DNA from: Macrostomum lignano | Taxonomy: Eukaryota | Reading direction: 5' to 3' | Assembly: GCA_002269645.1 (NCBI GenBank) | Contig: NIVC01001733.1 | Span: forward strand, 180,345 to 244,344 | DNA: 64,000 bases | Shown: positions 1-64,000 of the stretch, in pieces | Position numbering within the stretch: the first letter of the stretch is position 1 | Layout: each line of letters starts with the position of its first letter | The notes under the pieces: generated by a model | Told to the model about the DNA's origin: nothing | Databases searched by the model: none | Seen by the model: only the letters and a program-made list of their open reading frames with translations | Made by a program: the position numbers and the translations under genes

Positions 1-42
1 AGACAGACAGACAGACAGACAGACAGACATACAGACAGACAT

Positions 43-97
<55 letters not shown>

Positions 98-102
98 GGC
101 AG
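1..102 (+). repeat. (GACA)n microsatellite
   Basis: Direct reading of the sequence. Confidence 0.95.
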
Positions 103-594
103 ACGACAGTAATTCGTTAATGGCTTCCCCACTGTAAAATACACTTATCTCGGCCTTGTCAGCTCAAATCTCTCGGCCTGAGGAGGAGGAGTTCTGAGCT
201 GCCCGACATGCTAAGATTTTCGGAGGCGGACACGAGCCGGGCGGAGCTTTGAGTCCGGCCAGCTCATCATAAAATAGTCCCAAGGGGCCGGTGGACGGTG
301 GTTACTTGCACAGTTGGGGAGAAGTATGAAAGAGAGGTGTCCGGACTGATGGACGGGCTCTTAGAAACTGCAGCACATTTAGAGTGGTGACTCGCTGGTT
401 GAGGCTGAGGTGCGGCACAAAGCGGCAGTCTCAGTTTTATGACACCATTTTCCTGCATATTGCTGCTCAGGTTTCAGTAGGAGAATGCCAGCCTGCCCAG
501 CGAAACTCCTGGTCGCTGTCGCAAAAACAAGGGAGACATTCCACCCGCAGCCACCCAGGAGGCCAGCAGGCAGGCCCAATCCACGGACCGCGGA

Positions 595-1240
595 GAGGGA
601 GACAGTAGATCGGAGAGGGAGACAGTAGAGGGGAAAGGGAGACAGTAGATGGGAGAGGGAGACAGTAGAGGGGAAGGGAGACAGTAGATGGGAGAGGGAG
701 ACAGTAGAGAGGAAAGGGAGACAGTAGAGAGGAAAGGGAGACAGTAGAGAGGAAAGGGAGACAGTAGAGAGGAAAGGGAGACAGTAGAGAGGAAAGGGAG
801 ACAGTAGAGAGGAAATGGAGACAGTAGATGGGAGAGGGAGACAGTAGAGAGGAAAGGGAGACAGTAGATGGGAGAGGGAGACAGTAGAGAGGAAAGGGAG
901 ACAATAGAGAGGAAAGGGAGACAGTAGAGAGGAAAGGGAGACAGTAGAGAGGAAATGGAGACAGTAGAGAGGAAAGGGAGACAGTAGTTGGGAGAGGGAG
1001 CCAGAGAGAGGAAAGGGAGACAGTAGAGAGGAAAAGGGAGACAGTAGAGAGGAAAGGGAGACAGTAGAGAGGAAAGGGAGACAGTAGAGAGGAAAGGGAG
1101 ACAGTAGGGGGAAGAGGGAGACAGTAGAGAGGAAAGGGAGACAGTAGATGGGAGAGGGAGACAGTAGATGGTAGGGGGAGACAGTAGAGAGGAAAGAGAG
1201 ACAGTAGATAGGACGGTAGAGGGGAGACGGAGACAATAGA
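595..1240 (+). repeat. ~20-bp purine-rich minisatellite (gagacagtagagaggaaagg) in an ion-channel intron
   Basis: About 30 tandem copies; explains the spurious low-complexity ORFs at 379-1384. Confidence 0.95.
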
Positions 1241-1321
1241 GAGGAGAGCCCGAGACTGCACGAGCATAGAGGGGAGAGAGAGTAGATAAAAGAGTAAGTT
1301 AAGAGAGAAGCGAATCCTCAC

Positions 1322-1793
1322 CATTGATCGCTCATTCACGCCGCTAATGGAGTGAACCATGGTGCTGACCTCCACTTTGACCACTGTGCCTGAAACGGTG
1401 CATATCAGATAATGGGGGGTGCCTGGTCACTTTCTGTTGTGGGCTGGCAGCTGTAAGGCACCGCAGGCGCTCACCGGTGTACATTGACGGCGGCAGCGAC
1501 TTGTCATAGTTTTCAAATATTTTGGCTACAAAGTCGCGCATGGTCTCATTGTTGTGGCCGATCCTGTGGAGAGGGAGAGAGGTAGAGTCAAATAATTAGC
1601 AGTGATAGTCAGCAGCAGTGAGAGTCAGCAGCACTGAGAGTCAGCAGCACTGAGAGTCAGCAGAACTGAGAGTCAGCAGCACTGACGCAGTCCATCACCT
1701 GATCTCTGTCTCGGCCCCAGAGGTCAGAAGCGATGCGGCGGCCAACCCACAGCAGATCAGCGCTGCCGCTGTGCAGCCTCCGCAAAGCTTCAT
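1322..1793 (-). CDS. Cys-loop ligand-gated ion channel subunit (GlyR/GABA/GluCl-like), first three coding exons; the rest was not found in this window
   Basis: Exons 1793-1699 (signal peptide MKLCGGCTAAALICCGLAAASLL), 1563-1475 (RDFVAKIFENYDKSLPP) and 1389-1322 (VVKVEVSTMVHSISGVNERSM). GT-AG junctions are in phase. The phase-0 intron after the terminal Met matches the family's N-terminal motif and intron position. Confidence 0.75.
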
Positions 1794-2399
1794 CACTGCT
1801 CCCAATGAAGCGAGCTCGGAACCTTGGGATAAGGAATTGAGTGATTCTTTCCTCCGGAAGCCTTTTTCAACAGAAATCTGACTGATTCTGATTGGATGCG
1901 ATGAGTTTCTCAATTTAATTCAGCTTTAAATCAATGTAAATATTCTTCAAATCAAATATTTTCGTTATTTTCTACTGACAGTAGCAGGCAAAGCTGCGAT
2001 TTCATTTTTCGAATATCGCTGAGTTTCCTCTCGGAGTGCGTCTGAACCTGAGGCCTGCAGCACTGAGTCACTTCAATTCTGTGGGACTTTACTTTAGGAC
2101 TATTCGCTATGAGTAGCTGATGGTGTTCTGTTTACTCTGATAAGCTGACACAAACCTCACCTGCTGTCAATCAAGTGTAATTAAAAAATCAGACATTTCT
2201 GTGCTTTGGTACGATGCAGTTTGCACAGGCAGGCGGAGCTCTCGGAGAGATATGAATTTCTCGGAGAGATATGAATTTCTCGGAGAGATATGAATTTCAA
2301 CGGTTTTGGAGCCTTCATCATGCAGGACAGAGGAGCTTCATGAGTAGACAGACTTGCCTCATTTATTTCTATGGCTTCAGTTATACGAACAGTCAGACA

Positions 2400-3060
2400 T
2401 TCATAGACACAGGCACAGACACAGACACAGGCACAGGCACAGGCACAGACACAGTGACAGACACAGACACAGCCACAGACGCAGCCACAGATGCAGACAC
2501 AGCCACAGACACAGACGCAGACACAGACACAGTCACAGACACAGTGACAGACACAGACACAGACCAAGCCAAAGACAGCCACAGACAAAGCCACAGACAC
2601 AGTCACAGACACAGCCACAGACACAGCCACAGACACAGTCACAGACACAGCCACAGACACAGCCACAGACACAGACACAGTGACAGACACAGACACAGCC
2701 AAAGACACAGTGACAGACACAGACACAGACACAGACACAGCCACAGACACAGACACAGTGACAGACACAGACACAGACACAGACACAGACACAGCCACAG
2801 ACACAGACGCAGACACAGACACAGACACAGTGACAGACACAGGCACAGCCACAGACACAGTGACAGACACAGACACAGCCACAGACACAGCCACAGACAC
2901 AGCCACAGATACAGACACAGTCACAGACACAGCCACAGACACAAACACAGCCACAGCCACAGACACAGACACAGCCACAGACACAAACACAGCCACAGAC
3001 ACAGACGCAGACACAGACACATTCACAGACACAGCCACAGACACAGCCACAGATACAGTA
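2400..3060 (+). repeat. Compound (GACACA/GCCACA)n microsatellite
   Basis: Direct reading. Confidence 0.95.
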
Positions 3061-3534
3061 ATTTGCAGCCGACCCCAATAGAAAACTCAGGGTCTACTCA
3101 AACTAGTTGAACTCTGAACGAGTCTCTGCAGAAAACTGCATGTCTCTGAACGAGTCTCTGTAGAAAACTACATGTCTCACTTTCTTTCCATTTCCGAAGA
3201 GCCATTGTTTTTCTGTTGGCCGCGCAAAGTCGCTCCCCACGATTCCCTCGCGTCTCTCAATCAAAATCAGAAGCAGATTTAAGGTAGAAAAGCAGAGAAG
3301 CTTGCAAGCTTACAAAGCAAGTCACTGTTTAGAGAATAAACTCCAACAGCCATTAACTGAGCTGCAAAGTTCGGGGCGCAAAACAGAATTTGCATTCAGT
3401 AGTTCTCTCCATCCATTCAAGAACCCCTTCTGGTTGTCAAGGCAACCAGAAATCCTTCTGGAATAAAATTCTCCGCTTCTGTGTTCCGGCAGACTCGATC
3501 GACAGGTAAACTGAGGCTCACCAGAGGCTCTTCG

Positions 3535-3712
3535 CCATAAGCTCACCTGAAGCTCATCTGAAGCTCACCTGTAGCTCATCTGAAGCTCACCTGAAGCTCA
3601 TCTGAAGCTCACCTGTAGCTCATCTGAAGCTCACCTGAAGCTCATCTGAAGCTCACCTGTAGCTCATCTGAAGCTCACCTGAAGCTCATCTGAAGCTCAT
3701 CTTAAACACACC
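3535..3712 (+). repeat. 11-bp tandem repeat (tgaagctcacc/tgaagctcatc)
   Basis: Direct reading. Confidence 0.9.
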
Positions 3713-3737
3713 TGAAGCATTTCTACCAAAAGAGAGC

Positions 3738-4766
3738 ATGATCGAGCGTTGTTTCTTTTGCGTCCTGCTGATTTGCTGCATCTGTAAGCTGGAATTTCTA
3801 AGTCCTATTTTTCATGCAATATTTATTCCACCTGTCCTTAGAGTCCTTGAGCAGCTGAGCAATTTTGCTCAAGTCCATCTTGCAGAAGTAAGCCCAAAGT
3901 GTTCACATGTCCGATTTTGCAGCTTCCGCGGCCGCCGAAGGCACGCCGCCCGTCACCATCGAGGTGGTCGCCAGCTCCGAGTCCGCGGTGCTAATCAACT
4001 CGTCGCTGAGCAGCTCCGTTCTGGATGAGTTCGGCGCCAGGTCGGACATCGAGTGCGCGGTCCGCTGCCGGGCCAGAGGCTGCTCCGCGGCCCGCCTGAG
4101 CGACTCCGGGCGGCTCTGCCAGCTGCTGCTGCTGCACGACGCCTCAATGGCGGCGGGGCCGCCCGGCACCCATGTGGAGCGACAGTTCGGCGGCGGCGCT
4201 GACCCCGACAGCCGGATGTGGCTGGCGGTGGACTTCCAGCAGCAGCTGTGGGACAGAAGGCGGAGGTTCTACATGTTTAACAGTGAGCTTCTGAGGGAGT
4301 AGTGACGAGTTTGAGTGATTGATTGATTGATGGATTGATTGATGGATTGATTGATTGATTTATTGGTTGGTTGGTTGGTTGGTTGATTGATTGGTTGATG
4401 GATTGATTGATTGATTTATTGGTTGGTTGGTTGGTTGATTGATTGATTGGTTGATGGATTGATTGATTGATTTATTGATTGGTTGGTTGGTTGATTGATT
4501 GATTGATTTATTGGTTGGTTGGTTGGTTGATTGATTGGTTGATGGATTGATTGATTGATTTATTGGTTGGTTGGCTGGTTAATTGATTGGTTGATTGATT
4601 GATTGATTTATTTATTGGTTGGTTGGCTGGTTGATTGATTGATTGATGGATTGATTGATTGATTTATTGGTTGGTTGGTTGGTTGATTGATTGGTTGATG
4701 GATTGATTGATTGATTTATTGGTTGTTTGGCTGGTTGATTGATTGGTTGATGGATTGATTGATTGG

Positions 4767-4806
<40 letters not shown>

Positions 4807-7046
4807 CTGATTGATTGACTGATTGACAAGCGAGAATCCTCCACCCGCCGCGCTCAGACAGTCTGAGCGGCAGGCTGGGTTCTGTGCAGACTCAACGGAT
4901 CGACATTTCCGGCTGCTACCGGGTGACGGCACTCGGCGCGCGGGGCGGTGCCACCCACCCCGACCTGTCGCCCGTTTATCCGGGCGGCCTGGGCGCCCGC
5001 GTGGTCGGCAGCTTCAGCCTGGCTGCCGGCATGGAGCTGTCAGTCGTTGTCGGCCAAGCGGGAGGCGACGCCACGCAGCCGATGGTCAACGCAGCTTCCG
5101 GCGGCGGCGGCGGGAGCTTCGTGTACCGGACGGCCGACGGCGAGCTGCTGCTGGCGGCCGGTGGCGGCGGCGGCGGCGGCAGCAAAGGCGGGCCAGGTCT
5201 GCCTGAGCCTTTTGTCGGGTTGTTTGCTGGGGCTGCGGGCGCTGCCGCCATGGACAGAGACACAGTCACAGACACAGACACAGACAGTCACAGACACAGT
5301 CACAGACACAGACACAGACAGTCAAAGACACAGCCACAGACAGTCACAGACACAGACACAGACAGTCACAGACACAGTCACAGACAGTCACAGACACAGA
5401 CACAGACAGTCACAGACACAGCCACAGACACAGCCGCAGACACAGACACAGACACAGAAACAGACACAGACACAGTCACGGACACAGACACAGACACAGA
5501 CACAGTCACTGACACAGACACAGACACTGCCACAGCCACAGATACAGACACAGCCATGAAGACAGACACAGATACAGTCACAAACACAGACACAGCCACA
5601 GTCACACATACAGACACAGTCATAGACACAGACACAGACACAGTCACAGACACAGCCACAGCCACAGACACAGACACAGACACAGACACAGACACAGTCA
5701 CAGACACAGACACAGACACAGACAGCCACAGACTCAGTAGCTCAGCGTTAAAACAGTCAAACTCTCGCCTCACAACCCCTGGTTCACAGCCAATCAGACT
5801 GCACATGCCTGACGATTAGCAATCAGTGCCACTGTACACCCTGTGTGAGCGTGTGCCATCGTACGTGTTAACTTTTAAGAAGCGCGTCTTGCCACAGAGG
5901 GCGCAAAGTACTTTCGCGACGTCAACCCCCCCCGCCGGCAGGAATCCCAGGCCAGGCGGGCCCGAACGGCGCGGACTCGTTGCCCGTCAGCGCCTCCTAC
6001 ACCGGCTTCGGCGGCAGCGGCGGCCAGCCGGGCTTCACGGACACCAGCCGGGGTAATTATCACGGCGGCCCGGGCGCCGGCTGGCTGGGCCGCGGCAACA
6101 TGACTAGGAAGTCGATTAACCACGGCGACAGGTGAGATGGAGGCATCATGGCGCACGGGTTTCCCCTTCAACAGTGTCACAGAATGCCGGCATTTCCTGA
6201 AATGCCTTATCGAAGGCGTCAGATAAGGCTGGATATCCCTTCATCATTCTCAGGAGGCTGGATATTCCTCATTATTCTCAGGAGGCTGGATATCCCTCAT
6301 CATTCTCAGGAGGCTGGATATCCCTTCATCATAGTCAGGAGGCTGGAATTCCCTTCATCATTGTCAGGAGGCTGGATTTCCCTTCATCAATGTTTGAAGG
6401 CTGGATATCCCTTCATCATTGTTTGGAGGCTGGAATTCCCTTCATCATAGTCAGGAGGCTGGAATTCCCTTCATCATAGTCAGGAGGCTGGAACTCCCTT
6501 CATCATTGTCAGGAGGCTGGATTTCCCTTCATCATAGTCAGGAGGCTGGAATTCCCTTCATCATTGTCAGGAGGCTGGATATCCCTTCATCATTGTCAGG
6601 AGGCTGGATTTCCCTTCATCATAGTCAGGAGGCTGGATTTCCCTTCATCATAGTCAGGAGGCTGGAATTCCCTTCATCATTGTCAGGAGGCTGGATTTCC
6701 CTTCATCAGTATTAGGAGGTTTGAAATTCCTATTCATCAATGCGCATCTTCGCGGACCCGCAGAGGCGGCGGTCTCGCCGAAGGCTGGGTCGGCGGCGTC
6801 GCCGGCTCGAAGAACTCCGGTGCCGTCGGCGGCTTCGGCGGGGGCGGAGGCGGCTCGCAGTCGAACGGCGCCAGCGGCGGCGGCGGCGGCTTCAGCGGCG
6901 GCGGAGCCGGGCTGTACTTTGGCTACACCGGCGGCGGCGGCGGCTCCTTTTGCGGCGGCGGCGGGTGCGCCAGCCAGACGGGCGGCAACGCGGACAGCGA
7001 CCAGGGCTCGGTGGTCTTTGAGCTCAGGGGCCTGGGCGCCTGCTGA
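3738..7046 (+). CDS. Secreted PAN/apple-like + ALK/LTK-type glycine-rich domain protein, with no TM segment or kinase
   Basis: Exons: 3738-3783 (MIERCFFCVLLICCI); 3923-4282 (SDIECAVRCRARGCSAARLSDSGRLCQLL, PAN-like); ~4858-5196 (YRVTALGARGG..GLGARVVGSFSL..VVVGQAGG..GGGGGSFV..LLLAAGGGGG); 5942-6131 (GQAGPNG..GGPGAGWLG); 6764-7046 (GGFGGGGG..GGGGGFSGG..GGGGGSF..GN..GSVVFEL, stop). All phases are compatible. The exon 3 acceptor could be at 4831 or 4858. Confidence 0.8.
4315..4826 (+). repeat. (GATT/GGTT)n microsatellite, intronic
   Basis: Direct reading. Confidence 0.95.
5255..5730 (+). repeat. (GACACA)n compound microsatellite, intronic
   Basis: Direct reading. Confidence 0.95.
6225..6720 (+). 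repeat. ~29-bp minisatellite (aggaggctggatttcccttcatcattgtc), intronic
   Basis: About 17 degenerate copies. Confidence 0.9.
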
Positions 7047-7429
7047 AGTGCAAGAGGGACGCTGCGGCCAACCGGCTGATCCTCCTGTGAGCTGCGCTGC
7101 AAATTCATTGGCGAGATTGGGGCAGCTTCAGTTTTTTGCACCAAATTTACAAGGGAGATCTCAGAATGTTTGCTATCTTACATGAAGAGAATCCCGTTCA
7201 TAAAAATAAACTGAAAAAACAGGAACAGCTGACATTTTCCCGAAACTTTGCATTCTTATTTGTCTCCGGAAGTAGGTTTTTTTAAAGCTTAAGAAATTGT
7301 GCTGGAACAAAACACTGAGCTCTACTTGCTTCACTTTCAATTTTTTATTCTAGTAGCTGAGATATTGACTATTAAATTTTTAGAAACAGAAAGATTCCGG
7401 CCTATCAGCTCCTAACGGCCTTATTTATT

Positions 7430-7900
7430 CTCCTTCATCAGTGTCAGGAGGAAGCTGGAATTCCCCTTCATCAGTGTCAGGAGGATACTGGAATTCCCCT
7501 TCATCAGTGTCAGTAGGAGGCTGGAATTGTCCTTCATCAGTGTCAGCAGGAGGCTCGAATTCCCTTTTATCAATGTCAGGAGGCCATGGAACTCCTCTTC
7601 ATCAATGTCAGGAGGAGGCTCGAATTCCTCTTCATCAATTTCAGGAGGCTGGAATTCCCTTTCATCAATGTCAGGAGGCTGGAATTCCCTTTCATCAATG
7701 TCAGGAGGTTGGAACTCCTCTTCATCAATGTCAGGAGGAGGCTCGAATTCCTCTTCATCAATGTCAGGAGGAGGCTCGAATTCCTCTTCATCAATGTCAG
7801 GAGGAGGCTCGAATTCCCCTTCATCAATGTCAGGAAGAGGCTAGAATTTTCTTTTATCAGTGTCAGTTGGAGGCTGGAGTTGTCCTTCATCATTCATCCG
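7430..7900 (+). repeat. Minisatellite of the same family as 6225-6720, intergenic
   Basis: Shares the aggaggctggaattcccttcatca core. Confidence 0.9.
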
Positions 7901-8127
7901 TCAGGTTTTCTATGACATCCATAGGATAAATTTCGCATATAACTACTATCTAATAGTCAGCAGAGGTCTTGATTAAGTTTTAAAACCGTTTTGTTTCAGT
8001 CAGAGTTTTGCATTTCAAAACAGCACGCACGCCTGTATCACTTCTCCTGTCATGATCCAGCAATTTACGCGCAATACAGAATGCATCCATTGAGCAGTGC
8101 TCGGCCTCCCCAGACCCTCAGAGTTCC

Positions 8128-10043
8128 TCAGCTTTCATCACGGTCCACTTGAGCCAGCGCCATGAGCTCTTGGCTGCTCAAAAACATTTCCTCATCCAGT
8201 AACTCAACTCTCTCCCCTGTTGCTGGGCGCGCTCGGCCGGAACTGAAAAACTCGTCATTGAGCACGACTCGGAGCTGCGGGGGACGGCTGGTTGTGTAAA
8301 TCCGCATGTGCTTATAGACCGTATGGAAGAAAGGCGGAGCAGTCTGTCTGTATGAAGGGTCAAAGTTTCAGAGTTTGTGTCAATAGAGTTGGAAGCTGTG
8401 TTTCAGGGTTTCAGAGAAGTAGAGTACTGTCCATAGTAAAGTACAGTAAATTTGTGTCCATAGTAAAGTACAGTAAATTTGTGTCCATAGTAAAGTACAG
8501 TAAATTTGTGTCCACAGTAAAGTTCAGTAAATTTGTGTCCATAGTAAAGTACAGTAAATTTGTGTCCATAGTAAAGTACAGTAAATTTGTGTCCACAGTT
8601 AAGTAGAGTAAAGTTGTGTCCACAGTAAAGTACAGTAAATTTGTGTCCACAGTTAAGTAGAGTAAAGTTGTGTCCACAGTAAAGTACAGTAGAGTTATGT
8701 GTCCACAGTAAAGTACAGTAGTTATGTGTCCATAGTAAAGTACAGTAAAGTTGTGTCCACAGTAAAGCACAGTCCACAGTCAAGTACAGTCAAGTATCTC
8801 TGTCCACTGTAAAGTTGTGTCCACAGTAAAGTTATGTGTCCAAAGTTAAGTAATTTGTGTCAGCAGTAAAGTACATGTAACCTGTGTACAATAAAGTACA
8901 GTAATGTTATGTCTACAGTAAAGTACCCGTGTCCACAATAAAGTACAGTATCCACAGTAAAGTTGTGTCCACAGTAAAGTAATTTGTGTCCACAGTAAAG
9001 TACCTGTGTCCACAGTAAAGTACAGTATCCACAGTAAAGTACAGTAATATGTCCACAGTAAAGTTGTGTCCACAGTAAAGTAATTTGTGTCCACAGTAAA
9101 GTACCTGCGTCCGCCACAGTACAAAGCCGGCATAAAATCGTTCAAAAGCGCATCAAAGGAGCGGTCAGGCGCAGGCAAAGGCCCGAGCCGCTCCCTACCC
9201 CTTCCAACTTCCATCCGTTGCCATTGGTTACGGGGGACGCTATAAGCGATAATTAAAGGACTCGCAGCACTGTGTGGCCCAGCGGCTGCCGGGAGAAACT
9301 CAGCCGGCGGGAGAGCAAGCTGAGTCAAAAGGAAAGAAAGAATTGAAGGAGGGAAGCGCAGAGGCACGGGGGGGGGGGCAGGATCGGGTGTCAGTTACGC
9401 CCAGCTTCTGCCCTTCATCCACCTCCGCGTATGCATGAATGCCGGCGTGCTGCTCAAACTCAGGCCCTTTCAGTCTTGCGGTCTGGGATGCTGGGCCGGA
9501 CTGTACTTGACTGGCAGGGAATCGCAAATTCAAAACTGCTTTTAGGGGCGTTGGGGAAGGGGGTTAGGGTCGCGCACCGCTCTCTCTCTCTCTCCTGCTT
9601 TCCCTGCCTGCGGCCTCCTCTGCTGCTACGTGCTTCTCGCTGACGCCGGCCTCCACCTTCTCTCCTTTCTCCTCCTCTCATCTTCTCTCCCATCTTTTCT
9701 TTCCCATTTCTCGTGGCTCATGTCTGAACTCTCATCTTCAATGTCTTATGTCTCTTGAGTCTTATCTCTTTTATAATCTCTCCTCTTCCATCTCCCCTCT
9801 TCGATCCTCTCTCATCTCTCATCTCTCATCTCCCCTCTCTCCTCCTTCATCTCTCTTCTATCATCTCTACTCTATCATCTTTATCCTCTCTCCTCTCTCA
9901 TATCCCCTCCCTTATTTCTCCTCTCATCTCTCTTTGCAGAAAAAAATGCAGTCGCAAAAATTCGCAGAAGGCCAACAGAAAATTTTGAATAAGAATCTGC
10001 AAGCCGAAAAGCTAAAAAAGTCAATAAAAAAGGTTACCTGCAT
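8128..10043 (-). CDS. Putative multi-exon gene of unknown function
   Basis: Terminal exon 8347-8128 (QTAPPFFHTVYKHMRIYTTSRPPQLRVVLNDEFF..DRDES*) joins in phase to an exon ending at 9105 (..RSFDALLNDFMPALYCGGR). Upstream exons near 9319 and 9510-9400 and ATG CAG/gtaacc at 10043 are tentative. No family recognised. Confidence 0.45.
8420..9100 (+). repeat. Minisatellite (gtccacagtaaagtacagtaaatttgt variants), intronic
   Basis: Direct reading. Confidence 0.9.
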
Positions 10044-10834
10044 TTATTGCATTGAAACACAGTGGAATTTCGGTGTCTAACTAAGCTAAACAAAAACTTG
10101 CAATCCGCGAACGGGGGATCACGTGATCGCGCGAGTTCCGTGCGAGTTGTGCAGCTGCAGATCACGTGACTGCAAATGGCAATAAAAGCGCCGCAATAAC
10201 CTGGACTCCTGTAGCGCAGGCGCGCAGCGATCAATAAACAAGTCGAGTGACAAAAATGGTTAAAAACAGTGAATAAAACAATCGGTGAAACACTTGAGAT
10301 TATTTGAAGAAATAGTGACTCAATAAGAAGTGTTTAAACAAAAAAGCTATCGACTTAAACAAAGTGCAAAGTGCAAAAATGGAATGCTCAGGCGGCTGAG
10401 TTATTGATTTTTTTGTTAGTCTAAAATGAAATATTGAAAATCACAAGTACTTATTAGTATCGAATGCAGAGCTGCTGAGTCTATAGAAAATCTATTACAA
10501 ACCTTGTCAGTTTGTGAAGCGCCCAGAGGCACCCTGCCAGGTTAATGAAATTCTCAGATCGAGTCTCCCACTGCTAGGGGATTAAAAGGCCGATATGGGA
10601 ATTTTTCCAATAGGATATTAGCGGCTCAAGCATAGGGAAATCTCAATACTTGAGCACGAAAAAGCAATTTCTAAAAATAATGAACTATTGGACACCGAAG
10701 CATGTCAGTGCGGTGCAAAACATAATGGCAATATTTTATCAATGCCCTTTCTTGAATAATTGTTTCAATAAGCTTCAGGCCTCGGAGGTTTGGGCTTCAA
10801 GCGAATTAAAGATTAAAATTTACGCTTGGGAGGA

Positions 10835-11170
10835 AATTGGGGGCTCGAATTTGGGAGGACATTGGGGGGGTCAAATTTGGGAGGACGTTGGGGGCTCAAA
10901 TTTGGAAGGACATTGGGGGGTCAAATTTGGGAGGACGTTGGGGGTCAAACTTGTCAGGACGTTGGGGGGGCAAATTTGGGAGGACGTTGGGGGGGTCAAA
11001 TTTGGGAGGACGTTGGGGGGGGTCAAATTTGGGAGGACATTGGGGGGGTCAAATTTGGGAGGACATTGGGGGGGTCAAATTTGGAGGACATGGGGGTCAA
11101 ATTTGGGAAGGTATTGGGAGGTCAAATCGGGAGTGGAAGTTCGGGGGTCGAGTTGGAAATGACATTGGGG
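10835..11170 (+). repeat. G-rich ~25-bp minisatellite (tttgggaggacgttggggggtcaaa)
   Basis: Direct reading. Confidence 0.9.
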
Positions 11171-11206
11171 ATCAACTTAGAGCTTAGGAGAGGACATCGG
11201 GGGTCA

Positions 11207-12559
11207 TCAATCGGAGCGTTTCTTCCCGCAGCCACCGCCGCCGCCTGCGGCCGCCAGCCGCCGCACCCGCAGGCTGTAGCGCAGGACGATGCCGCAGGCG
11301 CAGGCGGCCACCAGGCCGGCGCTGACCAGCATGGGCAGCCAGGGAGGCGGCGAGGTCAGCAACGGCCGACGATCCCGAAGGTCGAAGCGCAGCGCGGCGA
11401 TCTGGTCGGCGGTGCCCATGCAGCCGGCCAGGTGGAACAGCTGGTGCGAGTGCCCGACGATGTCGAATGCGCCGGGCCAGAGGCGCTCCGGCAGGTGCGT
11501 CAGGTAGAGGAAGGCCATCGCCAGCACCAGCCACAGCTGGCGGCGCCAGTGCGGCAGCGACGCCTCGTCGGAGTTGGCGGCCGCAGCGGCCAGGCGGGCG
11601 AGCACCGGCAGGTTGGCGATGAGGCAGGCGAGCACGAAACCCGACAGGCGAAGCACCTGCCGGCTCAGGGATCTGGGGGGATATTTTTGGGATTATATCT
11701 TGTAAAGTGTTGGCTATTCGGTACAGGTGGGATCTCGGTTCTTACGGATGGGATCTCGGTTCTTTGGGATGGGATCTCGATTCTTACGGATGGGATCTCC
11801 GTTCTTAGGGATGGGATATCGGTTGTTACGGATGGGATATTGATTCTTACGGACGGGATCTCAACTCTTTTTGATGGGATCTTGATTCTTTTTGATGGTA
11901 TCTTGATTCTTTTTGATGGGATCTTGATTCTTTTTGATGGGATCTTGATTCTTACGGATTGGAGGTTGGTGATTACAGGTGGGAGTTTGATATCTAAGAG
12001 CTGAATTTGATGTCGGAGCTCTCAAATTCGGAGCGCACCTGGGCATGAACCTGGTCCGACAGGAGGTCCAGACTCCCCAGATGGCGGTGGCGGTGGAGGC
12101 GGCCAGAAGCAGCAGCTGAGACGCGGGCGCCATCATGTGGCCGGGCAGAGAGTAGGCCGAATAGGCGCAGGTGGCGCAGTGCCCGTAGAAGGCGATGGCC
12201 GCGTAATCAATGAAGAAGCAAACGTCCCGGGCCTCCCTGGACAGCACGTTGAACATGTGCGCCAGCGCGGAGGCCAGCGGGTACAGCACCGAGGCGAGCA
12301 GGAAGAGGTACAGCGGCCAGACGGCCGGGTCCGAGACGCCGAACTCGCTGACGGCGCCGACGGCCATGGACAGGAAGGCCAGCGAGCCCAGCAGGTGGCT
12401 CCAGACATTGAGGGTCTCGTTATTCCAGCTGAAGATGCTGCGGACGCACTGCGCCACCGAGCTGACTGGCCGGTAGCCCGATAGGATGAAGACCTCCTTG
12501 AAGTGGCCCGGCACCTCGTGGTGGCGCAGGACGGCTGGCTTCAAGTAGGCGGCCTGCAT
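11207..12559 (-). CDS. PAQR: Progestin and adipoQ receptor family protein (membrane progestin receptor-like)
   Basis: Exons 12559-12039 and 11672-11207 with a phase-2 junction. Motifs: [49 protein letters not shown]. Confidence 0.92.
11735..11965 (+). repeat. 21-bp minisatellite in the PAQR intron (gatgggatctcgattcttacg)
   Basis: Direct reading. Confidence 0.85.
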
Positions 12560-15104
12560 TGACGCGGGCTGCGGGCAAGTCGTAGGTTGTGGCCGTGGCA
12601 CGCGAGTTTAAATTGGTGGGCAAATAATTATTCAGCTGCAATAAACACAATGCCCATATGGGATAAAATGTTTCATGCTTTTTCCGAACAAGCTGCCCAT
12701 TTTAAAGAAGTAAAATATTTTTTTCAAAACTGATTAAACAATATGTTAATCCATTGCACATAGATAGAATTGTAGCAATTAGTAACAACAAATTAGTTGC
12801 TTATAAAAGCTACATGATTAAATAAAGTAGAAATCCTAACCAGATAAATTATTCCTAAAATAAACTGAAAAATTGTAGCAGCTACATCAACTGAAACATC
12901 TCAAAATTGCATAGCTCTGAGGAATCAGAGTCTAAATCTAAAAGCTGAATTCTACAAGTGTAAAAGCTAAAATGTGCATGTGTTTTAATAAATAAGACTT
13001 AAAGCAAAACATAATTTTTGATAGCTGAATATTTGCTTAGCTATGAAGGCGCTGGCTTTCCTATTAGTCATCAGGGTAAACTAAATTTTATCATTTTTTA
13101 CTTATACGCGCGTAAAAAGTTACTTTAATTCTTCTTTGAACATTCTGGTGGCCTTGCAGCACAAAAAATACACATTGACAGAAAATCCAATAAAAATCCC
13201 ATTTCTTGTCACCATCATAGATAAAGAGATCACTATTTATGTCGTTTGAATATGATAATAAAATGTTTCAAGAAAAATTACAGCTTTATATTTTCTATAA
13301 CAGCTTTGTTTTATTCGATATAAACACAGTCAATGTCAGAGTTGCAATCAAGGCATTATATTTCTAATTTGATTTGTGTATAATAATCACAAGGACTACT
13401 TAAGTTATGAAAGTTATAACTTTAGAGCCTTGAGTAGGAGTTGCTCTCAGAATAATCAGCTGAGAAAGTGAAACTAAAAAATAAAGCTTTCTTGATAACA
13501 ATTTTATCTTTAGTTTAGATCAAAATTATGTAAAAATGAAAACTTATTGATTATAAGCACTTGCTAAAGCTTTTTTATTTTGCATAATTATTGGTGTAAT
13601 AGTTATTGATTTGTTTAAACTAATAAAAAACCGAGGAAAAAGAAAATAAAAAGAATCCGGCGCTTTACATTAAAAAATTAAGTATGTACAAAAAGGAAAA
13701 GGAAATTAATCAGCTTAAGAAACTTACTTCTGCTTTAACTTTTCTGAAAAACTAGCTTATCTTTCTAAAAAAATCAAAACACGGAAGTTGTCTTTCTGAC
13801 TACTAGTGTCTTTGATAGGAAACAAGCCCATAAAAAATTGTATGTCGGGTCATGTTTTTTTTACGAATTTTTAATTTAAATATGTACGCAATTCTAGATT
13901 ATTTAAAGAAAAACATTTCTACTTAGCACTGCATTGCATTAAAAGTAAATTCTTACCTAATAAATTTTTCAGCGTTTGAAACACTTGGGCATTGATAGCC
14001 ACTTTTGACAGCTTGACAGCAAAATGCTACTGTATAGCCGAAACGATTCCAAATTGTCAATTCATTTAAATAATTTCAAATTGTCAATCAATTGTTACGA
14101 TAAAAAGCTCTTTTACGAGCGCCAGAGAAATGTTTTACAAAGACTAAACAGTTGATTATGGATGAAAATGGGCACATTTTATTGAAAATAAGTTAACATT
14201 CTGTATAATTAACATCAAAGCGCATTGGGCAAAGTGACATTTGCAGTATTGCTGTAACTAGGACATGAGACGCGCCTGGTAGTGGTAATTGTTAGTGCAT
14301 ACATGACAATGTACATGTACATCAAAGCATTAGTTAGTCAGCTGATGTTTATTAATATTTTTAAACAGTCACGGTATTTTAACGAGGCCAACAAAGTTCA
14401 AAATAGCCACGGAATGGTGCACTATCCATTTGATTACGGAATAATAAGCTGAGCTATTTTTCAGCAACAACGAATTGCGAAAGCTGGAATCAATTTTTTT
14501 CTGCAACCGAGTGCTGAAGGGAAAGCAGAGCAGAGCAGCAGACATTTCGTAAGTATGAAGAATTATTAATACAAATAAATACACTGAGTAACTGAAGATA
14601 ATATTTTTAGATAATCTACAAACAAAAAGATCCCGAATGCGTACTAACCTACTTACAGTAGTGTGCAAAGAAATTTGCAAATATATTGGCAAAAATGAAT
14701 AAAAACTATAAGCAAACACAGGAGTGGCATTAATAGTTTTCATCCAACTATCATGTCTGATTGCAAGAGAAAATTCAAACCGACTGATTGGTGCGGCCGG
14801 CCTGGGCTCGAGAAATAAGCATTGAGCATTCATCCAAGTATTTTAACTGATTGATTGAGTAGAGAGAATTACAAAAAATGACTCGAATAATTTCTGTTGC
14901 TTTCGACTGAGACTCGGGCAGCCTGCCTTGTTGCATCGAGGGCTGGCTTCAAGCGCCAGGAGTTGCCGTTAGGATAGCATGCGGCAGGTGAGTCACTTCA
15001 GGTGCTTTCACTGACGCATTGCCTGAAGTTATATTTTCAGGAGGCTCCAAATTATTGAATGGGAATTGGACTTAAGGGATGCACAGACCTGACAACTAAG
15101 GCCT

Positions 15105-15296
15105 TAGAGAATGGGATCAATGGGATCTAAAAGATTAGGGGATCAATGGGATTTAAGAGATTGGGGGATCAATGGGATCCAAGTGATTGGGGGATCAATG
15201 GGATCTAAGCGATTGGGATCAATGGGATCCAAGTAATTGGGATCTAAGCGATTGGGATCAATGGGATCTAAGCGATTGGGGGATCAATGGGATCTG
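15105..15296 (+). repeat. gggatcaatgggatctaagcgattgg minisatellite
   Basis: Direct reading. Confidence 0.85.
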
Positions 15297-15331
15297 GCTG
15301 ACTGTCACCGGACACCAGGAACCGCGGTGAC

Positions 15332-18300
15332 TCACTTGACCTGCAGCAGGGTGCGGCACCGGCCCTGCAGCCGGCTGATCTTGTCGAACACCTTGACCGC
15401 AGGCCCCAGCTTCAGGCCCAAGCCCGTCAGGACGTCCATCCGCTTCATCAGCATCAGCGAGGCGCCGTCGATCTCCTGCTCAACGCAGGCCTGCGCAGCC
15501 AGCGGGAAGCCTTCGCCGTCCAGCCAGCTGCGGACCTGCGCGATGCTCCACAGGCTGGCGTCGCCCGCCAGCTGCGCCTGCGACTCCTGCGGCGGTGGCT
15601 GCTGACCGGAGCTGAGGAATCATAATTGGTGAGGATTATGGATCATTGTAGCCTGAAGTTGAAAACCCATAAATCACGGATCCCAAAGCCATAAATCAGG
15701 GACCCCAAGAGCCATAAATCAGGGACCCCAAGAGCCATAAATCAGGGATCCCAAGAGCCATAAATCAGGGATCCCGAAAGCCCATAAATCAGGGATCCCA
15801 AAAGCCCATAAATCAGGGATCCCAAGAGCCATAAATCTAGGATTCCGAAGCCCATAAATCAGGAATCTCATAAACCATAAATCAGGGATCCCAAAAGCCC
15901 ATAAATCAGGGATCCCAAGAGCCATAAATCTGGGATTCCGAAGCCCATAAATCAGGAATCTCATAAACCATAAATCAGGGATCCCGAAAGCCATAAATCA
16001 GGGATCCCGAAAGCCATAAATCAGGGATTCCAAAAGCCCATAAATCAAGGATTCCAAAAGCCATAAATCAGGGATTCCGAAGCCCATAAATCAGGAATCT
16101 CATAAACCATAAATCAGGGATCCCGAAAGCCATAAATCAGGGATTCCAAAAGCCATAAATCATGGATCCCAAAAGCCATAAATCAGGGATTCCGAAGCCC
16201 ATAAATCAGGGATTCCGAAGCCCATAAATCAGGAATCTCAAACCATAAATCCGGGATCCCGAAAGCCATAAATCAGGGACTCCAAAAGCCATAAATCTGT
16301 AATTCCAAAAGCCATAAATCAGGGATTCCAAAAGCCATAAGCCATAAATAAAAACATAAAGGATCCCATAGAACCAACAGACCCGTCCACTCGCTCCTCC
16401 TCCCGGCAGCGGCTGCACACCCACTTGGCGTCGCTGGCTGGTCGCTCGGTGACGCGGGGCCGGTGGCAGCTGACGTGGTAGCCTTTGTCGCAGGCGTCGC
16501 AGATCAGGATGAGCTCGGGGTCGCCGCTGCCTGAGCACACGCAGCAGGTCTTGCACTCGGAGCACTGCCACGGCGACTGGCAGGCCCTGGCGGCCAGCTC
16601 CGGCCCATACAGCATGCAGCTGGGGTGCGCCTGGGGCGGGCGGGTGCTGCGTGGCAGGGCTGATCCCAATCGCCATGGCTCTGATCCCACTCATAGCGGC
16701 TCTAATCCCACTCATAGCGGCTCTGATCCCACTCATAGCGGCTCTGATCTCACTCATAGCGGCTCTGATCCCAATCCCCACGGCTCTGATCCCAATCCCC
16801 ACGGCTCTGATCCAAATCACCATGGCTCTGATCCCACTCATAACGGCTCTGATCTCACTCATAACGGCTCTGATCCCAATCGCCACGGCTCTGATCCCAA
16901 TCCCCACGGCTCTGATCCCAATCCCCACGGCTCTGATCCCAATCCCCACGGCTCTGATCCCAATCACCATGGCTCTGATTCCAATCACCATGGCTCTGAT
17001 TCCAATCCCCACGGCTCTGATCCCAATCCCCACGGCTCTGATCCCGATCCCCACGGCTCTGATCCCAATCCCCACGGCTCTGATCCCAATCCCCACGGCT
17101 CTGATCCCAATCCCCACGGCTGATCTCAACTTGGGGCCACGGCTCTGATCCCAATCGCCACGGCTATCACAAGTCAACCCAACTCGACAAAGCGGCCCGC
17201 GATTCGACATCCTAACTCGTCTTTTCAACATCCGCATTAAAGATCCCATTACTATTCACTCCTTGTCCCAGTCTCCATCCCCGACTATATTCCCACCCAT
17301 CAAAATTTAAATCCCACATCCCATCCCACACTGAATCCCATCCCCCAAATCCCATTCAGTGCCGATCCCAACCCCACCTTGTGCGCGCAGTCCCGGCAGC
17401 GCAGCATCCGCTCGGGGACGCCCATGCGATTCGCACTTGGAGGCGACTGGCAGAAGTCGCACAGGTCCGGTGAATTCGCCGAGACGCCGCCGCCGCCGCC
17501 GCCGCCACCGCTGGCCGAGGCGGCCGCGTCCATGGAGGATGAGGAGGCGGAGGGGGCGCGAGAGGCCACCACCGGCGACTTCTTCCGACGGCGGCGTCGA
17601 CGCGGAGCGCCGCACAGCCGCAGGTCCAGCGGCGTCGAGCCGGCACCCGCTGCTCGCTTGACGGCCGGCGGCCCGACAAATTCGTCGCCGTCGCCGTCAT
17701 CGCCGTTGTCGTTGTCAGCATCGTCAACGACTGCAGCGGCCACGGCGGCCACGGCGGCAGCGGCGGCGGCTCGGCGCCGTTTGGCGAGCTGCACCCGCTC
17801 CTTGCGGCGGCGCAGGGCCGCCTGGCGCCGCGAGCCGTCCAAGTCGAGCTGGAAGCGGCTGGGCCCGAGACGGAACAGCCGGCCGGCGGCGGCCTCCCGC
17901 TCCAGCGCCTCGGACAGGGCGGTGGTCGACATTGGGGGGACTTCGGCATGCTGGCGGAATGCAGATGGGACGAAATGCGAGATAGAGAAAAAAGTGGACG
18001 GCCAAGGTGTGCGGGAAAAAGCGAAAGGGCGGGGACAATATGGAGGGAGAGGGAGATGGGGAGAAGAGGGAGAGGGAGATGGGGAGAAGAGGGAGAGGGA
18101 GATGGGGAGAAGAGGGAGAGGGAGATGGGGAGAAGAGGGAGAGGGAGATGGGGAGAAGAGGGAGAGGGAGATGGGGAGAAGAGGGAGAGGGAGATGGGGA
18201 GAAGAGGGAGAGGGAGATGGGAGAAGAGGGAGAGGGAGATGGGGAGAAGAGGGAGAGGGAGATGGGAGAAGAGGGAGAGGGAGATGGGAGAAGAGGGAGA

Positions 18301-19643
18301 GGGAGATAGGGAAAAGAGGGAGAGCGAGATAGGGAGAAGAGGGAGAGGGAGATAGGGAGAAGAGGGAGAGGGGAATAGAGAGAAGAGGGAGAGGGAGATA
18401 GGGAGAAGAGGGAGAGGGAGATGGGGAGAAGAGGGAGAGGGGAATAGGGAGAAGATGGAGAGGGAGATAGGGAGAAGAGGGAAGGGGATAAGGAGAAGAG
18501 GGAGAGGGAGATAGGGAGAAGAGGGAGAGGGAGATAGGGAGAAGAGGGAAGGGGATAAGGAGAGGGAGAGGGGAGAGGAAGAAGGGCAGCGGGGAGATTG
18601 GGATGAGAGGAAGAGAGGGGGAGGGAGTTAATGAGGTCTATCAGCCAAACTCTCTCCCTATTAATCCCTATTGGAATAATTTGAAAAAGCCGCGGACGCG
18701 CCACACAGGCCACAAAATATGGCGCCCCAAAAGCGCGATGCAAACACCGAAGATTACGGTTATTATTACGGTTACATAGTAGCCATAATGCAACACCTCA
18801 GCCCGCGCGTTTTCTTAATTTTCCAGAGTCGCGACACTGGAAAATTCCTTACTTCGTTCAATGGAAAACATCGCAGCTAAGGACTGTTGCAGAGACCGGC
18901 ATGACAATGGGGATGTGCAGGGATTAAGCCTGCAGAGACCGGCATGACAATGGGGATGTGCAGGGATTAAGCCTGCAGAGATCGGCATGACAATGGGGAT
19001 GTGCAGGGATTAAGTCTGCAGAGACCGGCATGACAATGGGGATGTGCAGGGATTAAGCCTGCAGAGACCGGCATGACAATGGGGATGTGCAGGGATTAAG
19101 TCTGCAGAGACCGGCATGACAATGGGATGTGCAGGGATTAAGCCTGCAGAGACCGGCATGACAATGGGGATGTGCAGGGATTAAGCCTGCAGAGACCGGC
19201 ATGACAATGTGGATGTGCAGGGATTAAGCCTGCAGAGACCGGCATGACAATGGGGATGTGCAGGGATTAAGCCCCATAAGTCAATCAGCGGCACCGCACC
19301 TGCTGCAGCAGCAGCATCCGAGCGTGCAGAATCTGGACGGTGAAGGTGGCACCGTCCGGGAGGCTCTTGGCCGCGGCGAGCACCCGCTGGGTGGTGTCCG
19401 GGCTGTTCCGGTCGCTGGCCAGCTCCTTCCGGCGGTGCCAGCTGGAGGCGTTTCGGTAGGACACGGAGCCCTTGTACTCCACCCGCATCACCTGGCGCTG
19501 TTCGACAAGGCGCTGCAGGATGCTGGCCACGGCATCCCGGGTGAGCTCGGCGCCTCCGGGATTCTGCTGCCGCTGACGGTTGGCCTGGTGAAGCGGGGCG
19601 GCGGTTCGAACTGCGAATTGAGCGCTTCGGGGTTGAAATGATT
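15332..19643 (-). CDS. SAMD1: Chromatin protein: SAMD1/KAT6-type winged helix + second WH + double PHD finger + SAMD1(atherin)-type SAM
   Basis: Exons: 19643-19300 (LQRLVEQRQVMRVEYKGSVSYRNA); 17950-17378 (ALEREAAAGRLFRLGPSRFQL; LCDFCQ..PERMLRCRDCAHK); 16630-16383 (AHPSC..WQCSECKTCCVC..LICDACDKGYHVSCH..WVCSRC); 15611-15332 (WSIAQVRSWL..EQEIDGASLMLMKRMDVLTGLGLKLGPAVK). Phases are compatible. A candidate first exon at 20844-20793 is uncertain. The symbol reflects SAM/WH similarity only. Confidence 0.85.
15670..16345 (+). repeat. ~23-bp minisatellite (ccataaatcagggatcccaaaag), intronic
   Basis: Direct reading. Confidence 0.92.
16660..17165 (+). repeat. 21-bp minisatellite (ggctctgatcccaatccccac), intronic
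   Basis: Direct reading. Confidence 0.92.
18040..18625 (+). repeat. GA-rich repeat (gggagaagagggagagggagat), intronic
   Basis: Direct reading. Confidence 0.92.
18888..19275 (+). repeat. 43-bp minisatellite (gcagagaccggcatgacaatggggatgtgcagggattaagcct), about 9 copies
   Basis: Direct reading. Confidence 0.92.
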
Positions 19644-19869
19644 CTGGGAAATAATCTATAGGGAAAGAGTTGCCACTAGCAATGATGAGTCAGCTTCCAC
19701 TTTATGGCAGCGAATTCGGATTGGGTGACTCTTGGCCATAGACAGTTGGTTGACTGCCTACGCAGCTCGTTTCCTTCGGACTATGAGGCTCGCACCAACC
19801 TCTGCTCCTGCGAGCGTTCTAGCGAACATCAGGCGCCGAAAATGAATTTCAAGTGATTGACAGAGAAAA

Positions 19870-20765
19870 CAAGTTTCCGATGAGTATCCATCCGATTGAG
19901 AAACGAATTTCCGATGAGTATCCGATTGAGAAAATGAGTTTCCCATGAGTGTCCGACTGAGAAAATGAGTTTCTGGTGAGTGTCCGACTGAGAAAACGAG
20001 TTTCCGATGAGTATCCGACTGAGAAAATGAGTTTCCGATGAGTATCCGACTGAGAAAACGAGTTTCCGATGAGTATCCGACTGAGAAACGAGTTTCCGAT
20101 GAGTATCCGACTGAGAAAACGAGTTTCCGATGAGTATCCGACTGAGAAAACGAGTTTCCGATGAGTATCCGACTGAGAAAACGAGTTTCGATGAGTATCC
20201 GACTGAGAAAACGAGTTTCCGATGAGTATCCGACTGAGAAAATGAGTTTCCCATGAGTGTCCGACTGAGAAAATGAGTTTCCCATGAGTGTCTGAGAAAA
20301 TGAGTTTCCGATGAGTATCCGACTGAGAAAATGAGTTTCTGGTGAGTGTCCGACTGAGAAAATGAGTTTCTGGTGAGTGTCCGACTGAGAAAATGAGTTT
20401 CCCATGAGTGTCCGACTGATAAAATGAGTTTCCCATGAGTGTCCCACTGAGAAAATGAGTTTCCCATGAGTGTCCGACTGAGAAAACGAGTTTCCGATGA
20501 GTATCCGACTGAGAAAATGAGTTTCCCATGAGTGTCCGACTGAGAAAATGAGTTTCCCATGAGTGTATGAGAAAATGAGTTTCCGATGAGTATCCGACTG
20601 AGAAAATGAGTTTCTGGTGAGTGTCCGACTGAGAAAATGAGTTTCTGGTGAGTGTCCGACTGAGAAAATGAGTTTCCCATGAGTGTCCGACTGATAAAAT
20701 GAGTTTCCCATGAGTGTCCCACTGAGAAAATGAGTTTCCCATGAGTGTCCGACTGAAAAAATGAC
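19870..20765 (+). repeat. ~31-bp minisatellite (tttccgatgagtatccgactgagaaaatgag)
   Basis: Direct reading; source of three overlapping spurious ORFs. Confidence 0.92.
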
Positions 20766-21035
20766 TCAACTGAGTTTCTCATGCGATCATACGAATCGGA
20801 CAGGGTGTCCGCCTGCTGCTGCGCGGCTCTGATTGCTCCGGCATGGCCAAATAAAAGGCAAAGGAAGATGGACTCTCGTGTCTTTGTTTTTGAGAGGCGC
20901 GAAAGAAGAGCAAATTGCGGCCTTTTCTCTAAACTTTCTTGCCTCTTAAACAAGCTCGATTTTCACTTAGCAAGCAACCAGGGCCGCTATTTAAGCTATT
21001 TTACTTCCAGTTCTAAAGGCAAAAGCCGCTCCGGT

Positions 21036-21060
21036 GTCGCGCGACGCGTTTGCGCGCAAA
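21036..21060. promoter_or_regulatory. CpG-rich palindromes (gtcgcgcgac, tttgcgcgcaaa; E2F-like) upstream of the SAMD1-like gene
   Basis: The palindromes are seen directly; a promoter role is inferred from position. Confidence 0.3.
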
Positions 21061-22109
21061 AATTGGGGGCCCGCCCGCTCGCAAAAGTCCCGGCGGTCCA
21101 AAGGGAAACGCAGCAGAAAAGAGAAAAGGTGGCAGGCGCGGCCCGGGCTGGACTGCTTTGGCTAGCTGGGGTCTGGGCTGTGTAGAGTTTGGCTACAAGG
21201 TGAAGGCCCAGATGGGGGGTGGGGCGGGGGTTGGCTGAATTCGCGCGCCGGACCTAAAAGGGCGGAAAGGAGAGAGAAATTGGGGTGGCGGGCGCTGTTC
21301 TATTTTTAGAACTCATACGCTGAATTGGGGGACGGGTTGGAGCAACCCCGCCTCCCCCTGGCGCTCACTGGCTGGGTGGGTTTCAGGGGGTGGGTTTGTG
21401 AACAGAAGGCCGGGGTTGGCGTCTGGTTCAGGCAGGAGGTTGAGGCGCAGAAGGACCGCGGGTAGTACGCAAAAACGAGAAGACAGGACAGAACATTGGG
21501 GCTGTGGAGAAGAGCAGAATAGGAATTGCGCTTGCAAAAAAGAGGCAGCTTTGGTACCCCGCTCGGGCTCAGCGGACCGCCTCCCCCTCAAACACAGCCA
21601 GTCATGAGGCCGAGGGCTGAAAGAGGACTGCGAACTAGCCGAGGGAAAACCTTATCTTGCACAAATGGAGACGCCTCTCGATGCGATTTGCCAGTTCTCC
21701 GCGCGTTTCCCCTCTTTCTCACTCTTCCTCCATTGCGCAGCGGCTTCTGCTGTTTGCAACCGAAAAGTGGCATGGCAACGTTCCGCACTTCCGAGTTCGC
21801 TTGTAAATTTAAAGCTGTTTCGAATTCGAAATTTGCGATAGTAGAGCAGTCTGCGATGCAGACCGGGCACTACCAAGGGGTGTGTGTATGAAAAATGGCA
21901 CCATTCGAACAGGCTAAAATTATACTACTAGCGTATAAAAAAGGCAATGACGCTGCGCCAGTAGGGTCGGTATGGGATTCAAATTGTGAGTCCCTTAACA
22001 AGCATCGGGGTTATGAGATGATCAATCAGTTTCGGAGAAACTGAAAGGAACTCTTGAAATATTGGCGTCACTGAATCATGATCTCCAATCTCCATCACAC
22101 TCCAATCTA

Positions 22110-23540
22110 CACTACGCACCAAGGTTGGTAGAGTCCTGAACGCCCGGCCCGTCCGCATCAGGCTGTCGAGGAAGCGCTGAGTTCGCATCCCTCCTCGCCA
22201 AGTCAGCCGTCAGCGTGAACAGTAGCCCCTCATGAGTTCCGAGTCTCATCCGGGATGATAGCCTTCCAGTTGGAGTCGCATGCGAGGATGATATTGTCAA
22301 CCTGCTGGAGTCATCGCATGCGAGGATGATAGCCTTGCATGAGGATGATGTTGTCAGCCTGCTGGAGTCATCGCATGCGAGGATGATGTCAGCCTGCTGG
22401 AGTCATCGAAGGCGCGGATGATGTTTTCAGCCAGCTGGAGTCATCGGGGACACGGATGATGTTGTCAGCCTGCTGGAGTCATCGAAGGCGCGGATGATGT
22501 TGTCAGCCTGCTAGAATCATGCGCCCAGCATCTGCTCCAGGCGAATATTAATAACTTCAATATTAACTTTTACACTGATAGCCAAGCCGCTATTAAGGCC
22601 TTAACCACTGAGAATATCTCCGCTGCTACAGTATATCAATGCCACCGCAGTGTGCAATCCCTCTCAGTCCTTAACAGGATTAGAATTATCTGGACACCCG
22701 GTCACAGCAACATCCTGGGCAACGAGCTCGCGGACTCTCTCGCCAAGGAGGGCAGCAACCCAGACGGCAACCACCGTCTGATGAGGCTACCCACTCCCAG
22801 GTCGCAAGTCACCCGCCATATCAACAGGTGGCTCCATCAGCAGCACCAGCTCCACTGGAACAGCTGCACCGAGTACAGGCAAACCCGCTCTGCCATGCCT
22901 AACCTGAACAGGAAAGTCTCTGACTATCTGATCTCGCTTAACAGAACCGACCTCAGGGAGATGTGCATGGCCCTAACCGGCCATGGATTCTTCCAGAGAC
23001 ATATCTCGTTGCAAACCGGTTGCCCTCCCACCTGTCCTTTCTGTGGCATAAGAGAGGAGACCGCGGAGCATCACGTCACTTTCTGCCCTTACTTCAACAA
23101 GGCGCGGCACAAATACCTCGGCCACCCCCAGCGGATGGACGAGCTGACCACCCCGGACAATATCCGTGACCTTCGCGCCTTCGTCCGGGACTCCGGCCGG
23201 ATGAGAGTCGCCGATGCCTCCACTGCGAACCTGCCGACTATACTGGCGGGGACTGGGCGCACCCCCAAGGTTAATCCTTGTGCTCTTTTACCTTGGAGTT
23301 GCGATAGGGGCCTCGCGGCCTATTCGCGGCGCCTGCGCCCCCCGTCAGTAGAAAGTAAGTAAGTAGAGTCATCGCATGCGAGGATGATGTTGTCAGCCTG
23401 CTGGAGTCATCGAAGGCGCGGATGATGTTTTCAGCCATCTGGAGTCATCGGTGGCGAGGATGATGTTGTCAGCCTGCTGGAGTCATCGAAGGCGCGGATG
23501 ATGTGGCCTGTAATCTGGAGTCGCCTGTAGAAAAGCAAGT
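22110..23540 (-). mobile_element. Decayed non-LTR retrotransposon 3' coding remnant with an internally amplified ~35-38-bp repeat, interrupted by a second LINE
   Basis: The minus strand reads LLFYRRLQITGHIIRA near 23530, and frameshifted RMRLQLEG..GLLFTL..RTQRFLDSL at 22280-22150. This resembles the post-RT RRRLxxxGHxxR motif. Confidence 0.4.
22521..23364 (+). mobile_element. 5'-truncated LINE (LOA/I-like): RNase H C-half + CCHC motif, (AAGT)n tail
   Basis: [34 protein letters not shown]; [19 protein letters not shown]; tail aagtaagtaagt; imperfect possible TSD agaatcat/agagtcat. Confidence 0.9.
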
Positions 23541-24029
23541 CATGCCATTTTAAAACGAATGTTTCAGACGACTAGTGGGAGCCTCATCTTCTACGCTCGT
23601 ACGACTGACCCTCAGCGACTAACTGGCAGGCCCAAATCCTCGCGAACTTCGGGCACCAGACCACTCATTAGCCGCGAAAAATGCAGCATTAGCTGGAAAC
23701 CTGCAACCCCGATGTCGTCGTCCGGCATGCAACGCTGCGAACGGTCTTCTGTGTGGTTGAGTCACAAGCACATAGGCATGCGCTCGTATAAGCACGCTGC
23801 CAAATTTCGGCAAAAGGGTAACAAATCTAACAATTCCTACTTCATTTGAAGCTCTTTATCGCCATAAAATAAGTGAAGTATATCATATATTTATTTATTA
23901 TTTATTATTACTATTAATATTATTATTATTTATTTATTATTACGAGCGTATATTAGATATTAGGCTCATTAAAATGTTAAATGGTAAAAATGTGATTGCC
24001 GTAGAACAATGTGCACTCTTTTGAGCACA

Positions 24030-24190
24030 GACACAAGCGTGAAATTCGAGTTAGCACGGCTAGCTGGCACAAGCGTGCAATTCGAGTTAGCACGCCTAGC
24101 TGACACAAGCGTGAAATTAGAGTTAGCACGCCTAGCTGGCACAAGCGTGCAATTAGAGTTAGCACGCCTAGCTGGCACAAGCGCAATTGG
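24030..24190 (+). repeat. 36-bp repeat (ttagcacgcctagctggcacaagcgtgcaattcgag), about 4-5 copies
   Basis: Direct reading. Confidence 0.85.
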
Positions 24191-25136
24191 AATGGCGTGC
24201 CCAAGCCTGCGCTAAGGTCACTGCAGTTTTTGTGTACATATGCCAGTGCGCGCATATTTAACAAACTTGCCAAAAAACGCTCTTTCTTTTGCAGCTCTCG
24301 CCATAGCGAGTTTCAAGTGCGAAGCCAGTGTGGGAAACCCTAAAAAACTAGGGAAAGTGGGGGTTGTGACTCACATATCACAATCACAAAATATGCGTGA
24401 GAAAGTGAGACAATCACAAAATACGCTGTCAGGTTAGGTCTTATACGAGTAAACCATGAGCAGTGCCCACAGGGCGGGCCTCCTGGCTAGGGCGCGAACG
24501 TAGGCACTAGCCAGCTAGCCGTCAACGAAATGCCGAGTGCCTGTCCTCACCGGTAGGGTGCCGGCAGCTTCAGCAGCAGTACCTCTTGCACCGGCTGTGG
24601 GCAGTGCGATTCTGTACAGATAATACGTACGGCCTGCCAGCTGGAGTCGCAACAGGTCGCTTGAACAGACCAGGCGATAGAGCACCGCGTACATATTAAG
24701 GGCATTAAACCTTAAGAGTTTCTCAATGCATGCTCGAATCAGCTGTTTCAGCAAAGCCCTAAAGAGAGCCCTAAACGCATACATTTTGATGCGTCAGTAT
24801 CCATCCACTCCAGAAAAAATCCTGAGCGTCACGAACCCCATTGCCAATACGCACTTTTAATTGCATTGACTGCCACGTGACCGCAGGTAAGTCTAAGTCT
24901 CAACTTCAGTAGTTGAGCCTTTTTCGAATTTTTGCGTTATCATTGCCAGCAAAGATTTGCGTCATGGCAACTGGCGGCAGCGGCGCACTTCTGCCTTATC
25001 TGAAGGCTACAAAGCAAAATTCAATTGATAAGCGGAGTTACACTTAAAGGGTTCAGGAAACCATTTCTCTGTTTCGCTCTCGCTTTTTTGCACCTGACAT
25101 TTCAAATCTGTAGAAGACAGCAAGGACCAGCAAGGC

Positions 25137-33557
<8,421 letters not shown>

Positions 33558-34129
33558 GCTCCGCGAGAGCGCAACAACGAAATCTTAGTTGAACTCCCAT
33601 TGATTTCTAATGGTTTGATACAATTAACTCTTATTCAATACTGCGATCCTACTTTCGAGCTAGTAGTATGGATCGTTTTTTGTTGAAAACTTCATCCATG
33701 ACTATTGAATTCTCTCCTGGTTCTAACTACGCTCGTAGCATTGCTAGAAGCCGAAGAATGAATGTCACCATGTTTTTATACTTTTTATTAAGTTAAAAAT
33801 AAATTGGATCAGCGAATTCCAAGACTAAAATAGTAGGGAAAATATCGGAAATCTGAAATCGAAGAACTGAATCATTTTTCACGGGTAAAATCTATGAATT
33901 GAACATTTCTAAGAAAGATGACACTTTTAACAAAGTTGAGTAAGTGTAGATAAAATACATGCATATATGGTAGCTAATATGTTTCAGAGTTTAATCAAAC
34001 CAGTGATTAAAATATAACGCAAAACTAATCCGCAAAAACTAAGGCCTGGACGCGCTGCAGATGAATATAAACAGGACGAAATTGAGTAAAACTTTTTATT
34101 GTCCAATCGTCTCAAAAATCCGCCCAACG

Positions 34130-35698
34130 TCACTCCTTGCTCTCGCCGTGTCGGGTCAGCCGCAGCGGGAACTCGGGCGCCTCGATTCCCAGTGGCGACA
34201 CGTCGTAGTGGAAGGGCATGGGCCCCCCGGTGGACTCCACCCGGCACTCGAGCAGCAGGCGCAGAGTGAAATTGTACAGCAGCTGCATCGCCAGCTTACT
34301 GCCGGCGCACTTGCGGAAGCCGGCCCCGAATGCGAGAAACGCGGCGCCGGCCGCCTCTAGGAAGGCGCCCTCCTCGTCCAGGAAGCGCCCTGGCTGGAAG
34401 GCGTCCGGCTCGGACCACAGCGAGGCGTCCCGACTGGCCGACCACATGTTGCAGAGCACGATGGTTCCCTTGGCCACCCTGGTGCCGCACTCCAGCGTGA
34501 AGTCCCTCACAGCGCAGTGCGGGATGAGGAACAGCAGGCCGCATGAGTGCCGCAGCACCTCGGCAATGAAGGCGCGCAGCTTCGGCAGCTGCTGTCGCTC
34601 GGCCCAGCTGATGGCGGTCCGGCCCGGTCCGAGCTGCTCCCGAAGCTCGTCGACTACACTGGCCTGCCAGTTTGGGTGCATCGCCAGGTAGTACAGAATC
34701 CAGCGCACAACCGACACCGTGGTGCTGACCGAGGCGCCCATGATGTCCGTGAGCAGCCGTCCGGCCGTTTCGTTGTTGCAGACGTCTCCAAACTCGTCCG
34801 ATAGGCAGCGAGCCGCCTCCCCCGGTTGATGGCTCTCGGCGTCGCGATGGACCAGGTCGATTATTGCCGAGTCGACTTGGTCGGACACGCTCTTGAACTC
34901 GGCCAGCCGACCCGGCAGCAGGCGGGCAACTGGCGGCACCATGTCAGCCAGGCAGAGCAGCAGGGAGTTGTTGTTTCCTAGCGAGTGCACCGCGTCAACC
35001 ACCTTCGTGAACGGCGAGTCCGGGTTGCTGATGCACCTCTCGAACCAGCCCGGAGTGCGAGCGTGCAGCACAGAGTACAGGATGGAGCTCATCCACTTCT
35101 TCAAGTGGCGCATGCTGCTCACTGGGCCGTCGGTGCCTTCGCCTAGAAGTCCATCGACAAGGCGCGCCGTCTCCTCGGAGGCGAGCTCCTCGACCAGGCC
35201 GGAGTAGCGCCTGTCGTAGCGAATCAGCCCGGCGTGCATGAGGCGGCGATCGCGCAGGTACCAGCTGCCAGAACCGAAGGCAACTGAGCGGCCGCCGCTG
35301 ATTGTGCGGAAGGTGTTCCAGTCCGGCCGGTCGCAGATGTCCCTGCCGTGCTCGGTGAGCACATGTCGGATCGCAGCCGTGCCGTTGACCACCAGAGCAG
35401 GCCAGAGACCCATTCGGATGAAATAAATGTTGCCGTACACTCGCGACCACTCCAGCAGGCGGATGTGCGGCTGGGTGCCCAACCTGGGCAGGTGGCCGAT
35501 CACCGGGAAGCCCCACGGTCCGTGCTGACCTTTGACTCCGGTGCAGATGAGTGGCGCGGCCAATACGCTCGCCACCTTGACCCAGAGCCACACCAGAAGG
35601 TAAATCAGGACTCCAGCGCACAGTCCGAGTCCGAGATCGACGCCCAGCTTAACGCCTCGCTCCGTCTCGCTCCCGCCGCTTTTGTTTTGGCTCTCCAT
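34130..35698 (-). CDS. Cytochrome P450, clan 2, CYP1-like; intronless
   Basis: N-terminal TM; GPWGFPVIGHL; DRPDW..ISGGRSVAFG; I-helix TDIMGASVSTT; EVLR (ExxR); PGRF; heme motif FGAGFRKCAG. Confidence 0.95.
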   Translation of the reverse strand: MESQNKSGGSETERGVKLGVDLGLGLCAGVLIYLLVWLWVKVASVLAAPLICTGVKGQHGPWGFPVIGHLPRLGTQPHIRLLEWSRVYGNIYFIRMGLWPALVVNGTAAIRHVLTEHGRDICDRPDWNTFRTISGGRSVAFGSGSWYLRDRRLMHAGLIRYDRRYSGLVEELASEETARLVDGLLGEGTDGPVSSMRHLKKWMSSILYSVLHARTPGWFERCISNPDSPFTKVVDAVHSLGNNNSLLLCLADMVPPVARLLPGRLAEFKSVSDQVDSAIIDLVHRDAESHQPGEAARCLSDEFGDVCNNETAGRLLTDIMGASVSTTVSVVRWILYYLAMHPNWQASVVDELREQLGPGRTAISWAERQQLPKLRAFIAEVLRHSCGLLFLIPHCAVRDFTLECGTRVAKGTIVLCNMWSASRDASLWSEPDAFQPGRFLDEEGAFLEAAGAAFLAFGAGFRKCAGSKLAMQLLYNFTLRLLLECRVESTGGPMPFHYDVSPLGIEAPEFPLRLTRHGESKE

Positions 35699-36914
35699 CA
35701 GATCAGTGGATTGATTTTTTTATGGAACTCTTAGCTCAGGATACTCCTACGCACAAGCTGCGAGGGCACTTCTCAACACTGGTTGCCCGGCGTATTTATA
35801 ATGAATTCCGGCTCAATAAAAAGTTGTTTTGGCCCCTGAAAAGCCACCTACACACCTCATCATTCCTCCCTGCCTCCCTCGCCTTCCTGTCTCTAATTCA
35901 ACTAAGCCATTGTGAGACATCCGGCAACCAACTAGCAACTACCCAACCCTCCCACCGCTTCCTCGGTAGTTTCTGACGTCCAACATTTCAAAGCAAATTT
36001 TTGATAGCCCCGATCACCATGACAACGGCCGACAAAACCTGACCATTGGGATTGGAGAGACCGCCTGTAAGAACTGAAGGTTAACCGATTCCCACAGGAA
36101 AAGGGATAAGGTTATAGTAGACATGTAAATGCTTATTACAACCCAGATTTCGTAGACGTTCAAGCATTTTTTGGATTCTTGATGCTGATTCATGACAAAG
36201 CAGATAATAGAGCCTTCTAGGCCAACAAAGAAGCATTCACTTAGGGGAAACAAGAGCTCGAGCTGATGGCGCCAAGGTGAATTCAAGCTCTTGAATGCAG
36301 GTACTGATAGGAAACCACAACAACCAATGAGGCGAGCAGCTACGCGTGGGCGGCACTGCGTCTGTGGGTATCGGACAAAGGTCGCCGGGCGGAAGGCTCA
36401 GCGCGCTGACGGATGCTTTGCGGTTTTCTAGAAAGTTTGCCCACCTCCCTCCCGGATGAGGAAAGAGTGCACGGACTGTTCGCACAATGCAGCGGGGGTG
36501 GGATGGACAAACAATGGACCTGCTGCTGTTGTGTGGGCGTCTACTTCCGCAACAAGCCCTGAGCTCGCCCAGAGGCTTGGCTCTTCCGCTGCGGCCTTTG
36601 TGTCAAAGTTTATCACGGAAGAGCGAGATTGATCAACAAAAGGCTAAATGTCAGAGAATAGGCTGCTGGCCTTTGTGCGAAGGGGCGCCACGGACACGCC
36701 CTGGTCTGGTGCTTGTGAGCAATCATTTCCGCAAGGGCTGGAATTAAAGTACCGATCAAACTCTAAGTGGCACCACTGCGCAACAATGAACTTAAGAACC
36801 TCCTTGGTGTGTACTTACACCATTGGTGTTGACCTTTGAAAAAAGGGACATTTCCATCAGATTTCTCGGAATTTTAGGCGCCAAAGACGTTTGGGATTTT
36901 ATCCCTTAGCTTGG

Positions 36915-37380
36915 AAAAGGGCGCCCCTGTCTCTTGGTGGGCGCTCCTGTCCCTTGGTGGGCGCCCCTGTCTCTTGTTCGGCGCCCCTGTCTCTTGGTGG
37001 GCGCCCTTGTCTCTTGGTGGGCGCCCAAGTCTCTTGGTGGGCGCCCCTGTCTCTTGGTGGGTGCCCCTGTCTCTTGGTGGGCGCCTGTATCTCTTGGTGG
37101 GCGCCCCAGTATCTTGGTGGGCGCTCCTGTCTCTTGGTGGGCGCCCTTGTCTCTTGGTGGGCGCCCCTGTCTCTTGGTGGGCGCCTCTATCTCTTGGTGG
37201 GCGCTCCTGTCTCTTGGTGGGCGCCCCTGTCTCTTGGTGGGCGCTCCTGTCTCTTGGTGGGCGCCTCTATCTCTTGGTGGGCGCCTCTATCTCTTGGTGG
37301 GCGCCCCAGTCCCTGCTTCTTGGTAGGGGCCCTTGCCTCTTGGTGGGCGCACCTGTCTCTTGGTGGACGCTTCTGTCTCT
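36915..37380 (+). repeat. 20-bp minisatellite (ctcttggtgggcgcccctgt)
   Basis: Direct reading. Confidence 0.93.
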
Positions 37381-37784
37381 AAGTTTGTGTTGCTACCCAT
37401 CAAAGCTCGGTGCTTTGATCACTTCCTGCTCTTTTCTTAGACCATCAACCTTTATTTGTACTCAGAGAAGGCTTTGTTATTTGAGCACCTCATCTTTAAA
37501 CTTCTTTCAAGTTAGGAGTCTCGTATTCTCAAAACTGAGAAGTGACTGCCGAATATTATTGATAAAAATTGTTGTTTTACCTGCAGTTGCCGGGTCACCC
37601 AGACTGGCAAAATTCCAAATGGCAGCTTTTATGTGATGGAGGCATGACACCAGCATGATTGTACCTGCTGAGGTGCCAGCCGTCAGTCAATGCAATTTTG
37701 CAATTCTGACATTGATCAGAAGTTACACCCGAAGCTGCTGAGTTCGGAAACAGCGCATTGAATTTATCGACTGCTCTGAAAGTC

Positions 37785-38061
37785 GGGCCGCTGTACACCC
37801 CGTGTGAGCGTGTGAATGAGTGCCTGCGTACAGTATTGGCGCGCTTGTGTGTGCTCAGTAGTCAGCGCTGCTGAGATGGGACAAAGATGGGAGAAAAGAT
37901 GGGACAGCCGGAAGTTCGCCTGCTTGAGGTACAGGTATTTTATTAGAGGCAGGGGGCTGTGTGCACCCTGGCGCACTTTAAGCGACATTGTCACACAACC
38001 GGAGAGAGGCATTACTGCCCATTCGGCCGACTCACACTTACACAGGAGAGTACAGCGACCC
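37785..38061. mobile_element. Putative MITE with imperfect terminal inverted repeats
   Basis: gggccgctgtacaccccgtgtgagcgtgtga versus tcacacttacacaggagagtacagcgaccc; a similar left end occurs near 5831. Confidence 0.4.
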
Positions 38062-38955
38062 TAACTTTATTGCGCGGTAGGCATGTACACTTCACTGTGC
38101 CTTGGGGGGTTGGCTCTCAGTGACGCTAATTGCTCGAGCAGAGCCAAGCCAAAGTTCCAATTCAGCCCCAAATTAATGTGACTGCATTTGGAATCGAGCC
38201 TGGGCCGTTGGCCCCGGTCGCTTGCTTGATAAAGTACGAATGAACCTTGGAAAAAGCACATCAGTCTGAGCTGAGCTATTTGGAATTCAGTGCTGAAAAT
38301 CTGCAAACTCCCTAAATTTACCGACTCATTTCATTCTGCTCTAATTGCAAATTGCATCTCCGCTCGCATTACTGTGTGCACTTTTAATTTTATCTCTGAA
38401 CCGCATGGGGAAGCCGCTGCCTGAATCGCTCCGGCTGCTGGCAACAATGGCAGCTCATCTCCTTCAGACTCATTCAGCTTCTCAGCCACTAAACTCTTAG
38501 TCCGCTAAAATCAATAAAGAAGAAAAGAGAAAAGCCGAAAAACGCAATTTCGCCGAGGCAGGGGCTGCTCAATAAACCAAGCCGTGTTACTGGCGCTTTG
38601 AGTCCGCATCCATTAATGCGCCGTTCCTGTTGCCGGATGCAGCCGCTTTACAGCATATTATTTAGCTGTCTTTACAGCAGGCCTGTCGACAATGTATGCA
38701 GCAGGCAAAGTTGCGAGCTTCAGTTCTACGAGTACCTGTAGATTCTCGAGTAGCTGAGACAGCTATCTGCAGAGATCAGCTAATTACCCAGTCTGTGTGA
38801 CGAAAACAACATAATTCCAAACCCCTAGGGGGTCAATGAGAATCAGGCATCAGAACCCTCTGTTTCAGATTTGGGCTGTGGAGCTTAGTAATGTAGCAGT
38901 GCTTTAAATACATGCATTTATACGTATCAATTTTGCCAATTTAATTTATCATTAC

Positions 38956-39300
<345 letters not shown>

Positions 39301-39372
39301 TTTTGTTGTTGCTGTTGCTTTGTTGTTGCTCGTTTGCTGCAGCAGTTATTGAACACTTATGATTTTTGTATT

Positions 39373-42101
39373 TCAGGCCATCTCGTTGCTGCAAGATACG
39401 CCGTTATTGGCGGTGTAGAACTTGACGTTGCACTGCGCCTCTGGCACGGCGTAGGCTGCGTAAAGCTTCGGCGCGAACATGATGGCCAGCAGCAGGCCGT
39501 GGGTCAGCACGCAAGAGAACACCATCAACTTGACGGCGGTGGCCAATGTGGTTGCCGTCAACGCAGCCGGGGTGAATGCCGCCCAGAGGAAGAGCGCGGA
39601 GGCGCCGGCCGCCAAGATGCACTTGCTGTCGTGAAAATTGTCGGGTAGTTGACGGGTTCGCAGCGCCAGCAGGCAGGTGGTGCCCAATAGGGTCAAGTTG
39701 CAGCCCAGCGGAGCCCAGAAGCTGACGGTCATGAGGTCGCACTGCCGCTCCACCCACGGCTTCGAGTCGGACGTTGTCGAGGCCGACTGACGGATGCGCG
39801 ACTGCACGGGCCAGCGGAGACTGAGCCCAATGATGATGCCAGTCTGCAATGTTTTGTAGAAAATGGACAGGTAGTTTTTGGGTTGATAAGGCCGGTCAGC
39901 ATCCCAGATCCCCATGCCTCACCATCAGCAGGACGAGACCAGCCAGCATCGCAGAAATCGGGCGCTGCCTTGCCAACTGCGGCGTCGGCCGGCCCGCCCC
40001 GGACGCTCTGAACACCAACAGGATGCGCAGTGTCTTCACCAGCTGGCTGCAGTAGCAAACCGACAGGCCCAGCTGGGTGGCGGCGTTCGCGCAGCAGCAG
40101 GCAACGTCGGAAGCCTCAACTGCGATGGGTGCCAGGCCGGACAGACCGAGAAGGCTGCCGCAAAGGCAGGCCACCTGTTAGAAACAATTTAAAATGGTAA
40201 TTCGAGTTCCACACTAACAACTGCCACCAGTCTTGCCTTACCGACAGCTGCACCGAGGACGCCTTGACTAGCCGATGCTCCCGCCGGTGCAGCAGCAACA
40301 GCAGCGCAGTCAGTGTCAATGCGGCCAGGAGGGCCGCGCACACCAGGAGCCCCGGCAGCAGGAGATCGTCGTTCCAGCCGGCGACAGGCAACGGCTGGCA
40401 GGTCTCGGCCTCTGGCCAGGAGAACGTTGGGCAGGGCAGGCAGGCGAGGCCGTCCGAACCGGCGATTTCGCCCGGGAAGCAGGCGCGGCAGGTGAAGCAG
40501 CAGGCGTCGGTGGGCACCCGGATGTGGCCGGCTGGGCAGGGCGGGCTGCAGAACGAGGCCGCCGGTGCAGCAGTTTGGTTGTCCCAAACCCTCAGGCTGG
40601 AGCGCTGCGTCCATCGGGCGAACAATTTGAGCTCGCCGTCGGCTTCCTCGTGGCGCACGTCGTAGGCAGGCGCGGCGTCGCCGCTGGAGTCGAAGCCGTC
40701 AAAGTCAGCGATAAAATGCCGACGAGCTGTTGTTGAAAAATTTGACGCAGCAATGAGGGTGGAGATTCGAGGGCCAGTGATGCAGCTGAGTAGCTGGCTG
40801 AGGTTTCCCTCTGCGACGCTCGGCTGACACTCTTCGCTTAGGGCGACCGATTGGACGCTGTCGGCGATGAGCGTCAGCGAGTCCAGCATGCGAGCCAGCG
40901 GAGCCACTTTAACGCTGAGGCTTAAACGCGACAGAGAGGCGACCTTGGCACTGCACCCAGCTGATGTGACGTTGCCAGCAGCTGTGCAATTGCCACCGGA
41001 GAGAACCCTCTGCAGCTGAAAGCCGAACGGGAACTCCACCAGCTGGGCGAGGTTTAACGAGTGGTAAAAGCGGAGCAAGTCTGGCACGGGAAACTGCGGA
41101 AAGGCTACGTAGAAGGCGCCCTGAGTGTAGTCTTTGTACGAATCGGCGTTCGTGTCGGAGGTGATGATGGTGCCACCGCGGGAGGCGATGCGGGCAAGCA
41201 GCCTGTCGGGCACCAGGCTGAACAGTTCGTACACGAGGAACACGGTCAAGTTTTGCCGAGAGTCGATGGCGTCCAGCGCGTCGGATACGGAAGTGAGCTG
41301 GTTCAACGCCAGGGTGAAGGCAACGCACACCGGTGCAGAATATTCGCTGGAGTTGCCTCCTTCGCTCGGTGCCGCAGCGAGCAGGAGCCTGGTGTTTTGC
41401 GCGAGGCCCCTCCCGTACACGTCGTCTCTGTGGATGATGGCCACGTAGGTCCAGCCGAAGTGGCGCACCAGCTGCACTGCGGCTCTGGCCTGGTGGCGAT
41501 CCGTTGACACCAGCCGGTAGACGTTCGGGTACCGCTCCCGGTCCGAGAACGCGTCGCTGCTGGACTCGGTGGACACCTGCGGCAGCTGGTAGGGCGACAG
41601 CAGACGTGACACAATGTCCGTGGTGCTGCTGTACCAGGCGGCCGCAGCGGCCTGAATGAGATAGACCGACTCCTCGATGCCGCTGAGCCGCTGAGAGCAG
41701 AAGGCGCCTCCGGCTGCAAGGGCGCCGTGCTGCCAGGCAGGGCGCAGGTTCTTCGTCAGACTGACGGCTGCGGCTGACGACATGCAGGGGTCCAAATGGA
41801 CGAAGCCGAACGTCCATCCGCGTGCGCGCAGCTCCGGGCGCAGCTGCTCCCTGTTGATTCTGTCGACAGCAAAGTGGACGGCGAGTCCTCGCAAGAACTG
41901 CGCCTCCGTGATGGGAAACTCCGCCTCGGCGCTGAGGCAGTTGAACTCAGAGTTCTGCACGATGGCCAAGTTGAAGACGCCGTCGCGACAGAATAGCTGC
42001 TGGTGGCAGTGAGCCGCCAGCAGAAGCTGCTGTAGCAGCAATAGAGAGATGAGCATGGAGAGGCTTGGACGGGCTGGCAGGCTGGCGGCAGACCAGCACA
42101 T
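39373..42101 (-). CDS. Class C GPCR (mGluR/CaSR-like): Venus flytrap + cysteine-rich domain + 7TM
   Basis: Exons 42101-40242, 40174-39923 and 39843-39373 (phase 0). Motifs: signal peptide; QLPQVSTESSSDAFSDRERYP; FGWTYVAII; CSPPCPAG..CCFTCRAC..CLPC; LVKASS; LVKTLRI; QLPDNFHDSK; MFAPKLY. Confidence 0.92.
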
Positions 42102-42635
42102 CGCCCGCAGCTGACCTGCCCAAATCCAGGCCAGTCAGGGCCTGCTCGTGCATTCCTGATTCGGTCAGCAGTTCGGCGGCCAATCCGGCGAATTTTTTCC
42201 CCGGCAGCAGGGTCTGCCAAGCAAATCAAAGCAAAGCCTCGATGCTTATCGATCGGGTCAAGCTTAATCACCTCTACAGTGTGACCTGCTGACAAGTGTG
42301 TGTATGAGAGAGTCAGAGGGCAGCACGATGCTTTTCCGGTGCACCCCGCACCGCAGAACAATGCAGAGCAGTGCAATCCAGTGAGCATACTCGTAGCATT
42401 TCTGCAGAGTGGGTCACCTCCAGGCAAATCTGCGCCAAAACAGTCTGCTCTCGAGCTCGATAAGAGAGGACAGCAAAAACAACAAGCTGATTAGATAAGA
42501 AATCTCGCACGGTGCCAGCTCTGTATTTATGGCGCGGCAACTCGCGGCCAGCTCAGACAACTCAGAGAGCCGGCCCTTCTTAGCTGATTTTTTAACACAA
42601 GTAAGCTTTACTCAGAACCCCCTGCAAGTCTCTGA

Positions 42636-43130
42636 ATGGCGCTCAAACTGCAGCTCAGTCTGGCTCTGGCGCTCACCGTGCTGGCTGCCTCGCTGCGGAC
42701 AGGCCACAGCTGCAACAGCGGAAACAGGGGCGGCTCCGGCTCCGAGTCCATCACCGACTCCGGCTCCGGCCGCCCCGTCCGCGTTTCCGGCTACGTCCTG
42801 CTGAACCCGGCACCGCAGCAGCTGCCAGTCAACACCCGTCTCGAAGTTCGCCTACAGGACATCTCGCTGATGGACGCGCCGTCGAAGCTGCTTGGCAGCC
42901 AGACGCTCAACTCGGTGTCGACGAGTTACAACGCCGACCGCCGGATCCCCTTCAGCCTGGAGGCGGTGATCCCTGCGGACACGCCCTTCATGCCCCACTC
43001 GGTGTCCGTGTCGGCCTCCTTGCGTGGCGACGGCGTCTCCTACATCACCGACACTGCCTACTACGTTAACCTTCAGGAGGGCACCTTCGAGTACCGCGAC
43101 ATGGAGATCACCATCATCAAGTACCCGTGA
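42636..43130 (+). CDS. ybaY: Secreted YbaY/YscW-like (bacterial lipoprotein/pilotin family) protein, intronless
   Basis: Signal peptide, Cys and a Gly/Ser linker, then VSGYV..LP..L.V.LQDISLMDAPSKLL..PFSL..PAD..SAS..YITDT. This matches the motif order recalled for E. coli YbaY (VSGTV..LP..L.V.LSDASLADAPSKVL..PFSF..PAD..SAA..FITDT). Confidence 0.82.
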   Translation: MALKLQLSLALALTVLAASLRTGHSCNSGNRGGSGSESITDSGSGRPVRVSGYVLLNPAPQQLPVNTRLEVRLQDISLMDAPSKLLGSQTLNSVSTSYNADRRIPFSLEAVIPADTPFMPHSVSVSASLRGDGVSYITDTAYYVNLQEGTFEYRDMEITIIKYP

Positions 43131-43431
43131 AGCTGCTGGGTACCTGAAGCTAACCTGATCATGCGTAAATGAGCGACGTTGTTGACGGTTTCATAAGCTC
43201 GCGATTTATAACTAATTACGAGATACGAGTATCTACTTGTAAAATTCACTTTATAAATACAATTTTCATCTGGTCTTTAAGGAAAGGTTATCCTCATCAG
43301 TGTAGGCTACTTATAGTAGACAAACGCAACAACAATATGCAAAGCCGGATTTGAGATTTATTGGTTAAATATTTTAAATATGAACGCTTTAATAAGCAAA
43401 CTGTAAATAACTGCTGTTAACTGTCAACTTT

Positions 43432-46400
43432 TCAATTGTCCGTGGCGAAGTAGTAAGGCAGCAATGAGCTGTTCCTCAGGTACAGCAAACAGCAGATGGA
43501 CTGGAAAACTCTCAGGTAGCACAACAGCAGCACCACCACCACGACTGAGTCGACTGGCCACGGCACCAATTCGAGGCACTTCTGCACCACCTCCACGTTG
43601 ACGTCGTCCAATAGAAAGTTTCTCTCTAAGAGCAGTGCGGAGTAGCATTTGGCTTCTGCCCCATTCTGTCCAGTTTTTATCCCGTTTCTGTCCGGTTCCT
43701 GTCCAGTTTCTGTCCAGTTTCTGTCCCCATTCTGTCCGGTTCCTTTCCAGTTTCTGTCCGGCTTCTGCCCCCATTCTGTCCAGTTTCTGTCCAGTTTCTG
43801 TCCAGTTTCTGTCCCCATTCTGTCCGGTTCCTTTCCAGTTTCTGTCCGGCTTCTGCCCCCATTCTGTCCAGTTTCTGTCCAGTTTCTGTCCAGTTTCTAT
43901 CCCGTTTCTGTCCAGTTTCTGTCCAGTTTCTGTCCGGCTTCTGCCCCCATTCTGTCCAGTTTCTGTCCAGTTTCTGTCCAGTTTCTGTCCGGTTCCTGTC
44001 CAGTTTCTGTCCGGCTTCTGCCCCTATTCTGTCCAGTTTCTGTCCAGTTTCTGTCCCCATTCTATCCCGTTTCTGTCCTGTTTCTGTCCAGTTTCTGTCC
44101 AGTTTCTGTCCTGTTTCTGTCCAGTTTTTGTCCAGTTTCTGTCCTGTTTCTGTCCAGTTTCTGTCCAGTTTCTGTCCTGTTTCTGTCCAGTTTCTGTCCC
44201 CATTCTATCCCATTTTTAGCCAGTTTCTGTCCAGTTTCCGTCCGGTTTCTGTCCAGTTTCTGTCCGGTTTCTGTCCAGTTTCTGTCCAGTTTCTGTCCGG
44301 TTTCTGTCCAGTTTCTGTCCAGTTTCTGTCCAGTTTCTGTCCAGTTTCTGTCCCCATTCTGTCCAGTTTCTGTCCGGCTTCTGTCCCCATTCTGTCCGGT
44401 TCCTGTTCCAGTTCCAAGCAGCAGAGCCGGCGCTTACCCAGCAGTTTGGGCACCAGCGGGTCGGTCCTGGTGATGGCCACGGTCATCAGGATGTACACGT
44501 TGGCCAGCAGGAAGCTCAGGCCGCACACCACATTTTCAACTTGGCGAAAGCGAAGCACCGTGGCAAAGAAGCCCATCAGGCCGACTGGGCGTTGAGCAGG
44601 TGGGGTGGAAGACCTGCTGCGTCACCAGCTACTGCCATTCCCTGTGCCATTCCCTGTGCCATTCCCTGTGCCATTCCCTGTGCCATTCCCTGTGCCATTC
44701 CCTGTGCCATTCCCTGTGCCATTCCCTGTGCCATTCCCTGTGCCATTCCCTGTGCCATTCCCTGTGCCATTCCCTGTGCCATTCCCTGTGCCATTTCCTG
44801 TGCCATTCCCTGTGCCATTCCCTGTGCCATTCCCTGTGCCATTCTCTGTGCCATTCCCTGTGCCATTCCCTGTGCCATTTCCTGTGCCATTCCCTGTGCC
44901 ATTCCCTGTACCATTCCCTGTGCCATTCCCTGTGCCATTCCCTGTGCCATTCCCTGTGCCATTCCCTGTGCCATTCCCTGTGCCATTCTCTGTGCCATTC
45001 CCTGTGCCATTCCCTGTGCCATTCCCTGTGCCATTCCCTGTGCCATTCCCTGTGCCATTCCCTGTGCCATTACCTGTGCCATTACCTACTGCCATTCCCT
45101 GTGCCATTCCCTGTGCCATTCCCTGTGTCATTACCTACTGCCATTCACTGTGCCATTCCCTGTGCCATTACCTACTGCCATTCACTGTACCATTCCCTGT
45201 GCCATTACCTACTGCCATTCACTGTGCCATTCCCTGTGCCATTCCCTGTGCCATTCTCTGTGCCATTCCCTGTGCCATTCCCTGTGCCATTACCTGTGCC
45301 ATTACCTACTGCCATTCCCTGTGCCATTCCCTGTGCCATTCCCTGTGTCATTACCTACTGCCATTCACTGTGCCATTCCCTGTGCCATTACCTACTGCCA
45401 TTCACTGTGCCATTCCCTGTGCCATTTCCTGTGCCATTCTCTGTGCCATTCCCTGTGCCATTCCCTGTGCCATTCCCTGTGCTATTCCCTGTACCATTCC
45501 CTGTGCCATTCCCTGTGCCATTCCCTGTGCCATTCCCTGTGCCATTCCCTGTGCCATTCCCTGTGCCATTCTCTGTGCCATTCCCTGTGCCATTCCCTGT
45601 GCCATTCCCTGTGCCATTCCCTGTGCCATTCCCTGTGCCATTCCCTGTGCCATTCCCTGTGCCATTCCCTGTGCCATTCCCTGTGCCATTCCCTGTGCCA
45701 TTACCTACTGCCATTCACTGTGCCATTCCCTGTGCCATTACCTACTGCCATTCACTGTGCCATTCCCTGTGCCATTACCTACTGCCATTCACTGTGCCAT
45801 TCCCTGTGCCATTACCTACTGCCATTCACTGTGCCATTCCCTGTGCCATTACCTACTGCCATTCACTGTGCCATTCCCTGTGCCATTACCTACTGCCATT
45901 CACTGTGCCATTCCCTGTGCCATTACCTACTGCCATTCACTGTGCCATTCCCTGTGCCATTACCTACTGCCATTCACTGTGCCATTCCCTGTGCCATTCC
46001 CTGTGCCATTCTCTGTGCCATTCCCTGTGCCATTCCCTGTGCCATTCCCTGTGCCATTCCCTGTGCCATTCCCTGTGCCATTCCCTGTGCCATTCCCTGT
46101 GCCATTCTCTGTGCCATTCCCTGTGCCATTCCCTGTGCCATTACCTACTGCCATTCACTGTGCCATTCCCTGTGCCATTACCTACTGCCATTCACTGTGC
46201 CATTCCCTGTGCCATTACCTACTGCCATTCACTGTGCCATTCCCTGTGCCATTACCTACTGCCATTCCCTGTGCCATTCCCTGTGCCATTACCTACTGCC
46301 ATTCACTGTGCCATTCCCTGTGCCATTACCTACTGCCATTCACTGTGCCATTCCCTGTGCCATTACCTACTGCCATTCCCTGTGCCATTCCCTGTGCCAT

Positions 46401-46690
46401 TACCTACTGCCATTCACTGTGCCACTATCTACTGCCATTCCATGTGCCATTACCTACTGCCATCCCCAAAACCACGCCCCTGTCTTACCCGCCATGCTCT
46501 CCCCGTTGATCACGAAGCCGAGCATGGTGGCCTTGTACATGATGCAGTCGATGTTGGACACGTCCTTGGAAATTTCCTTGGTGCGCACTTTGCGCCTGAG
46601 GCTCTGCGACAGCACGGTGAAAATTGTCAGCGTGGCGCCGCTCAGCATAACAAGGATGTAGCAGCTTGCTGCGATAAATCTTGTGGTCAT
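43432..46690 (-). CDS. Tetraspanin-like four-TM protein with a short extracellular loop
   Basis: Exons 46690-46489, 44584-44438 and 43625-43432 (both junctions phase 1). Four hydrophobic helices; TM2 ends in a [10 protein letters not shown] motif; no CCG. Confidence 0.65.
43650..44415 (+). repeat. 11-bp minisatellite (gtccagtttct), intronic
   Basis: Direct reading. Confidence 0.94.
44630..46465 (+). repeat. 12-bp satellite (gccattccctgt) with 37-bp higher-order units, intronic
   Basis: Direct reading; source of the 700-aa spurious ORFs. Confidence 0.96.
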
Positions 46691-46869
46691 TGCGCCGGAT
46701 TAGCGACCGGGATTAGCGGGTCTACTGATACTACAGCTTCGAAAATTTTATTGTAGCTTTGGATTTCTTGCTAACTAGAGATCCTGCTGTCTATGGCAGA
46801 TAGGTTTCATGAGAAGTGAAGGTTACCAATGGTTACAAATCCTTGTAAGCTTATGTTTCCGGCGTCTAT

Positions 46870-47086
46870 TAATTAATCAATCGATCAGTCAATCAGTCGA
46901 TCAGTCAATCAATCAATCAATCACTCAATCAACCAATCAATCACTCAATCAATCAGTCAATCACTCAATCAACCAATCAATCACTCAATCAATCAATCAA
47001 TCCATCAATCAATCAATCACTCAATCAATCAATCAATCGATCAATCAATCCATCAATAATCAATCCACCAACCAACCAATCAATCA

Positions 47087-47125
<39 letters not shown>

Positions 47126-47218
47126 CATCAATAATCAATCAATCAATCAATCGATCAATCAATCCATCAATAATCAATCCACCAACCAACCAATCAATCA
47201 AACAATCAATCAATCAAT

Positions 47219-47251
<33 letters not shown>

Positions 47252-47287
47252 CATCAATAATCAATCCACCAACCAACCAATCAATCA

Positions 47288-47322
<35 letters not shown>

Positions 47323-47358
47323 CATCAATAATCAATCCACCAACCAACCAATCAATCA

Positions 47359-47393
<35 letters not shown>

Positions 47394-47400
47394 CATCAAT

Positions 47401-47433
<33 letters not shown>

Positions 47434-47512
47434 GTCAGTCAGTCAGTCAATCAATCGATTAATCAATCAATCAATCAATGATTCAACCAATCAATCAATC
47501 AATCAATTAACC
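46870..47512 (+). repeat. (TCAA)n microsatellite
   Basis: Direct reading. Confidence 0.95.
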
Positions 47513-47926
47513 AAAGATCTATCTTAAATAAACAAAAATGCCAACACGTAAATCCATTAGTCTACCCGTGAGAGCTTATTCTGAGCAGCCAGCTGCCCTG
47601 ATCCCCTGCTGCTCAGCCCTTTGAAAGGCGAATCCCGGAGCGCCTCAGCCAGGCTTGAAGGAGCTTCCAACAAGGCAGGCAGCTGGGAGGCATCCAGGTA
47701 TTCTGCCCAGCAATGGGATTATGACGGGCTTGGCCAGGTGAAGCTGGCGATCGAAATTCCGCATGAGCGCCATCTCGCATTTCCGCTCTGCTCCGGGTCC
47801 CCAAGGGAATTTCAATCGCGGAGGGAAAACTTCAAAATAAAGAAGAAAAATCGACAAAGAAATTTATTTTACCATCAAAGCAGCCGCATTCGGAGGTGAA
47901 AAATCAAAGAAATCGAAAAAATAAAC

Positions 47927-50009
<2,083 letters not shown>

Positions 50010-50737
50010 GGCGAAGGCCAGAGGCGACTCGGGCTTGAAGGAGGTCACTTTCTGAAGGCATGAGCAGTGATGGACGATGGACGAACGATAAACGACTGCT
50101 GCTATGGCCGGACATTTCCCAAGCATGTCCTGCTGTGGGTGTCCCTTTATGGGTGTTTTGAGATTCTGTGGGTGTTTTGGGGTTTTGTGGGTATTTTGTG
50201 ATTTCTTGTGTTGTGCTCGGGTTTTAAAGCTGTTTTTTTTGTCACAAGAAGTCTCAGTCCAATCAGTCATGGGAAGATTGTGAGATTTATTATCACTAAA
50301 TGCGTCTCGCACTTTTAGCACAGTCTAACACTTTATCTCGTGACTTTATTCTCGAAAACAATGGTAACCGGGCAGCTCTGTTATTAAGTTTGTTACATGT
50401 AAAAATATTTCACAAAAATTGTTCTGCTTGATCGACCATACCTAAACTCAATGTAATTTTTATTCGACTGGAGTTTATCATGTCTGTTTCCTTAATCAGA
50501 CAAGAAAACACTTTTCAAGCTTTTCCAACGCTTTATAATAAAACAAACAGTATCCAATATTTATTTCCGGTGCAATGTCCTCACGCAGTCGTTATTTTCG
50601 GTTTGGGCGGAATTTTAAACAGCAAAAATTCTAAGAATCAGTTTAAATCTTCACTCTTTTCAGCGAGGCCTTGTGGATAATTTGCTAAAAAATCTGCGAA
50701 AAAAAAATTGCAAAATAATCAACAGAATCGTCTGAGA

Positions 50738-52742
50738 ATGTCGCGAGACAGACTGCCGGACCTGAGGCGGGCGATGGCTTTGGGGGAGGATGCTGCTCAG
50801 GTGAGAACTGCATCTGATTGACCAGTGCGACTGCTCGACAGTGGGACTGTCTGACAATGGGACTGTCTGACAATGGGACTGTCTGACAATGGAACTGTCT
50901 GATAGTGGGACTGTCTGACAATGGGACTGTCTGACAATGGGACTATCTGACAATGGGACTGTCTGATAGTGGGACTGTCTGACTATGGGACTATCTGACA
51001 ATTCTGACAATGAGACTATCTGACAATGGGACTATCTGACAATGGGACTATCTGACAATGGGACTGTCTGACAATGGGACTATCTGACAATGGGACTATC
51101 TGACAATAGGACTATCTGACAATGGGACTGTCTGACAATGGGACTATATGACAATGGGACTATCTGACAATGGGACTATCTGACAATGGGACTATCTGAC
51201 AATGGGACTATCTGACAATGGGACTATCTGACAATGGGACTATCTGACAATGGGACTATCTGACAATGGGACTATCTGACAATGGGACTATCTGACAATG
51301 GGACTATCTGACAATGGGACTGTCTGACAATGGGACTGTCTGACAGTGGGACTGTCTGACAATGGGACTATCTGACAATGGGACTGTCTGACAATGGGAC
51401 TGTCTGACAGTGGGACTGTCTGACAATGGGACTCTGCGCCTCGCAAATTCGCGCTAAGATCGTGCCAGACGAAGAAGAGCTCGGCGACGAGAACTTTTCG
51501 ATGGAACCGGACGATCAGCCGGGCAGGCGCGGAGACCCCGAGCGTTGGCAGCGGCCGCGCAACTCCGAAGGCTTCATGGACGATTTTTTCGCTGACGTCG
51601 ACGCTGTCCGTCGCCTGATTAACGAAATCGAAGCTAGCGTCTGCAGCGTCAGGATGAAGCACTCGCACATCCTGGCCTCGCCAAACAACGACCAGAGTGA
51701 GTTTCTGCGGAGTGAAATCACTCTCTAGACTCTTGACTGATCGGAGTGAACTCACTCTGGCACACCATGACTGATCTCAGTGAACTCACCCACCCTTGAG
51801 CAGGCAGTTTCTGCTTCAAATCTTCATTATTCAGGACCCAAATCCATTTGTTGCAGAAACAAAGGAAGAACTTGAAGTCCTGATGCAGAACATCAAGACC
51901 AACGCTAACAAAGTGCGAATGAAGCTCAAAGGTTCGTGGCTACTGTTTATTGGGATCATTATCCCCTCAGAGCTCATTGGGATCATTATCCCCCCGCCAC
52001 TCATTAGGATCATTATCCCCCCACCAGATTTCATTGGGATCATTAACCCCCACCAGAGATCATTGGGATCATTAAACCCCACCAGAGATCATTGGGATCA
52101 TTATCCCCCACCAGAGATCATTGGGATCATTATCCCCCACCAGATTTCATTGGTGATCATTAACCCCCCGGAGTTCATTGGGATCATTATCCCCCCAGAG
52201 TTCATTGGGATCATTATCCCCCCAGAGTTCATTGGGATCATTATCCCCCACCAGAGATCATTGGGATCATTATCCCCCACCAGATTTCATTGGTGATCAT
52301 TAACCCCCCGGAGTTCATTGGGATCATTATCACATTCATTAACAGCTGACAGTCAGGTCACATAGCAACCGACTCCCATCGAATCTCCAGCCGTTGAGCA
52401 GGGTCTTGAGCAGAGTGAGCTGTCCGACGGTGGATCCACAGCCGACGTGCGAATCCGCAAAACCCAGGTAAATTTCTGCTTTTACTGTTGCAGATTCTGA
52501 CAGAAAAACAGGAAAGAAATTAATCGGCTTTCCCGCTCAGTCCAACACAAGAGCCTCTTAAAAATTTTTGCATAAATTATTTTGCTAAAATCTCCGAAAT
52601 ACCAGAAAGTTTTAAAGCATTATTGCTTTGCAGCACTCGACAATCACGCGAAAGTTCATAGAGACAATGAGCGAGTACAACAGGGCCCAGTTGGAGTACC
52701 GCAGCGGCTGCAAGGCTCGGATTAGACGCCAGATGGAGATCA
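50738..52742 (+). CDS. STX1: Syntaxin-1 family (Qa-SNARE), 5' exons; the SNARE/TM exons were not found in the window
   Basis: Exons: 50738-50800 (MSRDRLPDL); 51459-51696 ([18 protein letters not shown]); 51857-51931 ([25 protein letters not shown]); 52391-52467 (ADVRIRKTQ); 52634-52742 ([36 protein letters not shown]). All phases are compatible. Confidence 0.93.
50830..51432 (+). repeat. 16-bp minisatellite (gggactatctgacaat), syntaxin intron 1
   Basis: Direct reading. Confidence 0.94.
51948..52332 (+). repeat. ~27-bp minisatellite (cattgggatcattatccccccagagtt), intronic
   Basis: Direct reading. Confidence 0.9.
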
Positions 52743-52884
52743 GTAATCCGAGGCTTAGTTCGATTTGGCTAGACTCCTGTGCTGACTGGTGGCGCTGGTG
52801 AAGGCAAAATATTTTACCAGATATTAGTTGCACGCTGGGCCCCTATTGGTGCGATCGTTTGGCGGTTAATTTTAATGAATTCTT

Positions 52885-53740
52885 CTCTCTCTGTGCACAC
52901 TTGATTGGACTCAGTGGCTGCCGGTTCTTATCTCTCTGTACACACTTGATTGGACTCAGTGGCTGCCGGTTCTTATCTCTCTGTACACACTTGATTGGAC
53001 TCAGTGGCTGCCGGTTCTTATCTCTCTGTACACACTTGATTGGACTCAGTGGCTGCCGGTTCTTATCTCTCTGTACACACTTGATTGGACTCAGTGGCTG
53101 CCGGTTCTTATCTCTCTGTACACACTTGATTGAACTCTATGGCTGCCGGTTCTTATCTCTCTGTACACACTTGATTGAACTCTATGGCTGCCGGTTCTTA
53201 TCTCTCTGTACACACTTGATTGAACTCTATGGCTGCCGGTTCTTATCTCTCTGTACACACTTGATTGAACTCTATGGCTGCCGGTTCTTATCTCTCTGTA
53301 CACACTTGATTGGACTCTATGGCTGCCGGTTCTTATCTCTCTGTACACACTTGATTGGACTCAGTGGCTGCCGGTTCTTATCTCTCTGTACACACTTGAT
53401 TGAACTCTATGGCTGCCGGTTCTTATCTCTCTGTGCACACTTGCACACTTGCACACTTGAACTCTATGGCTGCCGGTTCTTATCTCTCTGTACACACTTG
53501 ATTGGACTCAGTGGCTGCCGGTTCTTATCTCTCTGTACACACTTGATTGAACTCTATGGCTGCCGGTTCTTATCTCTCTGTGCACACTTGCACACTTGCA
53601 CACTTGAACTCTATGGCTGCCGGTTCTTATCTCTCTGTACACACTTGATTGGACTCTATGGCTGCCGGTTCTTATCTCTCTGTACACACTTGATTGGACT
53701 CTATGGCTGCCGGTTCTTATCTCTCTGTACACACTTGATC
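52885..53740 (+). repeat. 45-bp minisatellite (ctctctgtacacacttgattggactcagtggctgccggttcttat)
   Basis: Direct reading; explains the 15-aa periodic ORF at 52859-53902. Confidence 0.94.
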
Positions 53741-54254
53741 TCGCGTATCCCGCGTACCTCCCATATTTTACTCCGAAACACAATATTATTTAGAAAAGTG
53801 TCTATTGATAAAAATAATTTTAGTAGCCTTGTGTTCACCCGAATCTCAGTCTGGCTCAATAACAGGTATAAAAACTGGCTTCTGTTTTTGGGGGAGTGCT
53901 AGATGTCTTGGGGATCCCACTGGGGCGCTGAGCTGCAGAAGAGCGTCATAAAAAGCTTGCAGCAGGCACCAGGCTGAACTGAATGCCTGCGTGCCAAACT
54001 GCTGAAGCCTCAATTTGATTGACTGCACTATTCGATGTGGCCGCTTGTTGAGTGACGCCCCACTTCGCTTCCAGTGACTTGTCGTTGCATTATTAATTTG
54101 CACGTCAGCCGATTGCAGAAAAATCCAATCAAAAGTGTCAGTTGAAAGTGAAATTTTAAATCATTTTCAGCAGCTGCTCAGATATCTTAGAGACCTAACT
54201 CGTTCCCCACCTCTCTCTCAGACCTCTCTCCAGGTCTCCCTCCCTCCGATTTCT

Positions 54255-54672
54255 GCGTCAGATCTCTCTGCATCAGATCTCTCATAAGATCTCTCATCAG
54301 ATCTCTCATCAGATCTCTCATCAGATCTCTCATCAAATCTCTCATCAGATCTCTCATGAGATCTCTCATCAGATCTCTCATCAAATCTCTCATCAGATCT
54401 CTCATCAGATCTCTCATCAGATCTCTCATCAGATCTCTCATCAAATCTCTCATCAGATCTCTCATGAGATCTCTCTCATCAAATCTCTCATCAGATCTCT
54501 CATCAGATCTCTCATCAGATCTCTCATCAGATCTCTCATCAGATCTCTCATGAGATCTCTCTCATCAAATCTCTCATCAAATCTCTCATCAGATCTCTCA
54601 TCAGATCTCTCATCAGATCTCTCATCAGATCTCTCATCAGATCTCTCATGAGATCTTTCATCAGCTCTCTCA
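54255..54672 (+). repeat. 12-bp repeat (tcagatctctca)
   Basis: Direct reading. Confidence 0.93.
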
Positions 54673-54763
54673 GATCCTCGCAGAGGATACCTACTGACAT
54701 GCAGAGCTTCTCTAGTGAAGCCGTCAGTCAGAGCAGCGCGGCCCGCACCCACCGCAATTCCAG

Positions 54764-54872
54764 CACCTGACGCTTTCCCGCAAATTTGTGGACGCCATCA
54801 GCCGCTACAACGCCTGCCAGATCGCCTTCAGGCAGGGCTGCAAGGCGAAGATTTCTCGCCATTTAGCGCTCA
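54764..54872 (+). CDS. STX1: Duplicated alternative syntaxin exon (B), homologous to 52634-52742
   Basis: ttccag/CAC..CTC A/gtaag; HLTLSRKFVDAISRYNACQIAFRQGCKAKISRHLAL; 109 nt with the same phases (0 to 1) as exon A. Confidence 0.85.
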
Positions 54873-55215
54873 GTAAGAAAGCTGCTCTGCGAGCTCGTGG
54901 CTTTGAGCTTGAGAAGCATTCAGGCTTGTGCCCGCTCGAATCTTGATTGTTTGTTGCATTGCACGGTGCTTTGTTATTTTTATGCCTTGTTGTGGCTTTG
55001 GGGCAGCACATTCTGTTGTTAACAGGCGCCCGCCCAGCCATTTGTCAACAATACTGAGTGCTCGCGAACTACAGAGCTTGAAAAAAATTTGAGAATTGAC
55101 TTCTGCTGCTAGAAGAAATCTTTATGGCTATTTCCGCTGCTTGAGGACCGTTCTTCTGGTATAAAAGAAAATGTTTCCGCTCGTCTGTCTTTTTTTCTGC
55201 TTCGAACTTGCTATA

Positions 55216-58200
55216 TCCTATATACTAAAAATGAGTTGTCTGTGGGTATGCGATAGATTTCAGAAAAAATGGCTCAACCGATTTTCTTCAAACTTGCACC
55301 ATTCGATCAGAAATTCTCCTGGGACGGTACATGCATCTTGGCTAAGAAATTGCTATATATTAAAGGGATTAAATATTCGAAAAACATGCTTTTTTGCAAA
55401 GGTCAAGCAAAATTTTCGACTTGAAATGCATTGTAAGAATGCTAGAGAAAAAACTGACTGGCTGAATTTCAATTCTGATAAAGATTGCATCACAACAAGT
55501 AGAAAACAGTGCCGAAGAAATGCACACACGACTTGATTTAAATTGCGTAACCAATATTGCTAACTTGAATTGAAACTGATACTGGCTGACTGAGAAATTG
55601 ATTTTGTCATAACTTTTTACTCTAATTGACTTGCTGTAAGAATTGAATTATAAGGGCCACAATTGATGTACTCCAATTGAAAAGAGATAGCCCAGATGCG
55701 AACAGACTGGAATGCTAATGTAGCGACCTGGGTTCGAATCTTAGTAGTGCAAAATAATTTTTTTATTAAAACACCTTGAAAACATGAAACTGCTAAACAT
55801 AAAAGAAGCACAATGTCAAACATATCAGTGGCACCATGTCGAACATTAAAGAGCCACCATGCCAAACATAAACGAGCCACCATGTCAAGCATTAAAAAGC
55901 CACCATGTCAAACATATTTGTGACTCCATGTAAAACATATATACGTGACTCCATGTCAAACATAAAAGAGCCACCATGTCAAACGTAAAAGAACCGACAT
56001 GTTGAACATTAAAGAGCCACCATGTCAAACGTAAAAGAACCACCATGTCGAACTTTAAAGAGCCACCATGTCAAACGTAAAAGAACCGACATGTCGAACA
56101 TTAAAGAGCCACCATGTCAAACATTAAAGAGCCACCATGTCAAAAATTAAAGAGCCACTTTGTCATACTTAAAAGAGCCACCATGTCAAACATTAAAGAG
56201 CTACCATGTCAAACATAAAAAAGCCACCATGTCAAACTTTAAAGAGCCACCACGTCGAACGTGAAAAAGCCACCATGTCAAGCATAAAAGAGCCACCATG
56301 TCTAACAATAAAGAACCACTTTTTCGAACATTAAACAGCCACCATGTCAAATGTAAAAGAACCGACATGTCGAACATTAAAGAGCCACGATGTCAAACAT
56401 TAAAGAGCCACCATGTCAAAAATTAAAGAGCCACTTTGTCATACTTAAAAGAGCCACCATGTCGAACATTAAAGAGCTACCATGTCAAACATAAAAAAGC
56501 CACCATGTCAAACTTTAAAGAGCCACCACTTCGAACGTGAAAAAGCCACCATGTCAAACATAAAAGAGCCACCATGTCTAACAATAAAGAACCACCATGT
56601 CGAACATTAAAGAGCTACCATGTCAAGCATAAAAGAGCCGACATGTCGAAAATTAAAGAGCTACCATGTCAAACATTAACGAGCCACCATGTCAAACATT
56701 AAAGAGCCACTTTGTCGAAAATTAAAGAGCTACCATGTCAAACATAAAAGAGCCAACATGTCGAAAATTAAAGAGCCACCATGTCAAACGTAAAAGAACC
56801 ACCATGTCGAACATTTAAGAGCTACAATGTCAAACATTTAAGAGCCACCATGTCAAACGTAAAAGAACCACCATGTCGAACATTTAAGAGCTACAATGTC
56901 AAACATTAAAGAGCCACCATGTCAAACATTAAAGAGCCACCATGTCAAACATAAAGGAGCCACTTTTTCGAACATTAAAGAGCCACCACGTTGAACATTA
57001 AAGAGCCACCATGTCGAACATTAAAGAACCACCATGTCAAACATTAAAGAGCCACCATGTCAAATAATAAAGAGCCACCATGTCAAACATTTAAGAGCCA
57101 CCATGAAAAAAATTTAAAGAGCCACCATGTCTAACATTAAAGAGCCACCATGTCCAACATGCAACATTAAAGAGCCACCATGTCCAACATATATGTGACT
57201 CCATGTCGAACATTAAAGAGCCACCATGTCGAACGTTAAAGAGCCACCATGTCGAACATAAAAGAGCCACCATGTAAAACATTAAAGAGCCACCATGTCT
57301 AACATTAAAGAGCCACCATGTCGAACGTTAAAGAGCCACCATGTCAAACATTAACGAGTCACCATGTCAAGCGTATACGTGACTCCATGTCAAACATTAA
57401 AGAGCCATCATTTCAGACATTAAAGTGTCACCATGTCGAACATTAAAAAGCCACCATGTCCAACATTAAAGAGCCACCATGTCTAACATATATGTGACTC
57501 CAAGTCGAACATTAAAGAGCCACCATGTCCAACATGCAACATTAAAGAGCCACCATGTCCAACATATATGTGACTCCATGTCGAACATTAAAGAGCCACC
57601 ATGTCGAACGTTAAAGAGCCACCATGTCGAACATAAAGAGCCACCATGTAAAACATTAAAGAGCCACCATGTCTAACATTAAAGAGCCACCATGTCGAAC
57701 GTTAAAGAGCCACCATGTCAAACATTAACGAGTCACCATGTCAAGCGTATACGTGACTCCATGTCAAACATTAAAGAGCCATCATTTCAGACATTAAAGT
57801 GTCACCATGTTGAACGTTAAAGAGCCACCATGTCGAACATTAAAGAGCCACCATGTAAAGCATATATGTGACTCCATGCCAAATATATACATGACTCCAT
57901 GTCTAACACATACATGACTCCATGTCAAACATTAAAGAGCCACCCTGTCGAACGTTAAAGAGCCACAATGTAGAACATTAAAGAGCCACCATGTCGAACG
58001 TTAAAGAGCCACCATGTCGAACATTAAAGAGCCACTTTGTCAAACATAGAAGAGCCACCATGTCAAACATAGAAGAGCCACCATGTCAGACATTGGAAGC
58101 CACCGTATCAAACATAAAAGAGTTACCATGTTGAACAAAAAAGAGCCACAATGTAGAACATAAAAGAGCCACCCTGTTAAACATAAAATATACACAATTT

Positions 58201-58669
58201 CAAATGTAAAAGTAAGTGAATTTTAAAGGAGCCGCTATAATGCTAAAGAAATTGTCGCACTAGCTACTTATTGTCTGGTGGATGCTTGCTATTTGGGGAT
58301 GCTATCTATCTTGGGATGCTTGCTATCTGGGGGATGCTTGCTATCTGGGGATGCTTGCTATCTGGGGGATGCTTGCTATCTGGGGGATGCTTGCTATCTG
58401 GGGGATGCTTGCTATCTGGGGATGCTTGCTATCTGGGGGATGCTTGCTATCTGGGGATGCTTGCTATCTGGGGGATGCTTGCTATCTGGGGGATGCTTAC
58501 TATCTGGGGGATGCTTGCTGTCTTGCGATGATTTCTTTTTGCATTGCACTTCATTTGAGTATTTTGTCTGTTTTCTTTGTGAAGGCTTTATTTCGCTATT
58601 TTTTGTTACTTACTTGTAGAGAACAGAGACTCTATATAGATGTCCCCCAACGGGGGCAAAGATTGCTAG
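55216..58669 (+). mobile_element. Non-autonomous Helitron-like unit 1 with internal ~23-bp satellite
   Basis: 5' A/TCCTATATACTAAAAATGAG..; 3' hairpin ccccc-aac-ggggg then CTAG/T; internal array of aaagagccaccatgtcgaacatt (~55800-58190) and a 17-bp array (58270-58520). Confidence 0.75.
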
Positions 58670-61600
58670 TCCTATATACTAAAAATGAGTTGTCTGTATG
58701 TATGTATGTATATGGGTATGCGATTGATTTCAGAAAAAACGGCTCAACCGATTTTCTTCAAACTTGCATCATTCGATCAGAAATTTTCCTGGCACAGTAC
58801 ATGCATCTTGGCTAAGAAATTGCTCAATGTTAAAGGGATTAAATATTCGAAAAACACGCTTTTTTGCAAAGGTCAAGCAAAATTTTCGACTTGAAATGCA
58901 TTGTAAGAATGCTAGAGAAAAAACTGACTGACTGAATTTCAATTCTGATAAAGATTGCATCACAACAAGTTGAAAACAGTGCCGAAGAAATGCACACACG
59001 ACTTGATTGAAATTGCGTAACCATATTGCTAACTCGAAGTGAGACTGATACTGGCTGACTGAGAAATTGATTATGTCATAACTTTTTACTCCAATTGACT
59101 TGCTGTAAGAATTGAATTATAAGGGCCACAATTCATGTTCTCCAATTGAAAAGAGATAGCCCTGATGCGAACAGACTGGAATGCTAATGTAGCGACCTGG
59201 GTTCGAGTCTTAGAAGCGCAAAATAATTTTTTTATTAAAACACCTTAAAAACTAAAAACTGCTAAACATAAAAAAGCGCAATAGAAGAGCCACCATGTCA
59301 AACCTAAAGGAGCCACCATGTCGAACATTAAAGAACCACCATGTCGAACATAAAAGAGCCACCATATCGAACATAAAAGAGTTACCATGTTAAAAATTAA
59401 AGAGCCACCATGTCGAACATAGAAGAGCCACCATGTCGAACATAGAAGAGCCACCATGTCAAACATTAAAGAGCCACCATATCAAACATAAAAGAGTTAC
59501 CATGTCAAACATTAAAGAGCCACATTGTCAAGCATTAAAGACCCACCATTTCAAACCTAAAATAGTTACCATGTCAAACATTCAATAGCCACCATGTCAA
59601 ACATTAAAGAGCCACCATGTCGAACATAAAAGAGCCACCATATTAAACATAAAAGAGTTACCATGTCAAACATTAAAGAGCCACCATGTCGAACATTAAA
59701 GAGCCACCATGTCAAACATTAAAGAGCCACATTGTCAAGCATTAAAGACCCACCATTTCAAACCTAAAAGAGCCACCATGTCAAACATTAAAGAGCCACC
59801 ATGTCGAACATTAAAGAGCCACCTTGTCAAATATTAAAGAGCCACCATTTCAAACCTAAAGAAGCCACCATGTCGAACATACAAGAGCCACCATGTCGAA
59901 CATAGAAAAGCCACCATGTCAAACATTAAAGTCACCATGTCAAACATTAAAGAGCCACCGTTTCAAACCTAAAAGAGCCACCATGTTAAAAATTAAAGAG
60001 CCACCATGTCAAACATAAAACAGACACCATTAAGAACATTAAAGAGCCACCATGTCAAATATTAAAACAGCCACCATTTCGAAAATTAAGGAGCCACCAT
60101 TTCAAAAATTTAAGAGCCGCTATGTTAAACATTAAAGGGCCACCTTGTCAAATATTAAAGAGCCACCATTTCAAACTAAAAGAGCGACCCTGTCGAACAT
60201 ACAAGAGCCACCATGTCGAACATAAAAGAGCCACCATGTCGAACATACAAGAGCCACCATGTCGAACATAGAAAAGCCACCATGTCGAACATAGAAAAGC
60301 CACCATGTTAAACATTAAAGAGCCAATATTTCAAACCTAAAGGAGCCACCATGTCGAACATAAAAGAGTCACCATGTTAAAAATTAAAGAGCCACCATGT
60401 CGAACATTAAAGAGCCACCATTTCAAACATTAAAGAGCCACCATGTCAAACATTAAAGAGCCACCGGTTCAAACCTAAAAGAGCCACCATGTCGAACATT
60501 AAAGAGCCACCATGTCAAACATAAAACAGACACCATGTCAAACATTAAAGAGCCACCATGTCAAACATTAAAGAGCCACCATGTCAAACCTAAAAGAGCC
60601 ACCATGTCGAACATTAAAAAGCCACCATGTCAAACATTAAAGAGCCACATTGTCAAACATTAAAAAGCCACCATTTCAAACCTAAAAGAGCCACCATGTC
60701 AAACATTAAAGAGCCACCATGTCAAACATTAAAGAGCCACCTTGTCAAATATTAAAGAGCCATTTCAAACTAAAGAAGCCACCATGTCGAACATACAAGA
60801 GCCACCATGTCGAACATTAAAGAGCCACCATATCAAACATAAAAGAGTTACCATGTCAAACATTAAAGAGCCACCATGTCAAACATTAAAGAGCCACCAT
60901 GTCGAACATAAAAGAGCCACCATATCAAACATAAAGAGTTACCATGTCAAACATTAAAGAGCCACCATGTCGAACATTAAAGAGCCACCATGTCAAACAT
61001 TAAAGAGCCACCTTGTCAAATATTAAAGAGCCACCATGTCGAACATAAAAGAGCCACCATATCAAACATAAAAGAGTTACCATGTCAAACATTAAAGAGC
61101 CACATTGTCAAGCATTAAAGACCCACCATTTCAAACCTAAAATAGTTACCATGTCAAACATTCAATAGCCACCATGTCAAACATTAAAGAGCCACCATGT
61201 CGAACATAAAAGAGCCACCATATTAAACATAAAAGAGTTACCATGTCAAACATTAAAGAGCCACCATGTCGAACATTAAAGAGCCACCATGTCAAACATT
61301 AAAGAGCCACATTGTCAAGCATTAAAGACCACCATTTCAAACCTAAAGAGCCACCATGTCAAACATTAAAGAGCCACCATGTCGAACATTAAAGAGCCAC
61401 CTTGTCAAATATTAAAGAGCCACCATTTCAAACCTAAAGAAGCCACCATGTCAAACCTAAAAGAGCCACCATGTCAAAATTAAAGAGCCACCATGTCAAA
61501 CATTAAAGAGTCACCATGTAAAACATTAAAGAGCCACCATGTCAAATATAAAACAGCCACCATTTCGAAAATTAAAGAGCCACCATGTCAAAATAAGAGC

Positions 61601-64000
61601 CCATTTAAACATTAAAGGGCCACCATTGTCAAATATTAAAGAGCCACCATTTCAAACCTTAAAGAGCCACCTGTCAAATAAAGAGCCACCATGTTAAACA
61701 TAAAAGAGCCACCTGTCGAACATACAAGAGCCACCATGTCGAACATAGAAAGAGCCACCATGTCGAACATAGAAAAGCCACCATGTCGAAACATAAAAGA
61801 GCCAATATTTCAAACCTAAAGGAGCCACCATGTCGAACATAAAAGAGTCACCATGTTAAAAATTAAAGAGCCACCATGTCGAACATTAAAGAGCCACCAT
61901 TTCAAACATTAAAGAGCCACCATGTCAAACATTAAAGAGCCACCGGTTCAAACCTAAAAGAGCCACCATGTCGAACATTAAAGAGCCACCATGTCAAACA
62001 TAAACAGACACCATGTCAAACATTAAAGAGCCACCATGTCAAACATTAAAGAGCCACCGGTTCAAACCTAAAAGAGCCACCATGTCGAACATTAAAAAGC
62101 CACCATGTCAAACATTAAAGAGCCACATTGTCAAACATTAAAAAGCCACCATTTCAAACCTAAAAGAGCCACCATGTCAAACATTAAAGAGCCACCATGT
62201 CAAACATTAAAGAGCCACCTTGTCAAATATTAAAGAGCCACCATTTCAAACCTAAAGAAGCCACCATGTCGAACATACAAGAGCCACTATGTCGAACATT
62301 AAAGAGCCACCATATCAAACATAAAAGAGTTACCATGTCAAACATTAAAGAGCCACCATGTCAAACATTAAAGAGCCACCATGTCGAACATAAAAGAGCC
62401 ACCATATCAAACATAAAAGAGTTACCATGTCAAACATTAAAGAGCCACCATGTCGAACATTAAAGAGCCACCATGTCAAACATTAAAGAGCCACCTTGTC
62501 AAATATTAAAGAGCCACCATTTCAAACCTAAAAGAGCCACCATGTCGAACATTAAAGAGCCACCTTGTCAAATATTAAAGAGCACCATTTCAAACCTAAA
62601 GAAGCCACCATGTCGAACATACAAGAGCCACCATGTCGAACATAAAAGCCACCATATCAAACATAAAAGAGCCACCATGTCGAACATAAAAGAGCAACCA
62701 TGTCAAACATAAAACAGACACCATTAAGAACATTAAAGAGCCACCATGTCGAACATTAAAGAGCCACCATGTCAAATATAAAACAGCCACCATTTCGAAA
62801 ATTTAAGAGCCGCCATGTTAAACATTAAAGGGCCACCTTGTCAAATATTAAGAGCCCATTTCAAACCTAAAAGAGCGACCCTGTCGAACATACAAGAGCC
62901 ACAATGTCGAACATAAAGAGCAGCTATGTAGAACATAAAAGAGCCACCATGTCAAACATAAAAAAGCCACCATGTCAAACATAAAAGAGCCAACATGAAG
63001 AACATTAAAGAGCCACCATGTCGACCATTAAAAGAGCCACCATGTCGAACATACAAGAGCCACCATGTCGAACATAGAAAAGCCACCATGTCGAACATAG
63101 AAAAGCCACCATGTTAAACATTAAAGAGCCAATATTTCAAACCTTAAGGAGCACCATGTCGAACATAAAAGAGTCACCATGTTAAAATTAAAGAGCCACC
63201 ATGTCGAACATTAAAGAGCCACCATGTCGAACATTAAAGAGCCACCATGTCAAACATAAACAGACACCATGTCAAACATTAAAGAGCCACCGGTTCAAAC
63301 CTAAAAGAGCCACCATGTCGAACATTAAAGAGCCACCTTGTCAAATATTAAAGAGCCACCATTTCAAACCTAAAGGAGCCACCATGTCGAACATTAAAAA
63401 GCACCATGTCGAACATTAAAAAGCCAACATGTCAAACATAAAAGAGCCACCATGTCAAACCTAAAAAAGCCACCATGTCAAACATAGAAGAGCCACCATG
63501 TCAAACATAATAGAGCCACCATGTCAAACATTAAAGAGCCACCATGTCAAACATAGAAGAGCCACTATGTCAAACATAAAAGAGCCACCATGTCGAACAT
63601 AAAAGAGTCACCATGTTAAAAATTAAAGAGCCACCATGTCGAACATTAAAGAGCCACCATGTCGAACATTAAAAGCCACCATGTCGAACATTAAAGAGCC
63701 ACCATATCAAACATAAAAGAGTTACCATGTCAAACATTAAAGAGCCACATGTCGAACATTAAAGAGCACCATATCAAACATAAAACAGACACCATGTCAA
63801 ACATTAAAGAGCCACATGTCGAACATTAAAGAGCCACCATGTCAACATAAAACAGCCACCATTTCGAAAATTAAGGAGCCACCATTTCGAAATTAAAGAG
63901 CGCCATGTTAACCATTAAAGGCCACCATGTCAAACATTAAAGAGCCCCATGTCGAACATAAAAGAGCACCATGTCGAACATTAAAGAGCCACCATGTCAA
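58670..64000 (+). mobile_element. Helitron-like unit 2, head-to-tail with unit 1, running off the window
   Basis: Starts with TCCTATATACTAAAAATGAG immediately after the CTAG of unit 1; about 600 bp closely similar to 55216-55800; followed by more than 4.7 kb of the same satellite. Confidence 0.75.

What the first reader, a model, noticed from the sequence alone, without database searches (positions are those of the whole stretch)
15332..19643. Protein joining the KAT6 N-terminus (WH1-WH2-double PHD) to a SAMD1 SAM domain, with no MYST domain
Seen: an in-phase four-exon model giving RVEYKGSVSYRNA (SAMD1/KAT6 CpG-binding WH1), GRLFRLGPSRFQL (KAT6-like WH2), a tandem PHD, and a terminal SAM with EQEIDG.SL.LM.R.DVLTGL..KLGPA.K typical of SAMD1/atherin. 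Known: vertebrate SAMD1 is WH+SAM, and KAT6A/B is WH1+WH2+DPF+MYST. Inference: this may be an ancestral or intermediate architecture linking the two families, a polymerising CpG- and histone-reading factor without a catalytic domain. The first helix of WH1 could not be located.
Basis: partly seen in the sequence, partly recalled or inferred. Interest (0 to 1): 0.75.

Follow-up and report, generated by a model that had tools for sequence, protein, structure and literature searches.

The report
Flatworm SAMD1 ortholog retaining double PHD
This Macrostomum lignano (flatworm) gene encodes a non-catalytic chromatin reader, the invertebrate form of vertebrate SAMD1, which still carries the second winged helix and double PHD finger also found in KAT6 acetyltransferases; the family is widespread in animals but unstudied, and this copy has lost the DNA-reading helix.

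Summary
On the minus strand, four in-phase exons with canonical GT/AG sites encode the C-terminal half of a SAMD1-type winged helix (WH1), an H15-like second winged helix (WH2), a double PHD finger (DPF) and a SAMD1-type SAM domain. There is no MYST domain in the gene, the 64-kb window or the paralogous locus.

The window is M. lignano contig NIVC01001733.1. The annotated gene BOX15_Mlig000786g1 spans 20844-14998.

The architecture is not a local oddity. At least 92 protein clusters carry it, from corals to hemichordates, echinoderms, molluscs, annelids, flatworms and arthropods. Databases mostly call them "KAT6B-like", and a few "Atherin/SAMD1".

WH1 and SAM are SAMD1-type, not KAT6-type (WH1: E 1.4e-14 against SAMD1, 0.87 against KAT6A). 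Vertebrate SAMD1 nests inside this family. Its "small helical domain" is homologous to the family's WH2.

So this is best read as the ancestral, DPF-bearing form of SAMD1 and an ancient paralog of the KAT6 N-terminal module. It is not a KAT6 N-terminus fused to a SAM.

This copy has a ~170-bp deletion and a 1-nt frameshift in exon 1, while the paralog is intact.

Published work calls SAMD1 vertebrate-specific. Interest is moderate.

The parts
20782..20844 (-). Remnant of exon 1. The ATG is at 20844. A 1-nt deletion after codon 6 shifts the frame (MPEQSEPRSSRRTPCPIRMIA, then TGA). The normal frame (AAQQQADTLSDSYDR) has no ATG.
   Evidence: Alignment to the paralog exon 1; tblastn; identity to annotated gene start.
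20767..20783 (-). Deletion junction. About 170 bp present in the paralog (L001 10064-10232) are missing here. They comprise the rest of exon 1, which encodes HLDDWMATVLSVIDKLRDRKARPDVERIFVM (WH1 helix alpha1), the exon-1 donor, and the start of intron 1. The 31-bp minisatellite now abuts the coding remnant.
   Evidence: blastn collinearity, MAFFT alignment, and no alpha1-coding sequence anywhere in the window.
19859..20764 (.). Intron-1 minisatellite: 31-bp unit, ~29 copies.
   Evidence: Tandem Repeats Finder.
19300..19584 (-). Exon 2. It encodes WH1 alpha2-alpha3 and the beta-hairpin (ANRQ...RVEYKGSVSYRNA, 19584-19441) and the start of WH2 (from 19407).
   Evidence: Splice sites; Pfam SAMD1_WH profile positions 32-63 only; P0001/P0002 models.
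17378..17950 (-). Exon 3. It encodes the rest of WH2 (to 17840, ...EALEREAAAGRLFRLGPSRFQLD), a low-complexity basic/Ala-rich linker, and most of PHD1 (from 17467).
   Evidence: AlphaFold gives a helix-helix-helix-hairpin topology at paralog residues 114-182. hhalign matches to KAT6 WH2 and the SAMD1 small helical domain.
16383..16630 (-). Exon 4. It encodes the end of PHD1 and all of PHD2. The DPF as a whole spans 17467-16403 across intron 3.
   Evidence: PDB KAT6A DPF 5.5e-24; Foldseek MOZ DPF E 6e-9, TM 0.68-0.74; zinc ligands checked so far conserved.
15332..15611 (-). Exon 5. It encodes a short linker and the SAM domain (15559-15365), with the TGA stop at 15334-15332. A GTGAGT donor at 15335-15330 overlaps the stop.
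   Evidence: PDB SAMD1 SAM 1e-12; Foldseek TM 0.87 at 48% identity.
14998..15022 (-). Optional last mini-exon used in the annotated models (adds QCVSEST and a stop). It adds no domain.
   Evidence: tblastn; annotated gene end at 14998.
15662..19273 (.). Introns 2-4, each dominated by its own minisatellite: a 43-bp unit at 18888-19273, a 23-bp unit at 18043-18615, a 21-bp unit at 16660-17165 and a 23-bp unit at 15662-16340.
   Evidence: The same arrays occur at the same intron positions in the paralog with different copy numbers.

Best explanation
The locus is one of two near-identical M. lignano copies of a metazoan gene family that is the invertebrate counterpart of vertebrate SAMD1 (atherin). 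It encodes a non-enzymatic, multivalent chromatin reader and scaffold.

Shown here:
- The domain order is WH1 (SAMD1-type) - WH2 (linker-histone/H15-like) - DPF - SAM (SAMD1-type).
- There is no MYST domain.
- The architecture is conserved from corals to deuterostome invertebrates.
- Vertebrate SAMD1 nests inside the family. It has lost the DPF and keeps WH2 only as its 'small helical domain'.
- KAT6 proteins share the collinear WH1-WH2-DPF module but form a separate WH1 clade. The two families are therefore ancient paralogs whose split predates the cnidarian-bilaterian split.

Inferred for the intact protein (the paralog P0002):
- WH1 inserts the end of helix alpha1 (R-x-RKAR) into a CpG major groove and the Y-K wing into the adjacent minor groove, as in human SAMD1.
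- WH2 adds sequence-independent DNA or nucleosome binding.
- The DPF binds the H3 N-terminal tail, probably with an acyl-K14 pocket.
- The SAM oligomerises, giving avidity and recruiting SAM partners such as L3MBTL-type proteins.

The window copy itself is 5'-damaged. A 1-nt frameshift and a ~170-bp deletion remove alpha1 and the exon-1 donor. It is either a decaying duplicate that could at most yield a WH1-defective DPF-SAM protein, or it carries an assembly error next to a minisatellite.
For: Exon chain and phases.

Domain identities:
- Pfam, window model and family.
- PDB sequence matches.
- AlphaFold model with pLDDT >90 in WH1, 80-93 in the DPF and 83-96 in the SAM.
- Foldseek: SAMD1 WH TM 0.81 at 46% identity, SAMD1 SAM TM 0.87 at 48% identity, MOZ DPF at 40% identity.

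No MYST:
- tblastn of the KAT6A MYST core finds nothing in the window or in L001.
- The next gene downstream is a HlyIII/PAQR gene 2.4 kb away.
- None of the 178 best family members has a MYST domain.

Family breadth:
- 484 proteins at E<=1e-30.
- Domain architectures tallied.
- Taxa named.
- Several orthologs sit as one uninterrupted ORF on 1.6-2.1-kb contigs, consistent with mRNAs.

SAMD1 nested in the family: NJ trees.

WH2 bridging: hhalign gives 94.2% to the SAMD1 linker, 94.5% to KAT6 WH2, and 60.6% between those two. Pfam Linker_histone and SAMD1_SHD hits occur in orthologs.

DNA-contact residues: the equivalents of R43, R45, K46, R48, Y87, K88, S92 and R94 of human SAMD1 are 85-99% conserved in 92 family members and all present in the paralog.

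5' damage. dN/dS between the two copies is 0.125 over 459 codons.
Against: - No M. lignano transcript data could be consulted. The exon chain rests on splice logic, the deposited annotation and orthologs.
- The domain trees are NJ on 63-108 columns with weak support: 66% for the KAT6 versus family split on WH1, and 47% for the DPF split.
- The M. lignano WH2 has no Pfam hit of its own and only moderate pLDDT (62-86).
- No biochemical function of any family member is known.
- Many flatworms have little or no CpG methylation, so a 'CpG-island' logic may not transfer.
- Amphioxus, tunicates, cyclostomes, sponges and ctenophores were not checked, so the timing of the DPF loss and the origin of the family are approximate.
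- The deletion and frameshift could be PacBio assembly artefacts. The G-run indel is typical of such errors, and the deletion abuts a tandem array.
Confidence: 0.8

Rival explanations
1. It is a truncated or mis-delimited KAT6 (MOZ/MORF/Enok) gene whose MYST exons lie elsewhere or are skipped in this model.
For: Databases name most orthologs 'histone acetyltransferase KAT6B-like'. The DPF's single best PDB match is KAT6A. The WH1-WH2-DPF order is that of KAT6.
Against: - The SAM exon ends in a stop, or at most 7 further codons.
- A HlyIII/PAQR gene follows 2.4 kb downstream in both copies.
- No MYST-like sequence occurs in the 64 kb or in the paralog locus.
- None of the 178 relatives has a MYST domain.
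- WH1 is SAMD1-type: 1.4e-14 against SAMD1, 0.87 against KAT6A.
- True KAT6 N-termini from a slug and from Nematostella form a separate WH1 clade.
Confidence: 0.03
2. The architecture is a gene-model fusion: the SAM exon belongs to a neighbouring SAMD1-like gene, and WH-DPF is a separate gene.
For: Intron 4 is repeat-filled. No M. lignano transcripts were examined here.
Against: - The phase-2 junction closes exactly (GG|C) with canonical sites.
- The same WH1...SAM chain occurs in at least 92 clusters across at least 8 phyla.
- Many of these are single uninterrupted ORFs on ~2-kb contigs.
- There is no separate start codon or WH domain ahead of the SAM exon.
Confidence: 0.03
3. The window copy is fully functional and the 5' lesions are assembly errors: a homopolymer indel and a collapsed region beside the 31-bp minisatellite. 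On this reading the locus encodes the same intact 518-aa reader as the paralog.
For: - The frameshift is a loss of one G in a GG run.
- The deletion abuts a tandem array.
- The remaining 459 codons differ from the paralog by 11 synonymous and 4 non-synonymous changes, dN/dS 0.125, with no stop or frameshift.
- The deposited 5' junction is non-canonical (TG..AG), as if a paralog transcript had been forced onto this locus.
Against: - The deposited contig and the window agree base for base, though that is the same assembly.
- The deletion endpoints lie in repeat-like sequence, which is equally expected for a real slippage or unequal-exchange deletion.
- The low dN/dS could simply reflect the youth of the duplicate (dS 0.03).
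Confidence: 0.35
4. The family arose by recent domain shuffling, a KAT6 N-terminus captured by a SAM exon, in one invertebrate lineage, rather than being the ancestral form of SAMD1.
For: The domain order matches KAT6.
Against: - The architecture is present in Cnidaria, Ambulacraria, Lophotrochozoa and Ecdysozoa.
- Its WH1 and SAM group with SAMD1 and not with KAT6.
- Its DPF is not nested in KAT6.
- Vertebrate SAMD1 keeps a WH2 relic.
Confidence: 0.05

Closest known systems
Vertebrate SAMD1 (atherin), a CpG-island-binding repressor (Stielow et al. 2021, PMC8115922)
   Same: - N-terminal SAMD1-type winged helix: PF21524 2e-17 in the paralog, 46% identity and TM 0.81 to PDB 6LUI.
- All eight DNA-contact residues are conserved.
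- C-terminal SAM is 48% identical to the SAMD1 SAM (TM 0.87).
- The middle 'small helical domain' is homologous to this family's WH2 (hhalign 94%).
- Vertebrate SAMD1 nests within the family in WH1+SAM trees.
   Different: - This family carries a complete double PHD finger and a full WH2 between WH1 and SAM. Vertebrate SAMD1 has a disordered (in mammals Pro/Ala-rich) region there.
- The literature describes SAMD1 as vertebrate-specific.
- The window copy additionally lacks WH1 helix alpha1.
KAT6A/KAT6B (MOZ/MORF) and Drosophila Enok N-terminal module (Weber et al. 2022, PMC9881136; Becht et al. 2023, PMC9908889)
   Same: - Collinear WH1 - WH2 (H15-like) - DPF.
- The DPF is 38-41% identical to MOZ/MORF DPFs (E 5.5e-24).
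- WH2 profile match of 94.5%.
   Different: - No MYST acetyltransferase domain and no long C-terminal region. The protein ends in a SAM.
- WH1 is only ~26% identical to KAT6A WH1 (E 0.87) and sits in a different clade.
BAF45/d4 family DPF readers (DPF2, DPF3, PHF10)
   Same: DPF-type tandem PHD of nearly equal similarity: DPF2 1.9e-22, DPF3 5e-21, PHF10 1.3e-18. The residue at position 210 is Asp, as in DPF3.
   Different: No Requiem/C2H2 or SAY N-terminal region. Winged helices and a SAM flank the DPF instead. Nothing suggests BAF-complex membership.
Polymerising SAM chromatin proteins (Polyhomeotic/PHC, Scm, L3MBTL3)
   Same: A C-terminal SAM of the polymerising, chromatin-associated class. 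Structural matches have TM 0.78-0.84.
   Different: Sequence identity is only 22-31%, against 48% for SAMD1. There are no MBT or FCS domains.

Membership tests
SAMD1 (atherin) family | N-terminal SAMD1-like winged helix (Pfam PF21524 / IPR048589) | tested here: met
   Paralog P0002: 2e-17 over profile positions 2-63. PDB 6LUI E 1.4e-14. Foldseek TM 0.81. The window copy matches only profile positions 32-63, at 1.1e-6.
SAMD1 (atherin) family | Helix alpha1 with the CpG-contacting R45/K46 (and R43, R48) present in this very locus | tested here: not met
   The coding sequence for alpha1 is deleted from the window copy. It is present and conserved in the paralog and in 92 family members.
SAMD1 (atherin) family | C-terminal SAMD1-type SAM domain | tested here: met
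   PDB atherin SAM 1e-12, against Polyhomeotic 2e-5. Foldseek TM 0.87 at 48% identity.
SAMD1 (atherin) family | Central small helical domain (Pfam PF24971 SAMD1_SHD) | tested here: met
   hhalign of the family's WH1-DPF linker against the vertebrate SAMD1 linker: 94.2%, E 1.2e-7, 69 columns. Sub-threshold PF24971 hits occur in orthologs at 5e-4 to 8e-4. The M. lignano sequence alone has no Pfam hit.
SAMD1 (atherin) family | Architecture limited to WH + disordered region + SAM, as published for vertebrates | tested here: not met
   A full DPF lies between WH2 and SAM. This is why it is filed as a variant, or ancestral form, of the family.
SAMD1 (atherin) family | Binding to unmethylated CpG DNA, SAM homo-oligomerisation and L3MBTL3 interaction | not testable with these tools
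   Only residue conservation could be assessed.
KAT6 / MYST acetyltransferases | MYST (MOZ_SAS, PF01853) catalytic domain | tested here: not met
   No match in the window or the paralog locus. Pfam scans found no MOZ_SAS domain in the window model, the 15 aligned family members or six long relatives, and a phmmer screen with the KAT6A MYST core found none in the 178 relatives.
KAT6 / MYST acetyltransferases | N-terminal WH1-WH2(H15)-DPF module | tested here: met
   Same order and spacing. Family HMMs hit KAT6 WH1 (48-52 bits), WH2 (weakly) and DPF (110-120 bits) collinearly. WH2 hhalign gives 94.5%. WH1 is nevertheless in a separate clade.
BAF45/d4 (DPF1-3, PHF10) | DPF preceded by a Requiem/C2H2 or SAY region | tested here: not met
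   The DPF is present, but no such N-terminal domains appear in the Pfam scans.

The most novel reading that the evidence does not exclude
The last common ancestor of cnidarians and bilaterians had two paralogous genes built on one WH1-WH2-DPF chromatin-reading module. One was coupled to a MYST acetyltransferase (KAT6), the other to a polymerising SAM (proto-SAMD1). On this reading SAMD1 is not vertebrate-specific. Vertebrates merely lost the histone-reading DPF and degraded WH2 into the 'small helical domain'. Invertebrate SAMD1 would then couple CpG-DNA reading directly to H3-tail (acyl-K14) reading, a combination not described for any SAM-polymerising repressor.
Probability: 0.6. Interest if true: 0.6.

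Novelty: new variant of a known kind. Interest (0 to 1): 0.5.

Why it matters
SAMD1 and KAT6A/B are studied as separate CpG-island regulators, a repressor and an activator, that happen to share a winged helix. The SAMD1 literature calls the protein vertebrate-specific.

This family shows three things. SAMD1 has orthologs across animals. Those orthologs keep the whole KAT6-type reading module. The enigmatic central helical domain of SAMD1 is a relic of WH2.

That gives a concrete evolutionary model for both families. It also suggests experiments:
- Does the DPF restrict or redirect SAMD1-type repression?
- What replaced the DPF in vertebrates?
- What does a CpG-reading winged helix do in animals with little CpG methylation?

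It also flags a systematic mis-annotation ('KAT6B-like histone acetyltransferase') of a non-enzymatic protein in many genomes. M. lignano supports RNAi and transgenesis, so function is testable there.

Tried and rejected
- Search for the missing WH1 helix. tblastn of the paralog's exon-1 peptide and of a Lingula WH1 N-terminus against the whole window gave only chance-level hits (E 0.02-0.3), and these also occur in the neighbour region of the paralog. Alignment then showed the deletion.
- Search for MYST. tblastn with the KAT6A MYST core found nothing in the window or L001. The query was recalled from memory. The recalled KAT6A N-terminal region used as the query proved 100% identical to a database protein; the MYST core itself was not checked.
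- PDB sequence search with an ortholog's WH2 found nothing. Pfam on the M. lignano WH2 alone found nothing. Homology had to be shown by profile-profile comparison.
- The word-indexed protein searches returned few hits and no KAT6 or SAMD1 breadth. The exhaustive profile search was needed. Its top 150 were saturated by the family itself, so KAT6 sequences came from a separate search that returned mostly vertebrate fragments.
- No ML tree software was available, so only NJ with bootstrap was run. DPF branching order is unresolved.
- Literature searches for any description of an invertebrate WH-DPF-SAM protein or a SAMD1 ortholog found none.


Full report
**1. What is in the sequence**

The finding lies on the minus strand.

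The blocks join in phase through canonical sites:
- ...LLLQQ|HAEVPP..., phase 0
- ...CAHK|AHPSC..., phase 0
- ...RVDG|SGQQ..., phase 2 (GG|C)

The model ends at a TGA at 15334-15332.

Pfam finds PHD (1.6e-14), SAMD1_WH (1.1e-6, but only profile positions 32-63) and a sub-threshold SAM_1 match (E 0.008). Against PDB sequences, the tandem PHD is closest to the KAT6A DPF (5.5e-24). DPF2, KAT6B, DPF3 and PHF10 follow closely. The SAM is closest to the atherin/SAMD1 SAM (1e-12).

**2. Where it comes from and the true gene limits**

The protein is 97-99% identical to two Macrostomum lignano proteins, P0001 and P0002.

The window is identical to GCA_002269645.1 contig NIVC01001733.1. The deposited gene BOX15_Mlig000786g1 spans window 20844-14998.

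They also splice from a GTGAGT donor overlapping the stop codon to a 25-nt mini-exon (15022-14998) that only adds QCVSEST.

Downstream, 2.4 kb away, lies a HlyIII/PAQR gene. Upstream lies a Fumble/pantothenate-kinase gene. The same order holds at the second locus, L001 (NIVC01003246.1), which is collinear with the window over 29.5 kb.

**3. The missing helix is a deletion**

In L001, exon 1 is one block encoding MPEQSEAAQQQADTLSDSSDR-HLDDWMATVLSVIDKLRDRKARPDVERIFVM.

The window copy has the same ATG but differs in two ways:
- It lacks one G after codon 6, which shifts the frame.
- It lacks about 170 bp, comprising the alpha1-coding part, the donor site and the first ~75 nt of the intron. The 31-bp minisatellite now abuts the coding remnant.

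No alpha1-coding sequence exists elsewhere in the window.

Human SAMD1 reads CpG through R45/K46, with R43 and R48, at the end of alpha1. It reads the minor groove through Y87/K88, with S92 and R94. The paralog has all eight residues. The window copy retains only the wing set.

The remaining 459 codons differ from the paralog by 11 synonymous and 4 non-synonymous changes (dS 0.03, dN/dS 0.125). The lesion is therefore either recent or an assembly error: a G-run indel and a deletion beside a tandem array in a long-read assembly. The deposited 5' junction of P0001 is non-canonical (TG..AG), which makes that part of the annotation doubtful. I put about 0.6 on the damage being real.

**4. No MYST domain**

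- tblastn with the KAT6A MYST core finds nothing in the 64 kb or in L001.
- The gene is bounded by a neighbour 2.4 kb downstream.
- None of the 178 best relatives has a MYST domain. This includes six proteins of 1,180-2,163 aa, which are expanded versions with a DUF3504 insert.

**5. The family**

A profile of 15 members searched against 1.84 billion representatives gave 484 proteins at E<=1e-30.

Architectures among the 178 sequences in hand:

| Architecture | Count |
|---|---|
| WH1-WH2-DPF-SAM | 74 |
| WH1-DPF-SAM (divergent WH2) | 17 |
| DPF-less, WH1(-WH2)-SAM | 42 |
| Fragments and other | rest |

Thirty-nine of the 42 DPF-less proteins form one clade. All seven members of it that I looked up are vertebrate SAMD1/atherin, from shark, chimaera, lungfish and teleosts. 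The other three are scattered among DPF-bearing invertebrate sequences and are probably partial gene models.

The DPF-bearing form occurs in many groups:
- stony corals
- hemichordates, a crinoid and a sea star
- a brachiopod, bivalves, gastropods, an annelid and a nemertean
- free-living and parasitic flatworms
- horseshoe crabs, a spider, mites and a sea spider
- a springtail, krill, a damselfly, a cricket, hemipterans, a beetle and ants

Most are auto-named 'KAT6A/B-like histone acetyltransferase'. A few are named 'Atherin' or 'SAMD1'.

Several orthologs are single uninterrupted ORFs on 1.6-2.1-kb contigs. This is what mRNA assemblies look like, and it supports the WH1-to-SAM chain as one transcript in those species.

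**6. Which known family it belongs with**

*WH1.* The paralog's domain matches PDB SAMD1 at 1.4e-14 and KAT6A at 0.87. In the AlphaFold model (pLDDT >90 in WH1), Foldseek gives SAMD1 WH TM 0.81 at 46% identity, against KAT6A WH1 TM 0.75 at 26% identity.

*SAM.* SAMD1 gives TM 0.87 at 48% identity. Scm, PHC3 and L3MBTL3 give 22-31% identity.

*DPF.* MOZ and MORF give 38-41% identity, and DPF2/3 give 37-38%.

*Trees.* In NJ trees, KAT6 WH1 domains (human, fish, a sea slug, Nematostella) split from family + SAMD1 with 66% bootstrap. SAMD1 nests among the family for both WH1 and SAM. The family's DPFs separate from KAT6 + DPF2/3 + PHF10 with only 47% support, so that order is unresolved.

*WH2.* Orthologs hit Pfam Linker_histone (down to 1.6e-5) and, below threshold, SAMD1_SHD. 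Profile-profile comparison gives these results:

| Comparison | Probability | E-value |
|---|---|---|
| family WH2 vs vertebrate SAMD1 central region | 94.2% | 1.2e-7 |
| family WH2 vs KAT6 WH2 | 94.5% | 7.6e-8 |
| SAMD1 central region vs KAT6 WH2 | 60.6% | 8.3e-5 |

The family is thus a true intermediate sequence. SAMD1's 'small helical domain' is a relic WH2.

**7. How it most likely works**

*Shown here:* domain identities and order, conservation of the SAMD1 DNA-contact residues (85-99% in 92 members), conservation of the DPF zinc ligands checked (the ten of PHD1 and the first pair of PHD2), and conservation of the residues aligned to KAT6A S/D210, F211, L242 and W257. The role of those four residues in the H3K14-acyl pocket is recalled from the MOZ and DPF3b structural literature. 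It was not tested here.

*Inferred:*
- The intact protein binds CpG-containing DNA through WH1.
- It gains non-specific DNA or nucleosome affinity through WH2, as MORF WH2 does at the dyad (PMC9908889).
- It reads the H3 tail through the DPF.
- It multimerises through the SAM, as SAMD1 does (pentamer/polymer and L3MBTL3 binding; PMC8115922, PMC11969672).
- It is non-catalytic.
- The window copy, lacking alpha1 and a valid start, cannot do the first of these.

**8. Comparison with the literature and novelty**

Stielow et al. state that 'SAMD1 is a vertebrate-specific protein'. Later work traces it only from fish to mammals. The KAT6 winged-helix papers compare WH1 with SAMD1 but do not mention a WH-DPF-SAM protein. 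Six full-text searches found no description of it.

The sequences themselves are public and in part auto-labelled Atherin/SAMD1. The novelty is therefore interpretive. The family is a DPF-bearing, pan-metazoan form of SAMD1 and an ancient paralog of the KAT6 reading module. I file it as a new variant of a known kind, of moderate interest.

The 'KAT6 N-terminus + SAMD1 SAM' wording is not.

Noticed in passing
window 15662-20764: Every intron of this gene is dominated by its own minisatellite, with units of 23, 21, 23, 43 and 31 bp. The same arrays sit at the same intron positions in the paralog but with very different copy numbers. For example, the 21-bp array is 0.5 kb here and ~1.75 kb in L001, and the 23-bp array is 0.68 kb here and ~2.8 kb in L001.
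   Followed up: partly
window 55795-64000: An 8.2-kb satellite with a 23-bp unit (AAACATTAAAGAGCCACCATGTC, ~357 copies, 73% matches) runs to the end of the window.
   Followed up: no
window 29375-30016 and 38956-39288: Very pure trinucleotide arrays: (TAC)~214 and (AGT)~111, both at 98% matches. The first lies inside the span of the Fumble/pantothenate-kinase gene.
   Followed up: no
window ~11200-12600 (minus) and ~25100-33600 (plus): Neighbouring genes are a HlyIII/PAQR-type membrane protein downstream and a Fumble (pantothenate kinase) gene upstream. The paralogous contig keeps the same order over 29.5 kb at 85-98% nucleotide identity.
   Followed up: partly
window 20782/19584 junction (deposited model P0001): The deposited gene model joins the frameshifted exon-1 remnant to exon 2 through a non-canonical TG..AG intron. 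This suggests that a transcript of the intact paralog was forced onto this locus during annotation.
   Followed up: partly
relatives P0070, P0077, P0081, P0109, P0022, P0033: One tapeworm and one liver-fluke relative are expanded (926 aa, and at least 772 aa in a partial model), and four unnamed relatives that group with the tapeworm in the tree reach 1,180-2,163 aa; long inserts separate WH1 from the DPF, and a DUF3504 domain is present in P0081, P0109 and the fluke protein P0022.
   Followed up: partly
cluster of P0040: The 90% cluster of the sea-star ortholog lists 45-aa Streptomyces 'trp operon leader peptides' as members. This looks like a clustering artefact in the protein collection.
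   Followed up: no

What the first reader, a model, noticed from the sequence alone, without database searches (positions are those of the whole stretch)
42636..43130. Bacterial-type YbaY/YscW lipoprotein gene embedded among animal genes (horizontal-transfer candidate)
Seen: an intronless 164-aa ORF with a signal peptide, a Cys followed by a Gly/Ser tether, and the motif string VSG.V-LP-L.V.L.D.SL.DAPSK.L-PFS-PAD-SA-ITDT. It sits 534 bp from an intron-containing GPCR and 301 bp from a spliced 4-TM gene, so contamination is unlikely unless the assembly is chimeric. Known: YbaY/YscW (PF09619) are Gram-negative outer-membrane lipoproteins or pilotins. Inference: this is a domesticated bacterial gene. 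It keeps the lipoprotein layout, but the lipobox has degenerated (GHSC), and it may act as a secreted binding, chaperone, mucus or defence protein.
Basis: partly seen in the sequence, partly recalled or inferred. Interest (0 to 1): 0.8.

Follow-up and report, generated by a model that had tools for sequence, protein, structure and literature searches.

The report
Flatworm gene with bacterial YbaY fold
A real, intronless flatworm (Macrostomum lignano) gene encodes a small secreted protein with a fold otherwise typical of bacterial outer-membrane lipoproteins, but its nearest relatives are other animal genes (a flatworm paralogue and stony-coral genes), so it looks like a member of an old, unannotated eukaryotic branch of that family, not a fresh bacterial import.

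Summary
ORF 42636-43130(+) encodes 164 aa: a signal-like segment, one Cys, a Gly/Ser linker and an all-beta domain. The domain passes Pfam PF09619 (33.2 bits against a 22.6 cut-off), and its confident AlphaFold model matches PDB 5wec (Vibrio cholerae YbaY-like pilotin; target-normalised TM 0.74). The window is Macrostomum lignano contig NIVC01001733.1.

Contamination is excluded. A second contig carries the same gene in the same 20-kb animal context, codon usage is host-like, and the flanking GPCR is spliced.

No prokaryote among 185,579 species genomes is more than about 43% identical. The best single-domain matches are an M. lignano paralogue and stony-coral proteins. The window protein groups with these in 73-80% of NJ bootstraps and shares their C-terminal signature. 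One related marine eukaryotic gene has introns.

The gene is best read as the most bacteria-like member of a patchy, unannotated eukaryotic YbaY-like clade. That clade is probably of old bacterial origin, not a recent flatworm-specific transfer. An independent transfer is not excluded (about 0.27).

Function is inferred: a secreted, non-lipidated binding module. One weak lead comes from the nearest prokaryote-style relatives, which sit beside astacin protease genes.

The parts
42636..43130 (+). Complete intronless CDS (164 aa plus stop) of the YbaY/YscW-fold protein
   Evidence: ORF; PF09619 at 33.2 bits; identical to the annotated 164-aa product on NIVC01001733.1
42636..42710 (+). Signal-peptide-like N-terminus (residues 1-25: MALK, then a 15-residue hydrophobic core, then LRTGHS), directly followed by the only Cys (C26, codon 42711-42713)
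   Evidence: Read directly from the sequence. pLDDT is about 53. GHSC does not fit the bacterial lipobox pattern. No signal-peptide predictor was available.
42714..42767 (+). Gly/Ser-rich, low-complexity linker (residues 27-44)
   Evidence: AlphaFold pLDDT below 55, and below 50 for residues 31-38; composition read from the sequence
42768..43127 (+). All-beta YbaY/YscW-fold domain (residues 45-164, 8 strands)
   Evidence: pLDDT 82-97; Foldseek 5wec_A E 3e-8 with target-normalised TM 0.74, and 2yjl (ExsB) target-normalised TM 0.55
42858..42884 (+). Family-wide conserved loop D75-I-S-L-M-D80-A-P-S between strands 2 and 3; candidate binding site
   Evidence: D75 and D80 are invariant, and S77, A81 and P82 at least 90% conserved, across 25 bacterial and eukaryotic sequences. 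The loop position comes from the model's secondary structure. The binding role is inferred.
43053..43127 (+). C-terminal segment (residues 140-164: TAYYVNLQEGTFEYRDMEITIIKYP) carrying the eukaryote-type signature
   Evidence: Residues 130-164 score 15.9 bits on the animal-type HMM, 4.9 on the bacterial HMM and 0.0 on the 'odd' group HMM. Y153 is invariant in the eukaryote-type alignment.
42524..42529 (+). TATTTA box about 30 nt upstream of the 5' end of the transcript-derived gene model of the sister copy (equivalent to window position ~42559); candidate core promoter
   Evidence: Motif position. The P0002 model starts at NSESRPF, which corresponds to window 42559. Gene models are transcript-derived (PMC5730564). 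The promoter role is inferred.

Best explanation
The ORF is a genuine, expressed Macrostomum lignano nuclear gene. It encodes a small secreted protein: a cleavable signal peptide, a disordered Gly/Ser linker, and one 120-residue beta-sandwich of the YbaY/YscW (PF09619) fold. It belongs to a patchily distributed and essentially unannotated eukaryotic clade of this otherwise prokaryotic family. Other members are a signal-less M. lignano paralogue, abundant cytosolic and membrane-anchored single-domain proteins of stony corals, and multi-repeat, intron-bearing genes of unidentified marine and soil eukaryotes. Within that clade it is the most bacteria-like member. It lacks the NVGW...EW.RKGDY insertion, it has the highest Pfam score, and it has a lipoprotein-like N-terminal layout. 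The clade probably descends from an old bacterium-to-eukaryote transfer, not a recent flatworm-specific one. Mechanism (inferred): the protein enters the secretory pathway and is not lipidated, because animals lack Lgt, LspA and Lnt. It then acts outside the cell as a non-enzymatic binding module. It would grip a partner through the conserved D-x-S-L-x-D-A-P-S loop end of the sandwich, much as bacterial pilotins of this fold grip a peptide of their secretin. The partner is unknown. The only lead is that the nearest prokaryote-style relatives are encoded beside astacin metalloproteases, so an astacin-family protease is a candidate.
For: Gene reality and integration. The CDS is intact, with an upstream in-frame stop. 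The source contig is 244 kb, and a second contig is collinear for about 20 kb at roughly 96-98% with the gene 99% identical at the same position. GC3 is 0.87 against 0.78 for the GPCR exon, with RSCU r = 0.87. The neighbours are a spliced family-3 GPCR and a protein kinase. The GenBank models come from RNA-seq-guided transcripts.
Family. PF09619 scores above the gathering cut-off. The AlphaFold domain is confident. Foldseek's top hit is 5wec, with ExsB (2yjl) also found.
Eukaryotic clade. An exhaustive phmmer search of 1.84 billion representatives gave only 34 hits. These include M. lignano paralogues, Montipora, Mortierellaceae fungi and eukaryote-like unknowns. A profile search added about 20 coral-type clusters, including Stylophora. 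The top single-domain BLASTP hits are P0006/P0035 and then corals. The animal-type HMM scores 57-59 bits against 47-49 for the bacterial HMM. NJ bootstrap support is 161/200 and, after adding 21 best prokaryotic domains, 73/100. The C-terminal signature is shared with the animal type only. A relative in a Tara Oceans scaffold has introns, one of them inside the domain.
No close donor. The best match in 185,579 prokaryotic species genomes is 30-43% identical over partial alignments.
Astacin lead. YbaY-like genes P0027 and P0033 sit beside astacin genes on two compact contigs of very different GC content. None of 80 ordinary bacterial loci shows this.
Against: Support for the clade is only moderate. 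It rests on about 110 aligned columns and distance trees, and long-branch attraction between the divergent window protein and the divergent eukaryotic clade cannot be excluded. In the N-terminal half of the domain the bacterial-type HMMs score as well or better (41-44 against 37 bits). A four-sequence 'odd' group, partly shown to lie in prokaryote-style contexts, scores almost as high overall as the animal HMM (55.6 against 57.4). No orthologue of the window-type gene itself was found in any other animal. The signal-Cys-linker layout is what a bacterial lipoprotein precursor looks like. Expression is inferred from how the annotation was built, not seen directly, and no supplementary table mentioning the gene was found. 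The sister copy carries a 1-bp deletion in the CDS. No astacin gene lies in the window or in the fetched animal loci, so the partner hypothesis rests on two prokaryote-style contigs only.
Confidence: 0.55

Rival explanations
1. Independent and relatively recent horizontal transfer of a bacterial YbaY-family lipoprotein gene into the Macrostomum lineage. In this view it is separate from the event that produced the P0006/coral-type genes, and the signal-Cys-linker N-terminus is a direct vestige of the bacterial lipoprotein precursor.
For: The window protein has the highest and most complete Pfam match of all the eukaryotic members: 33.2 bits over profile positions 5-98, against 21-24 bits over the N-terminal half only for P0006, P0057 and P0041. 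It lacks the NVGW...EW.RKGDY insertion of the animal type. Its N-terminal half scores slightly higher on the bacterial HMMs. Its single Cys after the hydrophobic segment, followed by a disordered linker, matches the layout of outer-membrane lipoproteins. No orthologue was found in other animals. It is intronless.
Against: No prokaryote among 185,579 species genomes exceeds about 43% identity, and then only over partial alignments. Codon usage is fully host-like. The closest single-domain hit is the M. lignano paralogue, followed by corals. In 73-80% of bootstraps the protein lies with the animal clade. The C-terminal 35 residues score about 11 bits higher on the animal-type HMM than on the bacterial one. 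GHSC is not a lipobox.
Confidence: 0.27
2. Assembly artefact: bacterial contaminant DNA joined chimerically to flatworm DNA.
For: The family is overwhelmingly prokaryotic, the gene has no introns, and the assembly is repeat-rich and built from long reads.
Against: Two independently assembled contigs (244 kb and 109 kb) carry the gene at the same position between the same neighbours, with about 20 kb of collinearity. GC3 and RSCU match the host. The flanks are host-type AT-rich intergenic DNA and host tandem arrays. There are no other bacterial-type genes nearby, and no near-identical bacterial sequence exists.
Confidence: 0.02
3. A decaying or non-functional relic: an ORF that survives by chance after transfer or duplication and has no present function.
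For: The sister copy has a 1-bp deletion that shifts the frame. No expression data for the gene could be retrieved. No orthologues were available, so purifying selection could not be measured.
Against: The window copy is intact, keeps every family-invariant residue (G52, D75, D80) and folds confidently. A 495-bp ORF with a complete signal peptide is unlikely to persist at this divergence (about 36% identity to its paralogue) without selection. The deletion in the sister copy sits in a GG dinucleotide and may be an assembly error. Gene models exist only where transcripts were assembled.
Confidence: 0.1
4. Ancient vertical inheritance: the domain was already present in early eukaryotes or early animals and was lost almost everywhere, with no transfer from bacteria.
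For: Members occur in animals (Cnidaria, Platyhelminthes), in fungi (Mortierellaceae) and in unidentified eukaryotes. Some have introns.
Against: The fungal sequences do not group with the animal-type clade but with bacterial ones. The eukaryotic clade nests within bacterial diversity. The distribution is extremely sparse despite a search of 1.84 billion representative proteins. This scenario would need very many independent losses.
Confidence: 0.06

Closest known systems
PDB 5wec: YbaY-like lipoprotein of Vibrio cholerae, deposited as 'an alternative pilotin from the type II secretion system'
   Same: Same fold and recognisable sequence homology. Foldseek gives E 3e-8, target-normalised TM 0.74 and 28% identity; phmmer gives E 6e-4. 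The L.DVSL.DAP loop and the SVSA...ITDT strands are shared.
   Different: 5wec is a bacterial lipoprotein working in the periplasm with a secretin. The window protein is made in an animal, which has no lipoprotein-processing machinery and no secretins. It also has a different C-terminal strand region (EG..EY..DMEI..IKY).
YscW / ExsB type III secretion pilotins (Pfam PF09619 namesake; PDB 2yjl)
   Same: Same Pfam family and the same beta-sandwich topology (2yjl target-normalised TM 0.55, probability about 1.0).
   Different: Only about 10% identity in the structural alignment. A pilotin function needs a cognate secretin and Lol-dependent sorting, and both are absent from animals.
E. coli YbaY and the 'YbaY family lipoprotein' annotation of bacterial genomes
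   Same: The bacterial relatives retrieved are annotated this way. They have a single or repeated domain with the same conserved loop, a lipoprotein signal and a disordered linker.
   Different: Identity is at most about 43%. The function of YbaY is itself unknown; the literature search found only omics mentions. The window protein lacks a lipobox.
Eukaryote-type YbaY-like proteins: M. lignano PAA66317.1 / PAA94389.1, Stylophora pistillata PFX24036.1, Montipora XP_068754246.1 / XP_068699677.1 (all 'hypothetical' or 'uncharacterized')
   Same: These are the best single-domain hits (36% and 31-36% identity). They share the C-terminal signature and the invariant Y153 and lie in the same clade in 73-80% of bootstraps. 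P0006, P0012 and P0057 are also single-exon genes in eukaryotic DNA.
   Different: They carry an insertion of about 12 residues (NVGW...EW.RKGDY) that the window protein lacks. They have either no signal peptide or an N-terminal membrane anchor, where the window protein has a cleavable signal plus linker. They score at or below the Pfam threshold.
Serralysin inhibitor pairs (AprA/AprI, Inh); functional analogy only, recalled from established knowledge
   Same: A small beta-rich protein encoded next to a secreted metzincin protease. This matches the context seen for the YbaY-like genes P0027 and P0033 beside astacins.
   Different: A different fold and family. No biochemical evidence exists for any YbaY-like protein, and no astacin gene lies next to the window gene.

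Membership tests
Pfam PF09619 (YscW/YbaY domain) | Sequence score above the curated gathering cut-off | tested here: met
   33.2 bits against 22.6, E 7.3e-8, profile positions 5-98 of 107
Pfam PF09619 (YscW/YbaY domain) | The beta-sandwich fold of solved family members | tested here: met
   AlphaFold domain pLDDT above 90; Foldseek 5wec_A E 3e-8 with target-normalised TM 0.74, and 2yjl target-normalised TM 0.55
Pfam PF09619 (YscW/YbaY domain) | The conserved L.D[VI]SL.DAP loop | tested here: met
   LQDISLMDAPS at residues 73-83; D75 and D80 are invariant across 25 sequences
Bacterial lipoprotein (Lgt/LspA/Lnt substrate) | Lipobox [LVI][ASTVI][GAS]C at the end of the signal peptide | tested here: not met
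   The residues before C26 are G-H-S, with Arg21 lying between the hydrophobic core and the Cys
Bacterial lipoprotein (Lgt/LspA/Lnt substrate) | A host that has the lipoprotein maturation and Lol sorting machinery | not testable with these tools
   The host is an animal. Animals lack Lgt, LspA and Lnt; this is established knowledge and was not tested here.
Secretin pilotin (YscW/ExsB/5wec function) | A cognate secretin to pilot, usually encoded in the same secretion-system locus | tested here: not met
   The neighbours are a family-3 GPCR, a small membrane protein gene and a protein kinase. Secretins are not known in animals (established knowledge).
Recent prokaryote-to-animal HGT | Closest relatives are prokaryotic, with a clear margin over any eukaryote (alien-index logic) | tested here: not met
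   The whole-protein E-values are close: best prokaryote 1.1e-8, M. lignano paralogue 1.9e-7, coral-type 6e-6. At the single-domain level the eukaryotes rank first, and the animal HMM scores above the bacterial HMM.
Recent prokaryote-to-animal HGT | Phylogenetic nesting inside a specific donor lineage | tested here: not met
   No donor lineage was found, and identity is at most about 43%. The NJ trees place the protein with the eukaryotic clade in 161/200 and 73/100 bootstraps. These are distance methods only.
Recent prokaryote-to-animal HGT | Physical integration in host DNA (not contamination) | tested here: met
   Two collinear contigs, host-like codon usage and spliced animal neighbours
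Eukaryote-type YbaY-like clade (coral / M. lignano P0006 type; defined here) | C-terminal signature V.[LIV].[ED]G...Y..D[IMV].[IL]..[IV].[YH] | tested here: met
   VNLQEGTFEYRDMEITIIKY. Residues 130-164 score 15.9 bits on the animal HMM against 4.9 on the bacterial HMM.
Eukaryote-type YbaY-like clade (coral / M. lignano P0006 type; defined here) | The NVGW...EW.RKGDY insertion before the ..DT strand | tested here: not met
   The window protein has SLRGDGVSYITDT with no insertion. It is therefore a basal or atypical member, if it is a member at all.
Eukaryote-type YbaY-like clade (coral / M. lignano P0006 type; defined here) | Monophyly with the clade in a tree | tested here: inconclusive
   73-80% NJ bootstrap support. 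No model-based phylogeny was possible, and long-branch attraction is not excluded.

The most novel reading that the evidence does not exclude
The window gene and its coral, flatworm and plankton relatives form an undescribed eukaryotic branch of the YbaY/YscW fold. In this reading the branch descends from prokaryotic partner proteins of secreted astacin-type metalloproteases (inhibitors or chaperones encoded next to the protease). The secreted flatworm protein would then be an endogenous regulator of astacin proteases, a new class of metzincin inhibitor in invertebrates.
Probability: 0.1. Interest if true: 0.7.

Novelty: new member of a known kind. Interest (0 to 1): 0.4.

Why it matters
Bacterial-type genes in animal genomes are a known phenomenon, and this one is well documented as integrated. 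What the analysis adds has three parts. First, a textbook-looking 'fresh HGT' dissolves on inspection into membership of an older, patchy eukaryotic subfamily. This is a caution for alien-index style screens. Second, that subfamily is seen in stony corals, Macrostomum, and unidentified marine and soil eukaryotes. It sits at or below Pfam's threshold and appears nowhere in the searched literature. In corals it forms many protein clusters, recovered on many short contigs, so a family of unknown function is available for study. Third, the function of YbaY itself is unknown in bacteria. The astacin neighbourhood of the relatives closest to the eukaryotic clade gives a concrete hypothesis that can be tested in both kingdoms.

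Tried and rejected
NCBIfam gave no hit.

The first word-indexed homology search found only the gene itself and its sister copy. The third search, with a profile of the non-coral eukaryotic members, added only four fragments.

The search for related loci with the broad 25-sequence alignment failed because it had no conserved stretch. It was repeated with a 5-sequence alignment.

Literature searches for Mlig025402, for YbaY with HGT or eukaryotes, for PF09619, and for Macrostomum with HGT found nothing about this gene or about eukaryotic YbaY-like proteins. Supplementary tables of two M. lignano papers do not mention the gene or its paralogues.

There is no further copy in the window by tblastn.

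The astacin signature was searched in the window, in five animal loci and in 80 bacterial loci. It is absent from all of them; the one HExxHxxxxxH match in the window lies in a His/Arg simple repeat.

A Scoredist-based bootstrap run did not return. Only Kimura-distance NJ results are reported.

Contamination was considered and rejected (see rivals).

The alignments of bacterial signal peptides to query residues 10 onward were treated as compositional, not as evidence of N-terminal homology.
Full report
OBSERVATION. The product has three parts. The first is a classical n-h-c signal-peptide layout (MALK, a 15-residue hydrophobic core, then LRTGHS). The second is a single cysteine (C26) followed by a Gly/Ser-rich stretch. 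The spacing to the neighbours, 534 bp and 301 bp, is also correct.

This is not a chance ORF. Pfam PF09619 (YscW) is matched at 33.2 bits against a gathering cut-off of 22.6, E 7.3e-8, over profile positions 5-98 of 107. The PDB sequence search finds 5wec at E 6e-4. An AlphaFold2 model built on a 25-sequence alignment has pLDDT above 90 over most of residues 45-164, with eight beta strands. Residues 1-44 are disordered. Foldseek against the PDB returns 5wec_A (E 3e-8, target-normalised TM 0.74, 28% identity) and, more weakly, the T3SS pilotin ExsB, 2yjl (target-normalised TM 0.55). The family assignment is therefore confirmed by sequence and by predicted fold.

WHERE IT IS. The exact protein is annotated on Macrostomum lignano assembly GCA_002269645.1, contig NIVC01001733.1 (244 kb). 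A second contig, NIVC01003246.1 (109 kb), carries a sister copy, BOX15_Mlig025402g2. The two loci are collinear for about 20 kb at roughly 96-98% identity. Both have the same called genes on either side: a Fumble/pantothenate kinase gene upstream and a spliced 180-aa gene downstream. This fits the 180 Mb of blocks at least 95% identical that were reported for this assembly of a karyotypically duplicated line (PMC5730564).

The two gene copies differ by one non-synonymous substitution, one synonymous substitution, a 1-bp deletion in the 5' leader, and a 1-bp deletion in a GG dinucleotide inside the CDS. The last change is either a frameshift or a long-read error.

The upstream neighbour is a family-3 GPCR. 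Its ANF_receptor, NCD3G and 7tm_3 parts are spread over at least three exons in three frames. A protein-kinase exon lies further downstream. Codon usage of the gene is host-like: GC3 is 0.87 against 0.78 for the GPCR exon, and RSCU r = 0.87. The flanking intergenic DNA drops to 35-53% GC. Contamination or chimerism is therefore very unlikely.

The GenBank gene models were derived from a genome-guided RNA-seq transcriptome. The sister-copy model begins, as a 5'-partial CDS, at the equivalent of window position 42559. That is about 30 nt downstream of a TATTTA box at 42524. This is indirect evidence for transcription from a eukaryotic-type promoter. I could not retrieve direct expression values.

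WHO ELSE HAS IT. An exhaustive phmmer search of 1.84 billion representative proteins gave only 34 hits below E 1e-3, and none beyond the two M. lignano copies was better than E 1e-8. The hits are a mixture:
- Bacterial 'YbaY family lipoproteins', often with 2-5 tandem domains.
- Two further M. lignano proteins of 140 aa (PAA66317.1 and PAA94389.1).
- Montipora coral proteins.
- Mortierellaceae fungal proteins.
- Several unnamed sequences that look eukaryotic.

A profile of the eukaryote-type sequences retrieved about 20 more clusters, mostly 122-124 aa. One contains Stylophora pistillata PFX24036.1. Others sit on contigs of up to 1.6 Mb, or on many roughly 1-kb contigs assembled from public sequencing runs.

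The M. lignano paralogue is a single-exon gene next to a Meis/PKNOX homeobox gene and has no signal peptide. Two coral-type genes are also single-exon in eukaryote-like DNA. A 956-aa five-repeat relative (P0005) maps to a Tara Oceans scaffold as at least three exons, with gaps of about 470-980 bp and one exon boundary inside the domain. A further member lies on an AT-rich, mRNA-like 1.5-kb contig in a JGI sample.

The animal-type members score at or just below the Pfam threshold: 24.1, 22.4 and 21.1 bits. That explains why this branch is essentially unannotated. No paper in the searchable library mentions it.

PLACING THE WINDOW PROTEIN. At the single-domain level the best BLASTP hits are the M. 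lignano paralogue (36% identity, 65 bits) followed by coral proteins (55-63 bits). HMMs built without the query gave these scores:
- Animal type: 57.4 bits (51.1 without the paralogue), aligned over residues 48-163.
- Bacterial type: 47.3 bits, aligned over residues 49-148.
- Fungal type: 32.6 bits.
- A small 'odd' group (P0026, P0027, P0029, P0033): 55.6 bits.

The paralogue P0006 is unambiguously coral-type: 106 bits against 31.

In NJ trees of 65 non-redundant domains, the window protein lies inside a bacteria-free clade with at least 10 of the 11 animal sequences in 161 of 200 bootstraps. I then added 21 non-redundant domains taken from the best prokaryotic matches among 185,579 species genomes. 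With those included, and with fungal sequences also excluded from the clade, the figure is 73 of 100.

The affinity is regional. Residues 45-100 score 41-44 bits on the bacterial-type HMMs against 37 on the animal HMM. Residues 130-164 score 15.9 on the animal HMM against 4.9 and 0.0. This reflects the shared ending V.L.EG..EY..D[IM].[IL]..I.Y, with Y153 invariant among the eukaryote-type sequences. The window protein lacks the NVGW...EW.RKGDY insertion of the animal type. In the prokaryotic genome scan the best matches (Aliivibrio/Vibrio, Sphingopyxis, Variovorax, Rhodobacteraceae, some Methanosarcinales) are 30-43% identical over partial alignments, so no donor lineage is identifiable.

INTERPRETATION. 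The gene is best read as the most bacteria-like, possibly basal, member of a sparse eukaryotic clade of the YbaY/YscW fold. That clade nests within bacterial diversity in the NJ tree. An old bacterium-to-eukaryote transfer is therefore the likeliest ultimate origin, possibly followed by eukaryote-to-eukaryote spread or by massive loss. A recent flatworm-specific acquisition is the less likely reading.

I put about 0.55 on the main reading and about 0.27 on an independent, later transfer into the Macrostomum lineage. The rival is favoured by the lipoprotein-like N-terminal layout, the fuller Pfam match and the absence of window-type orthologues elsewhere. Four limits apply. The alignment is short, at about 110 columns. 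Only distance methods were available. Long-branch attraction is possible. The taxonomic identity of most unnamed relatives is inferred from a few named ones.

HOW IT PROBABLY WORKS.
Shown: the domain architecture, the fold, the conserved loop D75-x-S-L-x-D80-A-P-S between strands 2 and 3, and the lack of a lipobox.
From established knowledge: animals have no Lgt/LspA/Lnt lipoprotein pathway and no secretins. The protein can therefore be neither a lipoprotein nor a pilotin in the worm.
Inferred: it is secreted through the ER, and the Gly/Ser stretch is a flexible N-terminal tail. The beta-sandwich would act as a non-enzymatic binding module that uses the conserved loop end, by analogy with pilotins that clasp a secretin peptide. 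The function of bacterial YbaY itself is unknown.

One lead emerged from two contigs with compact, prokaryote-like gene arrangements and very different GC content, 55% and 28%. They encode P0027 and P0033, YbaY-like proteins that lie near the eukaryotic clade in the tree. Both place the gene next to astacin metalloprotease genes. In one, it lies 47 bp downstream on the same strand. In the other, a subtilase and a second astacin fragment are also present. None of 80 ordinary bacterial YbaY loci has an astacin signature within 2 kb. This suggests that the subgroup may be a protease partner, either an inhibitor or a chaperone. Flatworms and corals are rich in astacins (established knowledge). But no astacin lies near the window gene or in the fetched animal loci. 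I rate this at roughly 0.1.

VERDICT. This is a new member of a known kind: a bacterial-type domain gene resident in an animal genome. The added value is that it exposes an unannotated eukaryotic subfamily, and that it shows how an apparent fresh HGT can be an older family member. Interest is about 0.4.

Noticed in passing
L090:794-2894; L091:572-4238 (also L092): YbaY-like genes P0027 and P0033, which lie near the eukaryotic clade in the tree, sit next to astacin (PF01400) metalloprotease genes on two compact contigs of very different GC content (55% and 28%). In one, the gene lies 47 bp downstream on the same strand. In the other, a Peptidase_S8 gene and a second astacin fragment are also present. 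The astacin zinc signature is absent from 80 ordinary bacterial YbaY loci.
   Followed up: partly
L089:1-1860 (Tara Oceans scaffold TARA_SAMEA2621793_METAG-scaffold_33511): A five-repeat, Cys-rich, Thr-rich 956-aa YbaY-like protein (P0005) maps here as at least three exons, with gaps of about 470-980 bp and one exon boundary inside the domain. This is an intron-bearing eukaryotic member from an unidentified marine organism.
   Followed up: partly
window 39376-42101 (-): A family-3 GPCR (ANF_receptor, NCD3G, and 7tm_3 split over at least three exons in three frames) is clearly encoded. It is not among the called genes of the GenBank annotation for this contig.
   Followed up: partly
window 43664-44413 and 44633-46467: Two large tandem arrays fill the gap between the coding parts of the downstream 180-aa minus-strand gene. 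One is an 11-nt-based array (33/44-nt periods, about 750 bp). The other is about 151 copies of the 12-mer TGCCATTCCCTG (1.8 kb). Both arrays also occur in the sister locus L001.
   Followed up: no
window 38956-39288 and 46871-47507: There are long microsatellites: (AGT)x111 just downstream of the last GPCR exon, and (AATC)x161 upstream of the small membrane-protein gene.
   Followed up: no
L001:10001-10570 (sister copy, contig NIVC01003246.1): The sister copy has a 1-bp deletion in a GG dinucleotide of the CDS. The deposited model (P0002, 189 aa) is therefore out of frame for its first two thirds. This is either a real pseudogenisation of one duplicate or an assembly indel.
   Followed up: partly
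L003:8001-8423 (contig NIVC01001569.1); also PAA94389.1 on a 2.39-Mb contig: M. lignano has a second type of YbaY-like gene, in two copies. It is 140 aa as deposited, starts at MSQQPIRVHG with no signal peptide, and is coral-like with the NVGW...EWVRKGDY insertion. It lies next to a Meis/PKNOX homeobox gene.
   Followed up: partly
P0006, P0057, P0041 (proteins): Animal-type members score 24.1, 22.4 and 21.1 bits on PF09619 (cut-off 22.6) and match only the N-terminal half of the model. The coral/flatworm subfamily is therefore largely invisible to Pfam-based annotation.
   Followed up: yes
P0008/P0039, P0018, P0022 (Mortierellaceae fungi: Gamsiella, Gryganskiella, Lunasporangiospora): Two-domain YbaY-like proteins occur in Mortierellaceae fungi. 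In the NJ tree they group apart from the animal-type clade, which suggests a separate acquisition.
   Followed up: no
L014, L029, L061, L065 (Methanosarcinales / Methanobacteriota genomes): Archaeal genomes also encode domains with the D[VI]SL[MA]DAPS motif, at 35-38% identity to the window protein. The family is therefore not restricted to Gram-negative bacteria.
   Followed up: no

What the first reader, a model, noticed from the sequence alone, without database searches (positions are those of the whole stretch)
52634..54872. Tandemly duplicated, probably mutually exclusive exons in the syntaxin Habc (Hc helix) region
Seen: exon A (52634-52742) and exon B (54764-54872) are both exactly 109 nt, have phase 0 to 1 and canonical AG/GT, and encode homologous but diverged peptides ([36 protein letters not shown] vs HLTLSRKFVDAISRYNACQIAFRQGCKAKISRHLAL). 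Including both would shift the frame, which is the classic signature of mutually exclusive exons. Known: Hc and the following linker take part in the closed conformation and Munc18 binding. Inference: an isoform switch that tunes syntaxin opening. The exons are separated by two minisatellite arrays.
Basis: partly seen in the sequence, partly recalled or inferred. Interest (0 to 1): 0.75.

Follow-up and report, generated by a model that had tools for sequence, protein, structure and literature searches.

The report
Ancient alternative exon pair in syntaxin-1
A flatworm syntaxin-1 gene carries two interchangeable 109-base versions of one exon, and this pair is an old, conserved feature of syntaxin-1 in worms, molluscs and their relatives, so the finding is real but is a new example of something already annotated in other species.

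Summary
Exons A (52634-52742) and B (54764-54872) are both 109 nt with AG/GT sites and phase 0 to 1, they encode the peptides quoted, and two minisatellites lie between them.

The window is from a macrostomid flatworm (97% match to a Macrostomum lignano syntaxin fragment). The gene is a divergent syntaxin-1 paralogue whose linker, SNARE and TMD exons lie beyond the window end.

A and B are not a local novelty. They are orthologues of an ancient "M-type/L-type" exon pair. I found it in the same order, always 109 nt, in an M. lignano paralogue (where the L-exon is unannotated), an annelid and a brachiopod. RefSeq isoforms of Lineus and Octopus differ in exactly this segment, as do two otherwise identical transcript contigs.

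Exon B has evolved under purifying selection as strong as exon A (dN/dS 0.13 vs 0.12). In the complete paralogue, including both exons or neither gives premature stops.

The mutually-exclusive reading is therefore well supported by comparison, but I found no transcript containing this locus's exon B. The proposed effect on syntaxin opening remains inference. The exon does include R151 and I155, the Munc13 docking residues. I found no paper describing this exon pair.

The parts
50738..50800 (+). Exon 1 of the syntaxin-1-like gene (ATG; [21 protein letters not shown], the N-peptide with the DRL motif), donor GTGAGA
   Evidence: The start codon and donor were read from the sequence; assignment as the first coding exon is inferred from similarity to MTKDRL... 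N-termini.
51459..51696 (+). Exon 2 (Ha helix; ...[41 protein letters not shown]). The 3' end is firm; the 5' acceptor is the most plausible of several in-frame AGs.
51857..51931 (+). Exon 3 (75 nt; [25 protein letters not shown]), the same length as exon 3 of the M. lignano paralogue
52391..52467 (+). Exon 4 (77 nt; [26 protein letters not shown]), ends in phase 0. This is the shared upstream exon for A and B.
52634..52742 (+). Exon 5a = 'A', M-type Hc/linker exon (109 nt, ...RQMEI). This is the version present in the only known Macrostomum protein of this locus type (P0014).
52880..53739 (.). Intronic minisatellite, 45-bp unit x 18.6 copies
   Evidence: The unit is confined to this array.
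54265..54672 (.). Intronic minisatellite, 12-bp unit TCTCTCATCAGA x 33.6 copies, ending 91 nt upstream of exon B
   Evidence: The unit is confined to this array.
54764..54872 (+). Exon 5b = 'B', L-type Hc/linker exon (109 nt, TLSRKFV...YNACQI...RHLAL), unannotated in any database protein
55795..64000 (.). Downstream intron, almost entirely a 23-bp minisatellite (about 357 copies) running off the window. The remaining exons (linker, SNARE motif, TMD) are not in the window.

Best explanation
Exons A and B are the flatworm orthologues of an ancient pair of mutually exclusive exons in lophotrochozoan syntaxin-1. I call them M-type (...TISRKFIE...AQ.DYR..CK.RI.RQMEI) and L-type ([34 protein letters not shown]). 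Each encodes residues equivalent to human STX1A 120-155: the C-terminal two-thirds of helix Hc and the first residues of the Habc-SNARE linker. Splicing exon 4 to either A or B and then to the next exon gives an in-frame syntaxin. Because each exon is 109 nt (109 mod 3 = 1), including both or neither shifts the frame and produces a premature stop, so only single-inclusion mRNAs are productive. Shown: the anatomy, the orthology, purifying selection on both exons, the frame logic, and alternative use of the pair in other species. Inferred: that exon B is actually spliced in this particular gene, and that the two isoforms differ in closed-state stability or in Munc18/Munc13-dependent opening.
For: Anatomy. 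One gene only: no other syntaxin exon lies between or after A and B. Family fit: Pfam Syntaxin scores 125.9 bits with A, 117.5 with B and 66.2 with neither. Orthologous pairs, all 109 nt, AG/GT, order M then L: M. lignano paralogue L002 (M 26146-26254, unannotated L 27998-28106), Dimorphilus L004 and Lingula L005. Isoform evidence: Lineus X5 vs X2/4/6/7/8 and Octopus P0036 vs P0048 differ only in this segment or in separate C-terminal exons. Transcript-sized contigs P0077 (L) and P0029 (M) are otherwise identical. P0141 is a genomic read-through ORF with M then L. Selection: winB vs L002-L dN/dS 0.13 with dS about 1.4; winA vs L002-M 0.12. B is 69% identical to its orthologous exon, the same as A and within the 54-72% range of the constitutive exons. 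Tree: M clade including window A 75% bootstrap, window B + L002-L 86%, A+B as sisters 1.5%. Distribution: of 137 proteins, M-type occurs only in lophotrochozoans and L-type occurs everywhere. Frame logic in the complete paralogue: M-only and L-only give 308 aa, M+L stops at aa 179, neither stops at aa 160, and both stops lie more than 50 nt upstream of the last junction. Function lead: R151 and I155, which PMC13398699 reports as important for Munc13 MUN binding and syntaxin opening, are positions 32 and 36 of the exon.
Against: No protein among 5.8 billion shares even three 5-mers with exon B, and the exhaustive HMMER search returned no Macrostomum B-type sequence. There is therefore no transcript evidence for B at this locus. 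The only database protein of this locus type, P0014, uses A. One M. lignano paralogue (L001) and Schistosoma have lost the L exon, and every neodermatan protein retrieved is M-type, so loss happens in flatworms. dN/dS averages over the whole time since the paralogues split, so recent disuse of B cannot be excluded. The downstream exons are outside the window. No regulatory element (docking/selector pairing or conserved intronic block) was found.
Confidence: 0.82

Rival explanations
1. Exon B is a recently silenced relic (pseudo-exon) in this fast-evolving paralogue. Exon A is constitutive and B is never spliced in.
For: No B-containing protein or transcript was found. P0014 uses A. The L exon has been lost in paralogue L001 and in neodermatans. 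B deviates from the L consensus at several otherwise invariant positions, 20-21/36 identical to Dimorphilus and Lingula L versus 26-29/36 for L002-L.
Against: B has exact 109-nt length, an open frame and intact AG/GT sites despite dS of about 1.4 from its orthologue. dN/dS is 0.13, equal to exon A. Its divergence matches A and the constitutive exons. B adds about 51 bits to the Pfam Syntaxin score. The derived K.KI.RHLAL ending is shared with L002-L.
Confidence: 0.1
2. A and B arose by a recent, Macrostomum-specific tandem exon duplication that is unrelated to the isoform pairs of other phyla.
For: Tandem duplication of this exon may be recurrent. A rotifer model (P0132) contains two L-like copies.
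Against: A+B are sisters in only 1.5% of bootstrap replicates. A groups with M exons and B with L exons. B carries the diagnostic TLSRKFV and YNACQI motifs. The order M then L is the same in four phyla. dS between A and B is saturated and their flanks are unalignable.
Confidence: 0.03
3. Exon B belongs to a separate, adjacent syntaxin paralogue or to a fragment of one.
For: M. lignano has several syntaxin-1 paralogues.
Against: No homologues of exons 1-4 lie between A and B, and no downstream syntaxin exons follow A before B. The 2-kb interval is two minisatellites plus unique non-coding sequence. The same two-exon arrangement sits inside single genes in L002, L004 and L005.
Confidence: 0.02
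4. B is used, but not as a simple swap. For example, it could be coupled to different downstream exons or a different 3' end, giving a structurally different product, or A+B double inclusion could serve as a regulated unproductive (NMD) switch.
For: The downstream part of the gene is unseen. Lineus shows combinatorial use of several alternative regions. In the window, A+B read-through has no stop inside B.
Against: In every species with isoform data the two exons are simple substitutes within otherwise identical proteins. In L002 the L-only model is a full 308-aa syntaxin.
Confidence: 0.03

Closest known systems
Syntaxin isoforms of Lineus longissimus (X5 vs X2/X4/X6-X8) and Octopus vulgaris (P0036 vs P0048) in RefSeq, and the same exon pair in the Dimorphilus, Lingula and M. 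lignano Mlig016078 genes
   Same: The same gene family and the same 36-residue segment. The exons are 109 nt in the same order, M then L (shown at DNA level for Dimorphilus, Lingula and M. lignano L002), with the same diagnostic residues. Window A is orthologous to M and window B to L.
   Different: The window gene is a faster-evolving paralogue. Its B exon, like L002-L, has a derived ending, K.KI.RHLAL instead of RIQRQLEI. B is unannotated and has no transcript evidence here.
SNAP-25 exon 5a/5b (vertebrates; PMC2581893)
   Same: An ancient tandem exon duplication in a neuronal t-SNARE that gives two mutually exclusive, closely similar isoforms (abstract listed).
   Different: A different SNARE protein and a different lineage (vertebrates).
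C-terminal alternative exons of syntaxins (C. elegans unc-64 exon 8a/8b, PMC4946901; my own knowledge: vertebrate STX2/STX3 variants)
   Same: Alternative exons within syntaxin genes, regulated by tissue. Lineus and M. lignano L002 also have alternative TMD exons.
   Different: Those exons change the transmembrane anchor or the C-terminal SNARE half, not the Habc/linker. I found no published example in the Hc region.
Squid s-syntaxin N-terminal domain structure (PDB 1S94) and vertebrate syntaxin-1A structures (3C98, 4JEH, 7UDB)
   Same: They give structural context for both exon types: 1S94 contains an M-type segment, and the vertebrate chains are L-type.
   Different: These are single isoforms. 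The two types have never been compared within one species' protein, as far as I found.

Membership tests
Syntaxin-1 / plasma-membrane Qa-SNARE | N-terminal Habc three-helix domain (Pfam PF00804 Syntaxin) | tested here: met
   125.9 bits with exon A and 117.5 bits with exon B, against a cut-off of 26.7.
Syntaxin-1 / plasma-membrane Qa-SNARE | Qa SNARE motif and C-terminal transmembrane anchor | not testable with these tools
   These exons lie beyond the window end. P0014, the 97%-identical M. lignano fragment, has both (PF05739).
Syntaxin-1 / plasma-membrane Qa-SNARE | N-peptide (M..DRL...) that binds Sec1/Munc18 proteins | tested here: inconclusive
   Exon 1 encodes [12 protein letters not shown], resembling the MTKDRLAAL of its relatives. 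Binding was not tested.
Mutually exclusive exon cluster from tandem exon duplication | Adjacent exons that are homologous to each other | tested here: met
   16/36 residues and 59% of nucleotides are shared, and both hit STX1A residues 119-157.
Mutually exclusive exon cluster from tandem exon duplication | Same length, same phases, canonical splice sites | tested here: met
   109 nt, phase 0 to 1, AG/GT.
Mutually exclusive exon cluster from tandem exon duplication | Joint inclusion or joint skipping is unproductive | tested here: met
   109 mod 3 = 1. In the complete paralogue L002, M+L stops at aa 179 and neither stops at aa 160. In the window, A+B shifts the frame.
Mutually exclusive exon cluster from tandem exon duplication | Transcripts contain exactly one of the exons | not testable with these tools
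   No RNA data are available for this locus, and no B-containing protein is in the databases. The feature is met in other species: Lineus and Octopus isoforms and the P0077/P0029 transcripts.
Mutually exclusive exon cluster from tandem exon duplication | Both copies maintained by purifying selection | tested here: met
   dN/dS is 0.13 for B and 0.12 for A against the orthologous exons of L002.
Lophotrochozoan syntaxin-1 M/L exon pair | M-type exon first and L-type second, with diagnostic residues (I4/A18/M34 vs L4/C18/L34) | tested here: met
   Window A has I4, A18, M34. Window B has L4, C18, L34. The order is as in L002, L004 and L005.

The most novel reading that the evidence does not exclude
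The M/L Hc-linker exon switch is a syntaxin-1 regulatory device conserved across at least five lophotrochozoan phyla, and apparently undescribed in the literature. By changing residues next to the Munc13-docking site (R151/I155) and along Hc, it would produce isoforms with different closed-state stability or different Munc18/Munc13-dependent priming, deployed in different cell types. Macrostomum keeps it in at least two paralogues, with a lineage-specific rewrite of the L-type ending (RQLEI to RHLAL).
Probability: 0.3. Interest if true: 0.6.

Novelty: new member of a known kind. Interest (0 to 1): 0.42.

Why it matters
Syntaxin-1 opening is the regulated step of synaptic vesicle priming, and most of what is known about the Hc/linker region comes from engineered mutants. 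This is a naturally occurring pair of alternative Hc/linker modules. It has been kept in syntaxin-1 genes of at least five phyla (platyhelminths, annelids, brachiopods, nemerteans, molluscs), and it covers the residues reported to dock Munc13. The classical invertebrate preparations are affected too: the solved squid structure 1S94 and the cloned leech syntaxin are both the M-type isoform. If the isoforms differ in opening or chaperone dependence, they offer an evolution-tested handle on that mechanism. For genome annotation, the result shows that the L-type exon is missing from current Macrostomum gene models.

Tried and rejected
1. A protein search with exon B plus short flanks found no candidate at all. 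A first attempt failed because 36 aa is below the minimum query length. The exhaustive HMMER search with exon B returned only L-type exons of other animals.
2. Looking up P0014's genomic locus, and the Lineus (P0028, P0045) and Octopus (P0048) isoforms, gave nothing on record. The Octopus gene (P0036) spans 302 kb and could not be fetched.
3. I considered whether exon B's '...LAL' ending mimics the 'LE' open mutation (L165A/E166A). Rejected: by alignment numbering the exon covers residues 120-155, so L165/E166 lie in the next exon.
4. I looked for competing RNA structures (docking/selector) and conserved intronic elements. Only the exons are conserved between the window and L002, and the inverted repeats found are internal to the minisatellites or are 15-nt chance-level matches.
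5. I considered whether the pyrimidine-rich 12-bp array upstream of B acts as a splicing-regulator platform. There is no support: 36% of the window is minisatellite (23 arrays longer than 300 bp), nearly every intron of this gene has one, and no similarity to the window's intron arrays was found in the L002 introns.
6. I looked for a third exon copy or downstream syntaxin exons in the window and found none.
7. Literature searches for a described Hc-region exon pair in syntaxin found nothing relevant.
Full report
**1. Observation**

The sequence is as described. Exon A (52634-52742) and exon B (54764-54872) are each 109 nt. They are bounded by AG and GT and translate to the two quoted 36-residue peptides plus one extra base. 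Tandem Repeats Finder confirms the two arrays between them: 45 bp x 18.6 copies and 12 bp x 33.6 copies. A and B share 16/36 residues and 59% of nucleotides. dS is about 1.1, and the flanking introns are unalignable, so the duplication is old.

**2. The gene and its source**

The upstream exons are e1 50738-50800 (ATG, MSRDRL...), e2 about 51459-51696, e3 51857-51931 and e4 52391-52467. Exon 4 ends in phase 0. Downstream of B the window is almost entirely a 23-bp minisatellite, and no linker, SNARE or TMD exon is present. The gene therefore runs off the window.

The closest database protein is a Macrostomum lignano fragment, P0014 (UniRef100_A0A1I8HJ20). It is 97% identical over exon 4 plus exon A and continues with TGRQTT..., a SNARE motif and a TMD. 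The window is thus from M. lignano or a close relative. The gene is a divergent paralogue of the canonical M. lignano syntaxin-1 genes P0024 and P0025.

**3. What A and B are**

RefSeq isoforms of one gene in Lineus longissimus and in Octopus vulgaris differ in exactly this 36-residue segment:

| Species | M-type isoform | L-type isoform |
|---|---|---|
| Lineus | [36 protein letters not shown] | [36 protein letters not shown] |
| Octopus | P0036 | P0048 |

Two transcript-sized contigs, P0029 (M) and P0077 (L), are otherwise identical.

Among 137 syntaxins classified, M-type occurs only in lophotrochozoans (annelids, molluscs, nemerteans, flatworms). L-type occurs in all bilaterians sampled.

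At the DNA level I found the pair in three other genes. Each exon is exactly 109 nt with AG/GT sites, and M always comes before L:

| Locus | Species | M exon | L exon |
|---|---|---|---|
| L002 | M. lignano paralogue Mlig016078 | 26146-26254 | 27998-28106 (unannotated) |
| L004 | Dimorphilus gyrociliatus (annelid) | 4999-5107 | 5846-5954 |
| L005 | Lingula anatina (brachiopod) | 21962-22070 | 22345-22453 |

P0141, a genomic read-through ORF from another species, shows M, then a short intron, then L.

A neighbour-joining tree of the 36-residue segments places window A inside the M clade (75% bootstrap). It places window B with the L002 L-exon (86%). A+B appear as sisters in 1.5% of replicates. 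Window B and L002-L share a derived ending, K.KI.RHLAL in place of RIQRQLEI.

**4. Is exon B functional?**

- **Selection.** Against its orthologue in L002, exon B has dN/dS 0.13 at dS of about 1.4. Exon A has 0.12.
- **Divergence.** B is 69% identical to its orthologue. That equals A and falls within the 54-72% range of the constitutive exons, so B is not decaying faster than the rest of this fast-evolving gene.
- **Family fit.** B adds about 51 bits to the Pfam Syntaxin score and A adds about 60.

Direct evidence is lacking. No protein among 5.8 billion shares three 5-mers with B, and the exhaustive HMMER search found no Macrostomum B-type sequence. Loss of the L exon does happen in flatworms: paralogue L001 and Schistosoma have none, with scores below shuffled controls, and all neodermatan proteins retrieved are M-type.

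**5. Mechanism of exclusivity**

109 mod 3 = 1. I rebuilt the complete paralogue L002 exon by exon. M-only and L-only both give a 308-aa syntaxin. M+L stops at residue 179, and skipping both stops at residue 160. Both stops lie more than 50 nt upstream of the last junction, so these transcripts are expected NMD substrates. In the window, A+B shifts the frame.

I found no conserved intronic element and no docking/selector pairing. Minisatellites occupy 36% of the whole window, so the two arrays between A and B are a genomic habit and not evident regulators.

**6. Function (inferred)**

By alignment the exon corresponds to human STX1A 120-155: the C-terminal part of Hc and the start of the linker. 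Positions 32 and 36 are R151 and I155, reported as important for Munc13 MUN binding and syntaxin-1 opening (PMC13398699).

M and L differ consistently at a few positions: 1 Y/H, 2 S/A, 4 I/L, 18 A/C and 34 M/L. Window B keeps R151 but has Q152H, E154A and I155L. The LE motif (165/166) lies in the next exon and is not affected.

Solved structures include an M-type example (squid 1S94) and L-type examples (vertebrate 3C98, 4JEH, 7UDB). The hypothesis that the switch modulates the closed state or chaperone-driven opening is reasonable but untested.

**7. Novelty**

The pair is present in other species' RefSeq isoforms, so the kind is known to databases. I found no paper describing it. The published precedents are the SNAP-25 5a/5b exons and the C-terminal syntaxin exons. 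For Macrostomum, the L-type exons in the window and in L002 are unannotated. I rate this as a new member of a known kind, of moderate interest.

Noticed in passing
window 48000-50010 (+): The upstream neighbour looks like the 3' part of a protein-kinase gene: HLDLKPDN and DFG motifs are readable around 49200-49300, and the stop is at about 50008. One intron (about 49388-49633) consists almost entirely of a (CTAA)n microsatellite.
   Followed up: no
window 1-64000: 36% of the window lies in tandem arrays with period 8 or more (23 arrays longer than 300 bp). Of the syntaxin introns seen, only the short e2-e3 and e4-A introns lack a large array, and each of the five units checked is confined to its own array.
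   Followed up: partly
window 55200-55790 and 58660-59280: A unique segment of about 600 bp is duplicated within the giant 23-bp minisatellite (55795-64000, about 357 copies). Towards the window end the repeat units show many single-base deletions, which may be long-read assembly errors.
   Followed up: no
L002 36133-36228: A second TMD-like exon (QKKIIMIICLIVLLCIVGGLVAGFVPKG) lies about 3.3 kb downstream of the annotated last exon of M. lignano Mlig016078. This suggests unannotated alternative C-terminal exons, like unc-64 8a/8b.
   Followed up: no
L001 14580-18676; L003 2612-5352: M. lignano paralogue Mlig011532 and Schistosoma rodhaini have the M exon but no detectable L exon. All neodermatan proteins retrieved are M-type, so the L exon has been lost repeatedly in flatworms.
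   Followed up: yes
L005 20875-24403: In the Lingula assembly the M/L exon block occurs twice, the two copies being 100% identical on either side of an N gap (22847-23603); exons 3-4 are also present twice. This is most likely an assembly artefact.
   Followed up: partly
P0132 (Rotaria sp.): A bdelloid rotifer syntaxin model (343 aa) reads through an intron and contains two L-like copies of this segment. Tandem duplication of this exon may therefore be older (Spiralia-wide) or recurrent.
   Followed up: no
P0028, P0032, P0044, P0045, P0053, P0054 (Lineus longissimus): Lineus syntaxin isoforms combine three independent alternative regions: the Hc exon (2 forms), the C-terminal SNARE half (2 forms) and the TMD (at least 3 forms).
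   Followed up: no
P0073 (L006-L008, metatranscriptome contigs SRR3745356, JGI 3300019149, ERR15316848): A spliced transcript from an unidentified, flatworm-like organism uses an L-type exon ending ...CKGKIKRHLEI, intermediate between the general L consensus and the Macrostomum RHLAL ending.
   Followed up: partly
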